A program made the translations under genes and the position numbers. A stretch of 63,797 bases of DNA, filler included, from Guillardia theta CCMP2712 (Eukaryota > Protista > Cryptophyta): assembly GCF_000315625.1 (NCBI RefSeq). It is 6 parts of 6 records of this genome, joined end to end, with 100 filler letters (N's around TTAATTAATTAA, not from the genome) between each part and the next. Parts side by side here need not be neighbours in the genome. Positions count along the whole stretch, not along the records: positions 1 to 13,354 come from NW_005434422.1; 5 more parts are not named here. One strand, given 5' to 3'. The notes beneath the pieces are model-generated. The model worked only from the letters and a program-made list of their open reading frames with translations, had not been told where the DNA came from and made no database searches. Shown one piece after another: positions 1 through 63,797 of this stretch; positions within the stretch are counted from its first letter, which is position 1; every line of letters starts with the position of its first letter.

Positions 1-2115
1 GTGTCACGTGACCGGTCAGGTGAGCCTGTAGCCGGGTCACGGACCCTGTCAGCCGGCTGACATGTCACGGGCCTGCTGACACGGTCCGCTGACCGGTCAC
101 GGCCGCCCGGAGAGATCAGGCCCCCGGCCAATCTCCGGACACTTAGCCTCCTGGCGGGCCTCCAGGGGGTCTGAGGCGGGGCTGAAGGCTGCAGTCGGTC
201 TACTGACGGGCCCGGCCGGCAGGATCCGTCGAGAAACAGGGGGGTCAAGGGAGGTTTTCTTCCCCCTGGGAGAAATGTCCTATGGGTTTTTGGATCTGCG
301 ATATAAAAAAGTCTTGTCTCGGTCACTGATGTGTCACGTGACCGGTCAGGTGAGCCTGTCAGCCGGGTCACGGACCCTGTCAGCCGGGTGACATGTCACG
401 GGCCTGCTGACACGGTCCGCTGACCGGTCACGGCCGCCCGGAGAGATCAGGCCCCCGGCCAATCTCCGGACACTTAGCCTCCTGGCGGGCCTCCAGGGGG
501 TCTGAGGCGGGGCTGAAGGCTGCAGTCGGTCTACTGACGGGCCCGGCCGGCAGGATCCGTCGAGAAACAGGGGGGTCAAGGGAGGATTTCTTCCCCTGGG
601 AGAAATGTCCTATGGGTTTTTGGATCTGCGATATAAAAAAGTCTTGTCTCGGTCACGTGATGTGTCACGTGACCGGTCAGGTGAGCCTGTCAGCCGGGTC
701 ACGGCCCCTGTCAGCCGGCTGACATGTCACGGGCCTGCTGACACGGTCCGCTGACCGGTCACGGCCGCCCGGAGAGATCAGGCCCCCGGCCAATCTCCGG
801 ACACTTAGCCTCCTGGCGGGCCTCCAGGGGGTCTGAGGCGGGGCTGAAGGCTGCAGTCGGTCTACTGACGGGCCCGGCCGGCAGGATCCGTCGAGAAACA
901 GGGGGGTCAAGGGAGGTTTTCTTCCCCCTGGGAGAAATGTCCTATGGGTTTTTGGATCTGCGATATAAAAAAGTCTTGTCTCGGTCACGTGATGTGTCAC
1001 GTGACCGGTCAGGTGAGCCTGTCAGCCGGGTCACGGCCCCTGTCAGCCGGCTGACATGTCACGGGCCTGCTGACACGGTCCGCTGACCGGTCACGGCCGC
1101 CCGGAGAGATCAGGCCCCCGGCCAATCTCCGGACACTTAGCCTCCTGGCGGGCCTCCAGGGGGTCTGAGGCGGGGCTGAAGGCTGCAGTCGGTCTACTGA
1201 CGGGCCCGGCCGGCAGGATCCGTCGAGAAACAGGGGGGTCAAGGGAGGTTTTCTTCCCCCTGGGAGAAATGTCCTATGGGTTTTTGGATCTGCGATATAA
1301 AAAAGTCTTGTCTCGGTCACGTGATGTGTCACGTGACCGGTCAGGTGAGCCTGTCAGCCGGGTCACGGACCCTGTCAGCCGGCTGACATGTCACGGGCCT
1401 GCTGACACGGTCCGCTGACCGGTCACGGCCGCCCGGAGAGATCAAGCCCCCGGCCAATCTCCGGACACTTAGCCTCCTGGCGGGCCTCCAGGGGTCTGAG
1501 GCGGGGCTGAAGGCTGCAGTCGGTCTACTGACGGGCCCGGCCGGCAGGATCCGTCGAGAAACAGGGGGGTCAAGGGAGGTTTTCTTCCCCCTGGGAGAAA
1601 TGTCCTATGGGTTTTTGGATCTGCGATATAAAAAAGTCTTGTCTCGGTCACGTGATGTGTCACGTGACCGGTCAGGTGAGCCTGTCAGCCGGGTCACGGC
1701 CCCTGTCAGCCGGCTGACATGTCACGGGCCTGCTGACACGGTCCGCTGACCGGTCACGGCCGCCCGGAGAGATCAGGCCCCCGGCCAATCTCCGGACACT
1801 TAGCCTCCTGGCGGGCCTCCAGGGGGTCTGAGGCGGGGCTGAAGGCTGCAGTCGGTCTACTGACCGGCCCGGCCGGCAGGATCCGTCGAGAAACAGGGGG
1901 GTCAAGGGAGGTTTTCTTCCCCCTGGGAGAAATGTCCTATGGGTTTTTGGATCTGCGATATAAAAAAGTCTTGTCTCGGTCACGTGATGTGTCACGTGAC
2001 CGGTCAGGTGAGCCTGTCAGCCGGGTCACGGCCCCTGTCAGCCGGCTGACATGTCACGGGCCTGCTGACACGGTCCGCTGACCGGTCACGGCCGCCCGGA
2101 GAGATCAGGCCCCCG
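1..2115. repeat. 332-bp GC-rich tandem satellite, array 1 (~6.4 units)
   Basis: Near-identical units recur every 332 bp (six-frame ORF copies at 677 and 1009); the array stops abruptly at ...caggcccccg (2115). Confidence 0.98.
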
Positions 2116-4534
2116 CATTCCGTTCCAATTCCCTTCTGGATTTTTTCACGTTTCGAAAGGGGTTCTTATTCTCAGATATTTTGATTTCACGGTTCTGAAA
2201 TTTTGTACTGCGATTGAAAAAGGTTCTGAAATATTATTGTCTGACGAAAAGAATCCTTTTCGCACAATTTTGGGCCATCTCCCCGCTCAAGCCCACCGTA
2301 ATTCCCCGGCGCGCGCCGTGCCTGTGAAAATTTTTGCAATGGTCATGCTTCAGAGAAGCACGAATGAGGGTTCCATCTCTTGCAAACAACATGTTTCTAT
2401 GCCATGGTTGCTTTTCTGAGAATGGTTTTGATCAAGGTTAGCATATTCCAAATCAGTATTTGATGCATGGTGTAGGTTTGTCTATGAAATCGGTGTATAC
2501 AGAAGTGATTTGATGTTGGTTGTTCAATTTTGCCACTTATTGCTCCTTGCGATGATGGGGCAAAATCGTTATTATTCTAGCGTCATTACTCATGCACAAT
2601 TATGGAGTGTGTTGGATGTGAATGTATTTGAGTCGAGCCAGTGACTTGTCAACCTGTTCTCATGTCCACCAACAACTTGTAAATCAACAAGATGTAAATC
2701 CTCGGTGAGCCTTGATTGCTGCAAGATTTCAAAGACTCGAATACATTCCTAGCACAGTATTTCAGCTTGAGAGTTTTTCTTCAGAGCAGGCTGTCTGATG
2801 CACTATGTAGAAGGGAGAAAACTTTTCGCAGTGATTAACAGCAAAGAATTCAAGCCAGATGCGTTTTCAATTAGGAGAGCAGTGCTGATGCATTGCTCTG
2901 AGGCTGTCAAATTTGTTACGGTGCAGATGAATTCCTTGTAAACTTTCAATTGCACAAATTTTCAGATGAAGATGTTCCGTGAGTAGAGTTGAGATCATGT
3001 ATGAAGTCTCGATGAAATGAATATGAGTTTTGACAAAATCAGGCTTTTCGAACATGTGTTCAAATTTCCAGGGCCTCAGTGTTGGCAAGGCTTCGACATG
3101 ATGCCAAACATTCATATGTCTTTAGGGACACACATGTGCGGCATATGCGTGCTTGTACTAAAAGACTTGAATGTTTCTGTTGAAAGTCGATCGACAGAGG
3201 AGAAACCTTGCCACCGCGCATGCTAGTTCGAATCTTTTATTGAAAATAGACATGTTCATTACTGGACTGCATCTACACGATCAATAAGCCCATCCTTCCT
3301 TGTGCATTTGAGCTCCGATGTTCAAGTATGTGATCATTGCCACCTGGGTGACACCGCACAAAATACAAGAAGTTTTCTTGCTTCTTGGATATCAGTCTTG
3401 GATTGCTTCAAAATAGGGCGGAAGGGACGGGCAGTAGATAATTGAATGACCTCAAAATCATCTTTTGTTGCTACATTGAGTACATGCATGCCTGTTAACA
3501 AACAGACGAGGCGAATGCTCACTTGCAGCTTTGCGATTCGACAAATAAGGGCATCAGTGCATGGGCCAGGATATCCACAATGACACGGCAACAATCCAAG
3601 AACTTTGGATTGACAAACAGTCTAGACATGTAGTCATGCATTAGAATCAGTAACTTGCCTGAACACAGCTTGTTGATGCTACTGCTCTCCTTCTGATAAT
3701 AACATTGGTGGCTGTCATTCAAGTCTAAAGTTGATGGGCCATATCCCCCAGTTCCTCTGACAGCAGTTGACTTAGATATTGGCTGAGATGAATCAAGATC
3801 TCGCTAACGATCAACATGTTCCCTGACTTCGAAAAGCGTTGACATACATCGAAGTTTGAATCCATTGCACTTGGTTCATCACCACAACAGAGCTGCATTC
3901 ATGCAAGGTAGGTTCTTTTCAAGACCCTTCTTGTATCTATGCAACAATACAATATGATTCGAAGCATACACACATGATAATTCGATTGCAACACGTCCTC
4001 ATGGTATCATGGCCATCGCTCCTTGTCGTGGCTCAAGCAGAAGGCGTGTGGGGTTGAGGAATTGACCCACCCCTACCTTCCGATTTCCATCTACTCAGGC
4101 TTTTTCAAAGGTAGGGGGTACTGGCTTTGGTCAAAGTAATTTGATTCAAACTTTTCCCTTGCGAGAGGGTCATTGAGCTATGGACCACAGGGGTGGGTGC
4201 TGTTTGACCACTTACCGGTAATCGAATATGATACTTTTCGACGCCAATTCCAGTACGGAGAGCCCATACTTTTAAGATTTCATCCTTCCTCCCTTGAATC
4301 CGATCCACCCCACCCTGACTCTGACGGAGTGAAACGTACGGGTTCTCTAAACTATCTGAAACCACCCATGCGAACCTCACAGAAAATGAGGGACTTTTGT
4401 GGTACAACCTCATGTATGGGGAGCCCTGAGGACCTCCGTACAAATACCACAACGCTTTGGAATAAGTATTTTAAGGGCAGTACAAACAAAACGCCCTGGT
4501 ACTAAAGATTCCAGAAGGGGATTGGAACGGAATG
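2116..4534. mobile_element. Non-autonomous TIR DNA element 1 (~2.42 kb)
   Basis: Left end CATTCCGTTCCAATTCCCTTCTGGA matches the reverse complement of the right end CATTCCGTTCCAATCCCCTTCTGGA (25 bp, 1 mismatch); AT-rich interior with no long ORF; flanks g|...|g. Confidence 0.85.
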
Positions 4535-5327
4535 GGGCCGAGAGCCTGTGACCATCCAGCGCCGAGCAACTTCCGCCAGCCGGACCACAGAACCCACCCG
4601 GCACCGGGTACCACGTGCCACGACGGTAACTGGCAGCGCCGGCGGATTCCGGGAGCACGGTCAACGGGCGCCACTGCCGAACTTCCGGCGGACTGGAGGC
4701 CGGGCCCCGGCCGCCCGGCCCGGGCCGCCCCCGGGGATCCGGGGCATGGCAAGCACCGTGCCACGGTGTGGCAGTACCGTGTACCGGGCGGCGCCGAGGG
4801 CCTGGCACTGGGTGCCGCCGCCCGCAGTGCCACCGATGGCAGAGAGACCAAGGCGGCTCAGTACCGGAGCAAAGGTTGGCATGCGGAGGCCTGAACTGAG
4901 TTCGGAGTCCCGGTCCGGGACTGAGTCCGCCGGGGCGCCGGCCCCGCCGCGGGTCCGAGTCACCGGGTTCAGGGCCCCGGCGGCGCAGGCCCCCCCGGGG
5001 TCGGCCCGGGCGGCCGGCTGCCACTGGGTGCTGCAGTGCCAGCCTCGGGGTCGCAGGCCGGATGCCTGTCAATGCGGCGGGCCCTGCACTCGGATCGGCC
5101 CGGTCTAGTTTTCGAGATTAGAAGCCTGCCACACTGGGGCAGCCGGGACGTGGGAGTCCGATATGATATCGGATGTCTAATTCATCAGAGTCAAGTGACG
5201 CTCCGATGATTGCTTCCAAGTTCACTGACGGCAAGATCGGACTCGGACCCGAGTCATAGATATCCAGGCTTACTAGAGTCAAAATTTCTTTCCGAAGTCA
5301 TCGAGTCACCCGAGTCCGGCCGCCGGG
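4535..5327. other. GC-rich non-coding CCGG/GGCA/GAGTC island
   Basis: Dense CCGG, GTACCG, TGCC and GAGTC motifs; overlapping Pro/Gly/Arg-rich ORFs on both strands with no recognisable domain. Confidence 0.6.
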
Positions 5328-6451
5328 CATTCCATTGGGTTCTCAACTGGATTTTATTCCGTCGACGGTCTCGGCGGGGTCTTTTTCTACCTGGATTTTT
5401 CTGAATGAATAGGTTTTGGATTTCAAAGCGAAAATTTTCCTTGAAATGTTTTACTTCTGTCAAACCACGCCATTTCAAATTGTGGGATCCTGCCAGCACC
5501 GTGCCATTTCTGGAATTTTTAAACGTTGTACAGAATGTACCAATGTTGTACACGGTGTCAGTTTGGGAGACTCACGTTCAAGCAGATCGCGCCCTGTGGG
5601 CACCATGTTGTGAGATAAATACATCATTGTGATGACAAGAACATCTTTTGATGCCAAATTTGACCAGATTTGAATGTATCATGTGGGAAAACGACTGCAT
5701 TTCCTTTAAGCAGAGTGTTTTGAGGATGATCATCGGATGCATATCATGTTGCAATAAGAATTTTGTGGAAAGGAAATATTTGAATCTCAGTTCGTTGAGT
5801 TGCGTGTAAATGCAAATATGCTTTGAAGCATTGTGAGCATAGTTGTAACTGTGCATTGACTTGTAATAGTGTAAGGTATGCATTCAAATTTGCATGCTCA
5901 CGCTATCCAATAATTGTGTGACTTTCCTTGTCATACTTGCACTGAAACACCAGCTGTTTTCACACTTTCAGAAGGGAAACATGAAAGGAATCGATCAGAG
6001 AGGCAACCTTCGAAGACATAAAGGAAATGCTATTCTCCTTATTGCGATGACGGCCTAGCTTCCTGTACCAGAATGCTTCGTCGGTTGTATATGAAACATA
6101 TTTCAAGAGACTTGCTGGTGCTTTGCCATGATTGCATTTTTTTAGGCTTCTCCCAACGCATTCCACAACAGTTTGAGTCTTGTGAAATGCTCTCAACAGC
6201 CAGTGGCATGGCGATTGTAACATGTCATTGGAGTTTGAGAGGCTGGGGGAGGAGAGATGAGGGGAGAGGGGAGGGGGGAAGGAGAGGGGATAGGAGGGGT
6301 TGGAAGGAAAAGCGAAGCCTGGGAAGTATTGATATGCTGATCGCGAGAGACTGGGAGATGCCAGAGGAGAGACGGTTTACTCAAGACCACTAGCGAGGAA
6401 GGGAGGAGGGCTTGGAGGAGAGGCGAGGAAGGAGAAAGCTTCGGGTAGAGA
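5328..6451. mobile_element. Probable left part of a third CATTCC-terminated element (runs into an assembly gap)
   Basis: Sharp GC-to-AT switch at ccggg|CATTCCATTGGG; TGCA/CATG-rich interior like elements 1 and 2; right end not visible. Confidence 0.55.
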
Positions 6452-6586
6452 NNNNNNNNNNNNNNNNNNNNNNNNNNNNNNNNNNNNNNNNNNNNNNNNN
6501 NNNNNNNNNNNNNNNNNNNNNNNNNNNNNNNNNNNNNNNNNNNNNNNNNNNGGGGGCCGCGCGGTTGGGGCGATACTAGCCAGACC

Positions 6587-7637
6587 TACTGACACGGTCG
6601 CTGACGTGTACCGCCGCCCGTAGAGATCAGGCCCCCGGCCAATCTCCGGACACTTAGCCTCCTGGCGGGCCTCCAGGGGGTCTGAGGCGGGGCTGAAGGC
6701 TGCAGTCGGTCTACTGACGGGCCCGGCCGGCAGGAGTCGTCGAGAAACAGGGGGGTCAAGGGAGGTTTTCTTCCCCCTGGGAGAAATGTCCTATGGGTTT
6801 TTGGATCTGCGATATAAAAAAGTCTTGTCTCGGTCACGTGATGTGTCACGTGACCGGTCAGGTGAGCCTGTCAGCCGGGTCACGGCCCCTGTCAGCCGGC
6901 TGACATGTCACGGGCCTGCTGACACGGTCCGCTGACCGGTCACGGCCGCCCGGAGAGATCAGGCCCCCGGCCAATCTCCGGACACTTAGCCTCCTGGCGG
7001 GCCTCCAGGGGGTCTGAGGCGGGGCTGAAGGCTGCAGTCGGTCTACTGACGGGCCCGGCCGGCAGGATCCGTCGAGAAACAGGGGGGTCAAGGGAGGTTT
7101 TCTTCCCCCTGGGAGAAAGGTCCTATGGGTTTTTGGATCTGCGATATAAAAAAGTCTTGTCTCGGTCACGTGATGTGTCACGTGACCGGTCAGGTGAGCC
7201 TGTCAGCCGGGTCACGGCCCCTGTCAGCCGGCTGACATGTCACGGGCCTGCTGACACGGTCCGCTGACCGGTCACGGCCGCCCGGAGAGATCAGGCCCCC
7301 GGCCAATCTCCGGACACTTAGCCTCCTGGCGGGCCTCCAGGGGGTCTGAGGCGGGGCTGAAGGCTGCAGTCGGTCTACTGACCGGCCCGGCCGGCAGGAT
7401 CCGTCGAGAAACAGGGGGGTCAAGGGAGGTTTTCTTCCCCCTGGGAGAAATGTCCTATGGGTTTTTGGATCTGCGATATAAAAAAGTCTTGTCTCGGTCA
7501 CGTGATGTGTCACGTGACCGGTCAGGTGAGCCTGTCAGCCGGGTCACCGCCCCTGTCAGCCGGCTGACATGTCACGGGCCTGCTGACACGGTCCGCTGAC
7601 CGGTCACGGCCGCCCGGAGAGATCAGGCCCCCGGCCA
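6587..7637. repeat. 332-bp satellite, array 2 (~3.2 units)
   Basis: Same unit; the first ~40 bp after the gap are degenerate; ends at ...cccggcca. Confidence 0.97.
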
Positions 7638-10174
7638 CATGCCGTTCACAAGGCCATATGCAGGCTCTAGCAAAATTGGTCTTTTTTTTTCTCCTTGGGA
7701 AGGGGTTCATATATACACTTCCATTCAGCTACCCCGGTTTTTGCTCTCTTACTGGGGGGTAGTGAGACAGGGATAAAGTAGGGTGGGGTGATTTGAATTA
7801 TACTGGCGTGGTACCCTGTCCCCCGCCTTACTTTTTGAAGCACTTCATTTTAATTGTTTAGTCAGCGCTTCAATCGTACACATCTATGTACGGATGAAGT
7901 GCCTCTGGTACAGTCTGTACTATTCTTTTAAAGTGGTTTCGACAGGCGTCTCGAATCAGCCTCCACCCTAGTGACTTCCTTTGTCTGGAGGGGTAGAGGA
8001 CCGAAAGATTCTCTCATACCCGTGCATTTCACTGTATCACGGTACGTGGGGGTGCTAATGGAAAAGAAGGCATTTCGATTGCCGTTGGAGCTCACCACGC
8101 CAATACCCCCGGTTCCCCTTCATCACCTTTACGAAAGGCGGGGTGGGTAGCTAGCAAAGAATACAAATCTACCCTTTGATTCAAGAGTTTGAAATTGGGA
8201 AATAGGGGGTAGGGTGCTATCTCCACTCTCCTTTCCCCAAATCCCCCCTCCCTGGGCAAGCAAGAGATGGCTGATTGATCCTTCACCCGCATGCAACGAC
8301 AAGTCATCATGGTGAGAGGCTTCGAATCTATTGCTGCTTGAATGTGGATGAGAATTTAATCGTCTAATGTATCCATGTAGATAGACTAAGACCTTTTCTT
8401 AGTCTCTGACTTTGAAAGAAAGTTTTGAATTCCGCTTCTCTTACATGACTGCATGACAGAGAAAGCTGTCTAGGAATGAAGATGTCTTTGGAATACATTG
8501 CAAAAGATGAATACACCTTTTCTGCTCTCTTATTCGTTGTTTCAAGCATGAGAGCCGTATGTACGAGGATTCAGAGAGGAAGTATGGTTTACAATGCTGC
8601 ACCATCAGTTTGCAAATGAGGTGCTTTCATGCACTCCAATCTTGCAAATATGCTAGAAATATTCAAGTATTTGCAGTTCAGATCCTCAAAAGCAACATCT
8701 TCACATTAGTTCTGCTTGAGCATGCATTCAAAATGCTCAAGGATCAACATGCTCCACGTAGCTGTGGCGACATGGAAAGTCTGTTTCAACCACAGGATAA
8801 GAATCCTACAGCAATCAATGTGGCTTACTAGAGCTACAAGCATACATTGTGCATAATTAGGTTTATTTGCAACTTTTTGATGTATCTCTGCTATGCAGGC
8901 ACAACGAAGAAACCAATGTGAGGCTTATTGTGCTGACCATTGCGCATGTATTTGATGCTACTTGCGGTTGTCATTGTAATTAGATTGTTGCAAAGAATGA
9001 TACCTCATGAATGTATAAAGATTTCTGCAATCAGATCACTACCATTTGTGATGTCGATCCCAAGCTTACAGTGAGTCGGAATGGTCTACAGGGGAAGTGA
9101 TGTTTTCATCATCATTCAACCCTTGCATGCATTCTGCATTTATGTGAAATGAAAGAAGATACAGAAATGCTCTTTAGCATGGCCTCGAATGCAAGACTGA
9201 TATCACTTTATTTCACAATAGAACAAATAATACATGTGTGCATACTGTGTTGACGGTTCAAATGTCCGACATCACAGCTAGATGAACGCTCAAAACTAAT
9301 CCCACGCATCAAGAAATCAACACACTCTGCAAATCTCAGAAGTGGAGACTCTCGACAGTGTTCAAGGCTTAAGATGTCTTGATTGCCTCTGGCGGCATCA
9401 GTGTTTACATGCAATCAAACATCCTCACTGCAGTAGGCGAAATGCATGCAGAAATCTTGTGAAACAATCTATGCAATGCTTGATGTCTAATATAACAAGT
9501 GGGCTTGACTAATTACGTGGATCTGCAACATGATGCTATCTCCATCAAACAAATCTTCAAGGCATCGCATGTGGAAAATATGCAATTCAAAAATCATTCA
9601 TCGCAGGGAAGTATCTTATGATTATTCTGCGCTGCCATAAGGTTGGTGTCAAGTCAAAATGACAAGCGATCTCCTGCACTGGATTCAAACCTCATGTTTT
9701 CATCATCTTGTTCTTCATAATAACCTTTTGAACCATGGATCTCACAACGCCATTGCTGCACACTCTGTTGTCACCGAACGCATCACCACGAACCTAGCGG
9801 TCTCAGGTCTCAAACTGTGCGGACTAGAGAGCTTCAAACCTAACAAAGCCTTGCATGCTGAGATCTGATGCTGGCTACAGCAGCGGATGGTCTTACAGCG
9901 GCATCGTTGGAGGAGCAGCTTTGGTGCTACGTGCCGGCGTGTAGGGGAGACATGAGTCGGGCGTGTACGATGTTGAAAACATTTCAACCCTCTGAAATGA
10001 AAGTTAAAATACATGTAAAGGCCTAGCAGAAATGATAACTAAACTGCACTGGTACTCTTTGGAGGTATCTCTTGCTGCCGTTGAAAACTTGTTTGAATTC
10101 ACACGCCACCCCAAAAAAAACTTTCTCGAAAAGAAGAGTGGAAATTAACGAAAGGGCTAAAAGTGAACGGCATG
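7638..10174. mobile_element. Non-autonomous TIR DNA element 2 (~2.54 kb) inserted inside a satellite unit
   Basis: Perfect 12-bp TIR CATGCCGTTCAC (7638) ... GTGAACGGCATG (10163-10174); the satellite breaks at ggcca| and resumes at |aatctcc. Confidence 0.9.
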
Positions 10175-10943
10175 AATCTCCGGACACTTAGCCTCCTGGC
10201 GGGCCTCCAGGGGGTCTGAGGCGGGGCTGAAGGCTGCAGTCGGTCTACTGACCGGCCCGGCCGGCAGGATCCGTCGAGAAACAGGGGGGTCAAGGGAGGT
10301 TTTCTTCCCCCTGGGAGAAATGTCCTATGGGTTTTTGGATCTGCGATATAAAAAAGTCTTGTCTCGGTCACGTGATGTGTCACGTGACCGGTCAGGTGAG
10401 CCTGTCAGCCGGGTCACGGCCCCTGTCAGCCGGCTGACATGTCACGGGCCTGCTGACACGGTCCGCTGACCGGTCACGGCCGCCCGGAGAGATCAGGCCC
10501 CCGGCCAATCTCCGGACACTTAGCCTCCTGGCGGGCCTCCAGGGGGTCTGAGGCGGGGCTGAAGGCTGCAGTCGGTCTACTGACCGGCCCGGCCGGCAGG
10601 ATCCGTCGAGAAACAGGGGGGTCAAGGGAGGTTTTCTTCCCCCTGGGAGAAATGTCCTATGGGTTTTTGGATCTGCGATATAAAAAAGTCTTGTCTCGGT
10701 CACGTGATGTGTCACGTGACCGGTCAGGTGAGCCTGTCAGCCGGGTCACGGCCCCTGTCAGCCGGCTGACATGTCACGGGCCTGCTGACACGGTCCGCTG
10801 ACCGGTCACGGCCGCCCGGAGAGATCAGGCCCCCGGCCAATCTCCGGACACTTAGCCTCCTGGGGGGTCTGAGCGGGGCTGAAGCTGCAGTCGGTCTACT
10901 GACCGGCCCGGCCGGCAGGATCCGTCGAGAAACAGGGGGTCAA
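10175..10943. repeat. 332-bp satellite, array 3 (~2.3 units)
   Basis: Same unit; the last copy has small deletions near 10861-10885. Confidence 0.97.
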
Positions 10944-11417
10944 TAGTTGAAAGTATGTTTGAATCGGGGACCGTGTCGAGCAGTTTTAGGTTTACAAGTA
11001 TTCTTGCTTCCTCCAAACAACAAGGTTTCAAACATTAAAACTATTTTTGACCATGACACGCTTTTACACGCCTGGGGGGTGCATATAGTACAATCGAATC
11101 GGCTTGCCCTACCCTTTCCCCCATTGCTCTGCATCCGGGAAGCAACGGGGAGAGAGGGGGGCAGGGGGGAGGGAGGGAGCAGGGAGGAAGGGAGGGGAGC
11201 AGGGGGGAGGGAGGGAGGGAGAAGAGCATTAAAGGANNNNNNNNNNNNNNNNNNNNNNNNNNNNNNNNNNNNNNNNNNNNNNNNNNNNNNNNNNNNNNNN
11301 NNNNNNNNNNNNNNNNNNNNNNNNNNNNNNNNNNNNNNNNNNNNNNNNNNNNNNNNNNNNNNNNNNNNNNNNNNNNNNNNNNNNNNNNNNNNNNNNNNNN
11401 NNNNNNNNNNNNNNNNN

Positions 11418-11751
11418 CTTGATTTGAAAACAAAAATACTTATTGGCTAGATTTACTACACTCGTCAATGGCTGACACTAATAAGATTTCATGAGCGTGT
11501 ATCGAAATATACGAATAACCCTACCCCCTCCATATCAGACAAACATACCGGTACACAGGGTAGAGAGCAGCCAAGAGGCGTGTAAGCCGGAACTCAAATG
11601 CTTAAAACAAATATAAAAGAGTACTGAGTGGTACAAATCATTCTGGTACAAAATTGACTAAAACTGTATGCTTATGATCAAATTAACAGGTACAAGTGTT
11701 TGTTAAAAGGATATTAATTTATAATTGGGCATTAGTAAATGCCATGGAATG
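11418..11751. mobile_element. Probable right end of a fourth GGAATG-terminated element
   Basis: AT-rich DNA ends at gccatGGAATG|caggcccccgg where the satellite resumes; its reverse complement begins CATTCCAT, as at 5328. Confidence 0.55.
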
Positions 11752-13310
11752 CAGGCCCCCGGCCAAATCTCCGGACACTTAGCCTCCTGGCGGGCCTCCA
11801 GGGGGTCTGAGGCGGGGCTGAAGGCTGCAGTCGGTCTACTGACGGGCCCGGCCGGCAGGATCCGTCGAGAAACAGGGGGGTCAAGGGAGGTTTTCTTCCC
11901 CTGGGAGAAATGTCCTATGGGTTTTTGGATCTGCGATATAAAAAAGTCTTGTCTCGGTCACGTGATGTGTCACGTGACCGGTCAGGTGAGCCTGTCAGCC
12001 GGGTCACGGCCCCTGTCAGCCGGCTGACATGTCACGGGCCTGCTGACACGGTCCGCTGACCGGTCACGGCCGCCCGGAGAGATCAGGCCCCCGGCCAATC
12101 TCCGGACACTTAGCCTCCTGGCGGGCCTCCAGGGGGTCTGAGGCGGGGCTGAAGGCTGCAGTCGGTCTACTGACGGGCCCGGCCGGCAGGATCCGTCGAG
12201 AAACAGGGGGGTCAAGGGAGGTTTTCTTCCCCCTGGGAGAAATGTCCTATGGGTTTTTGGATCTGCGATATAAAAAAGTCTTGTCTCGGTCACGTGATGT
12301 GTCACGTGACCGGTCAGGTGAGCCTGTCAGCCGGGTCACGGCCCCTGTCAGCCGGCTGACATGTCACGGGCCTGCTGACACGGTCCGCTGACCGGTCACG
12401 GCCGCCCGGAGAGATCAGGCCCCCGGCCAATCTCCGGACACTTAGCCTCCTGGCGGGCCTCCAGGGGGTCTGAGGCGGGGCTGAAGGCTGCAGTCGCTCT
12501 ACTGACGGGCCCGGCCGGCAGGATCCGTCGAGAAACAGGGGGGTCAAGGGAGGTTTTCTTCCCCCTGGGAGAAATGTCCTATGGGTTTTTGGATCTGCGA
12601 TATAAAAAAGTCTTGTCTCGGTCACGTGATGTGTCACGTGACCGGTCAGGTGAGCCTGTCAGCCGGGTCACGGCCCCTGTCAGCCGGCTGACATGTCACG
12701 GGCCTGCTGACACGGTCCGCTGACCGGTCACGGCCGCCCGGAGAGATCAGGCCCCCGGCCAATCTCCGGACACTTAGCCTCCTGGCGGGCCTCCAGGGGG
12801 TCTGAGGCGGGGCTGAAGGCTGCAGTCGCTCTACTGACGGGCCCGGCCGGCAGGATCCGTCGAGAAACAGGGGGGTCAAGGGAGGTTTTCTTCCCCCTGG
12901 GAGAAATGTCCTATGGGTTTTTGGATCTGCGATATAAAAAAGTCTTGTCTCGGTCACGTGATGTGTCACGTGACCGGTCAGGTGAGCCTGTCAGCCGGGT
13001 CACGGCCCCTGTCAGCCGGCTGACATGTCACGGGCCTGCTGACACGGTCCGCTGACCGGTCACGGCCGCCCGGAGAGATCAGGCCCCCGGCCAATCTCCG
13101 GACACTTAGCCTCCTGGCGGGCCTCCAGGGGGTCTGAGTCTGAGGCGGGGCTGAAGGCTGCAGTCGGTCTACTGACCGGCCCGGCCGGCAGGATCCGTCG
13201 AGAAACAGGGGGGTCAAGGGAGGTTTTCTTCCCCCTGGGAGAAATGTCCTATGGGTTTTTGGATCTGCGATATAAAAAAGTCTTGTCTCGGTCACGTGAT
13301 GTGTCACGTG
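11752..13310. repeat. 332-bp satellite, array 4 (~4.7 units)
   Basis: ORF copies at 11982, 12314, 12646 and 12978 are spaced 332 bp apart. Confidence 0.98.
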
Positions 13311-13354
13311 GAATCTGAAATAGGGTTCGAATTCAGCTTTATAATTCTCATTTT

Positions 13355-13454
13355 NNNNNNNNNNNNNNNNNNNNNNNNNNNNNNNNNNNNNNNNNNNNTT
13401 AATTAATTAANNNNNNNNNNNNNNNNNNNNNNNNNNNNNNNNNNNNNNNNNNNN
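13355..13454. other. Artificial scaffold linker (N-TTAATTAATTAA-N); also at 36417-36516, 48264-48363, 58278-58377 and 62259-62358
   Basis: Identical 100-bp spacer with stop codons in all six frames. Confidence 0.97.
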
Positions 13455-13711
13455 AGGAGGAGGAGAGAGGAAGAAGGGGAGAGAAGGGGATCGCGCGCAA
13501 TACGATTAGGGTCAGGAGCGCGTCTGACTTTTTGGATGTCATGAAATGATCGCAAATCATTTGATCAGCAGCAAATAGCAACCATGTTTGTTGATCGTTA
13601 CTTTCTTGATGTCACTGTTGTGTCGCATCGCAATCGCTGTATCATGTACCATCACCGATGATGTCTTCTCTTGTCTTGTTCCGGTTCACATTGCGCTGAC
13701 GACATGTCAAA

Positions 13712-13894
13712 GGGTCAAGCCAATCGATGGATCCGCAACATGGAGAAAGAAAACTCCCTCGAGGTGAGGAACGAGTAGATGCTCCTCCTCCTCCTGCTCC
13801 TCCTCCTGCTCCTCCTCCTGCTCCTCCTCCTCCCTCCTTCACCAGGAGCTGCTCCTGCTCCTGCTCCTCCTCCTCTACCACCACCAGGAGCAGG

Positions 13895-13930
<36 letters not shown>

Positions 13931-16050
13931 ACCTCCTGCTCCTCCTACTCTCTCTCCTCCTTCCCCCCAACCCCCCTCCTTTTTAATCTCTCCTCTCCTC
14001 TCCTCTCCTCCTCATCTCCTTCCTCTCACTCCACTCCCAGGTCGTCAAGCTCAGTCAGTCCGACTTCGTCCGCCGCATCGAGGGCTGCGTGCAGTACGGC
14101 CGTCCTGTCCTCCTCGAGAACGTCGGGGAGACTATCGACTCTATCCTTGAGCCCGTCCTCACCCGCCAGACCTACAAGTCAGGCAACACACTAATGATGA
14201 AGATAGGGGACAGCGCAGTCGAGTACTCCCCTCAGTTCAAGTTCTACGTCACTACCAAACTCCCCAGCCCTCACTACACTCCCGAGATCTCCACCAAAGT
14301 CGTCCTCATCAACTTCACTATCACCCCGCAAGGGCTCGAGGACCAGCTCCTGGGGATCACGGTCGAGACTGAGAGGGCGGACCTTGAGGAGGAGAGGCAG
14401 AAGCTGGTGGTGCAGAACGCCGGGTTCAAGAAGCAGATAGCGGAGATCGAGGACAAGATCTTGAAGATGCTGTCGGAGGCAGGAGGTGACATCCTGGAAG
14501 ACGAGGAGCTCATCAATACGCTCTCTGCCTCCAAGGTCACCTCAAGCGAGATCATGACGGCGCTGGAGGCGGCGGAGAGGACGGAGAACACGATAAACGA
14601 GGCAAGGATGCTCTACAAGCCGTACGCCGAGAGGGGCTCCTTGCTCTTCTTCTGTGTGGCAGACCTCAGGAGCATCGAGCCCATGTACCAGTACTCCCTT
14701 GGCTGGTTCGTGAACCTGTTCGTAGCAGCCATGCACGACTCCTCGTCCTCTGACGACATAGCGGCGCGCGTTCAGGTTCTCATCGACTTCTTCACCTACT
14801 CCCTGTACAGGAACGTCTGCCGCTCGCTCTTCGAAAAGGACAAGCTCCTCTACTCCTTCCTCGTCTGCTCCAAGCTCATGATCTGGCAGCAGCTCATCTC
14901 CACCGCCGAGCTTAAGTTCCTCCTCAGCGGCGTCGCTGGGCCCGCAGGCGCCAACCCTCCTCCCAAACCCGCCGAGTGGTTCCCCGACCGAGCATGGACT
15001 GAGATCCTGCAGGCGACGCTGCTGGAGCAGTTCAAGGAGCTGGGCAAGGAGTTCGTGCTGCATGTGGACGACTGGAAGCAGATCTACGACAGCGCGGACC
15101 CTGCAAGGATGAAGTTCCCCGGCGTCATGCACAAGAAGTACAGCAGCTTCCAGAAGCTCACCATCCTCCGATGCCTCCGCCCGGACAAGATCGTGCAGGA
15201 GGTGCAGAACTTGGTGGTGGAGGAGATGGGGCAGAAGTTTGTCGAGCCTCCTCCTTTCGACCTTCAGAACTGCTTCGACGACTCCTCTCCTACCTCCCCG
15301 CTCATCTTCGTCCTCTCCCCTGGCGCCGACCCCAACGCCTCCCTCATCCAGTTTGCCGACTCCGTCGGCATCAAGCTCGACATGCTCTCCCTCGGCCAGG
15401 GGCAGGGGCCCATCGCTGAGCGGATGATAGAGGACGCAGTCGACAGAGGCTCCTGGGTCGTCCTGCAGAACTGCCACCTCTCTCCCTCCTGGATGCCAGC
15501 ACTGGAGGCCAAGGTAGAGAAGCTCTCGCCCGAGCGCTGCCATGCTCAGTTCCGTCTCTGGCTGACCTCCTACCCCTCCGACAAGTTCCCAGTCGCCATC
15601 CTGCAGAACGGAGTGAAGATGACGCTGCAGCCGCCCAAGGGACTCCGAGCCAACATGCTCAACACGTACTTCGTCATCGAGGACTCGTTCTTCGAGGGCT
15701 GCTCCAAAGTCGCCCAGCTTCGCAAGCTCCACTTCTCCCTCGCATTCTTCCACGCCTCCCTGCAGGAGAGGAGGAAGTTCGGACCCCTAGGCTTCAACAT
15801 CCCCTACGAGTTCACCGAGTCGGACCTCCGCATCTGTCAGACGCAGGTCAAGATGTTCCTCGAGGAGTTCGAGCAGATTCCCTGGGCTGCGCTGCGCTAC
15901 ACGGCAGGAGAGACCAACTACGGGGGGAGGGTCACAGACGCCCATGACCGCACGACTGTCAACACCATGCTCGAGCTCCTCTACACCCCCAGAGTGGTTA
16001 GTACTCTCCTCCTCCTCCTCCTCCTCCTTCTCCTCCTCCTCTCCCTTTCT

Positions 16051-16092
<42 letters not shown>

Positions 16093-17757
16093 CCTCCTGC
16101 TCCTGCTCCTGCTCCTCCTTGTCCTTGTCCTTGTCCTTGTCCTTGTCCTTGTCCTTGTCCTTGTCCTCGTCTTCCTTGTCTCCTGCCTCCTTCTATCTTT
16201 TGCTTCCTCTTCTTCACCGGACTACTCGCTTCTTGCCTCTCCTGTCTCTATTGGCCTTCTCTCTTCCCCTCTCCTTCACTTCTCAGTTGTATCCAGCTGC
16301 AACTACTCTTTCCTTCCTCCCTCCTCCTTCTCTTCCCCTGCTTTTGCCTTCTCCTCGTCTACGCCCTTTTCCAGAAGCGTTCTTTTCTGACATGATCTCT
16401 TTCTCTCTTTTACCATCTCCTTTTCCTCCTGCTCCTCCTCCTGCTCCTGCTCCTCCTGCTCCTGCTCCCACTCATACTCCTCCTGCTCCTGCTCCTCCTG
16501 CTCCTGCTCCTGCTCCTGCTCTTGCTCCTCCCGCTCCTGCTGCTCCTCCTCCTTCCTGCAGCTCGACGAAGACTACAAGTTCTCTGAGTCAGGCATCTAC
16601 TTCGCTCCTCCCGATGGGACTGTAGAGGATCACAAACAGTTTCTCCGCAATCTCCCGCTCGTAGAGGCCCCCGAGTGCTTCGGCCTTCATGAGAACGCAA
16701 ATATCACCTTTGCTACAGCCGAGACCTACTCTCTCTTCGACTCTCTCCTCCTCCTCATGCCCAAGGGAGGAGGAGGAGGAGGAGGCAAGTCGGCCGACAG
16801 CACCCTGGAGACCATGGCGCTGGAGATGCTGGAAAGGCTTCCTGAGCGCAGCGACTTTTACAAGTTCGGCCTGCCATGGAACGTGGAGGACGTGCAGGAG
16901 AAGTATCCAACTCTCTACACGGACAGCATGAACACAGTCCTTACCCAGGAGCTCCTCCGCTTCAACGTCGTCATCGACAACGTCCGCTCAAGCCTGCAGC
17001 AGCTCCTCAACGCCGTCAAGGGCATCGTGTTGATGTCTTCCGACCTCGAGCGGATGTCTGTATCCTTCCTTAACGGCTCCATCCCCTCCCTCTGGAGCAG
17101 CAAGTGCTACCCCTCCCTCAAGCCCCTCGGCCCCTTCTACGACGACTTCCTCCGCCGCCTCCACTTCTTCCAGACCTGGATCAACAACGGAGCTCCCTGC
17201 GTGTTCTGGCTCTCGGGCTTCTACTTCACTCAGTCCTTCCTCACCGGGACTCTCCAGAACTTCGCGAGGAAGCACAAGAAGGCGATAGACACTCTCAGCT
17301 GGTCCTTCCAGGTCATGCGCGAGGCCGAGGAGGAGCTCGATCGTCCTGAGGATGGCTGCTATATCCATGGCCTCTTCCTTGACGGCGCTGGGTGGGACCC
17401 CCAGCAGAATCACCTGGCCGAGCAGCAGCCGAAAATTCTTTTCATCCCCATGCCTATCGTCCTCTTCAAGCCCTGCGAGACAAAGGTAGAATTTGCTTGC
17501 TTCTCCTATTGCTCCCTCGCCTTCTCCTGCTCCTCCTCCTGCTCCTCCTCCTCCATCTGCTGCTCCTGCACTCCCACGGCTGCCGCTGCCGCTGCTACTT
17601 CTCCTCCCCCCCCTCTTCCTGCTTCAAAAAAAAAATTGCTCTCTACACATACTCATTCCTTGCAGGACATCGAGAAGTCCTCGAACGAGTACACATGTCC
17701 AATCTACAAGACCAGCGCAAGGTATCAGTTTCTTCCTGCTCTCTCCCTTGCCCCCAG

Positions 17758-17811
<54 letters not shown>

Positions 17812-18209
17812 ACCCCCCCCCCCCCTCCCGAAAATCTTCACCTCCGCTCACGCCCACGGGAGGAGGGGAACCCTCTCAACCACCGGGCACTCCACAAACT
17901 TCGTCATGGACATTGTTCTTCCTTCCCCTAGAGGTCAGAGCTCCTGCTCCTGCTCCTCTCCATCCCACCTTGATCCTCCTCCCCACTCCTCGCCTTCCTC
18001 CTCCCCCCTCCCCCCCAACGTTCTCCTTCTCCTCTCCCACCATTCTCCTTGCTATGTACCTCACTCTTTTCTGCTCCTTTCCTCTTCTCCTTCACTCCTC
18101 CTGCTACTCTGCTCTGCTCGCTCCTTCCTGCCTCTCCTCTGATATCCCACCAGACGCCTCCCACTGGATCCTTCGTGGAGTTGCCTGCTTGTGCCAGCTA
18201 GACTTCTAA
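13712..18209 (+). CDS. Axonemal dynein heavy chain, C-terminal part (AAA5, AAA6, C-domain); 5' part missing
   Basis: GQANRWIRNME, GRPVLLENVGE, PHYTPEISTKV, LSLGQGQG, WVVLQNCHL, NYGGRVTD, RRGTLSTTGHSTNFV, HWILRGVACLCQLDF*; approximate exons 13712-13763, 14041-15996, 16562-17484, 17665-17721, 17863-17933, 18154-18209. Confidence 0.95.
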
Positions 18210-18292
18210 CTCCTCCTCCTCCTCCTCCTCCTCTCCCCTTCAATCATTCTTGTCATCTTATTCAAACAAAATTCTGTACACAAACTCCTTCC

Positions 18293-21200
18293 TCAGCTCG
18301 GCCTCAGCACGTTCTTGAACCCTCGGCACTCCAGCGTCTCGCCGATCCCTCGCACCTCCTCTGTCCTGCTCACTTTCCCCCCCTGCTCCCGCCGACCTTC
18401 TCCTTGTCTCGCCTGCTTCAACATCAGCCTCCTCCAACTCCCCTCTCCTCCTCGCTCCTTCCCGCTCTTCCCTCCTCCCCTGATCCCTTCCCTCCTCCAC
18501 CCTTCGTTGCAAGTGCATGCTCGTTTGTGATCGCTCTCCACCCTCCTGCCCCACCTCGCCTCCTCCCCTTCCTCCTGCATCTTCCTGATCCTCCCAGCTG
18601 CCCATCCCCTCCTCCTTCCTCACCCGGTTGTGGGGCGCGAAAGTAGCCCGGAAGGCCTTGCTGGAGGCGGAGGGAGGCAGGTCAGTGAACGACTTGAGGG
18701 AGGACGCGCGAGGTTTGCGCTGATTCTCGTCCACAGCTCGAGCAGCTGCACGAGTAGGGATCTGATGGGTGAAAATCAGAGAAGGGGAGGAGGAGGTTGT
18801 GAAGGCGAGCAGGGGAGTGAAGGGAGGGGGCGAGGGAGAGGAGGAGGGAGAGAGAAGAATTGGCAACAAAAGATGGAAGGGCAGAGAGGGAGGGAAGGAG
18901 GGAGGGAGGGAGGGAAGGGAAGGGAGGGAGGGAAGGGAGGGAGGAAGGAGGCTTGAAGATGGTGGGGTACAAACCCTGGAAGTGCTCGTGGCATGGCGAA
19001 TTCTCCCGACGAGGCTGCGAGAGAAGCAGGTGAACGGAAGGAGGGAGAAGAGCGTGAGGAGGGTAAACACGGATAGTCATGGCAGAAGGATGGCTCAACC
19101 AGCAGCAATGGGAAGAGGGTGAGAGGGAGGCAAGAAAGGAGGGAGGAGGAAGAGGAGGGGGAGGAGCGGGGAGAAAGGGAAGGGGAGGGGGAGGGGAAGG
19201 ACCTCCAGTTAGCAGGAGGATGGAGCATAGAGCCTGAGGACGTGCGGGAGATCGTTTGGATGTCCGGGAGCTCAGGCGGTCTCGGAAGGACGTTGATGTC
19301 TGGGATGCAATGAGACGTCGGAACATCAGAGGACGAGACATTGGAGGGAGGGAGGCAGGGAGATATTCACCTTTGTCGGCGAGCGCATCCTGCAGGACCA
19401 GCCTCTGCATGGCCTCAGACGCATCCGAACTCTCCGACTCCTGAGCCTCGCTGAAGCCTTCAGATGCCTGAAAGAGAACGAGGTAAGAGCAATAGGAAAC
19501 TGAACAAGTTCAGAATGGAGGAGGGGGAGGAAGAGGGTGGTGTAGGAAGGGGGAGGGAGAAGGGAAAGGGGACTGGAAGAAACGAGGGCTGGTGAGGAAA
19601 GAAGGGGAGGAAGGGGAGGATAGCAGAGGAGCGAGAGGAGAGGGAGCAGGGGAGGGGAGGGGAGGAGAGGGGAGGAGAGGGAGGAGGGAGGTTCCTCGGC
19701 ACGACCTTGGAGGAGCTTTGATCTTCCGTCACATCCTCACTGGAACTGGGGCTTCGTGGCTCTTCTGCCTCCTCCACGGCCACCTCCTCCCCCGCCGCGT
19801 TCTCTCCTGTCGCCTCCTCCACAGCCTCCTTCTTGACCGAGCAGTTGACTCTGATGAACCTGGCAGGCTTCACGGGGCCGGGGAGCACAGGAGTGCTGTT
19901 CTTCTCGACATTGTTCCTCGTGCTGACCTCCTGCAACGTCCTCCCCCCCTTTCCAAGCTGATCTGCCTCTTGACCGTCTTCTCTGTCGCGTTCGAGGCCT
20001 TGCTCGCCTGCGCCGCCTTCTTGTCCGCCAGGATCTGCTGTCGGTAGGGATCGATGGACAGCAGCTTGCTCTTGACCCACTCCCGCGTCTCTGCCATGCT
20101 CTTGCTGTGCGAGTTGGGGACGCGGGACCAAGGGTTCAGCTCTTCCATGTCCAGGGCCGCCACCATGAGCGCCTTGCCCACGTCCCTGAAGATGCTCGTG
20201 TTGAACTTTGGCAGCGGGCCCCTCCACGTCTCTCCGGGGGAGGCCCGCGGGTCCTGGGTGGCAGCAGGAGGCTTGTTGTTGACGACTCGCCCCCGTTGTA
20301 GTTGCACTCCACTGTCATGGAGTGAACCAGGCCCGTCGCTCGGTAGATCCCGACCCTGCTTGACCCTTCCTTGGACTGCCCGTTCCTGTCCTTGGACTCC
20401 ATAGCCTTCTCGCTGAACACGCAGGAGCCGAAGTCGAAGTGGGCGCTGTTGATCGCGATCATCCTGGCGTACATCATGTTGTCTATCATCTCCTGGTACG
20501 TGGGCAGCGCGTTGGCGTAGCAGAAGCATCCTCGCTTCGTGGCATGAGCATGGAGGTCAACGAAGAACTTCAAGTTCGTCCTCCCCTTCAGCCACACCAC
20601 CAGCTCCTTGATCGCCCACACCGTCGGGTGCCTTGTCCTGTCCGGGGCGTCATAGAAACGGTTCAGGTTCAACCCTTGGGTGTCGGCCCTGTAGTGACCC
20701 CTGGCCACCCCATCTGGGTTGATGATGGGAACAACCTTGAAGACGAAGGCCCGTCGGAGAGCCTTGGCCCTCGGATCCTCCTTGTTCACTAGGAAGTCTA
20801 TGGCTCCGTCCCACATCCACTGGGCAGGAGATTCGCCAGGGTGGACCCTGGCTGAGAGCACGAAGTACTTCTTCTCCGGGAACACCAGCGGCCGCTGCTT
20901 TCCCTCCGGGAACAAGTTTTCGATCTCCTCCTCCCGCTCGGAAGAAGCTCCGAAGTAGTCGGTGATGGTCAGCACCTCCATCCTCCTCCCTTCCAGCGAG
21001 TACGTCAGAGTCTCTCTCTCAAGGTAGATGGCGGATTCCGACGTCTTCGCCCCCAGCTTTGAGGCGACGGCGTCCTGGATTGCATCGAGCTTCCTCTTCA
21101 CGTCCTCGAACGAGTAAGGATAGCTGAAGGCAAAGAAGACCGTCGAGTCGGAGGAGAAGCGGAACTTGAAACGAATCTGAAACTGCCTTCCTTCACCGCA

Positions 21201-21572
21201 AGAATATGTGACCTCGTCCTTGATCCTCTCCCACTTGTCCCATGCAGAGCTCCCCAGTCTGTACACCGGCTTCATCCCCTGGTTGAACATCTTTGTCTGC
21301 GGGTTCATGTTCATTACAGTGAAGGTCAGGGTCTGATCTTTCTTCGCCCCGGACACGCTGAAATAAAACCATGTCCTGTAGTTCGTCTCGAACGGCTGCC
21401 CAGCACAGTCCGGCGAGGTCCTCAGCTCGAAGCATGTCTGCTCATCGTCCACTGCTTCCACATGCCCGATGTTCCCAGAGCAGAACTCCGAGCTCAAAAC
21501 GATGTCGCCAAAGGTCCAAGTCCCCTGAGATGGGTACTCGCACTTGACCCCATCGCTGTCCGTCCTGACCAT
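18293..21572 (-). CDS. AGBL5: Cytosolic carboxypeptidase 5-like tubulin deglutamylase (M14); two apparent frameshifts and several 3' introns
   Basis: F-x-SGN and WFYFSV N-domain, ARVHPGE, NPDGVARGHYR, NLNR, DLHAHATKRGCF, SKEGSSRV, ECNYN, then VGKALMVAALDMEELNPW in the next frame; tail exons read by eye to ...NVLRPS* at 18293. Confidence 0.85.
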
Positions 21573-22234
21573 CTCACCTGTTTCCAGCCTCGAGGCAGTG
21601 ATGGAGGTGCTCGAGATTCTTGTTCAACAACACCAGACTTCAAGGAAGCGCTGAGATCTCTGCCCTTCAGGTGGATTTGTACTTGAACTTCAACCTGTTA
21701 ATCTTCATTGTCATCCCCTTTACTCTTCGCTGACGAGCCCAGCCATCCTTGCAGCGTTGAGCTGTAATTTTCAAGCAACCGACCGAGTTTCTTGGAAGAG
21801 AAAAGTTCTGAGCCTGTTCCCCCTCAAGTTTTTGACTTGTCTTTACAAGTCTTGTACCAATTCAACGCCAGATACGCCAACCAAGTCACTAACGCAGCTC
21901 TCGGTTTACAGTCTCATCCTTGAGACGTGTGTCCTCCTGCTCCCGCTCCCGCTCCTGTTCCGTCCTCTCCTTCCCTCCTTCTTGTGTCTGTACCTTCTCT
22001 TCAGTCCTCCCTGCTACTTGTTTCGTTCCTCCTCTTCTCTCCTCACTCCACTTCGTAAGTGCGTATCATCATCTCGTCGCCCAGTTTTAAAAACTTTTAA
22101 AAGTCTTAATTATAAGATTGAAATACACTGATGCATATTTGAAATATAGATATGTAATGTTGAAAGTTGACCCATATGTTTCTATTTTGCAACACAGAAA
22201 TCGAAATATAAAAAAATTAAACTGAAAACTACTC

Positions 22235-22700
22235 CGGCCCGGGTACTGCGGCCAGCGCCGGGGTCACCGGGTGACCGGGTCCGTCCGCCGCGGCCGGGCC
22301 GCCAGTGGCCAGGCCGCAGTGGCACGGCACTGTGACTGGTAGGCTGGCCCGGCGACTCTCCGGATAGGCTTCCGAAGTTCCTTGAACTGGCCGCGGCGGC
22401 AACGGCTGGCAGTGCGCCGGGCCGCGAGTGTGACGGTCGCGGCCCCGTGCGCCGTAGGCCCGACGGTGAGAGTCACGGTGGCAACCGCCGGCTACCGTCG
22501 TACTGCTCGGAGTACGGGTGAATCACGGCTGTCAGTGAAGACTTAGTCACGGCGCCACGGCCATAGCGGTGGCGTCACTGTTGGGCACGCCGGGGGGCAG
22601 CAGCGGCGGACTCCGGGGACCAACGGTGCGATAGACTCTGATTTATTCTGAGTCACTGACTCTCTGACATTATAAGGGCCGCTCGAACATCTTTGAGTCT
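22235..22700. other. GC-rich CCGG/GAGTC intergenic island
   Basis: Abrupt AT-to-GC switch at ~22235; many CCGG, GGCAGTG-like and GAGTC/GACTC motifs. Confidence 0.55.
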
Positions 22701-22735
22701 CAAAAATAAACTTCTGGACAATGTCAATATAATCG

Positions 22736-24166
22736 TCATCTGCCATCAGCAACCTCATTCTGAGAACTTAGAAGTGGCTGCCGCATCGAATATCCGAGAG
22801 CAGTAGTTATAAGGCAGACAAACAACTTGACAGGGCCGGGCCGCTCAACACTGAAAGCATCTGCCTCACGCGTTCTGTGGCGGCAGAAGGTTGAGCTGGA
22901 GATGTTCGAAATCCGCATCATCCGTTGGCGGCATCAAAGCAGCAGCCTGCAACACAGAAGGGATCGTCGAACCTTAAGAGAGGAAGAAATGCGAGATGAT
23001 AGGCAAAACTCACCTTGCTCGTCACAGTCTCGATCTTGCTCACGAGAGCATTCGCCTTGTTCGCAAACGCCGTACTGTCAGTGCTGCTGCTGTGCAACGC
23101 CTGCAACTGGATTGAGCCAACGCACCCTTCAACTATGTTCTCGTGCAAGCGACCTTGTTGGTGTCGTCGATGAGCTCCTGGAGCTCCGGCCCAACGACTC
23201 CATATCGTGCGATCTGCACACTCTCAGCCACATCCCGTTGAGAGGAGAGCACTCATACTTCTTTCTCCAAGACCGCGATCCTCTGCTGCATGTTCTCTGT
23301 CACAGCCTTGATCGCAATCTTCTCCTTCTGATCAAGGATGTCTCTGATCTTCTCCATGTGCGATCGGATCTCAGTGATCTTAGCCTGCCATGCGGTCAAC
23401 ACCTGCCACACGACCAGCCGCTCACAGCTACCTCGCCAGCTGCTTTGATAGAAACCAGTCCCTTGCTTCCCTGCTCCTGAAACGCGTTCACAACCGTCTT
23501 GCTCCTGTTCAGCGCCACGAGGCCGCTGTTGAGCTCTGACTTCAAAGTGTCGATGAACTGTGAATGGGCCTTGGCCAGCTTCTCCTGCGCCACCTGCCTC
23601 TCCTGCTCCAGTCGGGACACAACATCTCTTGCGATCTCAAGGCTGTCCTTGGAGGCAACATACACACCATCGGACGTTGTGAATTTCCTCTCGGTCTGTT
23701 TGGCTCCGGGGATGTTGTCGACAAAGATGACATTGTTCATGTTGCCCTGCGAGTCAGTCGTCGTCTCCATCCCTGGATGGCAGCGCCATTCCGTCCCATC
23801 GACCACAAACTTCATCTCGTGCTGCCCCCTGGGGAGCTCAATGATGATCTCAAAGTCGCCGTCCTTGTTCTTGGTCATGGCGTTCCTCGTCTTGAATCTC
23901 GACCATGACCCGACAACCTCCACGGACTTGTGGATCTCCCCGTTGATCTTCTTGTACACGATCTTGGTGAACGCCGTTCCTTGGAGGTCCCTTCCAGACG
24001 CCGACCTCGCTACTGGAACTCCGTTGGCGCTGGCCGCTTGCGGGCTTGCCCCCCCGCGGAGCTGTACGACTTTGATGCACTGAGCCGACCCGGGAATATT
24101 TCTCAAGGAAGAAGCAATGTCTGAAAATGCTAGATAGAACAGGACGAGAAGAAACTTTGAGGACAT
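22736..24166 (-). CDS. Signal-peptide protein with a CBM48 (AMPK-beta-type glycogen/starch-binding) domain and coiled coils; multi-exon
   Basis: Hydrophobic N-terminus, LRGG, then SVEVVGSWS..GDFEIIIELPRGQHEMKFVVDGTEWR..TTTDSQGNMNNVI; downstream exons with heptad character; 3' end approximate. Confidence 0.8.
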
Positions 24167-25774
24167 GTTGTTTGAGGTGAATCTAGCAAGTGTCGATTGG
24201 TTCCGATCCTTCAGAGCAACGAGGAAGCAAGAGACTCACTGCTTCAAGTGCTCTTGGCCTTCACTTCCTCTCCTTCTCGCTGTCTCTGTGCCTGGGTAGC
24301 TTCCTCCTCTTCACCTCCTTGGTCTACCTCCAGCTCAAGCAAGCTGCAGACGACTGCAATGTCCCGTCGCTATGGCGAGGGGAACGGAGACTACCCCTCA
24401 GATCATTATTCCACTTTTTTCCCACCCAAATACCGGTGTACTTGTTTTTTTCCTTTTCTCATTACCACAGAATTATTGAGTAAATGTTTTTCATATACCT
24501 GTTCACCGATGGGAAAAAATCCTCTACCTTCACATCGAGGGGTATTTCAGGACATTGCATATTATTTCAGTAATATTTGAAATAATATATTTATATTTCA
24601 AAATAAAATGAAGACTTTCATGGACTGAAGCGGAATCTGCCCTGCCCTCAGGAATGAAGGAGGGGTCTCAGAAGTCGCCTACCCCTCTTCATGGCACCCC
24701 TACCCCTTGATTTGTTTCATCACCCCAGCAAACAATTACGTTTACGGGGGTACTAAACCATTGCCCGAAGGCACCTACCCCTAATATTTTAGTTACACCC
24801 CGTCATGTTCACCCCCTCTTTCTCCCAATCTTACAGCTGTTTATCAGGGTGGGTCCCATTTACCAACCCCGCCTCAATACTTAAAAAAGTATTTTGGATA
24901 TATAAATATATTTGTGTTTTGTATTGATCCTTGGACACTGTCGATCTGTTTCAGTTTTATATTTAAGTTTATTCTTTCTACAAATTAATAATAAATTACT
25001 CAATTTATAAATTGAATTACCTGTAAGTTGTGCTGGTATGTCTTGAGTAAATATTTTAAAATCACAGGGTGAAGAGCCACGGAAGGATGGCCAAGGCGGG
25101 GTTGGGAAACAACGAGGAGGAGGAGGAGGAGGAAGAGGAGGAGGAGGAGGAGGAGGATAGGAGGGGAAGGATAGGAGGAGTAAGAGGAGGAGGAGGAGGA
25201 GGAGGAGGAGGAGGAGGAGGATTACTAGAGGCAGGAGTCTTGAGGATAATGAAAAGAGCTCAATCTCGATCTCCAGTTGAATGATGAAGGATGAAAGAAC
25301 AATATGATAGTGTTAGATTCCGAACTCGCCCGCACGTTGGACGGCAAAGTATAGGTCAAGCCTGTTGTCATGGATGGGAAGTTGCTGTAAGAAACAACTA
25401 GTAAGGGCAGATGAATTCTTAAGAACTTCGCCATGAACAGATGTAGTTTTGATATTTCAGCGAACTCTGCGAGATTGGTCACGATGATTCGTTGAATCGT
25501 CATCCTGATGCTGATTGTGATCCTCCTGCATGTTGTTTAGACACAGATTTGCTTTCCAACTTTTGAGCTTGACTTCTTGCATTCTTATTTATTTCATGTT
25601 GATGCATCTGCAACCTTTGGCTTGTATCCCCTGGCCTCCACAGTGTCGTATCAGAGCTCATGTCTTAGTTTCATGCCTCAATCCCCCGTAGAAGTTTGCG
25701 GCGAGTCCCATAGATAACGCAACATTCACTTTCCATGTCTGATGTGTCTGCCTGCCCTACAGGTGGCTGCTGCC

Positions 25775-27596
25775 ATGCTTGAGAACCGAAGCATTGCAGC
25801 GATCTATGCTGCATGCTTTACTGTTGTTCTTGGGGTAGTGCTGCTGGCGTATCATCATGCACCCACGGAGCTCTACCAGCTCCTCCCAGCAGTGCCCATG
25901 AACAACCAGAGGACCCTAGCGCAGATGCTCGACCAGTTCCACGTGGCTGGCGCCATGGAGGTCCCCGAGCACCCTCCAGGCATGCCCTACGTCAAGACTG
26001 ATCCCATCGGAAGCTTCGAAGTCACCACACCCAACGGTGACTCCCTCGGCAATGTCAGGATCAAAACGCTGCCTGCCCCGGCTGCCCCGCCCCCCACGAT
26101 CATCCGGTTTGGAGACGTTGCTGTGTCTGCCGCTGGTTGCCCGACGTGCCCAGTCCTGGATGAGGAGGCTGCGAAGAAGCAGAAAGAGGACATGGAGGAG
26201 AACGACATCAAGCTTAAGAGGCTAGAGGCCGTTGCGCAGAGGAACAAGGAGCGACTCGAGCACGGCCTGGAAGTGATGAAGTCCCTCAAGGTTCTGCGCT
26301 GTCATGCTCCCCTGCGTGCATTGTGAAATCTCGTTGCTTCAGGAAACTCTGCAGACGTATCTGTTCGACATCAAGGAAGGGCTCAGGAAGGAGGACGAGA
26401 ACATCGAAACCCACCTCATTGAGAAGGAGAAGGAGGCAAGGAGGAGGCCAAGGGGTTGTGCCTGCGATCCGCTAACTGGGCCCTGTAGATCGGTCCTCAA
26501 GGACCCCAGGGTCCTCCAGGCTACGACGGCGAACCAGGACTTCCAGGACACCCAGGGATCCAGGGAAGCCGGTGTGTTGCTCGATGTGTGCTCGTCCTTC
26601 GCCGCTCATGCTGATACTCCCTAGTGGCCTCCGTGGGAAGACGGGAGAGCAGGGAGGGATCGGGATAAGGGGCGCTGCAGGCCCGCCCGGCAAGCCTGGC
26701 CCGATGGTGTGCGGAAGAGGAATGCAGGAGGGTGCAGGCCTGACCTGTGGACAGGGAACGGTTGGACCCAAGGGAGTGCCAGGGCCCGAAGGACCTATGG
26801 GTCCACCAGGTTCTGAGATCTCGTGCTGGTGGGGTAGTCTGTCGAAGTGACGTCGGCGTTCACAGGGGTCCCAGGGCCTGTTGGTCCATCCTCTACCGAG
26901 CTCAAGTGAGTCAGAGGGGACGAAGAGGATACAGGCGACTGAGAACGCTGGCAGGTGCTCGAAGATCGGAGGGTTCATCTACGATGGGATCTGCCTTAAG
27001 TCAGTCACTATCAACAAGGACGAGGACAAGTTCCCGAAGCAGTGCAAGTGAGTCCTGCAACATCTCCTCCTCTCATAGCTGACGCCTTCTCCTCCCCCTC
27101 CTTTCTGCCTACCCTCCGTCAGGCCCTGGACTCCTCACAAGAAGTGGCTCAAAGCCGAGTGGATCGCCATTAAGAACATGTTCTCAGTGAGTGGACGGGA
27201 GCAAAGTTGCAACCGTTAGCTGACGATCCTGTCAAGGTCAAGCCGACAACCTCCAATATAGATTCCAAGGTCAGTCAGTAAGCCCTATGACTTTGACAGT
27301 TGCGCTGACGTTTTCGTGCCAGATGGACGGAGGAAGATGCGATAACCACGCAGCTATCATGTCCTTCACTCAAGATGAAACAGCTTCTAAGGTATGGACT
27401 TGTCATTGTATTCTTGCCCCCGCTCACTGTCGTTGTAGGTTTGGTTGAACCAGCGCACTTTCGACTTCCAACCAACATTCGCGGGACAGACGGTTTGACT
27501 GCACCTGTAGCACCTGTTCATGCTTCTAACTTGCTCGCGCAGTGTACTCTATACAATGCAGAAGACACTATTGCAATTTACGCCTGCGTTGTTTGA
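25775..27596 (+). CDS. Membrane-anchored collagen-like (Gly-X-Y) protein with a coiled coil and a Cys-containing C-terminal domain; ~11-12 exons
   Basis: N-terminal TM AAIYAACFTVVLGVVLLAY; exons encode GPQGPPGPPGYDGEPGLPGHPGIQGSR, GLRGKTGEQGGIGIRGAAGPPGKPGPM, GTVGPKGVPGPEGPMGPPG; ends CTLYNAEDTIAIYACVV*. Confidence 0.8.
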
Positions 27597-27805
27597 AAGC
27601 TCCTCATTGTTTATTTTCCAATAGAAACAAAAGAAACACATGGGTGTAGTTAGTGACGACTGCTTTAAACATGGCGGAGGGGAAAGAGACATGAAGCGAA
27701 GGGCATGGCTCGTTTCTTGTACATCCTGATGTTTACTCAAGTGATGTGACGCTCGGGTCTGCTCGTATTCTGACGGCTCTACAAGGGGAAAAACCTCCGG
27801 CTGCA

Positions 27806-28050
27806 TCACTCGGGTGGAACAGCTCGGCTCACAAAGCAAGCTGTTGCCGTCGCAACATCGCATGGAGTTCCTGGAGAAGTTCTAGAGGCTACCTGCTTCC
27901 GCTGAGGAGTATGCGAGGGGATACAGAGCGCCGCGCTGCCGCTTCCCCCTTCTGACTCGAGCTCGTCCACATCCTTCACCTCCAGGCGCTCAAGGGGGTC
28001 ACAGCTGCTTCCAGTGATGAAGCCGCTGGCACTTTCCGGCTGCTGCACTC

Positions 28051-28084
<34 letters not shown>

Positions 28085-28882
28085 GTTGCATTCGACGGCC
28101 TCCGGCCAGCTCACCTTGTGCAGCTGCTCTTTACCGGGGGGGCCGACATACTCGGGCGACAGGAAAAATTCTTTCGTATGGAGGTCGATGCACCTGTGCA
28201 TGACATGGAAGCTCCCAGCCTGGAACTTGCCGACCCTGAGGTGAGTGGCAGGAGCTGAGAGGATGCAGAGGTGCTTGCGGCTCCTCCTCTTGAAGTCGGA
28301 GACGCAGGTCATGTCGAGAGGAGCGATCGCTTTCCTCTTCCTACGGTACATGAGCGTTCCGTCGCATGGGTCAGTCTTGGCATCTGCCCCGCACGAGTCG
28401 GACGAGGAGGCGCAGGCTGCCTGGTAAGTCTCGGCTTCTGAAAATCCTGAGAGGTCCGAGGAAGCCGATCTCCCCGGTGTCTTGCACGAGTTGTTCTCGC
28501 TAGATGCTGCAGGAGCAGCCTGGGCCGTCGGAGGAAGGTGTACGATCTCAGGCCACTTCACGACATGGCTCTCTTTCTCGTCCTCTGGGCCCACGTATGT
28601 AGGATAGAAGAAAATTTCCTGCGTCCTGGCATCTAGACACTTGTGCAGCTGATAGAACTCCCCTGCGTTGACGGTGCTCAACCTCAGATGGGTGGCCGGC
28701 GCCGTCAGGACGCAAGCTTGGTCGTTGTTTCTTCGGCAGAAGGGCTGAACGCAGTCCATCTTGATGGGTGATATGATTTTTCGCTTCCTCCTCTCCATCA
28801 GAGTCATTCTCCTCGGAGAGGGAGGCGCTGGCTTGTGCGACGAAGCGTGCATGCCTCCCTGCTTCGGTGCATGCGCGTCCAT
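27806..28882 (-). CDS. Hypothetical protein with two copies of an ~80-aa unrecognised domain
   Basis: Long ORF with an internal protein-level duplication (RRKRK..APATHLR..P.YVGP..WPE twice); likely start MDAHAPK at 28882. Confidence 0.75.
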
Positions 28883-31487
28883 CCTGCGGGACCAGAGGTG
28901 AGCTGCTGTGCAGGTTGCAAACACGGGGAGGTTGGGGGAGATAGTTGCTTGCAATGAAGACAAGGATACAAGACCATGTGATACACCTAAAGACTTATTC
29001 TGCACCATCCTTCCCCTACTGTTATATTGAGTCGCTTCTCCATTATCAGGGTTTATCACGATATCGAGACAACAATTTTGTCACTGCCGACAAGATCTTT
29101 GTTTCTCTAACTAAACACTCCATATAAAAATCATTTCATCATGCGAAATCACTGGTAAAAACAAGATCAATCCCGAATTTTCTCGAACATGTTCACGCAG
29201 TATCCTCTTTGCAGATCTTCACCTAAAGATCTTTCTGTCCAACACACGGCTGTCTCCCTAGAATTCATCCACCTCTCTTCCTCACTCATTATCTCTTGTT
29301 TTCAAGCGCCATTTTCCTTGTTTCCCCCTTCCTCTCGACCATCATCGACCTCCTAATCTGCTCTGTCGCCGCCATCTCGTGCGATTTTCGTAAAGTCGGC
29401 CACCCGACCCACCCTTTACTCTCTGTATACCCTACCCCCTCATGCATGGACCCACTTGAATACTCCACTACCCCCCTCCATCAAGCATTCCCCCTTTATT
29501 TTTCCTTAGGAAGGATAACCCCTACCCTTTATTTACCATACCATTTCCGATACATCCCCTACCTGTCTACCCCCCACCCCCTACTTTCCCCCATATGTGG
29601 TGATGATCAACTGCACATGACAATGGACCCCTGATACCCCTACCCCCACACCAAATCCAAAAAGACCCCCTTTACCCCTTTCAAATAACGGTATGTGTAG
29701 GGTGGGGTAGTGAAGAGGACCCTTTGGTCGGATTGATGGAGTCGCCTTAGGGACCGACCACCCCTACCCTACTCAAATTTTCGATGACCCCCTTTGTCCA
29801 TGAGCACGCCGGGTTCTTTGTTGGAATATCCACCGGTTTCTGACCACCCCTACCTCTCTCGACCGCCCGAACGAGGAAAACATCTAAAATAGTTTTAGAT
29901 GGCAGTGTTTGCAGAAAATAATCGCGGCAGGGTCAATGATTGACTTGTTTCTCCTCAAACTATTACCAAATATACATACATGCCTTTGTAAATATTCAAA
30001 TATCATGATTTGATTTTGAACCTTTGCAGGTGAGTACGGAATAAGTTTGAAATAAGTACACTTGTCGAAAATCCGTCCCCATTCCACGTTCTACAGACCC
30101 ATCATCACCCCCACCCCCCAGTCTTCGAATCATGGGGTGCAGGGGGGCATAGTATGCACATAGGTGGGGTAGTTGACTACCAGCGGACGTGCTCTCATTA
30201 GATGCATTGGAGATTTAAGGATGTTCATATTGTATTAGTATGTTATTTAATACTTCAGGGAACTACAGGGTGATAGTAAATTGTGCGATCCCAAAGCTCA
30301 GAGGGCCGGTGGTTGGGTCATGGGGCTACGGATATATGGGGTGGTGTCGCACAATTTTGAAAAGAGTGGGGTGGGGTGGTCTTCCGGAATCCCTGGATCT
30401 AAAAATATTTTTGTATAAAAAGGAATTAGATCCGCTCGTGCGTTTTTTTTCAAAGATCTCGATCTGCCACGAAGAAAGTCTTCTTCGCAGTGTTACCCCA
30501 CCCTCTATTAAATCTAAGAAGAGGGGTAGGGGTCAAACTTGGGGAGTTCTAAATTGTTTTTATGGTTTACCGCAATGAATTCATGGTGAAAAGGAATCCT
30601 TTGAAAATTGAAAAGGCGGTGAGATACGATTGAAGTTTGAAAAGAGTTATGTTCGCACTCTCCCCCTATATGCACGTGTGATCGTCGTTGTGATGCAGCA
30701 GGATGTGCAACGGTCATTGCGACTGTAACGATCTTCAGCCTTCGTTGAGAGAATGGGGTGTCGTTACAAGATTTCCCTTTCCACAACATTGAAAAAACTC
30801 TTTTTCACATCTTCAGTACTGCGCCCCCATTTTTAAATGTGTTTTAGTTGTACCGGTAGATGATTGAAAAAGGTTTTAAAAAGGAGGGCTGCACCCCAAT
30901 CTCCCTAGGGTCTCGAAGCAGGACCCCCTTGACATTTTTCACTCCCATTTTTCTGGGGAAATGTACCCGTCCTATCGGGAGCAATGGACATGAAGGACCC
31001 CCTTTGCTTGATTCCTCTAATACGACTGTGGTCCGCAGACATGGGTCATAGAAGGTGTCAGTCATGGGTGGGGTACACAAATGTAGGGGTGCTTGGAAGC
31101 GGGTTTCCTCAGAAACCTGTGTGTGGGGTCCAGTATTTGGTTCATTCGTGGGGTGGGTAGTAGTTGAAACCCGTATCGATATTTGTAAATTTTGAGACAT
31201 GTACCCCCATACGGAAACATTCTATCTATAAATTTGAAATTTATCATGATAGTTTGATGGATAATTTTCAATATTGAAGCTTTTAAAATGAACTGAAACT
31301 TTGTTGTTTTGAGGCGTTCCAGAAGGGGCGTATTTATGTGGGTGAAACAAATTTCAATAGGGTACCAGCAATCTAATTGTTTATAATTTCAACCTTTGAA
31401 CAAATATTTCAAACATTATTTGAGTCCGAATTCAAAAAGAAATTTGTTGGGCTTGCGAAAATGCAACGGGGGTTGTGGGGTATTGCG

Positions 31488-34166
31488 ATGGCCAATGTTG
31501 GTGTATGGGAAGGCAAAGCAGGAGCAGGAAGAGCATGAGGAGAGTGTTTCATGAACTATCAGACTGTTGATCTCGTGAGAGCTGAGTGGATATGGAAAGC
31601 AGGGTTTGTCATGCAGTGAAGTGGAAGACTTTGCGTTGTCTAACACGCTCAAGACTCACTTTGCTTGTCACAGCAGGTACAAGACTGCTCGTGAGAGATG
31701 CCTGGTTGAGCCAGAGGAATCAAGTCAAAGTTTGAACGCGATTGATTCCGCTGAGCTGGTGGGTCTTGATAGGAGAGGTCCCAGGCAGTCTCGTGCTCCA
31801 GACAGTGATACCTTGCACGCTGACAAAAAGAGGGCATGGCAGCGAACTTTATGTACATTGCGCTTGCTACAATCTGCTTCTCCTTCTTCCTTCTAGAAGC
31901 ATCCTGCGAGTACGAGCCATGGTCAACCAAGTAGACAACAATCTCTCTCCCCCTGAAACATTCTCTCACAGCTGTTGTGCAGATTCAACTCCATGGAGAA
32001 TACCTTGGACAAGGCCTTTGTGGCGTCTAACCCTGGAAGACCGCTCAATCACGTCTTGAAGATCCCACAGAAGCGTCCCAGTCGGCATTTCCTCCAAGCT
32101 GACCATGAGAAGAATCGTATTTTGCTGGAGTCACAACTCAAGGAGGGTGCCCCGCCCAGGGTAGCGGGAGCCGTGGGCAGGTTCAAGGACGAAGAGTTGG
32201 AGGATGAGGTGCAGCATCAGCCCCACAAACGTCTCAACGTCCTATGCCTGCTTGACTTGGACATGACATGCTTCTGGGGAAACGATGCCAACGATCTGGT
32301 GGGTGCGATCGCGGAGGAGGGATGGGGGTTGGGAAGAGGTATTTTGGGTGGTGATTGAGGTGGCAGGGATGTGCAATGCTGTGGATGCAACGGAGCAAGG
32401 AAGATTTGAAGGATCTGGTATCGAGAACATGGTGTGAGGAAGTTTTTTTGTGACTCGGAGCGTCAGTACCGGCTGCTCTGGAACGAAGAGGCGAACCGTG
32501 CGCTGGATGAGCTCTCAAAGTTCCACGATCGCAAAGTTTGCATTTACACCATGAGATCCGCCTTGCTCATGTGATGATGGTGACTGTGTTGCTGAGTCGT
32601 CTCTGACGTCAAGGAAGGTATCATTCGTGCTTCCGAAGGGCGACGATAGCCCTTCGATGGGACCCGTCCTGGCATTACGAGGAGGTTGGCTTTGCTGTGT
32701 TGGTGGTTGCATCGGCCACTGACGAAGGGACGCGGTTGAAGGTGATCGAGATCGACGGGGAACTGAAGTCAGTTCACATCCTACGCATTCCTGGAAGCAT
32801 CACTGACCCCAAGGAGATCCTGCAAACATATTCCGGTGGGGGCGGAGTAGGCGGCACGTGCGAGGGTAGTGAAGGAAGAGTTGGCAGGTGACGAGCCTCT
32901 GCTCGACCTCGAGGAGCGTGATATCGGCATGTGCCTCCTCCGGCTCCTCACAGCTCGTGACGTCCTCAAGGTATCTCCACTCTGCTCCCCCCCCTTTCCC
33001 CTCCAAAAAATACACCTCCCTGCCGTCGTCAACAGCTCTGGAGCAGATTCTGCTCCTCGCACGTTCTTCTACTTGGTCAACGATGTTGATGTCAACGTGG
33101 CAGGAGAAGCTGGGCCTGGAAGAAGCTCCGGAGACTCTCGTGACTTGCAGCGTCAAGGACGTCGTGTTCGCCGCAGAGTGCGTGGGGCATGTTGGAAAGG
33201 ATCACCGGGCCTTCCTATGGGACGACAACGAGGTAGGAAGAGTACCTTGCATGCCTTAGCCCCCAAGGAGGGAGGTGGGGCTTACAAACCCTGTCAGCTG
33301 TTGAAGAATCGTCGGAATGTCTGATGGTCAAGAAGTTCGATCGGCTACCGGCAGCAAGCAGGTTCAGTGGTACGGCTCGAAGAGCGCACAGACTGAGACT
33401 TTTCCTCCAGGAAGCAGCTACTTGACTTCCTTGAAGTTCACCTGCCGCTACAGGTACCACTTGGGGCGAGGGAAGAGCCTTAAGACCGTAGGGGAGGAGG
33501 GGGAGAGGGAAGTGAAAGCATAAAAAGGAAGGGATGGGCAAGGCGGAGCTCCAGAGTTTGTGACGTGACCGCAGGGTCTGAGCCCTAGGCTGAAAGACTT
33601 TCTGCTTGGCGCTCCCGAGACTTCTCGCGTGTTAGAGGAGGAGGACGGAAGGGTTGCAGAGGCCTCGCCCCTTGGTGAAGGAAGCGAAGAGGAGGAGGCT
33701 GTGGCGGTGGAGAAGCCGAGCGGGGACCTTCGGTGGATCATTAGGAAGCGGTCGAGGGGGATTCTTGAAATCACATCCAGCGATGTTTGGTCGCTGCCAC
33801 TGCTTCCAGGGCTGAACAGGTGAGGACGAAGAGAACGAGAAAGATAAGGGAGGGAAGGAGGAGCAAGGGAAGGAGGAGAGAGGAGACGAGTTGTGACGTG
33901 TTGAGCGCAGGCGATGGGCTACACGGACCATCGCGAGGATGGGAAGCAACGCGGACATAACGGTGCAGGCGATCAAGAGGTAGTTTGAAGCTCTAGTCGT
34001 GTCAAGGGAGGAGACGGAGCGAGGGGGCGAGGGGGCGAGGGGACGAGGGAGGAGGAGCTCATGTGCTGCTGGCAGGTCATGGTCACGGACGATTGAGCGC
34101 ATGGGGAGCGGGGTGAGGAAGAGAGAAGAGGAGGTGGAGCGGGGAGCTGATGAGGATCGCAGGTAG
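31488..34166 (+). CDS. HAD-superfamily (FCP1/SCP-like) phosphatase, many short introns; boundaries approximate
   Basis: Motif I LCLLDLDMT (DLDMT at 32254-32268) and motif IV-like AFLWDDN (WDDN at 33218-33229) in exons bounded by splice signals. Confidence 0.55.
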
Positions 34167-34649
34167 AGACGATGCTGAAGGCGATGACGGGGGACGTGAA
34201 TTTCCATGATGCGGCAGGAATTGCTGCGTGAGCATAAGGAGGATGAAGGAAGGCCTGCCCAGCTGTTGGGACTGAGAGGGAGAGGGTAGGACTGGAGGAC
34301 TAGGGGAGAGTACCTTCATACATTGAGGGAGGTTTTGACAAGGGAGGAGGAGGAGGAGGAGCTGTACGAGGAGCTGTAAGAGGGGGTGTGCAGGATGGAA
34401 GGGGGGGGGGAGTTGAAGTGTGTACTATAGTAGTGAGGATGTGAAGTAGTTTGAGGATCTGTATGAATGAGAAGTGACGGTTACCATATGAAAACATGTG
34501 AGGGTGGTAGTCTTACATACATTGATCACTCCTCCTCCTCCCCATCCTCCTCCTCCTCTTCCTCCCTTGCCCTCTCCTCGTCTACATCACAACATCTCGG
34601 AGTTCCTAATTCCAATTCTCTCGCCGTTGACATCACTCGCTCGTCCTCT

Positions 34650-35195
34650 CTACTTCGATCTCATCCTCTCACACTCGAGGAAGAAAGGAGTGTCCGTCTC
34701 AGTCACGCAGAACCCAACCATTGCCCGTGAGCCCTGCACAACCTTGTCAGCTCCTTCCTCTCCTTCCCCCTCCCTTCTCCTTTCCTTTCCTCTCCTCCCT
34801 TCCCCTCCACTCCCCTCTCCTCTAACACCCTCTCCTCTCCTGTTCCTTTGCCCCACCTCTCCTGTTCTCCTCCCCCTCCACTCCTTGTCTCGTTCCTCTT
34901 CTTCTCCTTCCTCCTCCCTCCTGCCTCGCCTGTCCCACCGTCCTCTCTCCTCACCTCTGGACCCATGATCAGGCTCCCGAGCTCGGTCTGGCTGATACCG
35001 CAGCACCTGCAGAGGATAAGACGAGCCCGTCGGTTGCTCCTCCCTCTTTTCTTCTGCCCTCCTCTTCTTCTCTCCCTCCCCTCACACCCCTCGTCCGTCG
35101 TCTTCCTTGTCTTTTCTGCTTCCAAACACATACATCTTCCTCCTCCCCTTCACGTCGACATATCCCTCCCCTGCTCCTGCCCCTGCCCCTGCCCC

Positions 35196-35230
<35 letters not shown>

Positions 35231-36349
35231 CACCACCATGGCTCTTAGCTAGACTTACTTCTTGCCGTCGACGGAGAAGATGACGTAGCCTGACTGAATC
35301 TTTCCGGACTAGCGAGAGAGTCAAAGAGAGAAAGGGAGGGGAGGGAGGGAGGGAGGGAAGGAGGGAGGGAGGGAAGGAGGGAGGCAGGCAGGCAGGCAGG
35401 CAGGCAGGGAGTGTGAAGGATGAGGAGGTGGAGAGGAAGGGTAAGGGGCAGGGGAAGGAAGAGGAGAGGAGAACGAGAGCTGGCGAGCTCGGAGAGCGGG
35501 AGAAGTTTTCCTGACCTTCTCTGCAAAGCCACCTTCCTTGATGCGATTGACCTGAGCAGGGGAGAGAAGTCAGGAAGAGAAGGAGGAAGACGATGAGGAT
35601 GGAGAGGACGAGGACCAGGTGGTGGTCGATGACGATGACGGGAAACAGGGGAAAGAGGAGGAGAGGAGGAGGACATTGGCATGGTGGAGGAAGACCGGGA
35701 GGAGGAGGGAGCAGAAGAGGAGGGAGAAGTAGGAGAGGAGGAGAAAGTAGGAGAGGAGGAGAAAGTAGGAGAGGAGGAGAAAGTAGGAGAGGAGGGAGAG
35801 GAGGAGGAAGTAGGAGAGGAGGAGAAGCTTTAGACCTGCCAGTTTCCAGTGCGTGAGTCTCTTTTGAAAGTGAAGCCAAGTCCAACACTCTTTCCAGCTG
35901 CTGCACGATCCTCTTGGGGAGCAGGAGCAGCAGGAGCAGCAGGAGCAGCAGGAGCAGGGTCTGCGGCATCTAGCAAGAGATAAGAAGAGGGAAAGAGCGG
36001 CAGAAACGAGGAGGCAGATGAAAATGTTCAGGGCACACAACCAAGGTACGAGGAGGCGGAGAGGGGCAGGGGCAGGGGCAGGGGCAGGGGCAGGGGCAGG
36101 GGCAGGGGCAGGGGCAGGAGAAGAACCTTTGGCTAGTAAACTTCCGAGGTCACTTCCTTCGTCCTGGAATGCAAGTGATGACAAGCACGGGATGAATAGA
36201 GTCCAGATGGGATGAAGAGAGAAAGAGGAGGAGGAGAGGCGGGAGAGAGGGCAGGAGCAAGAGCAAGAGGCAGGAAGAAAGGCACTTTCAGAAACCTGTG
36301 CGAGTTTCCTTAGTGCAGTCTCAAGCTCCATCACATCCAATTTGGACCT
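34650..36349 (-). CDS. PDZ-domain protein, 3' part (possible EF-hand half upstream); 5' end missing
   Basis: Spliced exons give VNRIKEGGFAEK|SGKIQSGYVIFSVDGK|CCGISQTELGSLIMGPE|GSRAMVGF...RSK*, a PDZ pattern; upstream exon SKLDVMELETALRKLAQ. Confidence 0.75.
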
Positions 36350-36873
36350 GGTTATTCCCCGTCGTCAATGAAACTTCTACTTGCTGCTTCCCTTCATTCC
36401 CCTGCCCACATCCTCCNNNNNNNNNNNNNNNNNNNNNNNNNNNNNNNNNNNNNNNNNNNNTTAATTAATTAANNNNNNNNNNNNNNNNNNNNNNNNNNNN
36501 NNNNNNNNNNNNNNNNCCTCCCTTCTTCCCCCTCAGCTCTTCTCTGCAGGCCCCTCCTCAAAGCGATCCCCTTCCCCCGGTCGCCTCGTCCCGTCCGCGG
36601 GTCAGCAGAGGTAGCTCCCGCAAACTCCTGCCATTGCCATGACCCCCGGCCAGCAGCCCAGCAGGTGTGAGCCCGCGCAGGCTGGTGAGGGCGAGCTGAG
36701 AAGTCAGCTACACCATTGTTAACGACGGCATCCCGGCAGCTGCTGGGTGGTAGACGCTGTCGAGAGGAGGAGGAGGAGGAGGAGGAGGAGAAGGAGGCAT
36801 TCTTTTTCTCGTCTTATTAACACATGACAACACAAACCTCTCAGCACATATAGTCCAGCAGGACCCTAGCTCG

Positions 36874-37569
36874 TCAACCCGAGCTGAACTCCTGCAGCAG
36901 CCAGTCCTCGTTGAAGAACTGGAGTCGGTCGACCCCCGTGAACGAGCCCAGGTCGTAGTCGGTCAAGAAGCCCGAGACGAGCAGGTCTTGCGGGTCAGTT
37001 GCCAGCAGGTCAACCTCGTGGATCCCCTCCTCTCCGCCCAGCAGCTCGGTATCAGCCCGCTCCTTCAGCTGCGGCGCGTCGCTGGTGAGGGTTAGGGGCA
37101 CGTCGGATGGCTTTACGGGGGTCTTAATCTCCCCCACGTCCAGAAGGTGCTCCATTGCTGCTTTCTCCAGCTCCTCCTCGCACAGCTTGCACTGCTCTGC
37201 CGACAGCAGGCAGCTCCCGCACAGCAGCTTGTGGAAGCACGTGACCCCCTTCCCGCACTCCTTGCACATGCTCTTGCCCTTGACGAGCACGTTCCCGTCG
37301 GGCGCCTTGGAGTTCAGCCGGATCGCTGACTTTGACATGCTCGGAAGCGCGGAGCTGCCCCAAGTCGGCACGACGCAGGTCACAAACTCGCCCCTGCGCG
37401 TGCACTCCTCGTGCCTCCCGCGCTTGAGGCAGCGAGTGCAAGGGACCTGCTCGTCGCACCGCAGCTTCTGCATCTTACACCTGTCGCACGCGATGGTCGT
37501 CTTGGACAGCTGTCGCTTCTTGTGGACGAAGCGAGGCAGGTCCATCCGGAAGGGGAGGGACGCGTTCAT
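36874..37569 (-). CDS. Zn(II)2Cys6 binuclear-cluster transcription factor
   Basis: ACDRCKMQKLRCDEQVPCTRCLKRGRHEEC matches the GAL4-type six-Cys pattern; acidic C-terminus. Confidence 0.88.
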   Translation of the reverse strand: MNASLPFRMDLPRFVHKKRQLSKTTIACDRCKMQKLRCDEQVPCTRCLKRGRHEECTRRGEFVTCVVPTWGSSALPSMSKSAIRLNSKAPDGNVLVKGKSMCKECGKGVTCFHKLLCGSCLLSAEQCKLCEEELEKAAMEHLLDVGEIKTPVKPSDVPLTLTSDAPQLKERADTELLGGEEGIHEVDLLATDPQDLLVSGFLTDYDLGSFTGVDRLQFFNEDWLLQEFSSG

Positions 37570-38769
37570 GGTAGCAGGAGGAGGGACTGGTTTGGAAGGG
37601 CTTAGCTTTTCCTAGTCGTCGTGGCTGATTATTTCTGTTGGCTGCTGCTCCAGTCGTCGAGCCCTGAGTCTTCGGCAGCTTCTAATTTCCTCCTCCCTCG
37701 GACTTCCTGTGGGGCACCAACAAGTCAAACTCTCATGTCAGCCGTGCTGGAATGCAGTCCAGCCGCACGCACGGTCGTCGTGGGGGCATCTGACCAAACA
37801 TGCTTCCTCGAGATCTGATTTCAACTGCACTCCTCTTTCTCCTAACTCGGTCGTTCCCTCTTCGTCTTTCTCACTTGAGGCTTGTTTCTCTAACACCATC
37901 ACTCCAGGCTCGAAATCGTTTCTTCAGCTCACAGATTTCTTCGACAGAGCTCATCCTCAAGGCAAGATGGTTCATATCGGGAGAGCACGCGCAGACAAAA
38001 CGGAGCTCAATTCCTCCTAAAACTCTGAGAACTGTTCTGCTTTTTGCGTTTGTACCAAACAAAACACTGATTGTTCCAGTAAACCCCCTGGAACATCAAG
38101 ACTTCCTGAAAATCTCTAAGATGAGTCTCTGCAAAGAATCTGCAGGGAATGCTCTTGCTATCTCGCCTCCTCTTGTATCCTGCGAATTTCAAGGCACTGC
38201 TTTCGGCTTTACAGCTTTTCCGCCTTCTTTGCCTCAGCTCTCTCTTGAACTCATCATATCCTCGTCTAATCGTGATAAAAGCCTGCTTCGCAGTAGCTCT
38301 TCAGACCTGCTATGATTTCTTCCCCTTTGCCTCCTTGCTTAGCCTTCCACCTCCTCGGTCGATGCCAATTTGTTCAGGTGACTGTCTCGTGTCGCTTCTA
38401 ATGAATTTCGCCTTTTCATTCCTCTAAACTCTTTCTCTTGCTCTTTCTTGCTGACCAACTCATTCGTATACCTAATCTATGTCTCATCTCACCATACTCG
38501 TTGCCCCATCCGGCCTGAGCGCCACTCTCTCACTTCACTGCATAGTGGAAGAGCTTCACCAAGAAACTCTGACGCATGCCCCTTTACCCTCTCCTCTCCG
38601 TTTCTTCACAGCATTCATCCCTTGCCTTCAGTTCTTCTTCTCTTCCATCGTTGCCTGCTGTGGTGTGCTCTACTCCTCGCTCGCCGCCCTCCCCTCCTCC
38701 CCTCTTCCCCTTCCTCGCCATGACATTTTCCGTACTTCACATGTGAAGTACATGTGAAGTAATTTGTAC

Positions 38770-39735
38770 ACCCTACCCCCAATGAGAATTTTTTTACTAC
38801 CCCTACCCCCGCAATATCCACCCTCTAGAGTTTATCCACCCCCATATCTATATTTTGATTTCAGTACCCCTTGTTGAACACGGAGGTGTTCTGTATCACC
38901 CCTACTTTAGAGATCAAAGTACCCCATAAACCACACACTTGCAAGCACCCCCACCTTCCTTTCTGTCCTCGTACTGCCTTACAAATACCCGCCTGTTTGA
39001 CAACCCACCCCCTGTGTTCTGAGTTTGTAGATCCGTATAGCACCCCTACTTCAATCACTACCCCCTTGGATATCACCCCCTTTATGACCTATGAAATACA
39101 CCCCATTGATAAGGTCTTGATACACCCCACCCCTCCATGAAATCTTCTCCGTAAAATTCCACCAGACAGCTCACTACCCTACCCCTCCATTTCACCCTCT
39201 TCAATCCTAGAACCACCCCACCCTAGATATCAACATTTTGATCATTCTCACCCCACCTGTATCGTCGGGCAGTTTCCCCCTTACCCACCCATCCGATTCG
39301 ATCTTCTAAAAATACTACCCCCTTTTCTACTTACATGTACCCCCTTCTATCACTCAAGAATGAGTGATAAGATCGTGTTTTAAACCCCCTACCCCTCCTT
39401 TTGTGTCTACAGGTCTACCTGAGGTCCATAAAACTTTTCCCGTACAGCACCTTTACCTACCGGTACTAGCACCACCCCCTACCCTCACACAAACTCTTCT
39501 TGTTGCTACACCCACCCCAGGGAATACCTAGCATCAACTTAGAATTAACCCCCTACTTACCAAGTACCTACCACCCCACCATGCAATGAACTTGTTAAAC
39601 TCGTGGTACCCTACCCCCCTTCCCTAAAACGACCCGGCACTTCCGGGGTACAGGCCACCTTGTTGACCTAATTTTTTTTCATTTTAAAGACTACCCCTGG
39701 TAAATACGGTACATCACTGGGAAACCACCCCCTCC
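38770..39735. repeat. TACCCC/CACCCC-rich intergenic tract
   Basis: Dozens of dispersed (T/C)ACCCC motifs, almost all on the + strand, not strictly tandem. Confidence 0.7.
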
Positions 39736-40307
39736 AGCTAGCCCCCCGCCCCCGCCGGGGCCCCTTTCCGGCCATCGCCGGGTTATGCAAGCCTCGTACT
39801 ATTTATTACTTAACTTTGAGTAAAAGACCAGCCTCGGTGGTGACCGTGAGCCTCCGATGCTCAGCGGCTCGGGCCGGAGTCGGTCGGAGTGACGGTCCGA
39901 TCGGACCGGCCGGTTACCCGACTCCGGGCCACGCTCCAGGCTCCGGAAGTTAGCGCTCTGCATAGCGCTATGGTCACAGGTTGTTACTAAGTTAACTTGA
40001 AGGCCCGGCGGCGGCAATCCGATCATCGGATGATCCGATGATCGTCCGGCGTGAGCGGCAAGATTGTCCTCGTACTGATTTTTAATTCAACTTTGAGTAA
40101 AGAAGACAAGGCGGGAAACACGGAAAGAACTTATAGTTCCGAGTTCAATCAGTAAAGATAAACTTGAAAACTTGAACCAATCCAGCCCATGCCACTGACG
40201 AAAGTGAACTCAGCTCTAGTGACAATCGCGGCGATGCCGCTGAGTCGCCAAGACTTGAAGTTAGAGGAGGCGAGTCAACCCGTGCCACGGTCAGCTGGCC
40301 CGGGGAA

Positions 40308-42068
40308 TCAATCGCTCGAGTCACTGGAGGACGCGGAGTCTTTCTTTGCTTGCTTGTCCTTCTGATCCGAATGTCACACGACGCTGGTAGGAGGGGAGGA
40401 ACGAAGATCGTCTCTCACCTTGTGCTTCTTGTGCTTCTTGTGCTTCTTATCCTTGGAGCGCACTCAACATTAGGGCAGAGACGGGCAGAGAGCAGGAGAT
40501 GGCACCTTCTTCTTCTTGTCCTTCTTCTTCTTCTCCTGTGCAAAGGGCTAAGAGGCGAGCAAACTTGACGAGCTCACATTGTGGTCACCTCCTTGAGCAT
40601 AGCCTTGAGCTTCTTCATCTCATCCTTGTCGCCCTGCTCGAACTCAACAAGTGAGGAGTCTGGACAGCAGCAGCAGCCGCAGCAGCAGCAGCTCGTCCTT
40701 CACCTCCCTCGCGCTCCCTCCCGACATCCTCCGTGCATCTTGCTGCATCAACAAGTCAGACGAGAAGTGATATGCTGGGGATGGTGGCTACGTCTGGAGA
40801 TGGTGACCTGACGATCGCGTAATCGCCGGATTGACCGTCATGGCCCCTCTTGCTTCTGTTGAGGCAAAGATGGTAAGAAGACAATCATCACAGGCAGATT
40901 TCAAACTTCTTCTGCAGCAGCGCCCAGGCATCTTCACGGAATTGTCCAGGGCTGAGGGTTCAGTGAAGTCAGGATCGGGCAGCCCATGGAGGAGGAGAGG
41001 AAGGAGGAGGAAGGAGGACGCAAGGGGATGGGGAGGGAGTTTTGCAGGGATGGGCAGTCAACAAACCGAGCAAGTGGGTCATCGATGTCGATCTTCCTCT
41101 CTCGATCCCTGTGGCCTCCAGGACCACTGCAATGTCCTCTTCAGCCTCCGGAAAGCAAGTATCACCTACTATGACCTCCTCCTGCTCTTCTCTACGAGGT
41201 ATTCTGCGTTCTCCGGGTCCAAGTCTCTGCCAGATGCCTGAGCAAGCGAGGTCAGCCATGCTCATGTCCACGTGGCAAGGAGCTAGCATAGCTCAAGGCA
41301 CCTGTGACGCATACTTCATGCTCAGAGAGATCTTCCCCTGCTCCTCGTCGATCTCGCACACCTATCCATCCTCCCTTCAGCACTGTCCTCCGCTCCACCA
41401 CCTGAGCACGCTCACCTTGACCCACACATCATCACCAACATCAACGATGTCCTTGGGTTCAATACGCGTACCTCGACCAGAGTCCGTCAACTGACTGACA
41501 TGGACGAGTCCCCACTTGGTGCAGCCCTCGATCTCCACGAAGGCTCCGAAGTCGGCAACTCGAACAACCTTTCCCTTCTTGATGGAGTACAACTCCGGCA
41601 TTCTCCCTATCGGACGTGCTTGTTGTTGCCCCCTCTGGCTCGCATCGAAGGGCCTCTTTGTTCCACACTGAGCGCAACATCAGCGGTGAAGTCATATCCA
41701 GATTCCAGACCTTGAAGCATTCAGTCTTGCTCCCAAACACGTTGGCCTGACATTTCGGGCACGTCCAATCATTGTCCCTCCTTTGAATCGGAGGACCTGA
41801 GCCCCCTGGGCCTGAGAGTCCCGCCCTTCTTGCAAAAGCCTCTGCCCCGGAGACGCTCATCTTGCGTCTGCGGAAGTTAAAACCAACGTCGAGTAGCGGA
41901 GACGCAGTTCACCTGTACTCGCGGTATGCTTCATCCTCTCCACCCCCACTCTCTCTCTTCTGGCCACGATCCCTGTCATCTCTGCCTCTGTCTTCTCTTC
42001 CCCTCTCGAGCCCCCTCCTCTCTCTGCTCCTCTCTCTTTCCTTGCTTCTGTCCCTGCTTCGGCTTCTT

Positions 42069-42100
<32 letters not shown>

Positions 42101-42400
42101 CCTGTCCCTGCTCCTGCTCCTGCTCCTCCTGTCCCTGCTCCGGCTCCGCCTATCTCGGCTCCTGCTCCGCCTGTCCCGGCTCCTGCTCCTCCTGTCCCTG
42201 CTCCTGCTCCTGCTCAAGTCCCTGCTTCGGCTGCGCCTATCTCGCCGCTGATCTCTGTCTCGACTGCGCCTATCTCGCCGCTGATCTCTGTCTCGACCTC
42301 TACTTCCCCCATCTCTGTCTCTGGACAAGCTCCTGCAAACGCAAGGTGAAATTAGACGCTTCAACCCATGCCATCATGCAGTACCATCCCCTCCCTGCCC
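40308..42400 (-). CDS. ZCCHC17/pNO40-like S1 RNA-binding protein with an N-terminal RS region and RanBP2-type zinc finger; multi-exon
   Basis: (RS/RD)n; DWTCPKCQANVFGSKTECFK|C; PELYSIKKGKVVRVADFGAFVEIEGCTKWGLVHVSQL..IVDVGDDVWVK..ISLSMKY..GRDLDP; Lys-rich tail DKKHKKHKKHK; start approximate. Confidence 0.8.
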
Positions 42401-43868
42401 CCCCTCCCCGACCTCCCTCTCCTTTTCTCCGGTCCCACCTACCACCGGCACCCGGCCCTCGGCGTTTAAATCCTGTTCACTCCGCATCTTTCCCACATAC
42501 TGGCAATCACCCACTCCCTTGATCCTCATCTTCTTTCCTGGTCCTTTCTCGCTACCTCTTCTTTTCAGCCCTTCCCGCCATCGTTGCTCTGGCACAAGAA
42601 CGTCCCTCGTTGCGTCCCACACAGTTCCTGACTACCCTTGCCCTTCATCATCTCATCTCCATCATCTCATCTCCACTCCTCCATCCATCCTTCTCGTCCC
42701 TTCATTCATAATCCCTCCTCTTCCTCACTCCTTCCTCCTCCTCCCGCCCCCTCTTTGCCATTTTCTCCCTGCAGTTTACCTATTAGGTCGCATTTCTGCC
42801 GTCGTGTCCGCACTACCACTATTGAGCAACTGCTGGGGTAGGGGTACCAACAGATGGGTGGGGGTATTTACTCTCGGTGGTAGGGTATTTACAGGGGGTT
42901 ATATAACGTCAATGGACGGGGTGACATGCAACAAAAATGGTAAGGGGCGACAATAGAAGGGGTGGTGAGAAAATATCAAGGGGTAGGGCTCGTCGAAGTG
43001 AATTCACCGGGGGTGGGGTGGGTCCCGCCCGGATCCTCAACTTCAGTCTCTGCCCCACAGGATTTTCTAAACTCACACCTGGGGCGAGCTTGAAATTTCA
43101 ATCTGAAATTGAAAAAAGTACCCCTCCATAAAGTACCCCAACCCCCTATTTATACTAATCGTGTGAGTCAATGTACCCGTACTTTGAATGTGGATGACCA
43201 CCAGTACCTCCTCAACTTCAACATTAGTACCCCACCCAGATATTTGGACGATATCACCACCGGTGATCATCTCTCCTCCCGCCCGCTTCATGCTGCGGAT
43301 CCTCGTGCGGCTCGAAGGAGAGAAGGCGGGGAGAAGGAGGGAGAGAGGAAGAGGAGAGAAGATTGAGAGGGGAAGAATGACATCAAGGATGGCGAAGAGG
43401 AACAGGAAGGGAGGGAGGGCAAGGGATGGGAAGAGAGCGAAAGTGAGAGGAAACAGAGAAATGGGGCAAGGAAGCCTGTGGAAGGAAGGGGGGCGAGGGG
43501 ATGTATGGAAGATGAACGTGATAGGATGTCAGGGAAAAATGATGAAACAGATGTAACATCAGTGAGAAAGAAAGCGACAGTGAGAAAGGACGTTCGATGC
43601 TGAGGATGAAGAATGAAGGACAAGGTGAAGGGCGGATAGTGTAAAACTCGGCGCAGTTGAAAGCGGGGGATTGATACGCGATGGTTGGAAGGAAAGCGAA
43701 GAGCGAGTAGATATCATAGTAGCATACATGTGTATGTTTGGGCTACAAGTGACGATGGTGAGAGTTGTTATCTGTCTTTGGTCAAGAATGCTTGTAGAAC
43801 GAATTGAATCTCGATGCGGACGCGGCTATGATTTAAGTCGCTGAATTTCTTTGCTCTGTGCAGTCATC

Positions 43869-46800
43869 ATGTCCATCTTTGGACATGACAGGTCATTCTT
43901 CCCTTCCAACGTGAGCCATGCCGGGGAGTCTCTGCGCTCAGCCGATCAAGCGCTGGATCCGGCTGTACACAAGGCTGAATCGTTGGCAAGAGTTCACAAG
44001 GTGAGGAGCTGCCATGTTGGCGGAGGATGCCATCGACTGACGGCAACGACGTTGCAGCTGCTGGATGAAGAGATGGACAACGATGAGAGGATGAGGCTGA
44101 GGGGTCAGTGGGCAGGAGAGCGCAACAGCGTGTATGAGGCAGACGACGTTGGGATCGAGTTCTCAGCGGAGAGCCGAGATCGCCTCCCGGACCTTGTTGT
44201 GAGCAGGTTGGAGAACATGCGGGACCTCTGCTTCTTCGGAATCCTGCGCGAGATCAACATCGCCTGGGCTTCCGTGGACGACGTCATCTGCCTTTGGTCT
44301 CCTGTAAGCCGTGCCTGCTGTGAACTTTCGTCCTCATATGCTCCTCCTAGGTCCCGCAGGAAGGGACTCGTCCTCCCGCACGGACCTTGCACTGCAAAGA
44401 CTACGTGACAGCGGTCTGCCTCGTGCGACCGGACCCGAGCAAGACGTACGACTGCGACGGGATGCCCATGTTCTTCCTGGCCGTTGGCTTGCGAGAGAGT
44501 GTGGAGCTGTTCAAGCTTGAGCTGACTGAGACGGAGATCGTCATCCATGACACCAACATCGAGATCCCCGTTGAGTCGTACGTCTGCAAGATGGTCTCGA
44601 CTCCACTTGGTCGACTCTTCATCGGGTGCTCCGATGGCTGCGTGTACGAGCTTCACTACGATGAGGACGATTACTCTTTGAGGTAAGGAGCAACCCCCCG
44701 CACACACACACCTGCCGCTTGGCCGCTACATCGTACTGAGAGCTGCTTTTTCTTGGCAGCTCCTTCTGGCGCCCGAGGAAGTTCCGAAAGAAGTCATGCC
44801 AGTCCTTCCGCTTCGATGAAATCTTCCGCGGTGTCTCGCGGATGATCAAGACGGTGGACACAGACCCCATCACTGAGATGGTCTATGATTCCTCTAGGCA
44901 CATCCTCTACGCCCTCTCCCAGCAACGGGCCGAGCAAGACTCCCAGCGGTCTGCCATGCAGAGAAGCTACATCTGTCGCTACTCCCTCGGGCCTGACGGC
45001 CGGTCGGGAGTTCAGTACCTGGGCCGGTCGGACCTTGAGAGGGCAACGCAGGGGATCGAGCAGGCAAGGAGGATGCCGATGAGTCAGGGAGCGAAGGCAG
45101 CAGACCATGACATCGTCGCTGTGCATGCGATCGACGTGGCAGAGAGCGTGCAGTGTCAGTGTGTTCTGGTCACTTCGACTGGCTACAGGATCTTCCTCGA
45201 GTGGCAGGAAGGATCGAAGCAAGTCAGGGTGAGATCTACCAAGGCCCCTCCCTCTGCAGCTGCCGCCATGCACGGAGGCAGGAGCATGCCGGAGACGAGG
45301 GTGCAGTGCTCCTTGTACCGCCATGGCATCTTCTTGCTCGGCATGCCGAACCTGGTCGTGTGCATTGCTGGGACGCACAACCAGTCAGAAACGGAGGAGA
45401 GGGAGGTTTACTTTGAGATCCCGATGGCCCAGCATTTGCCGGATGCGTACGGTGCTGTGCAGATGTGGATGCTGGAGGAGGTGACCTGCCTTGCTGGGAG
45501 CGGATCTGCTGTCGTCCCTGCTGGGACCAAGGCGAACCCAAGGGGAGGGACCGTTCAGTCCACCAACGAGCTCCTGCAGCAGCACGTCTCGTCTCCGAGG
45601 AGGTTCTTGTGCATAGGAAGCAGCGGAGTTGTTGTCGTGCACAGGCAGCAGCCGTGGGAGAAGCTCAGGTTTGCCTCTCAGCACGCGGAAGCCTTGGAAA
45701 GCCAGGCAAGGATGCTGGGGAAAGAGGGCTGGCATTACTTCCTCCGGTTTCCTAAGGAGCAGGCATGCGCCTCCGCCATCTATTGGTGGGTCCAGGCAGG
45801 AGGAGGGCAGCAGCAGTACAGCGACCCGTCGAGGAGGAGGACGGAGGCTGAGCAGGCAGCGAGCGTGTTTTTCCACACGGCATACAACGTGGACGTGCAG
45901 CAGGTAGCGCACACAAGCTTCCGAGAGGAGGAGCTCAAGGAGCCGCGCATGCGCGGTTTGCTCATCGCCCTTTCAAGGTTCCTGCGTCCTGTCTGGTGGT
46001 ACAAACTTTTTGACGCCTCCTCGTCCCTCCTCTCCCACTCCGAGTGGGAGCGACTGGTGTGGCAGCTGCAGCTCTTGGCTAAGTTCCTCACGGACAACGA
46101 GGACAAGCTGCCCAGGGGGAAGGGCCTGGGAATGACGCAGTCGAGGATGGCGCTGGGGAGCTCGAGCTTTGCGTCGTCGGTCAACAGCCCAGGGCTGCCG
46201 CTGTCAGTGCGGGAGATAAGGGACATGGTGAACATGTGCAAGGAAGTCTGCTCCTTCATGGCGATCGCAACTCGGAACGGGCTGGGCAGCATCCTGCAGG
46301 AGGTGGACTTGTCGCAGATCAAGGAGCTTGAGTTCAAGACGGCAGTCCTCCGGCTGGTGGGGAAGCCAAAACAGAACGAGATCTACCTGCAGCAGCAGGT
46401 GCTCGCGGTGATCGAGAAGCTTATCGAGCAGAGCCCCGCCTCGCAGCCTCGCCTCCTCCTCCCGGGCGAGCAGGCCTTCTCTCCGTCCTCTGTCAACGAC
46501 TACATGGTGCGGTCGGCGATCAGGAGGGAGAAGCTGATCCGGGACATCGAGGAGCAGTGCCCCAACATCTTCAGACCCGCCGAGCACAGCAAGATGAGGG
46601 CCCGGAAGTGCCTGGCGGAGGCCCGGGAGTCCTACCAGTACCACCCCGATCGGGTGCAGCAGTGCCTGTCCGAGGCCCGGGAGCTCTACAACCGGGTCAG
46701 CAAGGACTTGAACGAGGACGACATTCATCGCATGTGCGACAGCTTCTGCGAGCTCAATGAGCACCTGGCGGCCATCCAGGTCCTCCTCAAGAGGTTCTCG

Positions 46801-48177
46801 GAGAAGTCGGAGCCCGTCTCCCCAGCTGAGGCCGCGAAGCTGCAGCTCCTCCTCCACCTCCTCGCATCCCAGTCGGACAAGTCCTCCTTCACCAAGGCGC
46901 TTGAGGTCGCTCTAGAGCACAAGGGGCTCTACACCTCCCGCGTGTCCTCTGTCGACGTGAACACCAACGAAGAGTTCCTCTTCCCTACCGTCTACGTCGT
47001 CTTCCGCTCCGTCCTCGATGACTCGAGCTTCGGGTCGCTCTGGCCGATCCTCCGCCGCCTTCCCCTCCTCAAGAAGTCCTCCGCCCCCCAGCACCACCTC
47101 ATCGCCTTCCTCCGCGGCAGGCCGGACGGCCCGGACAAGCTGGTGGAGCTGTACAACGAGACCGGGCAGTTCTCTAAGGCAGGGGAGATCTGCTTGCAAG
47201 AGGCAGTGAGGCCTGTGGAGAAGGGGGTGCCGACCCTCGACGATCGCATCCGTTGGTACCGTGAGGTGCTGCTGCTACTTCTGATCCTTCCTTCCCACTG
47301 CTACTCCTTCTCTCCTCTCCTCTCCTCTCCTCTCCTCTCCTCTCCTCTCCTCTCCTCTCCTCTCCTCTCCTCTCCTCTCCTCTCCTCTCCTCTCCTCTCC
47401 TCTCCTCTCCTCTCCCCTACTCTTCTCCGCTCCTTCTCTCCTTCTCTTCTCCTTCTCTTCGTCTTCTTCTTCTCCTCTCCTCCTTGCAACTCGCTTGTCG
47501 ACTCCTCTCCCTTCCCCCCTCTCTTTCCCCTCTGCTCTCCTCGCCCTTATCTTCCTCGCTCTCCCCCTCCTCTCAACCAACACCCACGTGACCAGCTGCG
47601 AGCAGGCCGCCAAGGCAGCGAAGCTCAACGGAGGCATGCTCAACAGTCAGCACCAGGCCACCATGCTAGACCAGTACGCGGACATCTGCCACATCCAGCA
47701 GCATCTGCTTGAGCAGGTTGACATTCTCCTCCGCCGCAAGCCCAGCAGCGCCCTCCGAGCCATGGCCGCGAGGATGCAGGAGAGGGCCATGGGGCTGCAG
47801 GACTTGTTCGGGTGCTCGGTTGACGCCGAGTGCTACGAGGTTGCTCTCGAAGTCTGCGAGCTGGCGTCGTCAGCTGGAGAGGTGCAGGAGGACGCCATGA
47901 ACTTGCCGCAGGTGGTCAAGAAACTCTGGACCCTCCTGCTAGAGCAGGCGTGGACGGCGCCATGGGAGGAGGAGGAGGAGGCGCAGGACGTGAGGAAGAG
48001 GTGGAGGAGGGTGGAGGCGGCGATGGCGAGCGTGGGAAAGCGGTACATCCCGAAACCTGCCTTCCTCCCTCTGCAGGAGATCGTCGAGTGGCTGGAGGAG
48101 AAGGTGAAGCAGGAGGAGGAAGGGGGGGAGGAGGACGGGAAATGGGAGAGACGAGGAGGAGAGGAATTGCACAGGGA

Positions 48178-48209
<32 letters not shown>

Positions 48210-48263
48210 AGCTGATACTGGTTCAGGCGTACAAGAACCTTTATGGTCCTTGCCCGGCGAGTT
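43869..48263 (+). CDS. NUP155: Nucleoporin Nup155/Nup170-like; 3' end cut by the linker
   Basis: FGILREINIAWASVDDVICLW, VTAVCLVRP, GRLFIGCSDGCVYELHY, YDSSRHILYALS, LSRFLRPVW follow the Nup155 propeller plus solenoid layout. Confidence 0.8.
47310..47415 (+). repeat. (CCTCT)n intronic microsatellite; similar tracts: (CTG)n ~17759-17811, (CCTTGT)n ~16116-16165, (GGGGCA)n ~36063-36117, (GGA)n ~25114-25221
   Basis: Directly visible simple repeats. Confidence 0.9.
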
Positions 48264-48363
48264 NNNNNNNNNNNNNNNNNNNNNNNNNNNNNNNNNNNNN
48301 NNNNNNNTTAATTAATTAANNNNNNNNNNNNNNNNNNNNNNNNNNNNNNNNNNNNNNNNNNNN

Positions 48364-51300
48364 TATCTGAGTGCATCCCATGTCCCAAGGGTAAATATTG
48401 CTTCAGACAGGGATTGCACTCTCCCACGGGAGATTGCTTTGCTGGTCACCTGTGTCTTCAGGGAGCGATCTTCCCTAACGAGACCGTCAATGCCTCTGCT
48501 CTCTTCGGCCAGCGGCTCTCTTTCCCTTGTCCGCCCGGCTACTTCTGCACCACGGGAACGACAGCGCCGACGCCATGTCCTCCCGGTACTTTCTGTCAAG
48601 GCAGCAACAGCCAGCCCGATCCTTGCGCCGCAGGGACGTTCAATCGTAACTTCACTGCTACCAGCTGCAGCCAGTGTGCCGCGGGATACATTTGTAGCCC
48701 AGGCGGAGTAGCAGACTACGTGGCAGGGACGTACTACGCGGCTCCCTCGTTGTATGCCTGCGCGAATGAGAGCGGCGGCGCGGTAGCATGGACACAAGAG
48801 ACAGCAACTAATGGGACATACGTGGCTGGAGACGTCGTGACAGATGTAGACGGTAACGCGTATGTGAGCGGAACCGTGTCAAGGGCGAGCGAGGGAGTCT
48901 ATGAGGTGGTTCTGACCAAGTATAGTACAGCTGGGAGAGAAGTATGGACGAGTGTGCTGAGCTCGGAGAGCTCTCCGGCATCAGCCCAAGGGATGGCAGT
49001 CGCAAGCGCGGGGTCTCTGTACGTAGGGATCAATCGGGAGGGGGGATGGTCGGTGTTTAAGGTGAGCAGCTGCGGGCAGCAAGAATGGAGAGTGGACGAT
49101 GCAGACTCTCTCGAGGACCAGGCGCGGCTCGGGCTGGCGGTGGGAAGCGACGTAGTACTAGTCGCTTGGACCAACGTCTCTGGAAGTACCACTGTCCGGC
49201 AGTACACGATGGAGGGGAAGCTGGCGTGGGAGAGGGTCATGATAGCGGGAGCCGCAGGGGCGAAGGTCATAGCGACAGGGCTTGGGGCTGACGCAGCGGG
49301 GGGCGGCTTCATGGTGGGGATGTACGAGGGACAGTTTGCAGGGCAATATGCCGAGGGGGGATGGGATGGGTTTCTGCTTAGATTTGGCGTCGACGGACAT
49401 ACTGTTTGGATATCGAAATTTGGTTCTGTGTCTTCGGACGTTGTTCGAGGGTTAACAGTGGAAGGGAGTGGTATGTTTGCTTATGTTTATGGACATTTTG
49501 GAATGACAAATCAGTCAGTTGTTCTCAATGGTCTCATGTCGTCTGGTGGCATTGATGGTTTTTTGATCAAGTTTGCTAATGATGGTACCAAAAATTGGAC
49601 ATACATAGAGCAATCTCCAGGACGGTCGAGCAGAATCGATGGATGTGCCATAGACGAATTTCAATCTCTTTATCTTTCTGTTTTCTATTCATCGACGTCA
49701 GTCGAAAATTGCTCTGAGGTCAACTCGCTCTACGTCGTAAAGCTTTCTCAAGATCAGTCATTGTATTGGAAACGATTATCTTATGCAAATATCTTTCCTA
49801 ACAATACAGCAATTGCATACCAATCAAATCGGTCGTTTTCAGTATTTTCAATCAATGCTTCGAATTGTAAACTAAGTCCCTGTGCTTTGTTGGGAATTGT
49901 TGTGTATGATACCATTCCTACTTGTAATTCTCTCACAATAGGGGGATCGTTTCTGTGTCCGCCCGGATTTTTCTGCAAGAAAGGCATACCTAATCTAGAA
50001 AGTTCTAGATGTCCAGAAGGAACATTCAGCGATCAATATGGACTGATCAACATATCTTTCTGCAGATCGTGCACTCCAGGAATGTTTTGCAATAGAGCTG
50101 GCTTATCCACGCCGACAGACTATTGTGCCGCAGGCCATTATTGCATAGAAGGATCTAAGGATGCGGCAGGTTCCTCGTGTGATGACAGGTCCATAGCCTG
50201 CAACGAAGCTACTTGCTTTCCGCTTCAATTACACGCTTGTGGTGGAGCGTGTCAAGAAGGATTCTTTTGTCCTCCTGGTAGCTCAAGGCCATTGATTTGC
50301 CCTGCCGGCAAGTACTGTGCGTACGCTAAGGCATCTTCCCCAACTGGAAATTGTTCTGCTGGTTACTTTTGCAGCATACCAGGAAATCAAAATTTCAAGC
50401 CTGATCCAAACAACGGAACTGCGGGACCCTGTCCTCCTGGTACTTACTGCCCGTCTGGATCGGATTTTCCAAAACCATGTCCTGCAGGAACGTTTTCAAA
50501 CAGATCTAAAAACGTTCAGCTTGAACAATGCTCACTGTGTCCGCCAGGACATTATTGTCCAAGCGAAGGAACCGTAGTCCCACAAGCATGTGACGAGGGA
50601 TATTACTGTCCCCCTGGTATGATAGCAGGAAATCCAGCAACTTACATCTGTCCAAAAGGTTCATATTGCACAAGAGGAAGCAGAGAACCAATGCCATGTC
50701 CAGTTGGAACGTACAATGACCTCATACAAAACGAAAGATGCATGCCATGTCCACAAAAATTTACATGCCCTGTATCCAATACACAGCAACCGTTTGACTG
50801 CCCCGCAGGTCACTACTGCCCTGAGAATAACTCCTTGCCCGTACCATGCCCGGAAGGCTCCTTCAGCGCTGATCAAAACCTCGCCTCTGCTGGCGAGTGT
50901 ACAGCCTGTCTTCCGGGCAAGTACTGCGGCACATCAGGGCTCCGGTCGCCCACGGGAGATTGCTTTGCTGGTCACCTGTGTCTTCAGGGAGCGATCTTCC
51001 CTAACGAGACCGTCAATGCCTCTGCTCTCTTCGGCCAGCGGCTCTCTTTCCCTTGTCCGCCCGGCTACTTCTGCACCACGGGAACGACAGCGCCGACGCC
51101 ATGTCCTCCCGGTACTTTCTGTCAAGGCAGCAACAGCCAGCCCGATCCTTGCGCCGCAGGGACGTTCAATCGTAACTTCACTGCTACCAGCTGCAGCCAG
51201 TGTGCCGCGGGATACATTTGTAGCCCAGGCGGAGTAGCAGACTACGTGGCAGGGACGTACTACGCGGCTCCCTCGTTGTATGCCTGCGCGAATGAGAGCG

Positions 51301-54300
51301 GCGGCGCGGTAGCATGGACACAAGAGACAGCAACTAATGGGACATACGTGGCTGGAGACGTCGTGACAGATGTAGACGGTAACGCGTATGTGAGCGGAAC
51401 CGTGTCAAGGGCGAGCGAGGGAGTCTATGAGGTGGTTCTGACCAAGTATAGTACAGCTGGGAGAGAAGTATGGACGAGTGTGCTGAGCTCGGAGAGCTCT
51501 CCGGCATCAGCCCAAGGGATGGCAGTCGCAAGCGCGGGGTCTCTGTACGTAGGGATCAATCGGGAGGGGGGATGGTCGGTGTTGAAGGTGAGCAGCTGCG
51601 GGCAGCAAGAATGGAGAGTGGACGATGCAGACTCTCTCGAGGACCAGGCGCGGCTCGGGCTGGCGGTGGGAAGCGACGTAGTACTAGTCGCTTGGACCAA
51701 CGTCTCTGGAAGTACCACTGTCCGGCAGTACACGATGGAGGGGAAGCTGGCGTGGGAGAGGGTCATGATAGCGGGAGCCGCAGGGGCGAAGGTCATAGCG
51801 ACAGGGCTTGGGGCTGACGCAGCGGGGGGCGGCTTCATGGTGGGGATGTACGAGGGACAGTTTGCAGGGCAATATGCCGAGGGGGGATGGGATGGGTTTC
51901 TGCTTAGATTTGGCGTCGACGGACAACAAGGTTGGGTGCGTGCAATCAATGCATATCCTTCTGTCAGTGGCGTTGGAGTGGAGGTCGCGGCTGGCTGGCT
52001 GGTTGTGTATGGTAGAGCTTGGAGCTTGCAGAACAGCACCGATAACGTCAGTGCTGCCCAAGACTCATGCACAGTGGGTATTCGCAGGACTATCTCATCC
52101 CCTGTGTCCGGCGCAAGCGATGTGTTTGTCATCAGGTATGGAGCGGATGGAAACACGACCTGGTCCAAGGCGATTGGTACTTGCGGAAATGATAGACCTG
52201 TAGGGTTAGCGGTTGACAGCTTCGGCGGCATCTACCTACTCGGCCAGTCGCCTGCGGACGCGAGCCGAGGTGGGCCTATAGGCTTCAGCGTCAAGCTGAG
52301 CCGGGGCGGGGACCTACTATGGAAGCAGACTTGGGGACAATCAGCTGAGTCTGCGGGAGGAGGCATCTCCGTAGGCAGCGGTCTGGTCATAGCCGCCATG
52401 GACAGCTACAACTCAAGCTCCGGCTCCAGGTACTCCAACGTCACGGCGTACCTGTCTAATCCGGCTTGCTATGGGCTGAGCGAAGGAGGAAATTTCGTTT
52501 GCCCCCCCGGTCATTTCTGTGTGGAGGGTCTCAAGTCTCTTGCGGAAGGAGCCTGTCCCCCCGGAACGTACAGCAACCGCTCGGGTCTTGCAAGCTTCTC
52601 TGAGTGCGAGAGCTGCTTGCCAGGCATGTATTGCAGCGAGTGGGGGTTGACAGCGCCTACAGGACCTTGCGCAGCAGGTTTCTACTGTACAAGCGGAGCA
52701 GCAGATCCCAACGCCAGCATGTGCGACCCCCGCAGCGTCTCGAGCGTGCTCACATGTGCGACATCGCTGCTCTACAAGGAGTGCTCGCCCAACCTGACCT
52801 GTGGAGGAATATGTCCCGCAGGGTACTTTTGTCCTGTAGGCTCCCCTACACCCACGGCATGCACTCCGGGCTATTATTGCGACAAAGACGGGCAGGGCAT
52901 TGTTTCAGGGCCTTGCTCTTCGGGCTACTTTTGTGGCTATAGCTCTGGAGGAGCAGGAGCTAGCACACCGACGCCGGACTCTGCGGACAGTCGGGGGCCT
53001 TGTCCTGTCGGATACTACTGTCCCGAAGGAACTGTATATCCGATCCCATGTCCCAAGGGCACTTTCAGGCCGTACTTGAAAGGGCAGGCCAACAGCTCGT
53101 GCCTGGCATGTACGCCAGGATTCTACTGTCCCGTCCAAGGTCTCTCCAACGTGTCTGGGTATCCATGCAGCGGGGGCTTCTACTGTCCTGGAGGTCAGTC
53201 GACCGGGACGCCATCCGGGTATCAGTGCCCAGTTGGTCACGAATGTCCCGAGGGGAGCAAGAGTCCCAAGACTTGTCCTCCGGCTTACTACCAGAACGAC
53301 GTCGGGCAGTCCGCCTGCAAAGTGTGCGAGGCGGGCTACTACTGCACGGGGAGCCCCGACCTGAACAGCGGCAGCGGGGCAGTGATCTGTCCGACTGGAT
53401 ACTACTGCCCTGCGGGGTCCGCCGAGAAGCTGTCGTGTAGTCCTGGGACCTACATGCCCAGGACGGGCGAGTCCGCGTGCTGGAGCTGCCCAGCTCAGTC
53501 CACGTGTCCCGAAGAAGGCATGAGCAGTCCATTGCCATGCCCCGCAGGTCACTACTGCCCCGAGAATAACTCCTTGCCCGTACCATGCCCGGAAGGCTCC
53601 TTCAGCGCTGATCAAAACCTCGCCTCTGCTGGCGAGTGTACAGCCTGTCTTCCGGGCAAGTACTGCGGCACATCAGGGCTCCGGTCGCCCACGGGAGATT
53701 GCTTTGCTGGTCACCTGTGTCTTCAGGGAGCGATCTTCCCTAACGAGACCGTCAATGCCTCTGCTCTCTTCGGCCAGCGGCTCTCTTTCCCTTGTCCGCC
53801 CGGCTACTTCTGCACCACGGGAACGACAGCGCCGACGCCATGTCCTCCCGGTACTTTCTGTCAAGGCAGCAACAGCCAGCCCGATCCTTGCGCCGCAGGG
53901 ACGTTCAATCGTAACTTCACTGCTACCAGCTGCAGCCAGTGTGCCGCGGGATACATTTGTAGCCCAGGCGGAGTAGCAGACTACGTGGCAGGGACGTACT
54001 ACGCGGCTCCCTCGTTGTATGCCTGCGCGAATGAGAGCGGCGGCGCGGTAGCATGGACACAAGAGACAGCAACTAATGGGACATACGTGGCTGGAGACGT
54101 CGTGACAGATGTAGACGGTAACGCGTATGTGAGCGGAACCGTGTCAAGGGCGAGCGAGGGAGTCTATGAGGTGGTTCTGACCAAGTATAGTACAGCTGGG
54201 AGAGAAGTATGGACGAGTGTGCTGAGCTCGGAGAGCTCTCCGGCATCAGCCCAAGGGATGGCAGTCGCAAGCGCGGGGTCTCTGTACGTAGGGATCAATC

Positions 54301-57300
54301 GGGAGGGGGGATGGTCGGTGTTTAAGGTGAGCAGCTGCGGGCAGCAAGAATGGAGAGTGGACGATGCAGACTCTCTCGAGGACCAGGCGCGGCTCGGGCT
54401 GGCGGTGGGAAGCGACGTAGTACTAGTCGCTTGGACCAACGTCTCTGGAAGTACCACTGTCCGGCAGTACACGATGGAGGGGAAGCTGGCGTGGGAGAGG
54501 GTCATGATAGCGGGAGCCGCAGGGGCGAAGGTCATAGCGACAGGGCTTGGGGCTGACGCAGCGGGGGGCGGCTTCATGGTGGGGATGTACGAGGGACAGT
54601 TTGCAGGGCAATATGCCGAGGGGGGATGGGATGGGTTTCTGCTTAGATTTGGCGTCGACGGACAACAAGGTTGGGTGCGTGCAATCAATGCATATCCTTC
54701 TGTCAGTGGCGTTGGAGTGGAGGTCGCGGCTGGCTGGCTGGTTGTGTATGGTAGAGCTTGGAGCTTGCAGAACAGCACCGATAACGTCAGTGCTGCCCAA
54801 GACTCATGCACAGTGGGTATTCGCAGGACTATCTCATCCCCTGTGTCCGGCGCAAGCGATGTGTTTGTCATCAGGTATGGAGCGGATGGAAACACGACCT
54901 GGTCCAAGGCGATTGGTACTTGCGGAAATGATAGACCTGTAGGGTTAGCGGTTGACAGCTTCGGCGGCATCTACCTACTCGGCCAGTCGCCTGCGGACGC
55001 GAGCCGAGGTGGGCCTATAGGCTTCAGCGTCAAGCTGAGCCGGGGCGGGGACCTACTATGGAAGCAGACTTGGGGACAATCAGCTGAGTCTGCGGGAGGA
55101 GGCATCTCCGTAGGCAGCGGTCTGGTCATAGCCGCCATGGACAGCTACAACTCAAGCTCCGGCTCCAGGTACTCCAACGTCACGGCGTACCTGTCTAATC
55201 CGGCTTGCTATGGGCTGAGCGAAGGAGGAAATTTCGTTTGCCCCCCCGGTCATTTCTGTGTGGAGGGTCTCAAGTCTCTTGCGGAAGGAGCCTGTCCCCC
55301 CGGAACGTACAGCAACCGCTCGGGTCTTGCAAGCTTCTCTGAGTGCGAGAGCTGCTTGCCAGGCATGTATTGCAGCGAGTGGGGGTTGGCAGCGCCTACA
55401 GGACCTTGCGCAGCAGGTTTCTACTGTACAAGCGGAGCAGCAGATCCCAACGCCAGCATGTGCGACCCCCGCAGCGTCTCGAGCGTGCTCACATGTGCGA
55501 CATCGCTGCTCTACAAGGAGTGCTCGCCCAACCTGACCTGTGGAGGAATATGTCCCGCAGGGTACTTTTGTCCTGTAGGCTCCCCTACACCCACGGCATG
55601 CACTCCGGGCTATTATTGCGACAAAGACGGGCAGGGCATTGTTTCAGGGCCTTGCTCTTCGGGCTACTTTTGTGGCTATAGCTCTGGAGGAGCAGGAGCT
55701 AGCACACCGACGCCGGACTCTGCGGACAGTCGGGGGCCTTGTCCTGTCGGATACTACTGTCCCGAAGGAACTGTATATCCGATCCCATGTCCCAAGGGCA
55801 CTTTCAGGCCGTACTTGAAAGGGCAGGCCAACAGCTCGTGCCTGGCATGTACGCCAGGATTCTACTGTCCCGTCCAAGGTCTCTCCAACGTGTCTGGGTA
55901 TCCATGCAGCGGGGGCTTCTACTGTCCTGGAGGTCAGTCGACCGGGACGCCATCCGGGTATCAGTGCCCAGTTGGTCACGAATGTCCCGAGGGGAGCAAG
56001 AGTCCCAAGACTTGTCCTCCGGCTTACTACCAGAACGACGTCGGGCAGTCCGCCTGCAAAGTGTGCGAGGCGGGCTACTACTGCACGGGGAGCCCCGACC
56101 TGAACAGCGGCAGCGGGGCAGTGATCTGTCCGACTGGATACTACTGCCCTGCGGGGTCCGCCGAGAAGCTGTCGTGTAGTCCTGGGACCTACATGCCCAG
56201 GACGGGCGAGTCCGCGTGCTGGAGCTGCCCAGCTCAGTCCACGTGTCCCGAAGAAGGCATGAGCAGTCCATTGCCATGCCCCGCAGGTCACTACTGCCCC
56301 GAGAATAACTCCTTGCCCGTACCATGCCCGGAAGGCTCCTTCAGCGCTGATCAAAACCTCGCCTCTGCTGGCGAGTGTACAGCCTGTCTTCCGGGCAAGT
56401 ACTGCGGCACATCAGGGCTCCGGTCGCCCACGGGAGATTGCTTTGCTGGTCACCTGTGTCTTCAGGGAGCGATCTTCCCTAACGAGACCGTCAATGCCTC
56501 TGCTCTCTTCGGCCAGCGGCTCTCTTTCCCTTGTCCGCCCGGCTACTTCTGCACCACGGGAACGACAGCGCCGACGCCATGTCCTCCCGGTCATTTCTGT
56601 GTTGAGGGTCTCAAGTCTCTTGCGGAAGGAGCCTGTCCCCCCGGAACGTACAGCAACCGCTCGGGTCTTGCAAGCTTCTCTGAGTGCGAGAGCTGCTTGC
56701 CAGGCATGTATTGCAGCGAGTGGGGGTTGGCAGCGCCTACAGGACCTTGCGCAGCAGGTTTCTACTGTACAAGCGGAGCAGCAGATCCCAACGCCAGCAT
56801 GTGCGACCCCCGCAGCGTCTCGAGCGTGCTCACATGTGCGACATCGCTGCTCTACAAGGAGTGCTCGCCCAACCTGACCTGTGGAGGAATATGTCCCGCA
56901 GGGTACTTTTGTCCTGTAGGCTCCCCTACACCCACGGCATGCACTCCGGGCTATTATTGCGACAAAGACGGGCAGGGCATTGTTTCAGGGCCTTGCTCTT
57001 CGGGCTACTTTTGTGGCTATAGCTCTGGAGGAGCAGGAGCTAGCACACCGACGCCGGACTCTGCGGACAGTCGGGGGCCTTGTCCTGTCGGATACTACTG
57101 TCCCGAAGGAACTGTATATCCGATCCCATGTCCCAAGGGCACTTTCAGGCCGTACTTGAAAGGGCAGGCCAACAGCTCGTGCCTGGCATGTACGCCAGGA
57201 TTCTACTGTCCCGTCCAAGGTCTCTCCAACGTGTCTGGGTATCCATGCAGCGGGGGCTTCTACTGTCCTGGAGGTCAGTCGACCGGGACGCCATCCGGGT

Positions 57301-58277
57301 ATCAGTGCCCAGTTGGTCACGAATGTCCCGAGGGGAGCAAGAGTCCCAAGACTTGTCCTCCGGCTTACTACCAGAACGACGTCGGGCAGTCCGCCTGCAA
57401 AGTGTGCGAGGCGGGCTACTACTGCACGGGGAGCCCCGACCTGAACAGCGGCAGCGGGGCAGTGATCTGTCCGACTGGATACTACTGCCCTGCGGGGTCC
57501 GCCGAGAAGCTGTCGTGTAGTCCTGGGACCTACATGCCCAGGACGGGCGAGTCCGCGTGCTGGAGCTGCCCAGCTCAGTCCACGTGTCCCGAAGAAGGCA
57601 TGAGCAGTCCATTGCCATGCCCCGCAGGTCACTACTGCCCCGAGAATAACTCCTTGCCCGTACCATGCCCGGAAGGCTCCTTCAGCGCTGATCAAAACCT
57701 CGCCTCTGCTGGCGAGTGTACAGCCTGTCTTCCGGGCAAGTACTGCGGCACATCAGGGCTCCGGTCGCCCACGGGAGATTGCTTTGCTGGTCACCTGTGT
57801 CTTCAGGGAGCGATCTTCCCTAACGAGACCGTCAATGCCTCTGCTCTCTTCGGCCAGCGGCTCTCTTTCCCTTGTCCGCCCGGCTACTTCTGCACCACGG
57901 GAACGACAGCGCCGACGCCATGTCCTCCCGGTCATTTCTGTGTTGAGGGTCTCAAGTCTCTTGCGGAAGGAGCCTGTCCCCCCGGAACGTACAGCAACCG
58001 CTCGGGTCTTGCAAGCTTCTCTGAGTGCGAGAGCTGCTTGCCAGGCATGTATTGCAGCGAGTGGGGGTTGACAGCGCCTACAGGACCTTGCGCAGCAGGT
58101 TTCTACTGTACAAGCGGAGCAGCAGATCCCAACGCCAGCATGTGCGACCCCCGCAGCGTCTCGAGCGTGCTCACATGTGCGACATCGCTGCTCTACAAGG
58201 AGTGCTCGCCCAACCTGACCTGTGGAGGAATATGTCCCGCAGGGTACTTTTGTCCTGTAGGCTCCCCTACACCCACG
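48364..58277 (+). CDS. Giant intronless Cys-rich repeat protein (GCC2/GCC3 / ephrin-receptor-like CPxGxYC repeats alternating with SBBP-like beta-propeller modules); open at both ends
   Basis: ~3300-aa uninterrupted ORF with very many CPxG(Y/H/F)(Y/F)C repeats; blades such as DVVTDVDGNAYVSG..VVLTKYSTAGREVW; many N-glycosylation sequons. Confidence 0.9.
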
Positions 58278-58377
58278 NNNNNNNNNNNNNNNNNNNNNNN
58301 NNNNNNNNNNNNNNNNNNNNNTTAATTAATTAANNNNNNNNNNNNNNNNNNNNNNNNNNNNNNNNNNNNNNNNNNNN

Positions 58378-59566
58378 TAAGGAGTGTTCTCACCCGATCA
58401 GGTTGTAGTTGACGGACAGAATTTCAAGGTGAACGAAGCTCTGGACATGAAAGTTCATCTCAGCGGCTGTGAGATCGTGATGTTCATTATCACCGCAAAG
58501 CTCGCGGGGATGTCCTGGATGGCATTTGCGTTCAACCAAAGTGTCCTACATTGCCATGCAGTCAATCGGTGAAGATGATGGTGATTGAGACATTTTTGAT
58601 CATCATCATTACTACCACCACCATAGATCTTTCCCACTCTTCTTCTCCTCCTGCTCCTGCTCCTGGCTCTGCTCTTCCTCTTCCTCTTCCTGTTCCTTCT
58701 TCTGCTCCTCCTCCTCCTCATTATGATCAGTGGCATCATCACAGCCATAATCGCATGAAAATAAGCAAGGATAGTAAAACTTCTCATCACTCACTTCAAA
58801 CTTCGCAAGTTGCCGAGGTCATCCGGTATTTCTCTGAGCAGGTTGGACGTCAGCCAAAGGTGCTCCAAGTGAGGTAAGCGAAGCTGCAGGAAACCGTCAC
58901 ACACCATCATCCACCTGCTGCTGCTGCTGTTCCTCCTCCTCCTCCTCCTCCTTCTCCTCCTCCTCCTTCTCCTCCCCCTCCCTCCTCTCCTTTCCTCCAG
59001 TAATCATCCGCTGCATCGCCAAACATGCTCAACCTGTGGAGGCTCATTCTTCGTCGAGCTGCTTCTTCCTATCTGCACGTTGTCTGCCATCAACATCACA
59101 CCATGTTGTTTCCTCCAAGACAAACTACCTATTGAACCTCTCAGCCGCGCTGACTTGGCATCGTAGGACGGCTTGCCCTCGAGCTTGCCTGCCCTGCAAC
59201 ATGACGGCAACATCAGCTTGCTCGAGAAGAACCTCCTCCTCCTCTCACTGTTGCCTCGGTCTCAGGTATCCTCCGAGGTCCTCAACCTCTGCTCCAGCTG
59301 CTCTCCCTTGTCATCCCCAAGATACTTGACAGGATAGGTGAAACTCTTACTGAGCAGGTTGAAACTAAGATCCAAGGCCTTGACCGGCTCCCGCTGCGCC
59401 AGGTCGAAGATCTCCCTGCCATGGCGCTCGTCAGTCGTGCACCATGACGCATGCTGTGGTACTTGGGTATCTCCTGAAGTTTCTTTCTGCTGTAAACGAC
59501 ACCTGAGCTCTGCGTGTCTTCCATCTTCCGGGGTCATCTGACCATTGCAAGGAGTTGTTGACATGT
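58378..59566 (-). CDS. Leucine-rich-repeat protein, 5' part; multi-exon
   Basis: VKALDLSFNLL, LEHLWLTSNLLREIPDDLGNLRSL, TLWLNANAIQDIPASF, LEILSVNYNLI. Confidence 0.75.
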
Positions 59567-60413
59567 CAAGTTACCAACACGCGAAAATATGTAACAGTAC
59601 AACAAAAAAAAACAGATAACAACAACATGAAATCTTTGCAGAACAAAAAAACACGTAAAAACGCTTGTATCACACAGTGTGTCCAACAAAACATTCTTCT
59701 TCGTGAGCACAGCATGATCATCGCAGCATGATTGTACGAGAGAGCGTAACGAGACAGCAAGAGGCCGCATCTCACAGCATCTCCAGACAAGTTTCGACTC
59801 TCTTACTTCCTCTTTGATGCCATTTCTTTCCTCCGGCGCCCTTCACCTCCCGCTTTCCCGCCATTCCTTCCTAGCCACCATAATGCCTTGACCGGAAATT
59901 GGGTATGAGGGGGATGAAAAGTGGTTTATAGTGGGGATGAGGGATGGGGTACAACGGCTCCCGGCATGGAAATGAAGGATCAGAGGCAAGGAACGGAGAG
60001 GGAGTGAGAGGAGGTGGAGAGCGAGGAGGGAGGAGGAAGGAGAGAGAGGAGAGAGAGAGGAGAGAGAAGAGAGGACGGAGCGAATGAGCGGGACGATGAT
60101 GCGAAGCATGCTTACAAGATGGAGAGAGTCTAGATGGTTGAAATGCCCTGAGTTTGAAGGGCTTCACTAGCTGAAGTCTGCTAGGGAGGCACAAAGGGTC
60201 AAGCAGGCAAAGAAAATTTTGCAGTCTCTGAAGAAACAGCAGTTCAAGAGTGATTCACATCGCACGGAGACGTCCAGGCCTCAAACTTCAACTTCATTCC
60301 TGGCGAATCAAACATACCCGCCTTGTTTCAATTCGAACGAACCTCGAACCGTCAGAATGCCGAAACTCTCCTGCTGATCTTCTTCAGAAGCTTCTGACAA
60401 CTCAAGACAGACC

Positions 60414-62142
60414 ATGGCTTCATCAGAGAACGTGCGTGTCATCCTCCGAGTTCGCCCTCAGACGTCCAAGGAAGCAGAAAGAGGGGAAGACGAAGTGATC
60501 CGCTGCATATCGGATCAGTCGATCCAGGTTTACGACCCCACACAAGTGAGAGGAGGACGGGCCAGCACGGCCCTTGCGTACCAGTTCGAGCAATGCTTCG
60601 GTCCCACGTGCATGCAGGACGAGCTCTTCTCCCGCTGCGGGGTCAAGACTCTACTCGACCACGTCCTCGATGGGTACTCGGCTACAGTGATCGCCTACGG
60701 GCCGACGGGGTCGGGGAAGACCTTCTCCATCGCAGGCAAGCCGGACAGCATCGTGAGGAACGGGACGGGGGACGGGACGGACGGGCTGGTGATCAGGAGC
60801 ATTGAGAGCTTGTTCGACAAGATCAGGGAGCGGCAGCGGGACGGGCTGCAGTTCAAGGTCAGGACGAGCTGCGTGGAGATACATAACGACGCTGTCATCG
60901 ACCTCCTACGGTCGTCGAGGAAGCAGAAGGGGTGCGAGACGCTGCCGGTGAAGTTCGACACGGCCAGGGGGTCGTTCTTTGTCCAGGACCTCTCGTACGG
61001 CAAGTGCCCGTCCGAGGAAGAGATCCTGCGGCTGTACATGAAATCGCTGAGAAACCGCAGCGTTGCTGCCCACGAGATGAACCGAGACTCGTCTCGTTCC
61101 CATGCTCTCTTCACCGTCTATGTTGACTCCATGGTGAGGATGCTCTCCCTTCCTGCTCGCAACTGCTGACGGGTTGAGCAAGGTGAGGCAAGACTCTGGT
61201 CACATTGTGACCAGGCACGGCAAGATGACGTTCGTGGATCTGGCGGGGAGTGAGAGGCGAGTGAAAACTTTCCAATATCTACACCGATGTCTCCTTCTCC
61301 TCCTCCTCCTCCTCCTCGTCCTCCTCGTCCTCCTCGTCCTCCTCGTCCTCCTCGTCCTCCTCGACACTTTTGTCGGCCTCACACGCATTCTCCTCCTCCC
61401 CATCCGCTTTGTCCCTCTTGCTTCCCTTCCTACTTCGTGTCTCTTTCCGTTCCCTCCTCTCCCACAACCTCCCTGTGCTCGCTCATTGCTTTTTCACTCC
61501 CTCCCTTTCTCCTTCGCCCTCCTCCTCAAACGCGGCAACCAGGTTGAAGGATTCCAAGTCGGAAGGCTCAACTCTGAGGGAGACAGGAAGTATCAATCGC
61601 TCTCTCTTCACCTTGGGGAAAGTTATCTCCTCTCTATGCGATCGCAAGAAGGTCCTCCCTCCCTCCCTCCCTCCCTCCCTCTTTCCTTTGCTCTCCTCTC
61701 TATGCGATCGCAACAAGGTCCTTCCTCCCTCCCTCCCTCCCTCCCTCCCTCCTCCCTTTGCTCTGCCAGCTTGCCTGTCTGCCTTTTCCCTGTTTTGGCC
61801 CGCTTCTCCCTCCCTCATTTCACTTCCCCCGTTCCCTCTGCTCCTACTTCTTTCCATCCTCCGCCGCCACCACTACCACCTCCTCCTCCTCCTCCTTGTC
61901 CTCCTCCTCCTTGTCCTCGTTCTCCTCCTCCTCGTTCTCCTCGTTCTCCTTCTCCTCCTTGTCCTCCTCCTCCTCCTCTCAAGGATTGTGTGCAGGTCAA
62001 AGTTCCCTTCCGAGACTCGAAGCTCACGCAGCTGCTCATGGACTCCATCGGAGGAAGCAGCATGACTCTGATGATTGCCTGCGTCTCTCCCTCCTCCGGC
62101 CACATCAACGAGAGCATGCGAACGCTGGACTATGCCAACAAG
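60414..62142 (+). CDS. Kinesin with N-terminal motor domain, KIF12/kinesin-16-like; 3' end missing
   Basis: [76 protein letters not shown]. Confidence 0.92.
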
Positions 62143-62612
62143 GCGAGCAACGATGATCCCTTCTTCGTCCTCCTCGTCCTCGCCGTCCCCCCCTTTCCTT
62201 CTCCTCTTGATTTTCCTCCTCTTTCTTCGCCACCCCTCTTGCTCATTCTCGCATTTTCNNNNNNNNNNNNNNNNNNNNNNNNNNNNNNNNNNNNNNNNNN
62301 NNTTAATTAATTAANNNNNNNNNNNNNNNNNNNNNNNNNNNNNNNNNNNNNNNNNNNNTTCAGGTGAACGCACCAATGTCGCCGCCAGGGGGGCAGAGCT
62401 TAGTATCAGAGAGAAATAGCACATCATCATCCCCCATCATTTCAAAATCCTAGTTCGCGACCCTTCCAAATCCTCCTCCTCCTCCTCCTCCCATTCTCCC
62501 TAGGTTTCCTGCCCTTCTCCTGTGCTTTCGACTCCTCTACGTCTTCCTGCCTCTATTCAACTCCTCCTCCTCCTCCTCTTGCCCCTCTTCTTCATTCTCA
62601 TCTTGACAACAG

Positions 62613-63065
62613 GTGGAAGAGTTGCACCAGGCGAAGATGAAGTTGGAGCAAGGACTCCCTCCCACGGAGGAGGCGGAGAGAGAGTGGGAGAGGATGCTGA
62701 GGAAGAAGGAGATGAGGCAGGAGATGATCGCACGGCGACAGGAGGAGGTGCGGCAAATGCAGGGGGAGCTCCAGACAACCGGTAACCCTCCCTCCCTCCC
62801 TCCCTCCCTCCCTCCCTCCTTCCTCCTCCTCCTTCTCCTCCTCCTTCTCCTTCTCCTTCTCCTTCTCCTCCTGCTCCTTCTTTTTCCTCCTCCTGCTCCT
62901 CCTCCTCTAACTTCGCTTCCAGCCATTCCTCGCCCCAACGCCTACATGCCCGAGGACTTGGCGCTTCCTCGCCCCTACGGCGCCATGGCGCCTTTCAAGC
63001 CATCGGAGCCAGGGGCGAGCATGCGGCACATCGTCAAACCCCAGCCGAGAGAGATCGAGATCTGA
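62613..63065 (+). CDS. CCDC146: CCDC146/MBO2-like ciliary coiled-coil protein, last two exons
   Basis: [60 protein letters not shown] matches the conserved CCDC146 C-terminus as I recall it. Confidence 0.85.
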
Positions 63066-63498
63066 GACAGAGCTTGCAAACATGTTGCTCTACATTCTTC
63101 GTTGTGGTCGTCTTTCATCGTTCTTCGTCATTCATCGTTCTTGTTGTTGTTCTTTGAGAACGTAATGGCGACGATGATGCGGGAGATGGAGATGATTGTG
63201 ATGTGATATATCATCATCTCATTCTATTGTTACTTTGATCGCTCTCGATCAATCTTCTTGTCAATTGCTTTCCATCCAGTCGAATTACATCTTTTCTTTA
63301 CTTTCAACGTGTTGTCCTCCCTACACTTCAACAAACCATTCTATCTCCGCGCTTTTAAACATCTCTAACAACCTGATGCCTCCCCCCTCCTCTTCTCCCC
63401 TCCCTTCTTCTCTATCTCGATCTTTCCTCTACAAGTCAGCAGAGTTCCTCGTAACTCCCCCCTTCTCCTCTACTCGCCGCGGAGTTTCTCGCACAATT

Positions 63499-63797
63499 TT
63501 ACATGGGAGGAACGTAAAGGTCCCCGTAGATCTCGAAACCCTGAAGATACCTGCAGAACAATGTCAAGAAAACGTAGAAAGGAGGAGGAGAAAGAGGCAG
63601 GAGGAGGAGGAGGAGGAGGAGGAGGAGGGGAAGGGAACACGCGGGAGGGTGAGAGGGGTGTGGAAGAGCAGGTTGGGTTTCGAAAGGAGGAAGAAGTGAA
63701 GAGCGAGGATGTGTGCGAAGTCAAAGTTACATGCTGGTGCTGTAGGGCATCCGGTTGGAGAGCAGGCGGAGGCGAAAAACTCTGAGAACTTGTTGAG
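63499..63797 (-). CDS. 3' end of a gene ending in a discoidin/F5-8-like motif (as in HECTD1 and some BTB proteins)
   Basis: Spliced reading RVFRLRLLSNRMPYSTSM|YLQGFEIYGDLYVPPM*. Confidence 0.5.

Follow-up and report, generated by a model that had tools for sequence, protein, structure and literature searches.

A transposon was the ancestor of RAG1-RAG2, the recombinase that assembles antibody genes, and it is unsettled how a transposase of the RAG1 type came to act with a chromatin-reading partner; RAG2 carries a histone-reading PHD finger, and the RAG2L partner of RAGL transposons is a kelch propeller protein. Transib and RAGL elements open with a CAC heptamer (CACAGTG or CACAATG-like) and make target-site duplications (TSDs) of 5 bp. 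The CMC superfamily (CACTA/EnSpm, Mirage and Chapaev), which is grouped with Transib in the RepeatMasker classification, has CACTA-like termini and TSDs of 2–4 bp, and plant CACTA elements encode a second protein. Chromodomain retrotransposons, with heterochromatin or centromeres as their targets, possess a chromatin-reader module of their own, fused to the integrase, and frequently reside in satellite DNA. The length of the TSD varies within Transib (bioRxiv 10.64898/2026.08.26.747230), and the PIF/Harbinger-like Spy elements insert without one (PMC4122938).

In the cryptophyte Guillardia theta CCMP2712, we describe a transposon group that has been neither described nor annotated before. The locus at which it was recognized is likely to be a satellite broken up by four members of this cut-and-paste group, each non-autonomous or truncated, and the transposase of the group has a RAG1/Transib fold and is accompanied by a protein with a bromo-adjacent homology (BAH) domain. 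The window is the whole stretch of 63,797 nucleotides that was analyzed, studied here at positions 2116–11751 and in the satellite on either side. Satellite phases are counted from the unit start at GTGTCACGTG. The 332-bp repeat, the units of which match at 96–99% in the arrays delimited by TRF, is the major satellite of G. theta; an estimate from read depth puts it at ~11,000 units, or roughly 4% of the genome.

Table 1 Features of the interrupted satellite, in window positions
Feature	Position	Strand	Remarks
332-bp satellite array	1–2115	+	6.4 units; last phase 127, inside the hot stretch
E1	2116–4534	+	Non-autonomous; TIR ~30 bp, CATTCCGTTCCAAT...; no ORF with homologues
Host DNA, GC-rich, single-copy	4535–5327	.	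Between E1 right end and E3 left end
E3, first 1124 bp	5328–6451	+	Left terminus CATTCCATTGGG; remainder missing in assembly gap
Assembly gap 1	6452–6551	.	Left side E3 interior, right side degenerate satellite; not continuous
Satellite array	6613–7637 (TRF from 6585)	+	Ends at phase 131; 6552–6612 degenerate satellite or unclassified
Hairpin-forming inverted repeat, one instance	7608–7637	.	Right half displaced by E2
E2	7638–10174	+	Non-autonomous; perfect 12-bp TIR CATGCCGTTCAC; inserted at phase 131
Satellite array	10175–10943	+	2.4 units; small deletions inside
E4n	10944–11751	+	5'-truncated non-autonomous E4; right terminus ...GCCATGGAATG adjoins phase 118; holds gap 2
Assembly gap 2	11237–11417		Within E4n
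Satellite array	11752–13310	+	4.7 units; first phase 118

The first-pass annotation of this DNA had recognized two complete elements and two single termini, and these assignments were borne out. E1 and E2 are young, multi-copy, non-coding elements bounded by terminal inverted repeats (TIRs), with at least four full-length and several partial copies of E1 at 97–98% identity and at least 13 near-full copies of E2 at 96–99%. Position 5328 marks the left end of E3, which has at least 14 copies, each with the same beginning, and position 11751 marks the right end of E4, for which 28 matches at 96–100% identity include one 5028-bp autonomous copy. Every copy compared has exact element ends. The TIR reported for E2 is indeed perfect over 12 bp; that of E1 is present, albeit as an imperfect repeat of ~30 bp beginning CATTCCGTTCC rather than one of 25 bp. 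The fourth terminus, said to lie in a CCGG island, abuts the GC-rich stretch between E1 and E3, which is unique in the genome. All members of the group have the ends CAT...ATG; the lineages start CATKCCRTT, CATTCTGGGG or CATAGCGTTG, and every lineage opens CAT. The two subterminal regions differ within one element, and each end type is conserved in an autonomous element and in the non-autonomous family paired with it. Separately, an element designated E5 is present in at least 16 full-length copies.

The copies elsewhere also clarify the broken parts of the locus. The E4 copy in the window is 5'-truncated, so that a breakpoint, and not a terminus, forms the left junction near 10944, and the second gap fits continuity within this one copy since the other copies lead us to expect ~180 bp there. 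The first gap is not continuous: other copies of E3 are 2.9 kb long or more, and the copy here stops after 1124 bp, with its right end in this gap. The interval 2116–11751 could be read as a single composite insertion flanked on either side by a 10-bp TSD (CAGGCCCCCG), but this was not adopted, as satellite arrays lie inside it and its two ends derive from different families.

The first-pass annotation had proposed that the elements are non-autonomous members of one group and that the transposase is encoded elsewhere. Autonomous elements of ~5 kb bear the same ends, namely those of E1 (L025:1518–6620), E2 (L026:452–5383) and E4 (L055:1089–6116), and contain two convergent ORFs. One of them is the transposase, 880–1035 aa in length. 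At least 20 transposase matches possess open frames longer than 750 aa that lack internal stops, and next to most of them lies the partner ORF in convergent orientation; the copies on C17 and C56 are 100% identical across the aligned residues. The copies are young, their frames are apparently intact, and non-autonomous passengers are plentiful.

The fold of the transposase was modeled with AlphaFold from 14 sequences. When this model was queried against the PDB with Foldseek, the best 49 matches were all RAG1, HzTransib or BbRAGL (top E 7.9e-11). Comparison by VIA aligned the model with HzTransib (6pqx_A) over 418 residues at Z 19.3 and an rmsd of 4.0, and with the RAG1 core at Z 18–19, the core match to the Transib and RAG proteins extending over about 430 residues; the P element (Z 11.4) and Hermes (Z 7.6) scored lower. 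By VIA and Foldseek, the RAG1 core fold, comprising the pre-RNase H, RNase H, Zn-binding and C-terminal domains, is present at model residues about 420–1035. Residues D518, D633, E952, C654/C657, C781/H784 and H921/H927 are invariant among the transposases. Compared by order and spacing, D518, D633, E952, C654/C657 and H921/H927 are RAG1-like, the putative RAG1 counterparts being D600, D708, C727/C730, H937/H942 and E962; D518, D633 and E952 are the proposed catalytic residues. Beyond the core fold and the way in which the putative acidic triad and Cys2/His2 pairs are ordered and spaced, the Guillardia elements resemble Transib, RAGL and RAG1-RAG2 in that their TIRs begin with CA, their ends are bipartite and asymmetric, and a second gene lies convergent to that of the transposase. 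They differ from Transib and RAGL in lacking detectable sequence similarity, in opening CAT and not CAC, in their TSDs of 0–3 bp, in a BAH-domain protein in place of a kelch propeller partner, and in their cryptophyte hosts.

Sequence searches did not reveal these relationships. Among 15 members of the transposase group, Pfam returned no match at E values up to 10, the RAG1 models RAG1_RNase_H, ZnC2 and ZnH2 included, and none to Transposase_21, DUF4218 or KDZ; a profile search of PDB sequences with the transposase yielded nothing. Placement within the CMC/Transib/RAG1 group is not fixed, as a shape search of the ESM Atlas matched the transposase to CACTA-type (Transposase_21) models and to RAG1 clusters about equally well; the nearest shapes there include models annotated as Transposase_21 or DUF1280, with TM scores ranging by row from 0.46 to 0.68. 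The likeness to CMC transposases is one of shape only, at TM 0.46–0.51; like plant CACTA elements the Guillardia elements encode a second protein, but their termini are CAT and not CACTA. The lineage looks like a new deep branch of the CMC/Transib/RAG1 group, one that sequence searches would miss and that has an accessory protein new to the group. HMMER found no more than 29 relatives among 1.84 billion representatives. Those that were looked up came from cryptophytes or metagenome contigs: proteins annotated as hypothetical in G. theta, an entry for Hanusia phi in EukProt, probably of transcriptome origin, and metagenome proteins. The two-gene layout also occurs in metagenome contigs. In a reference algal genome, names can now be given to many repeats and “hypothetical proteins”.

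The other ORF of the autonomous elements is an accessory protein of ~400 aa, of which residues 82–234 form a BAH domain in the predicted model. An exhaustive VIA search returned BAH-containing chains as all of its 19 best matches (Z 11.0 to 6.6), and Foldseek and the ESM Atlas concur. A RAG2-like kelch β-propeller was absent among the structural matches of the partner model, Pfam gave no match for the partner proteins, and a word-based homologue search for them returned nothing. Complex prediction for the transposase core and the partner gave a score of 0.00, which counts neither for nor against binding. Where RAG2 has its PHD finger, the Guillardia partner, a chromatin-reader-like protein, has a BAH domain instead. 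Chromodomain retrotransposons are alike in possessing a reader module of their own and in residing frequently in satellite; the Guillardia elements differ in being DNA transposons with a separate BAH protein, for which a role in targeting is putative.

In this protist, a transposase of the RAG1 fold, though a very distant one, is encoded next to a chromatin-reader-like protein of another kind, a pair that touches the question of how such partnerships arose; should the two proteins cooperate, they would constitute a second, independent case of a transposase/chromatin-reader partnership. A speculative and rather unlikely extension is that cryptophytes evolved a two-component recombinase independently, in which the separately encoded, convergent BAH protein, as a functional analogue of RAG2 with its PHD finger, would tether the transposase to certain nucleosomes or histone marks and, together with DNA structure, would create the base-pair-scale insertion hot spot in the phased satellite described below.

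The TSD of the group is inconsistent, ranging from 0 to 3 bp. Nine full-length E2 copies have none, and at most 1 bp (A) is duplicated at the E2 copy in the window. Empty sites in the satellite yield values of +1, 0, −1 and +3 bp, and one E1 copy is flanked by a 9-bp repeat, offset by 3 bp. Two insertions of the CATTCTGGGG lineage duplicate 3 bp (TGA and GTG), and insertions elsewhere 0–1 bp; the former value lies within the CMC range, but most Guillardia insertions lack a TSD. A palindromic 4-bp TSD (CATG) was rejected, because the satellite empty site lacks CATG and the E1 ends are CATT/AATG. Spy elements are likewise cut-and-paste TIR elements without a TSD; their transposase is unrelated, and they insert exactly between AAA and TTT, a motif that is not found at the Guillardia sites.

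The hot spot in the satellite at phases 118–131 is real. The three satellite junctions in the window (127|E1, 131|E2|131 and E4|118) all lie within CAGGCCCCCGGCCA, as the first-pass annotation had indicated for one ~14-bp stretch, and these phases hold 7 of ~17 catalogued junction events. When positions in the satellite unit were set against random expectation, as that annotation had suggested, 4 of 12–13 junctions at loci outside the window fell in phases 118–131 (binomial p about 0.002); the independent loci where the hot spot was seen again are on contigs C276, C307 and C105. Folding of the intact satellite unit at 1098–1138 places the hot stretch in the apical part of a predicted GC-rich hairpin (−9.1 kcal/mol, z −2.8). 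Hairpin and cruciform targets stimulate RAG transposition in vitro (PMC1618415). For 20 copies elsewhere, reconstruction of the empty sites revealed no hairpin or palindrome preference (p 0.59). In the model that we favor, the transposase would bind the bipartite ends, cut the element out and reinsert it with little or no stagger (0–3 bp), would mobilize E1, E2, E3 and E4n in trans, and would be assisted by the BAH protein as a chromatin-binding cofactor; the site struck repeatedly in the satellite is the apical part of a GC-rich inverted repeat prone to hairpin or cruciform formation, which may underlie the hot spot. The hot spot offers a natural target for studies of site choice by such enzymes.

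The first-pass annotation had gone further, envisaging a possibly centromere-associated system in which the transposase recognizes the satellite or GGCC/CCGG-rich DNA. Hits on phases 118–131 come from four different families, some in the window and others on contigs C276 and C307, and within the 12 bp beside non-satellite termini GGCC is enriched 2-fold and CCGG 1.7-fold, as such recognition might predict; against this, neither GC nor any 4-mer, GGTG at 4.5-fold included, was biased in 57 non-satellite flanks after correction for multiple testing, flank GC (0.59) equals that of the surroundings (0.57), and most copies lie in unrelated DNA that shares no flank motif. Excluding window copies and loci fetched for their satellite, ~3 of 57 distinct termini adjoin satellite (11 of 68 over all fetched loci), and the satellite possibly makes up ~4% of the genome, so that insertions there show no clear excess over chance, a comparison (~5% of termini with roughly 4% of the genome) to be read in light of the satellite arrays being mostly unassembled. 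The same families are also inserted at satellite phases 21–23, 70, 96, 143, 163, 210 and 313. Homing to the satellite is hence improbable: insertion is not satellite-specific, and one site of ~15 bp inside the satellite is struck repeatedly. The hot spot could instead be a property of the satellite and not of the transposase, given that two of the four independent hot-spot junctions belong to elements without CAT termini (X1 on C276 and X2 on C105). A fragile or accessible site, such as a cruciform or, in an array phased as 2 x 166 bp, a linker free of nucleosomes, would then accept any mobile DNA, and insertions would persist in heterochromatin, where counter-selection may be weak. Deletion variants of the satellite that end near 99/100, 137/138, 147/148 and 165, together with the absent palindrome preference at other insertion sites, are consistent with this explanation, but X1 and X2 are not assigned to any family, and five junctions from four CAT-type families, in different arrays and both orientations, fall within 14 bp. 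We regard a satellite or chromatin property as a possible, though on balance unlikely, sole account.

That the mosaic is a mis-join of a scaffolded draft, with junctions absent from the genome, is very improbable. Two gaps fall within the finding, the satellite is strongly collapsed (depth ~11,000x that of the single-copy island), and the sat|E1 left junction has no explicit support among the reads. The right flank of E1 is non-satellite, and its left and right flanks are not contiguous DNA, which ectopic recombination could explain, as could joining through the repeat; the reads, at 38 nt, do not distinguish between these, and the contigs are short and both break at the E1 repeat. Nevertheless, contigs from two further public runs (X1, X14) span both junctions of the island, that with E1 (right end) and that with E3 (left end), the element ends do not vary between copies, and like junctions recur at base-pair precision on other contigs.

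The four arrays of the 332-bp satellite lie at contig C252:42545-55954 (assembly G000; 87.1 Mb, 669 contigs) and are GC-rich relative to their interruptions (~62–65% vs ~40%), in which no ORF with homologues was found. The four elements among them, E1–E4, are real, young and multi-copy. Every copy of E1 (at least four full-length at 98% identity, plus fragments) and E2 (at least 13 near-full copies at 96–99% identity) has its similarity boundary exactly at CATTCC.../...GGAATG or CATGCC.../...GGCATG; position 5328 marks the left end of E3 (at least 14 copies, length at least 2.9 kb) and 11751 the right end of E4 (28 matches at 96–100% identity). What the first-pass annotation had seen here is confirmed and has been extended. 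The sequence left of gap 2, 10944–11236, corresponds to an internal part of a non-autonomous E4 copy of 2618 bp; in other E4 copies its counterpart precedes the last 334 bp by ~180 bp, so the gap (181 N) is consistent with continuity in one 5'-truncated copy of E4n, the element ending at 11751. Across gap 1 there is no such continuity: E3 breaks off after 1124 bp, with degenerate satellite beyond the gap. One E2 copy whose tips are mutated (GATGCC... ...GGCCTA) was observed in the ~1-kb spacer of a host inverted repeat with ~630-bp arms that are 94–100% complementary.

E1 is flanked by satellite on its left and by a GC island (4535–5327; single-copy in the genome) on its right. The two flanks are not one continuous target, which indicates either that E1 copies recombined with one another or that the 2.4-kb repeat served as the point of joining; the 38-nt reads and short contigs at E1 are compatible with either origin. 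Contigs from two other public sequencing runs, X1 (866 bp) and X14 (851 bp), span the E1 end, the island and E3, so both the E1–island and island–E3 junctions exist outside this assembly; the support is for those two junctions.

Autonomous partners of E1 and E2 were traced from weak end matches, and autonomous copies were also found for E4 and for a further lineage. Each autonomous element carries two convergent ORFs of 880–1035 and 380–415 aa, with 21–30% identity between lineages. The large ORF has 20 or more genomic matches (25–55% identity to the query) whose frames stay open over more than 750 aa without internal stops, and beside most of these the small ORF is adjacent and convergent; copies on contigs C17 and C56 are 100% identical over aligned residues. 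While the two ends of an element diverge past the first 12–25 bp, each end type is kept between a non-autonomous family and its autonomous partner, the pattern that would be expected for trans-mobilisation. The earlier proposal that the window holds non-autonomous members of a shared group, with the transposase encoded elsewhere, is borne out by these autonomous copies with the same end types. In all lineages a motif of roughly TTTTCGnnnGGGGTCTT lies 35–45 bp from the tip at one end only; this one-sidedness renders the ends bipartite and asymmetric, resembling recombination signal sequences, and a promoter role for the motif is just as possible. A 1178-aa ORF whose FADD motif resembles that of reverse transcriptases, suggestive of a non-LTR retrotransposon, adjoins or encloses the autonomous E2 copy of contig C17.

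Coordinates of elements, junctions and associated features (window positions unless a comparison locus, L, is named)
Feature	Location	Remarks
332-bp satellite	1-2115, 6585-7637, 10175-10943, 11752-13310	TRF
E1	2116-4534	imperfect TIR, ~30 bp
E2	7638-10174	perfect 12-bp TIR
Autonomous, E1-type ends	L025:1518-6620	5103 bp
Autonomous, E2-type ends	L026:452-5383	4932 bp
Autonomous E4	L055:1089-6116	5028 bp; 25-bp TIR
Further autonomous lineage	L056:452-5384	ends CATTCTGGGG
Non-autonomous E4 copy	L052:5526-8143	
TTTTCGnnnGGGGTCTT-like subterminal motif, examples	2149-2167; L055:1125-1145; L026:495-511	
1178-aa ORF	L026:5351-8887 (-)	
E2 copy with mutated tips	L014 (C3:250079-255610)	host inverted repeat 327-958, 4535-5170
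E1 copy with 9-bp direct repeat	L007 (C435) 810-3220	
Gene beside environmental relative	L062:2314-2910	metagenome contig
Hot-stretch junctions, window	E1, E2, E4n	satellite ends at phase 127 (E1), 131 (E2); begins at 118 (E4n)
Hot-stretch junctions, elsewhere	C307, C276, C105	satellite ends at 125/126 (C307 E4n), 131 (C276 non-CAT element X1); begins at 126 (C276 E3), 123 (C105 non-CAT element X2)
Other junction phases		10, 21-23, ~70, 96/97, 104, 143, 163-165, 209/210, 312-314
Satellite variant sites	L053 (C114:195001-205000) 3892-3908, 5517/5518; L052 (C307:8001-18000) 2416/2417, 2490	
Non-CAT sequences at satellite edge	13311-13354; L040:130-167; L054:1-490; L055:6990-7089	

The large protein matched no Pfam family up to E 10, with 15 diverse members queried, and no PDB sequence; an exhaustive HMMER search of 1.84 billion representatives returned only 29 matches, and the relatives checked were hypothetical proteins of Guillardia theta CCMP2712, a Hanusia phi EukProt entry (presumably transcriptome-derived) and metagenome proteins. 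A language-model search led to RAG1 clusters. The AlphaFold model (14 sequences; pLDDT mostly >80 over residues ~460–985) retrieved RAG1, HzTransib or BbRAGL as all of the top 49 Foldseek matches in the PDB (best E 7.9e-11), and VIA-align scored HzTransib at Z 19.3 (418 aligned residues, rmsd 4.0), the RAG1 core at 18–19 and amphioxus RAG1L at 17.6, with P element (11.4), ISCth4 (8.9) and Hermes (7.6) lower. Invariant residues comprise D518 (in a β strand), D633 (just after a strand) and E952 (in a helix), together with the Cys/His pairs C654/C657, C781/H784 and H921/H927; their order and spacing parallel D600, D708, C727/C730, H937/H942 and E962 of RAG1. An ESM Atlas shape search also gave Transposase_21 (CACTA/EnSpm) and DUF1280 clusters, at TM-scores comparable to RAG1_RNase_H clusters. 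The large protein thus belongs to the wider CMC/Transib/RAG1 group, with no narrower placement; RepeatMasker places Transib under CMC (bioRxiv 10.64898/2026.08.26.747230). Stretches similar to transposase residues 456–549 were also seen in P0023, a 2493-aa protein with NACHT and LRR domains, possibly a gene fusion, an erroneous gene model or a domesticated fragment.

For the small protein (8 sequences, pLDDT 70), the model contains a domain at residues 82–234 whose 19 best matches in an exhaustive VIA search of 48,161 chains all have BAH domains (ORC1b, PBRM1, EBS, MTA1, DNMT1, AIPP3, TNRC18 and Sir3 among them; Z from 11.0 down to 6.6, next match 5.1). Foldseek and ESM Atlas concur on this assignment of residues 82–234. 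The small protein is not a propeller of the RAG2 type, and no propeller was among its structural matches. Metagenome contigs retain the gene pair (838 + 432 aa; 868 + 383 aa), the small ORF matching the family profile with an hhalign probability of 100% (E 1.5e-65). A gene adjoining one environmental relative has SH3_Tf2-1 and chromodomain Pfam matches, suggesting the tail of a Ty3-type integrase. The main result thus goes beyond what the first-pass annotation had considered: a cryptophyte lineage of transposons with a predicted RAG1 fold and a predicted BAH-domain partner, which sequence-based annotation misses. In the literature searched, no paper ties Guillardia to Transib, CACTA or CMC elements.

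No consistent target-site duplication (TSD) was found across the copies examined, and none in nine full-length E2 copies. With the repeats surrounding insertions as empty-site references, satellite gave +1 bp (A) for E2, -1 for the autonomous E4 on C307, 0 for the CATAGCGTTG element on C105 and +3 (TGA) for the CATTCTGGGG element on C114, and an E1 copy within a 21-bp tandem repeat (L004) gave 0 bp. GTG borders the autonomous CATTCTGGGG element on both sides. The only long TSD-like repeat seen is the 9-bp GCACTGTCC around one E1 copy, shifted on the left by 3 additional bases. The elements do not match the 5-bp TSD of Transib, and match the 2–4 bp range of CMC in one lineage only.

Over the satellite (measured at window 1950–2100), read and contig depth is ~11,000-fold the depth of the single-copy island, in run X14 as in two ChIP-seq runs. 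This implies ~3.6 Mb or ~4% of the genome, mostly unassembled; the figure is rough, and summed contig depth does not equal copy number. Satellite adjoins 11 of 68 distinct termini, several at loci chosen because they hold satellite, and ~3 of 57 once those loci and the window's own copies are set aside; against ~4% of the genome there is no clear excess, and unassembled arrays may hide insertions. Flanks have 59% GC vs 57% in surrounding DNA, with no 4-mer significant after multiple-testing correction. The earlier reading of homing to satellite or to GC/GGCC DNA is therefore wrong or unproven. Its recurrent short satellite site fared better. With phase 1 set at GTGTCACGTG and all satellite-bearing loci tiled by BLAST, phases 118–131 hold 7 of ~17 junction events (the C114 E2 junction, where satellite ends at 131, was left out as a possible copy of the window's); outside the window, 4 of 12–13 events fall in the stretch first proposed (15 of 332 positions; binomial p ~0.002). 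The hot spot is real.

The hot stretch forms the apical part of a hairpin (outer stem CCGGAGA/TCTCCGG, phases 108–114 and 133–139; inner stem GGCC/GGCC; loop 124–126) of -9.1 kcal/mol (z -2.8), with an as-good fold in 1 of 200 shuffles, and the TGA that the C114 element duplicates forms the tip of a further local hairpin. In vitro, hairpin and cruciform targets strongly stimulate RAG transposition, which also shows GC-rich hot spots (PMC1618415); such a preference would fit a RAG1-fold enzyme here, and the hot spot could reflect structure-directed capture by the transposase. However, palindromes are not enriched at the empty sites reconstructed for 20 full-length copies elsewhere (mean stem 2.75 vs 2.93 in controls; p 0.59), and of the four independent hits, two come from elements that lack CAT ends. 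Alternatively, the BAH partner could target the stretch through chromatin, where nucleosomes would be phased (332 = 2 x 166 bp), or the site could be generally accessible or fragile.

The satellite unit itself consists of 2 x 166 bp with many short inverted repeats. Non-satellite sequence without a CAT terminus adjoins it at phases 10, 131, 123 and 104, with no match among the loci compared. Variants lack phases 100–147 or 138–166, or carry a 17-bp filler between 165 and 99, and a single head-to-head inversion joins phase 309 to 240. Several variant end points fall close to where insertions cluster; the variants may represent footprints of excision or ordinary satellite variation.

Follow-up and report, generated by a model that had tools for sequence, protein, structure and literature searches.

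Mobile elements of one family with terminal inverted repeats (TIRs) insert into the genome of Guillardia theta without a regular target-site duplication. The typical figure is 0 bp, with deviations of +1 and −1 at two satellite sites. The evidence comes from a window of 63,797 nucleotides (the whole stretch of DNA analysed, filler included, along which all coordinates run) and from related copies elsewhere in the genome. Element 2 of the window belongs to a set of about 14 full-length genomic copies that share 96–99% identity and have flanks that differ from copy to copy, and its insertion is that of a genuine mobile element. In Guillardia theta the family is either still active or was so recently.

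The array that hosts the insertions is built from a GC-rich satellite unit of 332 bp (TRF period 332, 99% matches), and except where noted the features below are on the plus strand. The first part of the array (1..2115, 6.4 units by TRF and phase map) is followed by element 1 (2116..4534). Beyond it lies unstranded non-satellite DNA (4535..6451), with 72% GC to ~5100 and AT-rich sequence from there to an assembly gap of N at 6452-6551; it had no match among the fetched genome loci. Satellite sequence is again present at 6585..7637 (TRF and phase map) and ends in ...cccggccA at position 7637, which is unit position 296. Element 2 (7638..10174, 2,537 bp) has no convincing ORF. Its inverted ends are perfect over 12 bp, starting with CATGCCGTTCAC (7638..7649; the same in every intact copy) and finishing with GTGAACGGCATG (10163..10174). 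To its right the satellite restarts as AAtctcc, also at unit position 296, and continues for 2.3 units with its phase unchanged (10175..10943, TRF and phase map). The common unit, ggccAAtctcc, occurs in 15 of 16 window units and has 445 exact matches in the genome. As the original prediction stated, the filled site, ggccA[element]AAtctcc, is therefore one A longer than the common unit.

A single unit with AAA, reading ccggccAAAtctcc (= ggccAAAtctcc), is located at 11759..11772, 1.6 kb from element 2 in the same array and at the same unit position. It is the sole genome-wide match to this form, compared with 445 matches for AA, and is identical to the element 2 filled site with the element taken out; the form minus the A would read gagacaagcttttt. 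This unit lies in the last part of the array (11752..13310, 4.7 units by TRF), downstream of element 3. Neither element 3 nor the AAA unit appeared in the original prediction.

Six insertions have an uninterrupted comparator, and four of them are flush (0 bp). These are L004, compared with the uninterrupted paralogous sites L060 and L053; L061, compared with uninterrupted L054; L062, compared with two internal paralogues; and L034, whose junction is seamless in a 21-bp tandem repeat adjoining telomere repeat. An apparent 19-bp duplication at L034 is actually this subtelomeric repeat. The window site is +1 and the autonomous element C307 is −1, and both of these junctions lie in satellite, where private unit variants are possible. 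L027 does not count as a separate insertion at the same satellite site: because it shares a private unit variant and its sequence breaks off in a gap, we consider it a redundant copy.

The original prediction had set this site against superfamilies with CA...TG ends and longer target-site duplications (hAT 8 bp, P 7–8 bp, Transib 5 bp, CACTA/EnSpm 2–3 bp), had favored a duplication of at most 1 bp, and had proposed comparing the flanks of at least 20 family copies and classifying any autonomous partner. Our comparison covered 20 copies from four related subfamilies (96–99% identity, so that the flanks are young). The flanking base is alike on both sides in 6 of the 20, against an expectation of 0.245 per copy (P = 0.36); a repeat of 2 bp occurs in one copy, and repeats of ≥3 bp, including any of 5 bp, in none of the 20. 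Together with the four flush sites, this bears out the lack of a conventional duplication. Matching at chance level leaves a regular 1-bp duplication unsupported, and is the outcome that the original prediction itself had set against one.

Element 1 is a non-coding TIR element of 2,419 bp, recognized by its inverted repeat and by 4–6 genome copies with 97–98% identity. Its inverted ends extend over ~25 bp and start with CATTCCGTTCC (CATTCCGTTCCAATTCCCTTCTGG). They are 80–85% identical to the ends of a 5.1-kb coding element, L059:1018-6120, and element 1 is a non-autonomous relative of it. The g|...|g flanks that had been cited as a second case of a 1-bp duplication are indeed present, but the right flank is not satellite and the pair is thus uninformative. 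Element 3 (10944..11751) is 5′-truncated, split by N at 11237-11417, and belongs to a third related family with the 3′ end ...AAATGCCATGGAATG; the intact 5′ end of this family, CATTCCATGGCATTT, is found in L029 and L064. Positions 11418-11637 are 97.7% identical to L064:6282-6501 (220 bp) and positions 10946-11137 are 92.7% identical to L029. On these matches, element 3 is the non-autonomous counterpart of the L064 coding element.

The full-length relatives encode an ORF of ~880 aa (881 aa in L064:1975-4620) and a convergent ORF of ~400 aa, a layout seen in at least 10 divergent lineages of the genome, always with the second ORF present. No coding remnant was detectable in element 2. A sister subfamily retains a C-terminal remnant of the transposase (41–44% amino-acid identity to P0012), and it is via this subfamily and the common terminal motif that element 2 is tied to the transposase. 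The element ends are CATGCCG and CATTCCG (family ends CATTCCATGG), and a whole-genome count of the terminal motif returned 81 occurrences compared with 7 for the reversed control.

Sequence searches returned little for either protein. Neither ORF matched Pfam at E up to 1, no PDB match was obtained by sequence or, at E up to 10, with a profile of 19 sequences, and a DUF1280 model had no match in the genome, a search in which the controls were likewise blank. A phmmer search of 1.84 billion representatives matched cryptophyte and environmental proteins only, once a Schistosoma match (P0026, E 7e-5) was set aside as repetitive and unrelated. The family is present in Guillardia theta and Hanusia phi and, as far as databases show, appears confined to cryptophyte algae. 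Because no sequence tie to known transposase families was found, classification rests on predicted structure.

AlphaFold modelled the core of the large ORF with a pLDDT of ~90. In Foldseek the best 48 matches are all RAG1, Transib or BbRAGL, with a lowest E of 4.7e-9. VIA gave a Z of 17.7 against RAG1 (412 residues aligned, rmsd 4.4), 17.6 against HzTransib and 16.9 against BbRAGL, the amphioxus RAG-like protein; the next fold was that of the P element transposase, with a Z of 11.2. Conserved residues in the family alignment include D403, D536, C555/C558, H810/H816 and E841. The D-19-CxxC and H-25-E spacings are RAG1-like, with residues equated by spacing rather than by superposition; the RAG1 equivalents we take to be D708-C727 and H942-E962. 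The zinc motif C(2)C reads CLFC, and the two histidines are spaced as H-x5-H instead of x3-4. In the ESM Atlas, DUF1280 (Chapaev) is the nearest cluster, at 0.93, followed by RAG1, at 0.90. The predicted model is thus clearly that of a DDE-type enzyme with a RAG1/Transib-like fold, not a tyrosine recombinase. The earlier suggestion of an unclassified superfamily fits the blank results of the sequence methods, but not the predicted fold. The family is best read as a new cryptophyte-restricted lineage within the known CACTA-Mirage-Chapaev-Transib group, with a predicted RAG1/Transib/CACTA fold. The model of the second ORF (pLDDT 42) has mixed helices and a small barrel, with no propeller. Its only fold lead is Tudor/BAH-like, at a Z of 6–8.4 that is inside the noise range, and the ~400-aa partner possibly contains a Tudor/BAH-like barrel.

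These observations are probably explained by a non-autonomous cut-and-paste element that was presumably moved in trans by RAG1/Transib-type relatives and inserted flush, at a stagger of about 0. Element 2 would keep terminal sequences only and would presumably be mobilised by the full-length relatives. The two 3′-OH ends of the element would attack both target strands at one base-pair step, with now and then one base of wobble either way. A stagger near 0 would leave no gap to fill and thus no duplication. From the junctions alone, we infer strand transfer at stagger 0, and unusual integration chemistry, as originally suggested, is the leading candidate interpretation. Solved RAG and Transib complexes have a 5-bp stagger. 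The extra A in the window may be a one-base wobble or a local AAA satellite variant that predates the insertion, and the neighbouring AAA unit could be the site as it was before insertion or the result of a clean excision. Neither an excision footprint nor a polymorphic empty site was directly observed.

A different route to the same junctions is that the transposase excises only, leaving blunt, protected ends, and that host end joining ligates the fragment into a chromosomal double-strand break. There would then be no transposase-catalysed strand transfer, and so no duplication. The mix of −1, 0 and +1 junctions resembles end-joining noise, and the ends may be likened to RAG signal ends, since RAG-type cleavage yields blunt 5′-phosphorylated ends that are joined without processing. 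However, end joining at random breaks usually loses or gains several bases, whereas four of the six targets keep their exact sequence with nothing lost, and the element ends are exact and invariant, with no nibbling in the ~30 termini observed. We regard this route as unlikely.

Considerably less probable is a regular 1-bp duplication produced by 1-nt staggered attack, with the AAA unit an excision footprint that retains the duplicated base. The window site is exactly one A longer, the unique AAA unit sits at the same unit position of the same array, and element 1 has g|g flanks, all as this reading would predict. It is contradicted by the 14 copies of 20 (96–99% identity) in which the flanking bases differ, and by the comparator sites (four flush, one at −1).

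Recombination of a circular intermediate by a tyrosine or serine recombinase, as in Crypton-like or DIRS-like elements, would also produce insertions without a duplication, and element 2, with its ends joined, would present a perfect palindrome of 24 bp, similar to a recombinase site. This is very improbable: the full-length elements encode the predicted RAG1-fold DDE-type protein and ORF2 and no recombinase, no core sequence common to targets and element ends was found, and a pattern search of the genome for the end-to-end junction had no match. It is equally improbable that the missing duplication is an artefact of eroded duplications, mis-set ends or repeat assembly errors, since, although assembly gaps adjoin two insertions and L027 duplicates one junction, the copies are 96–99% identical with young flanks, and five independent uninterrupted comparators, of which three lie outside satellite, fix the position of the ends.

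Three further readings were rejected. That CATG is itself the target duplication, a palindrome like the TTAA of piggyBac, does not fit, as the empty satellite unit lacks CATG. A solo LTR or LTR-like element, suggested by TG...CA one base inside the ends, is countered by the empty-site comparison and by the lack of 4–6 bp repeats. A Helitron is countered by the inverted ends and by the absence of an A|T target.

The predicted likeness to Transib, RAG1 and ProtoRAG extends over the catalytic core, starting at the dimerisation/DNA-binding domain and running through the C-terminal domain (Z ~17 over ~415 residues), and includes an RNase H domain into which zinc-binding and helical domains are inserted. 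With Transib and RAG1 the family also shares the D, D, CxxC, H...H, E pattern in RAG1-like spacing and CA...TG ends, and with ProtoRAG a second gene placed tail to tail with the transposase. Transib, RAG1 and ProtoRAG families make a 5-bp duplication (PMC4411706), whereas the Guillardia family makes none. Its ends have just CA in common with the CACAGTG/CACWATG heptamer (CACWRTG), which in the Transib/RAG1 superfamily is accompanied by a nonamer-like block set at two spacings, and its similarity to Transib and RAG1 is undetectable in sequence (Pfam, PDB profile). A RAG2-like kelch propeller, as encoded in ProtoRAG and TransibSU, was not seen in the partner ORF, whose model is poor (pLDDT 42). 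The host is a cryptophyte alga rather than an animal. Literature searches returned no report of a Transib-like element in Guillardia or another cryptophyte.

The CMCT group comprises CACTA/EnSpm, Mirage, Chapaev, Plavaka, ESTA and Lanisha, with duplications of 2 to 5 bp (Kojima 2025, PMC12730594). All four Guillardia subfamilies resemble it in their CA...TG termini, CATG...CATG and CATT...AATG. The DUF1280 cluster nearest in ESM Atlas recalls Chapaev, to whose transposases DUF1280 has been assigned (PMC3985635), and the motif TTTGTAC, repeated subterminally in the element ends, recalls CACTA ends. However, the Guillardia figure is 0 bp rather than 2–5 bp, and the histidines are separated by 5 residues, not by 3–4. 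The set of structures used for comparison contained no CMC transposase. Crypton and DIRS differ in that the full-length Guillardia elements encode no tyrosine recombinase.

Spy elements reportedly carry a PIF/Harbinger-type transposase and insert between AAA and TTT; the Guillardia family differs in its predicted RAG1-type fold and in its flanks, which lack the AAA|TTT pattern and show no evident target motif. Both are cut-and-paste TIR elements lacking a target duplication, Spy being described as a PIF/Harbinger-related group of eukaryotic transposons of this kind (Han et al., 2014, PMC4122938). In the literature searched, Spy was the only eukaryotic cut-and-paste TIR group found without one.

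Known relatives from the RAG1/Transib/CACTA clade reportedly make duplications of 2–5 bp, and the Guillardia lineage makes none. Tentatively, a deep-branching protist RAG1/Transib lineage may have evolved zero-stagger integration, accompanied by a convergent partner gene that is obligatory and might read chromatin. The V(D)J recombinase descends from the RAG1/Transib enzyme family, for which the 5-bp stagger has a structural explanation. If this suggestion is true, the fold does not dictate the 5-bp stagger seen in RAG and Transib, and a natural flush-inserting RAG1-fold enzyme would be a direct comparison for what determines stagger. It would also place a two-gene RAG-like transposon layout outside animals, so that RAG1-like transposons linked to a second gene would extend to an alga only distantly related to animals. 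Each cut-and-paste superfamily is assigned a duplication length taken as its fixed signature, by which repeat annotation classifies elements; transposon finders based on this length, and Pfam, overlook the whole family in Guillardia theta.

The ends of element 2 and its sister subfamily also carry a run of T8–T10, which is located ~44 bp inside the 5′ end and ~54–58 bp inside the 3′ end and is absent in element 1. The difference between these two distances corresponds to about one helical turn.

The satellite piece (positions 1-13354) is a tandem 332-bp satellite of 61-65% GC, broken up by AT-rich insertions, in the 87-Mb nuclear assembly of the cryptophyte Guillardia theta CCMP2712. Three insertions of one kind interrupt it. 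Element 1 (2116-4534) has inverted ends of ~25 bp and starts with CATTCCGTTCC, element 2 (7638-10174) has 12-bp ends CATGCCGTTCAC/GTGAACGGCATG, and element 3 (10944-11751) is 5′-truncated, contains an N gap and has the 3′ end ...AAATGCCATGGAATG. Element 2 has ~14 full copies in the genome at 96-99% identity and a sister subfamily that is 74% identical across the first 218 bp. The genome further has 4-6 copies of element 1, and coding relatives as well. The element ends are exact and invariant.

At element 2 the satellite halts at unit position 296 (A, 7637) and restarts at position 296 (A, 10175). The filled site reads ggccA[element]AAtctcc versus the usual unit ggccAAtctcc; the satellite phase map thus bears out the one extra A, relative to the common unit, described in the original prediction. 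That prediction took the site as a 0-1 bp target-site duplication (TSD), cited the g|g flanks of element 1, and called for a comparison of at least 20 copies. The g|g bases are as described, but the right flank of element 1 is not satellite, so the pair tells nothing about duplication. We scored the flanks of 20 complete copies (element 2, its sister subfamily, element 1 and coding relatives). The end-adjacent bases are identical in six, with 0.245 expected per copy (P = 0.36), which does not sustain a 1-bp duplication. A two-base flanking repeat occurs in 1 of the 20 copies and 3-5-base repeats in none, in agreement with the predicted lack of a conventional multi-base TSD. In copies this young, the flanks exclude a regular duplication, whatever its length. 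The observation at element 2 is confirmed, with the duplication being none rather than 1 bp.

Joined flanks of copies in other repeats were compared with uninterrupted paralogues among the loci examined (L-numbers, on G. theta contigs with C-numbers). For the C7 copy (L004), the joined flanks match L060:3127-3426 over 300/300 columns at 99.3%, and also match L053; the junction shows neither gap nor overlap. The C19 copy (L061) is likewise flush against L054, the joined flanks of the C14 copy (L062) match two paralogues within L062, and the element 1 copy in C203 lies inside a 21-bp tandem repeat that is continuous across the junction. Four junctions are exactly flush and two satellite sites deviate by a single base. 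The element 2 junction in the window is +1, and that of the full-length element in C307 is -1 (gagacaag|element|cttttttat; 131 of 131 units among the matches listed read gagacaagActttttt). Across 87 Mb the ccccggccAAAtctccggacac form has a single occurrence, at 11757-11778 in the window's own array, versus 445 of the AA form. This unit is exactly the element 2 filled site minus the element: either the insertion struck this allele, or the element was cleanly excised from it.

The ends of element 1 were found again in C100, 5.1 kb apart (L059:1018-6120), enclosing a large frame that one frameshift divides in two (586 + 373 aa, used as separate queries) and a convergent 390-aa ORF. The version in L064 (C307) is intact, with ORFs of 881 and 415 aa in convergent orientation; it begins with the element 3 terminus CATTCCATGGCATTT, within satellite, and shares 97.7% identity with the 3′ part of element 3. 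The sister subfamily of element 2 retains a remnant of the transposase C-terminus. Divergent paralogues are many in the genome (21-54% identity, open frames of 750-1050 aa), and the second ORF (ORF2) lies tail to tail with the large ORF in at least 10 lineages. About a dozen intact ORFs of 404-411 aa, 77-79% identical to ORF2, have no transposase match listed alongside (C169:60518-61396, C75:295581-296456, C12:578862-579728 and ~10 more). They could be an ORF2-only family, a lineage whose transposase has diverged beyond the reach of the search, or host-recruited copies.

Searches with the proteins retrieved nothing from Pfam, or from the PDB by sequence and by profile. A word search matched G. 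theta and Hanusia phi only, and phmmer against 1.84 billion representatives gave 27 matches, all cryptophyte or unnamed environmental fragments. An AlphaFold model of the large ORF, based on an alignment of 19 family sequences, is confident across residues 340-840. All 48 Foldseek matches in the PDB at E ≤ 0.001, the best at 4.7e-9, are RAG1, Helicoverpa Transib or amphioxus RAG-like; the first match beyond those has E 0.16. VIA-align placed model residues 304-856 on RAG1 480-999 (Z 17.7, 412 residues, rmsd 4.4), with Z 17.6 for Transib, 16.9 for BbRAGL, 11.2 for P element transposase and 6.2 for Hermes. D403 and D536 are conserved, each after a beta strand; C555-x2-C558 is 19 residues past the second D, and H810-x5-H816 is 25 residues ahead of E841. 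RAG1 has the layout D600/D708/C727/C730/H937/H942/E962, and its D/D/CxxC/H..H/E order is mirrored in the transposase, a likeness of layout rather than of residue-by-residue alignment. The ESM Atlas gave DUF1280, which is Chapaev (PMC3985635), at 0.93 and RAG1 at 0.90. In combination, the fold matches, residue layout and ESM Atlas result indicate that the predicted enzyme is a DDE transposase of the RAG1/Transib/CACTA kind. A tyrosine recombinase, the other option raised for the autonomous partner, is ruled out by the RAG1-type predicted fold and the DDE residue layout.

The model of the partner ORF is poor (pLDDT 42), and no RAG2-like propeller was seen in it. The sole structured part (~residues 103-211) resembles a Tudor/BAH barrel with Z of 6-8.4, values that the tool terms common, and the ESM Atlas gave BAH at 0.80; we treat this modelled likeness as a lead.

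A RAG1-fold enzyme would cut the element out and paste it elsewhere. Both strand transfers would fall at one base-pair step, leaving no gap to fill. The insertion targets have no evident motif. The leading alternative is an enzyme that excises only, with the blunt, protected ends then ligated into a break by host end joining. The -1/0/+1 scatter of junctions fits such joining, but the perfect restoration of four of six targets and the absence of any nibbling at the element ends are harder to square with it. Recombinase models are unlikely, as full-length elements encode no recombinase, targets and ends share no core, and an end-to-end junction is absent from the genome.

Cut-and-paste integration without duplication has a described precedent in Spy; as characterized there, Spy belongs to the PIF/Harbinger group, unlike the RAG1-type G. 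theta family (PMC4122938). In the Transib passages of Kapitonov and Koonin (PMC4411706), 5-bp duplications are typical, the superfamily is split into Transib, TransibSU, Chapaev and Chapaev3, and the species named are all animals. CMCT (CACTA-Mirage-Chapaev-Transib) lineages have CA..TG termini and the motifs C(2)C and H(3-4)H in common, and are reported to make TSDs of 2 to 5 bp (PMC12730594). The G. theta family shares the predicted fold, termini and cysteine motif of this group and comes close to its H(3-4)H (H810-x5-H816), but it lacks the 2 to 5 bp TSD and was recognised in none of the sequence-profile tests. The suggestion of an unclassified superfamily thus holds only in part: going by predicted structure, the family is RAG1/Transib-like, and within that group it is a new lineage, from cryptophytes, that departs from the duplication rule. 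Our literature searches turned up no paper describing elements of this sort in cryptophytes, and an unpublished Repbase entry may exist. The family is of real interest to transposition and RAG researchers.

Element 2 and its sister subfamily share a conserved T8-T10 run at ~44 bp from the 5′ end and ~54-58 bp from the 3′ end (window 7682-7690 and 10113-10120; also L060 and L061). This offset of about one helical turn, not seen in element 1, loosely recalls the asymmetry (12/23) of RAG signals. In the element 1 and element 3 families, TTTGTAC is repeated at both ends, in the subterminal 40-100 bp (window 2198-2210 and 4436-4492; L059 ends; L029); the repeats may bind protein, as in CACTA elements. 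Two element 2 copies (L002 in C3 and L010 in C16), otherwise 98-99% identical, lie in GC-rich flanks and have altered terminal bases (GATGCC...GGCCTA; ...GGCACG), with damage limited to the tips.

The 332-bp satellite comprises ~450 units over several contigs (C105, C114, C137, C252, C307), including window positions 1-2115, 6585-7637, 10175-10943 and 11752-13310 and loci L027, L029 and L064, and contains GTCACGTGAC palindromes. Within the examined loci, at least five insertions of one transposon group lie in this satellite at differing unit positions; the group may land there by preference or be tolerated there. L027 (C114:196577-199761) repeats the window's left satellite/element 2 junction, private unit variant included, followed by a gap. 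Either this is a redundant copy in the assembly, or the window locus was segmentally duplicated. After element 1, positions 4535-5100 are non-satellite DNA of 72% GC with long overlapping ORFs on both strands, as high GC yields, and without a match among the loci examined. Purine-rich (GGGA/GGAG)n tracts at 6240-6451 and 11147-11236, the latter within element 3, immediately precede both gaps (N 6452-6551 and N 11237-11417) and probably caused them. The C203 locus (L034:1300-1500 and 3919-4119) is a chromosome end, where the 21-bp tandem repeat TGTCTGTTACTCCAGCGGCCC precedes (CCCTAAA)n telomere repeats; the element 1 copy there is one partial repeat unit (~20 bp) away from the first telomere repeat.
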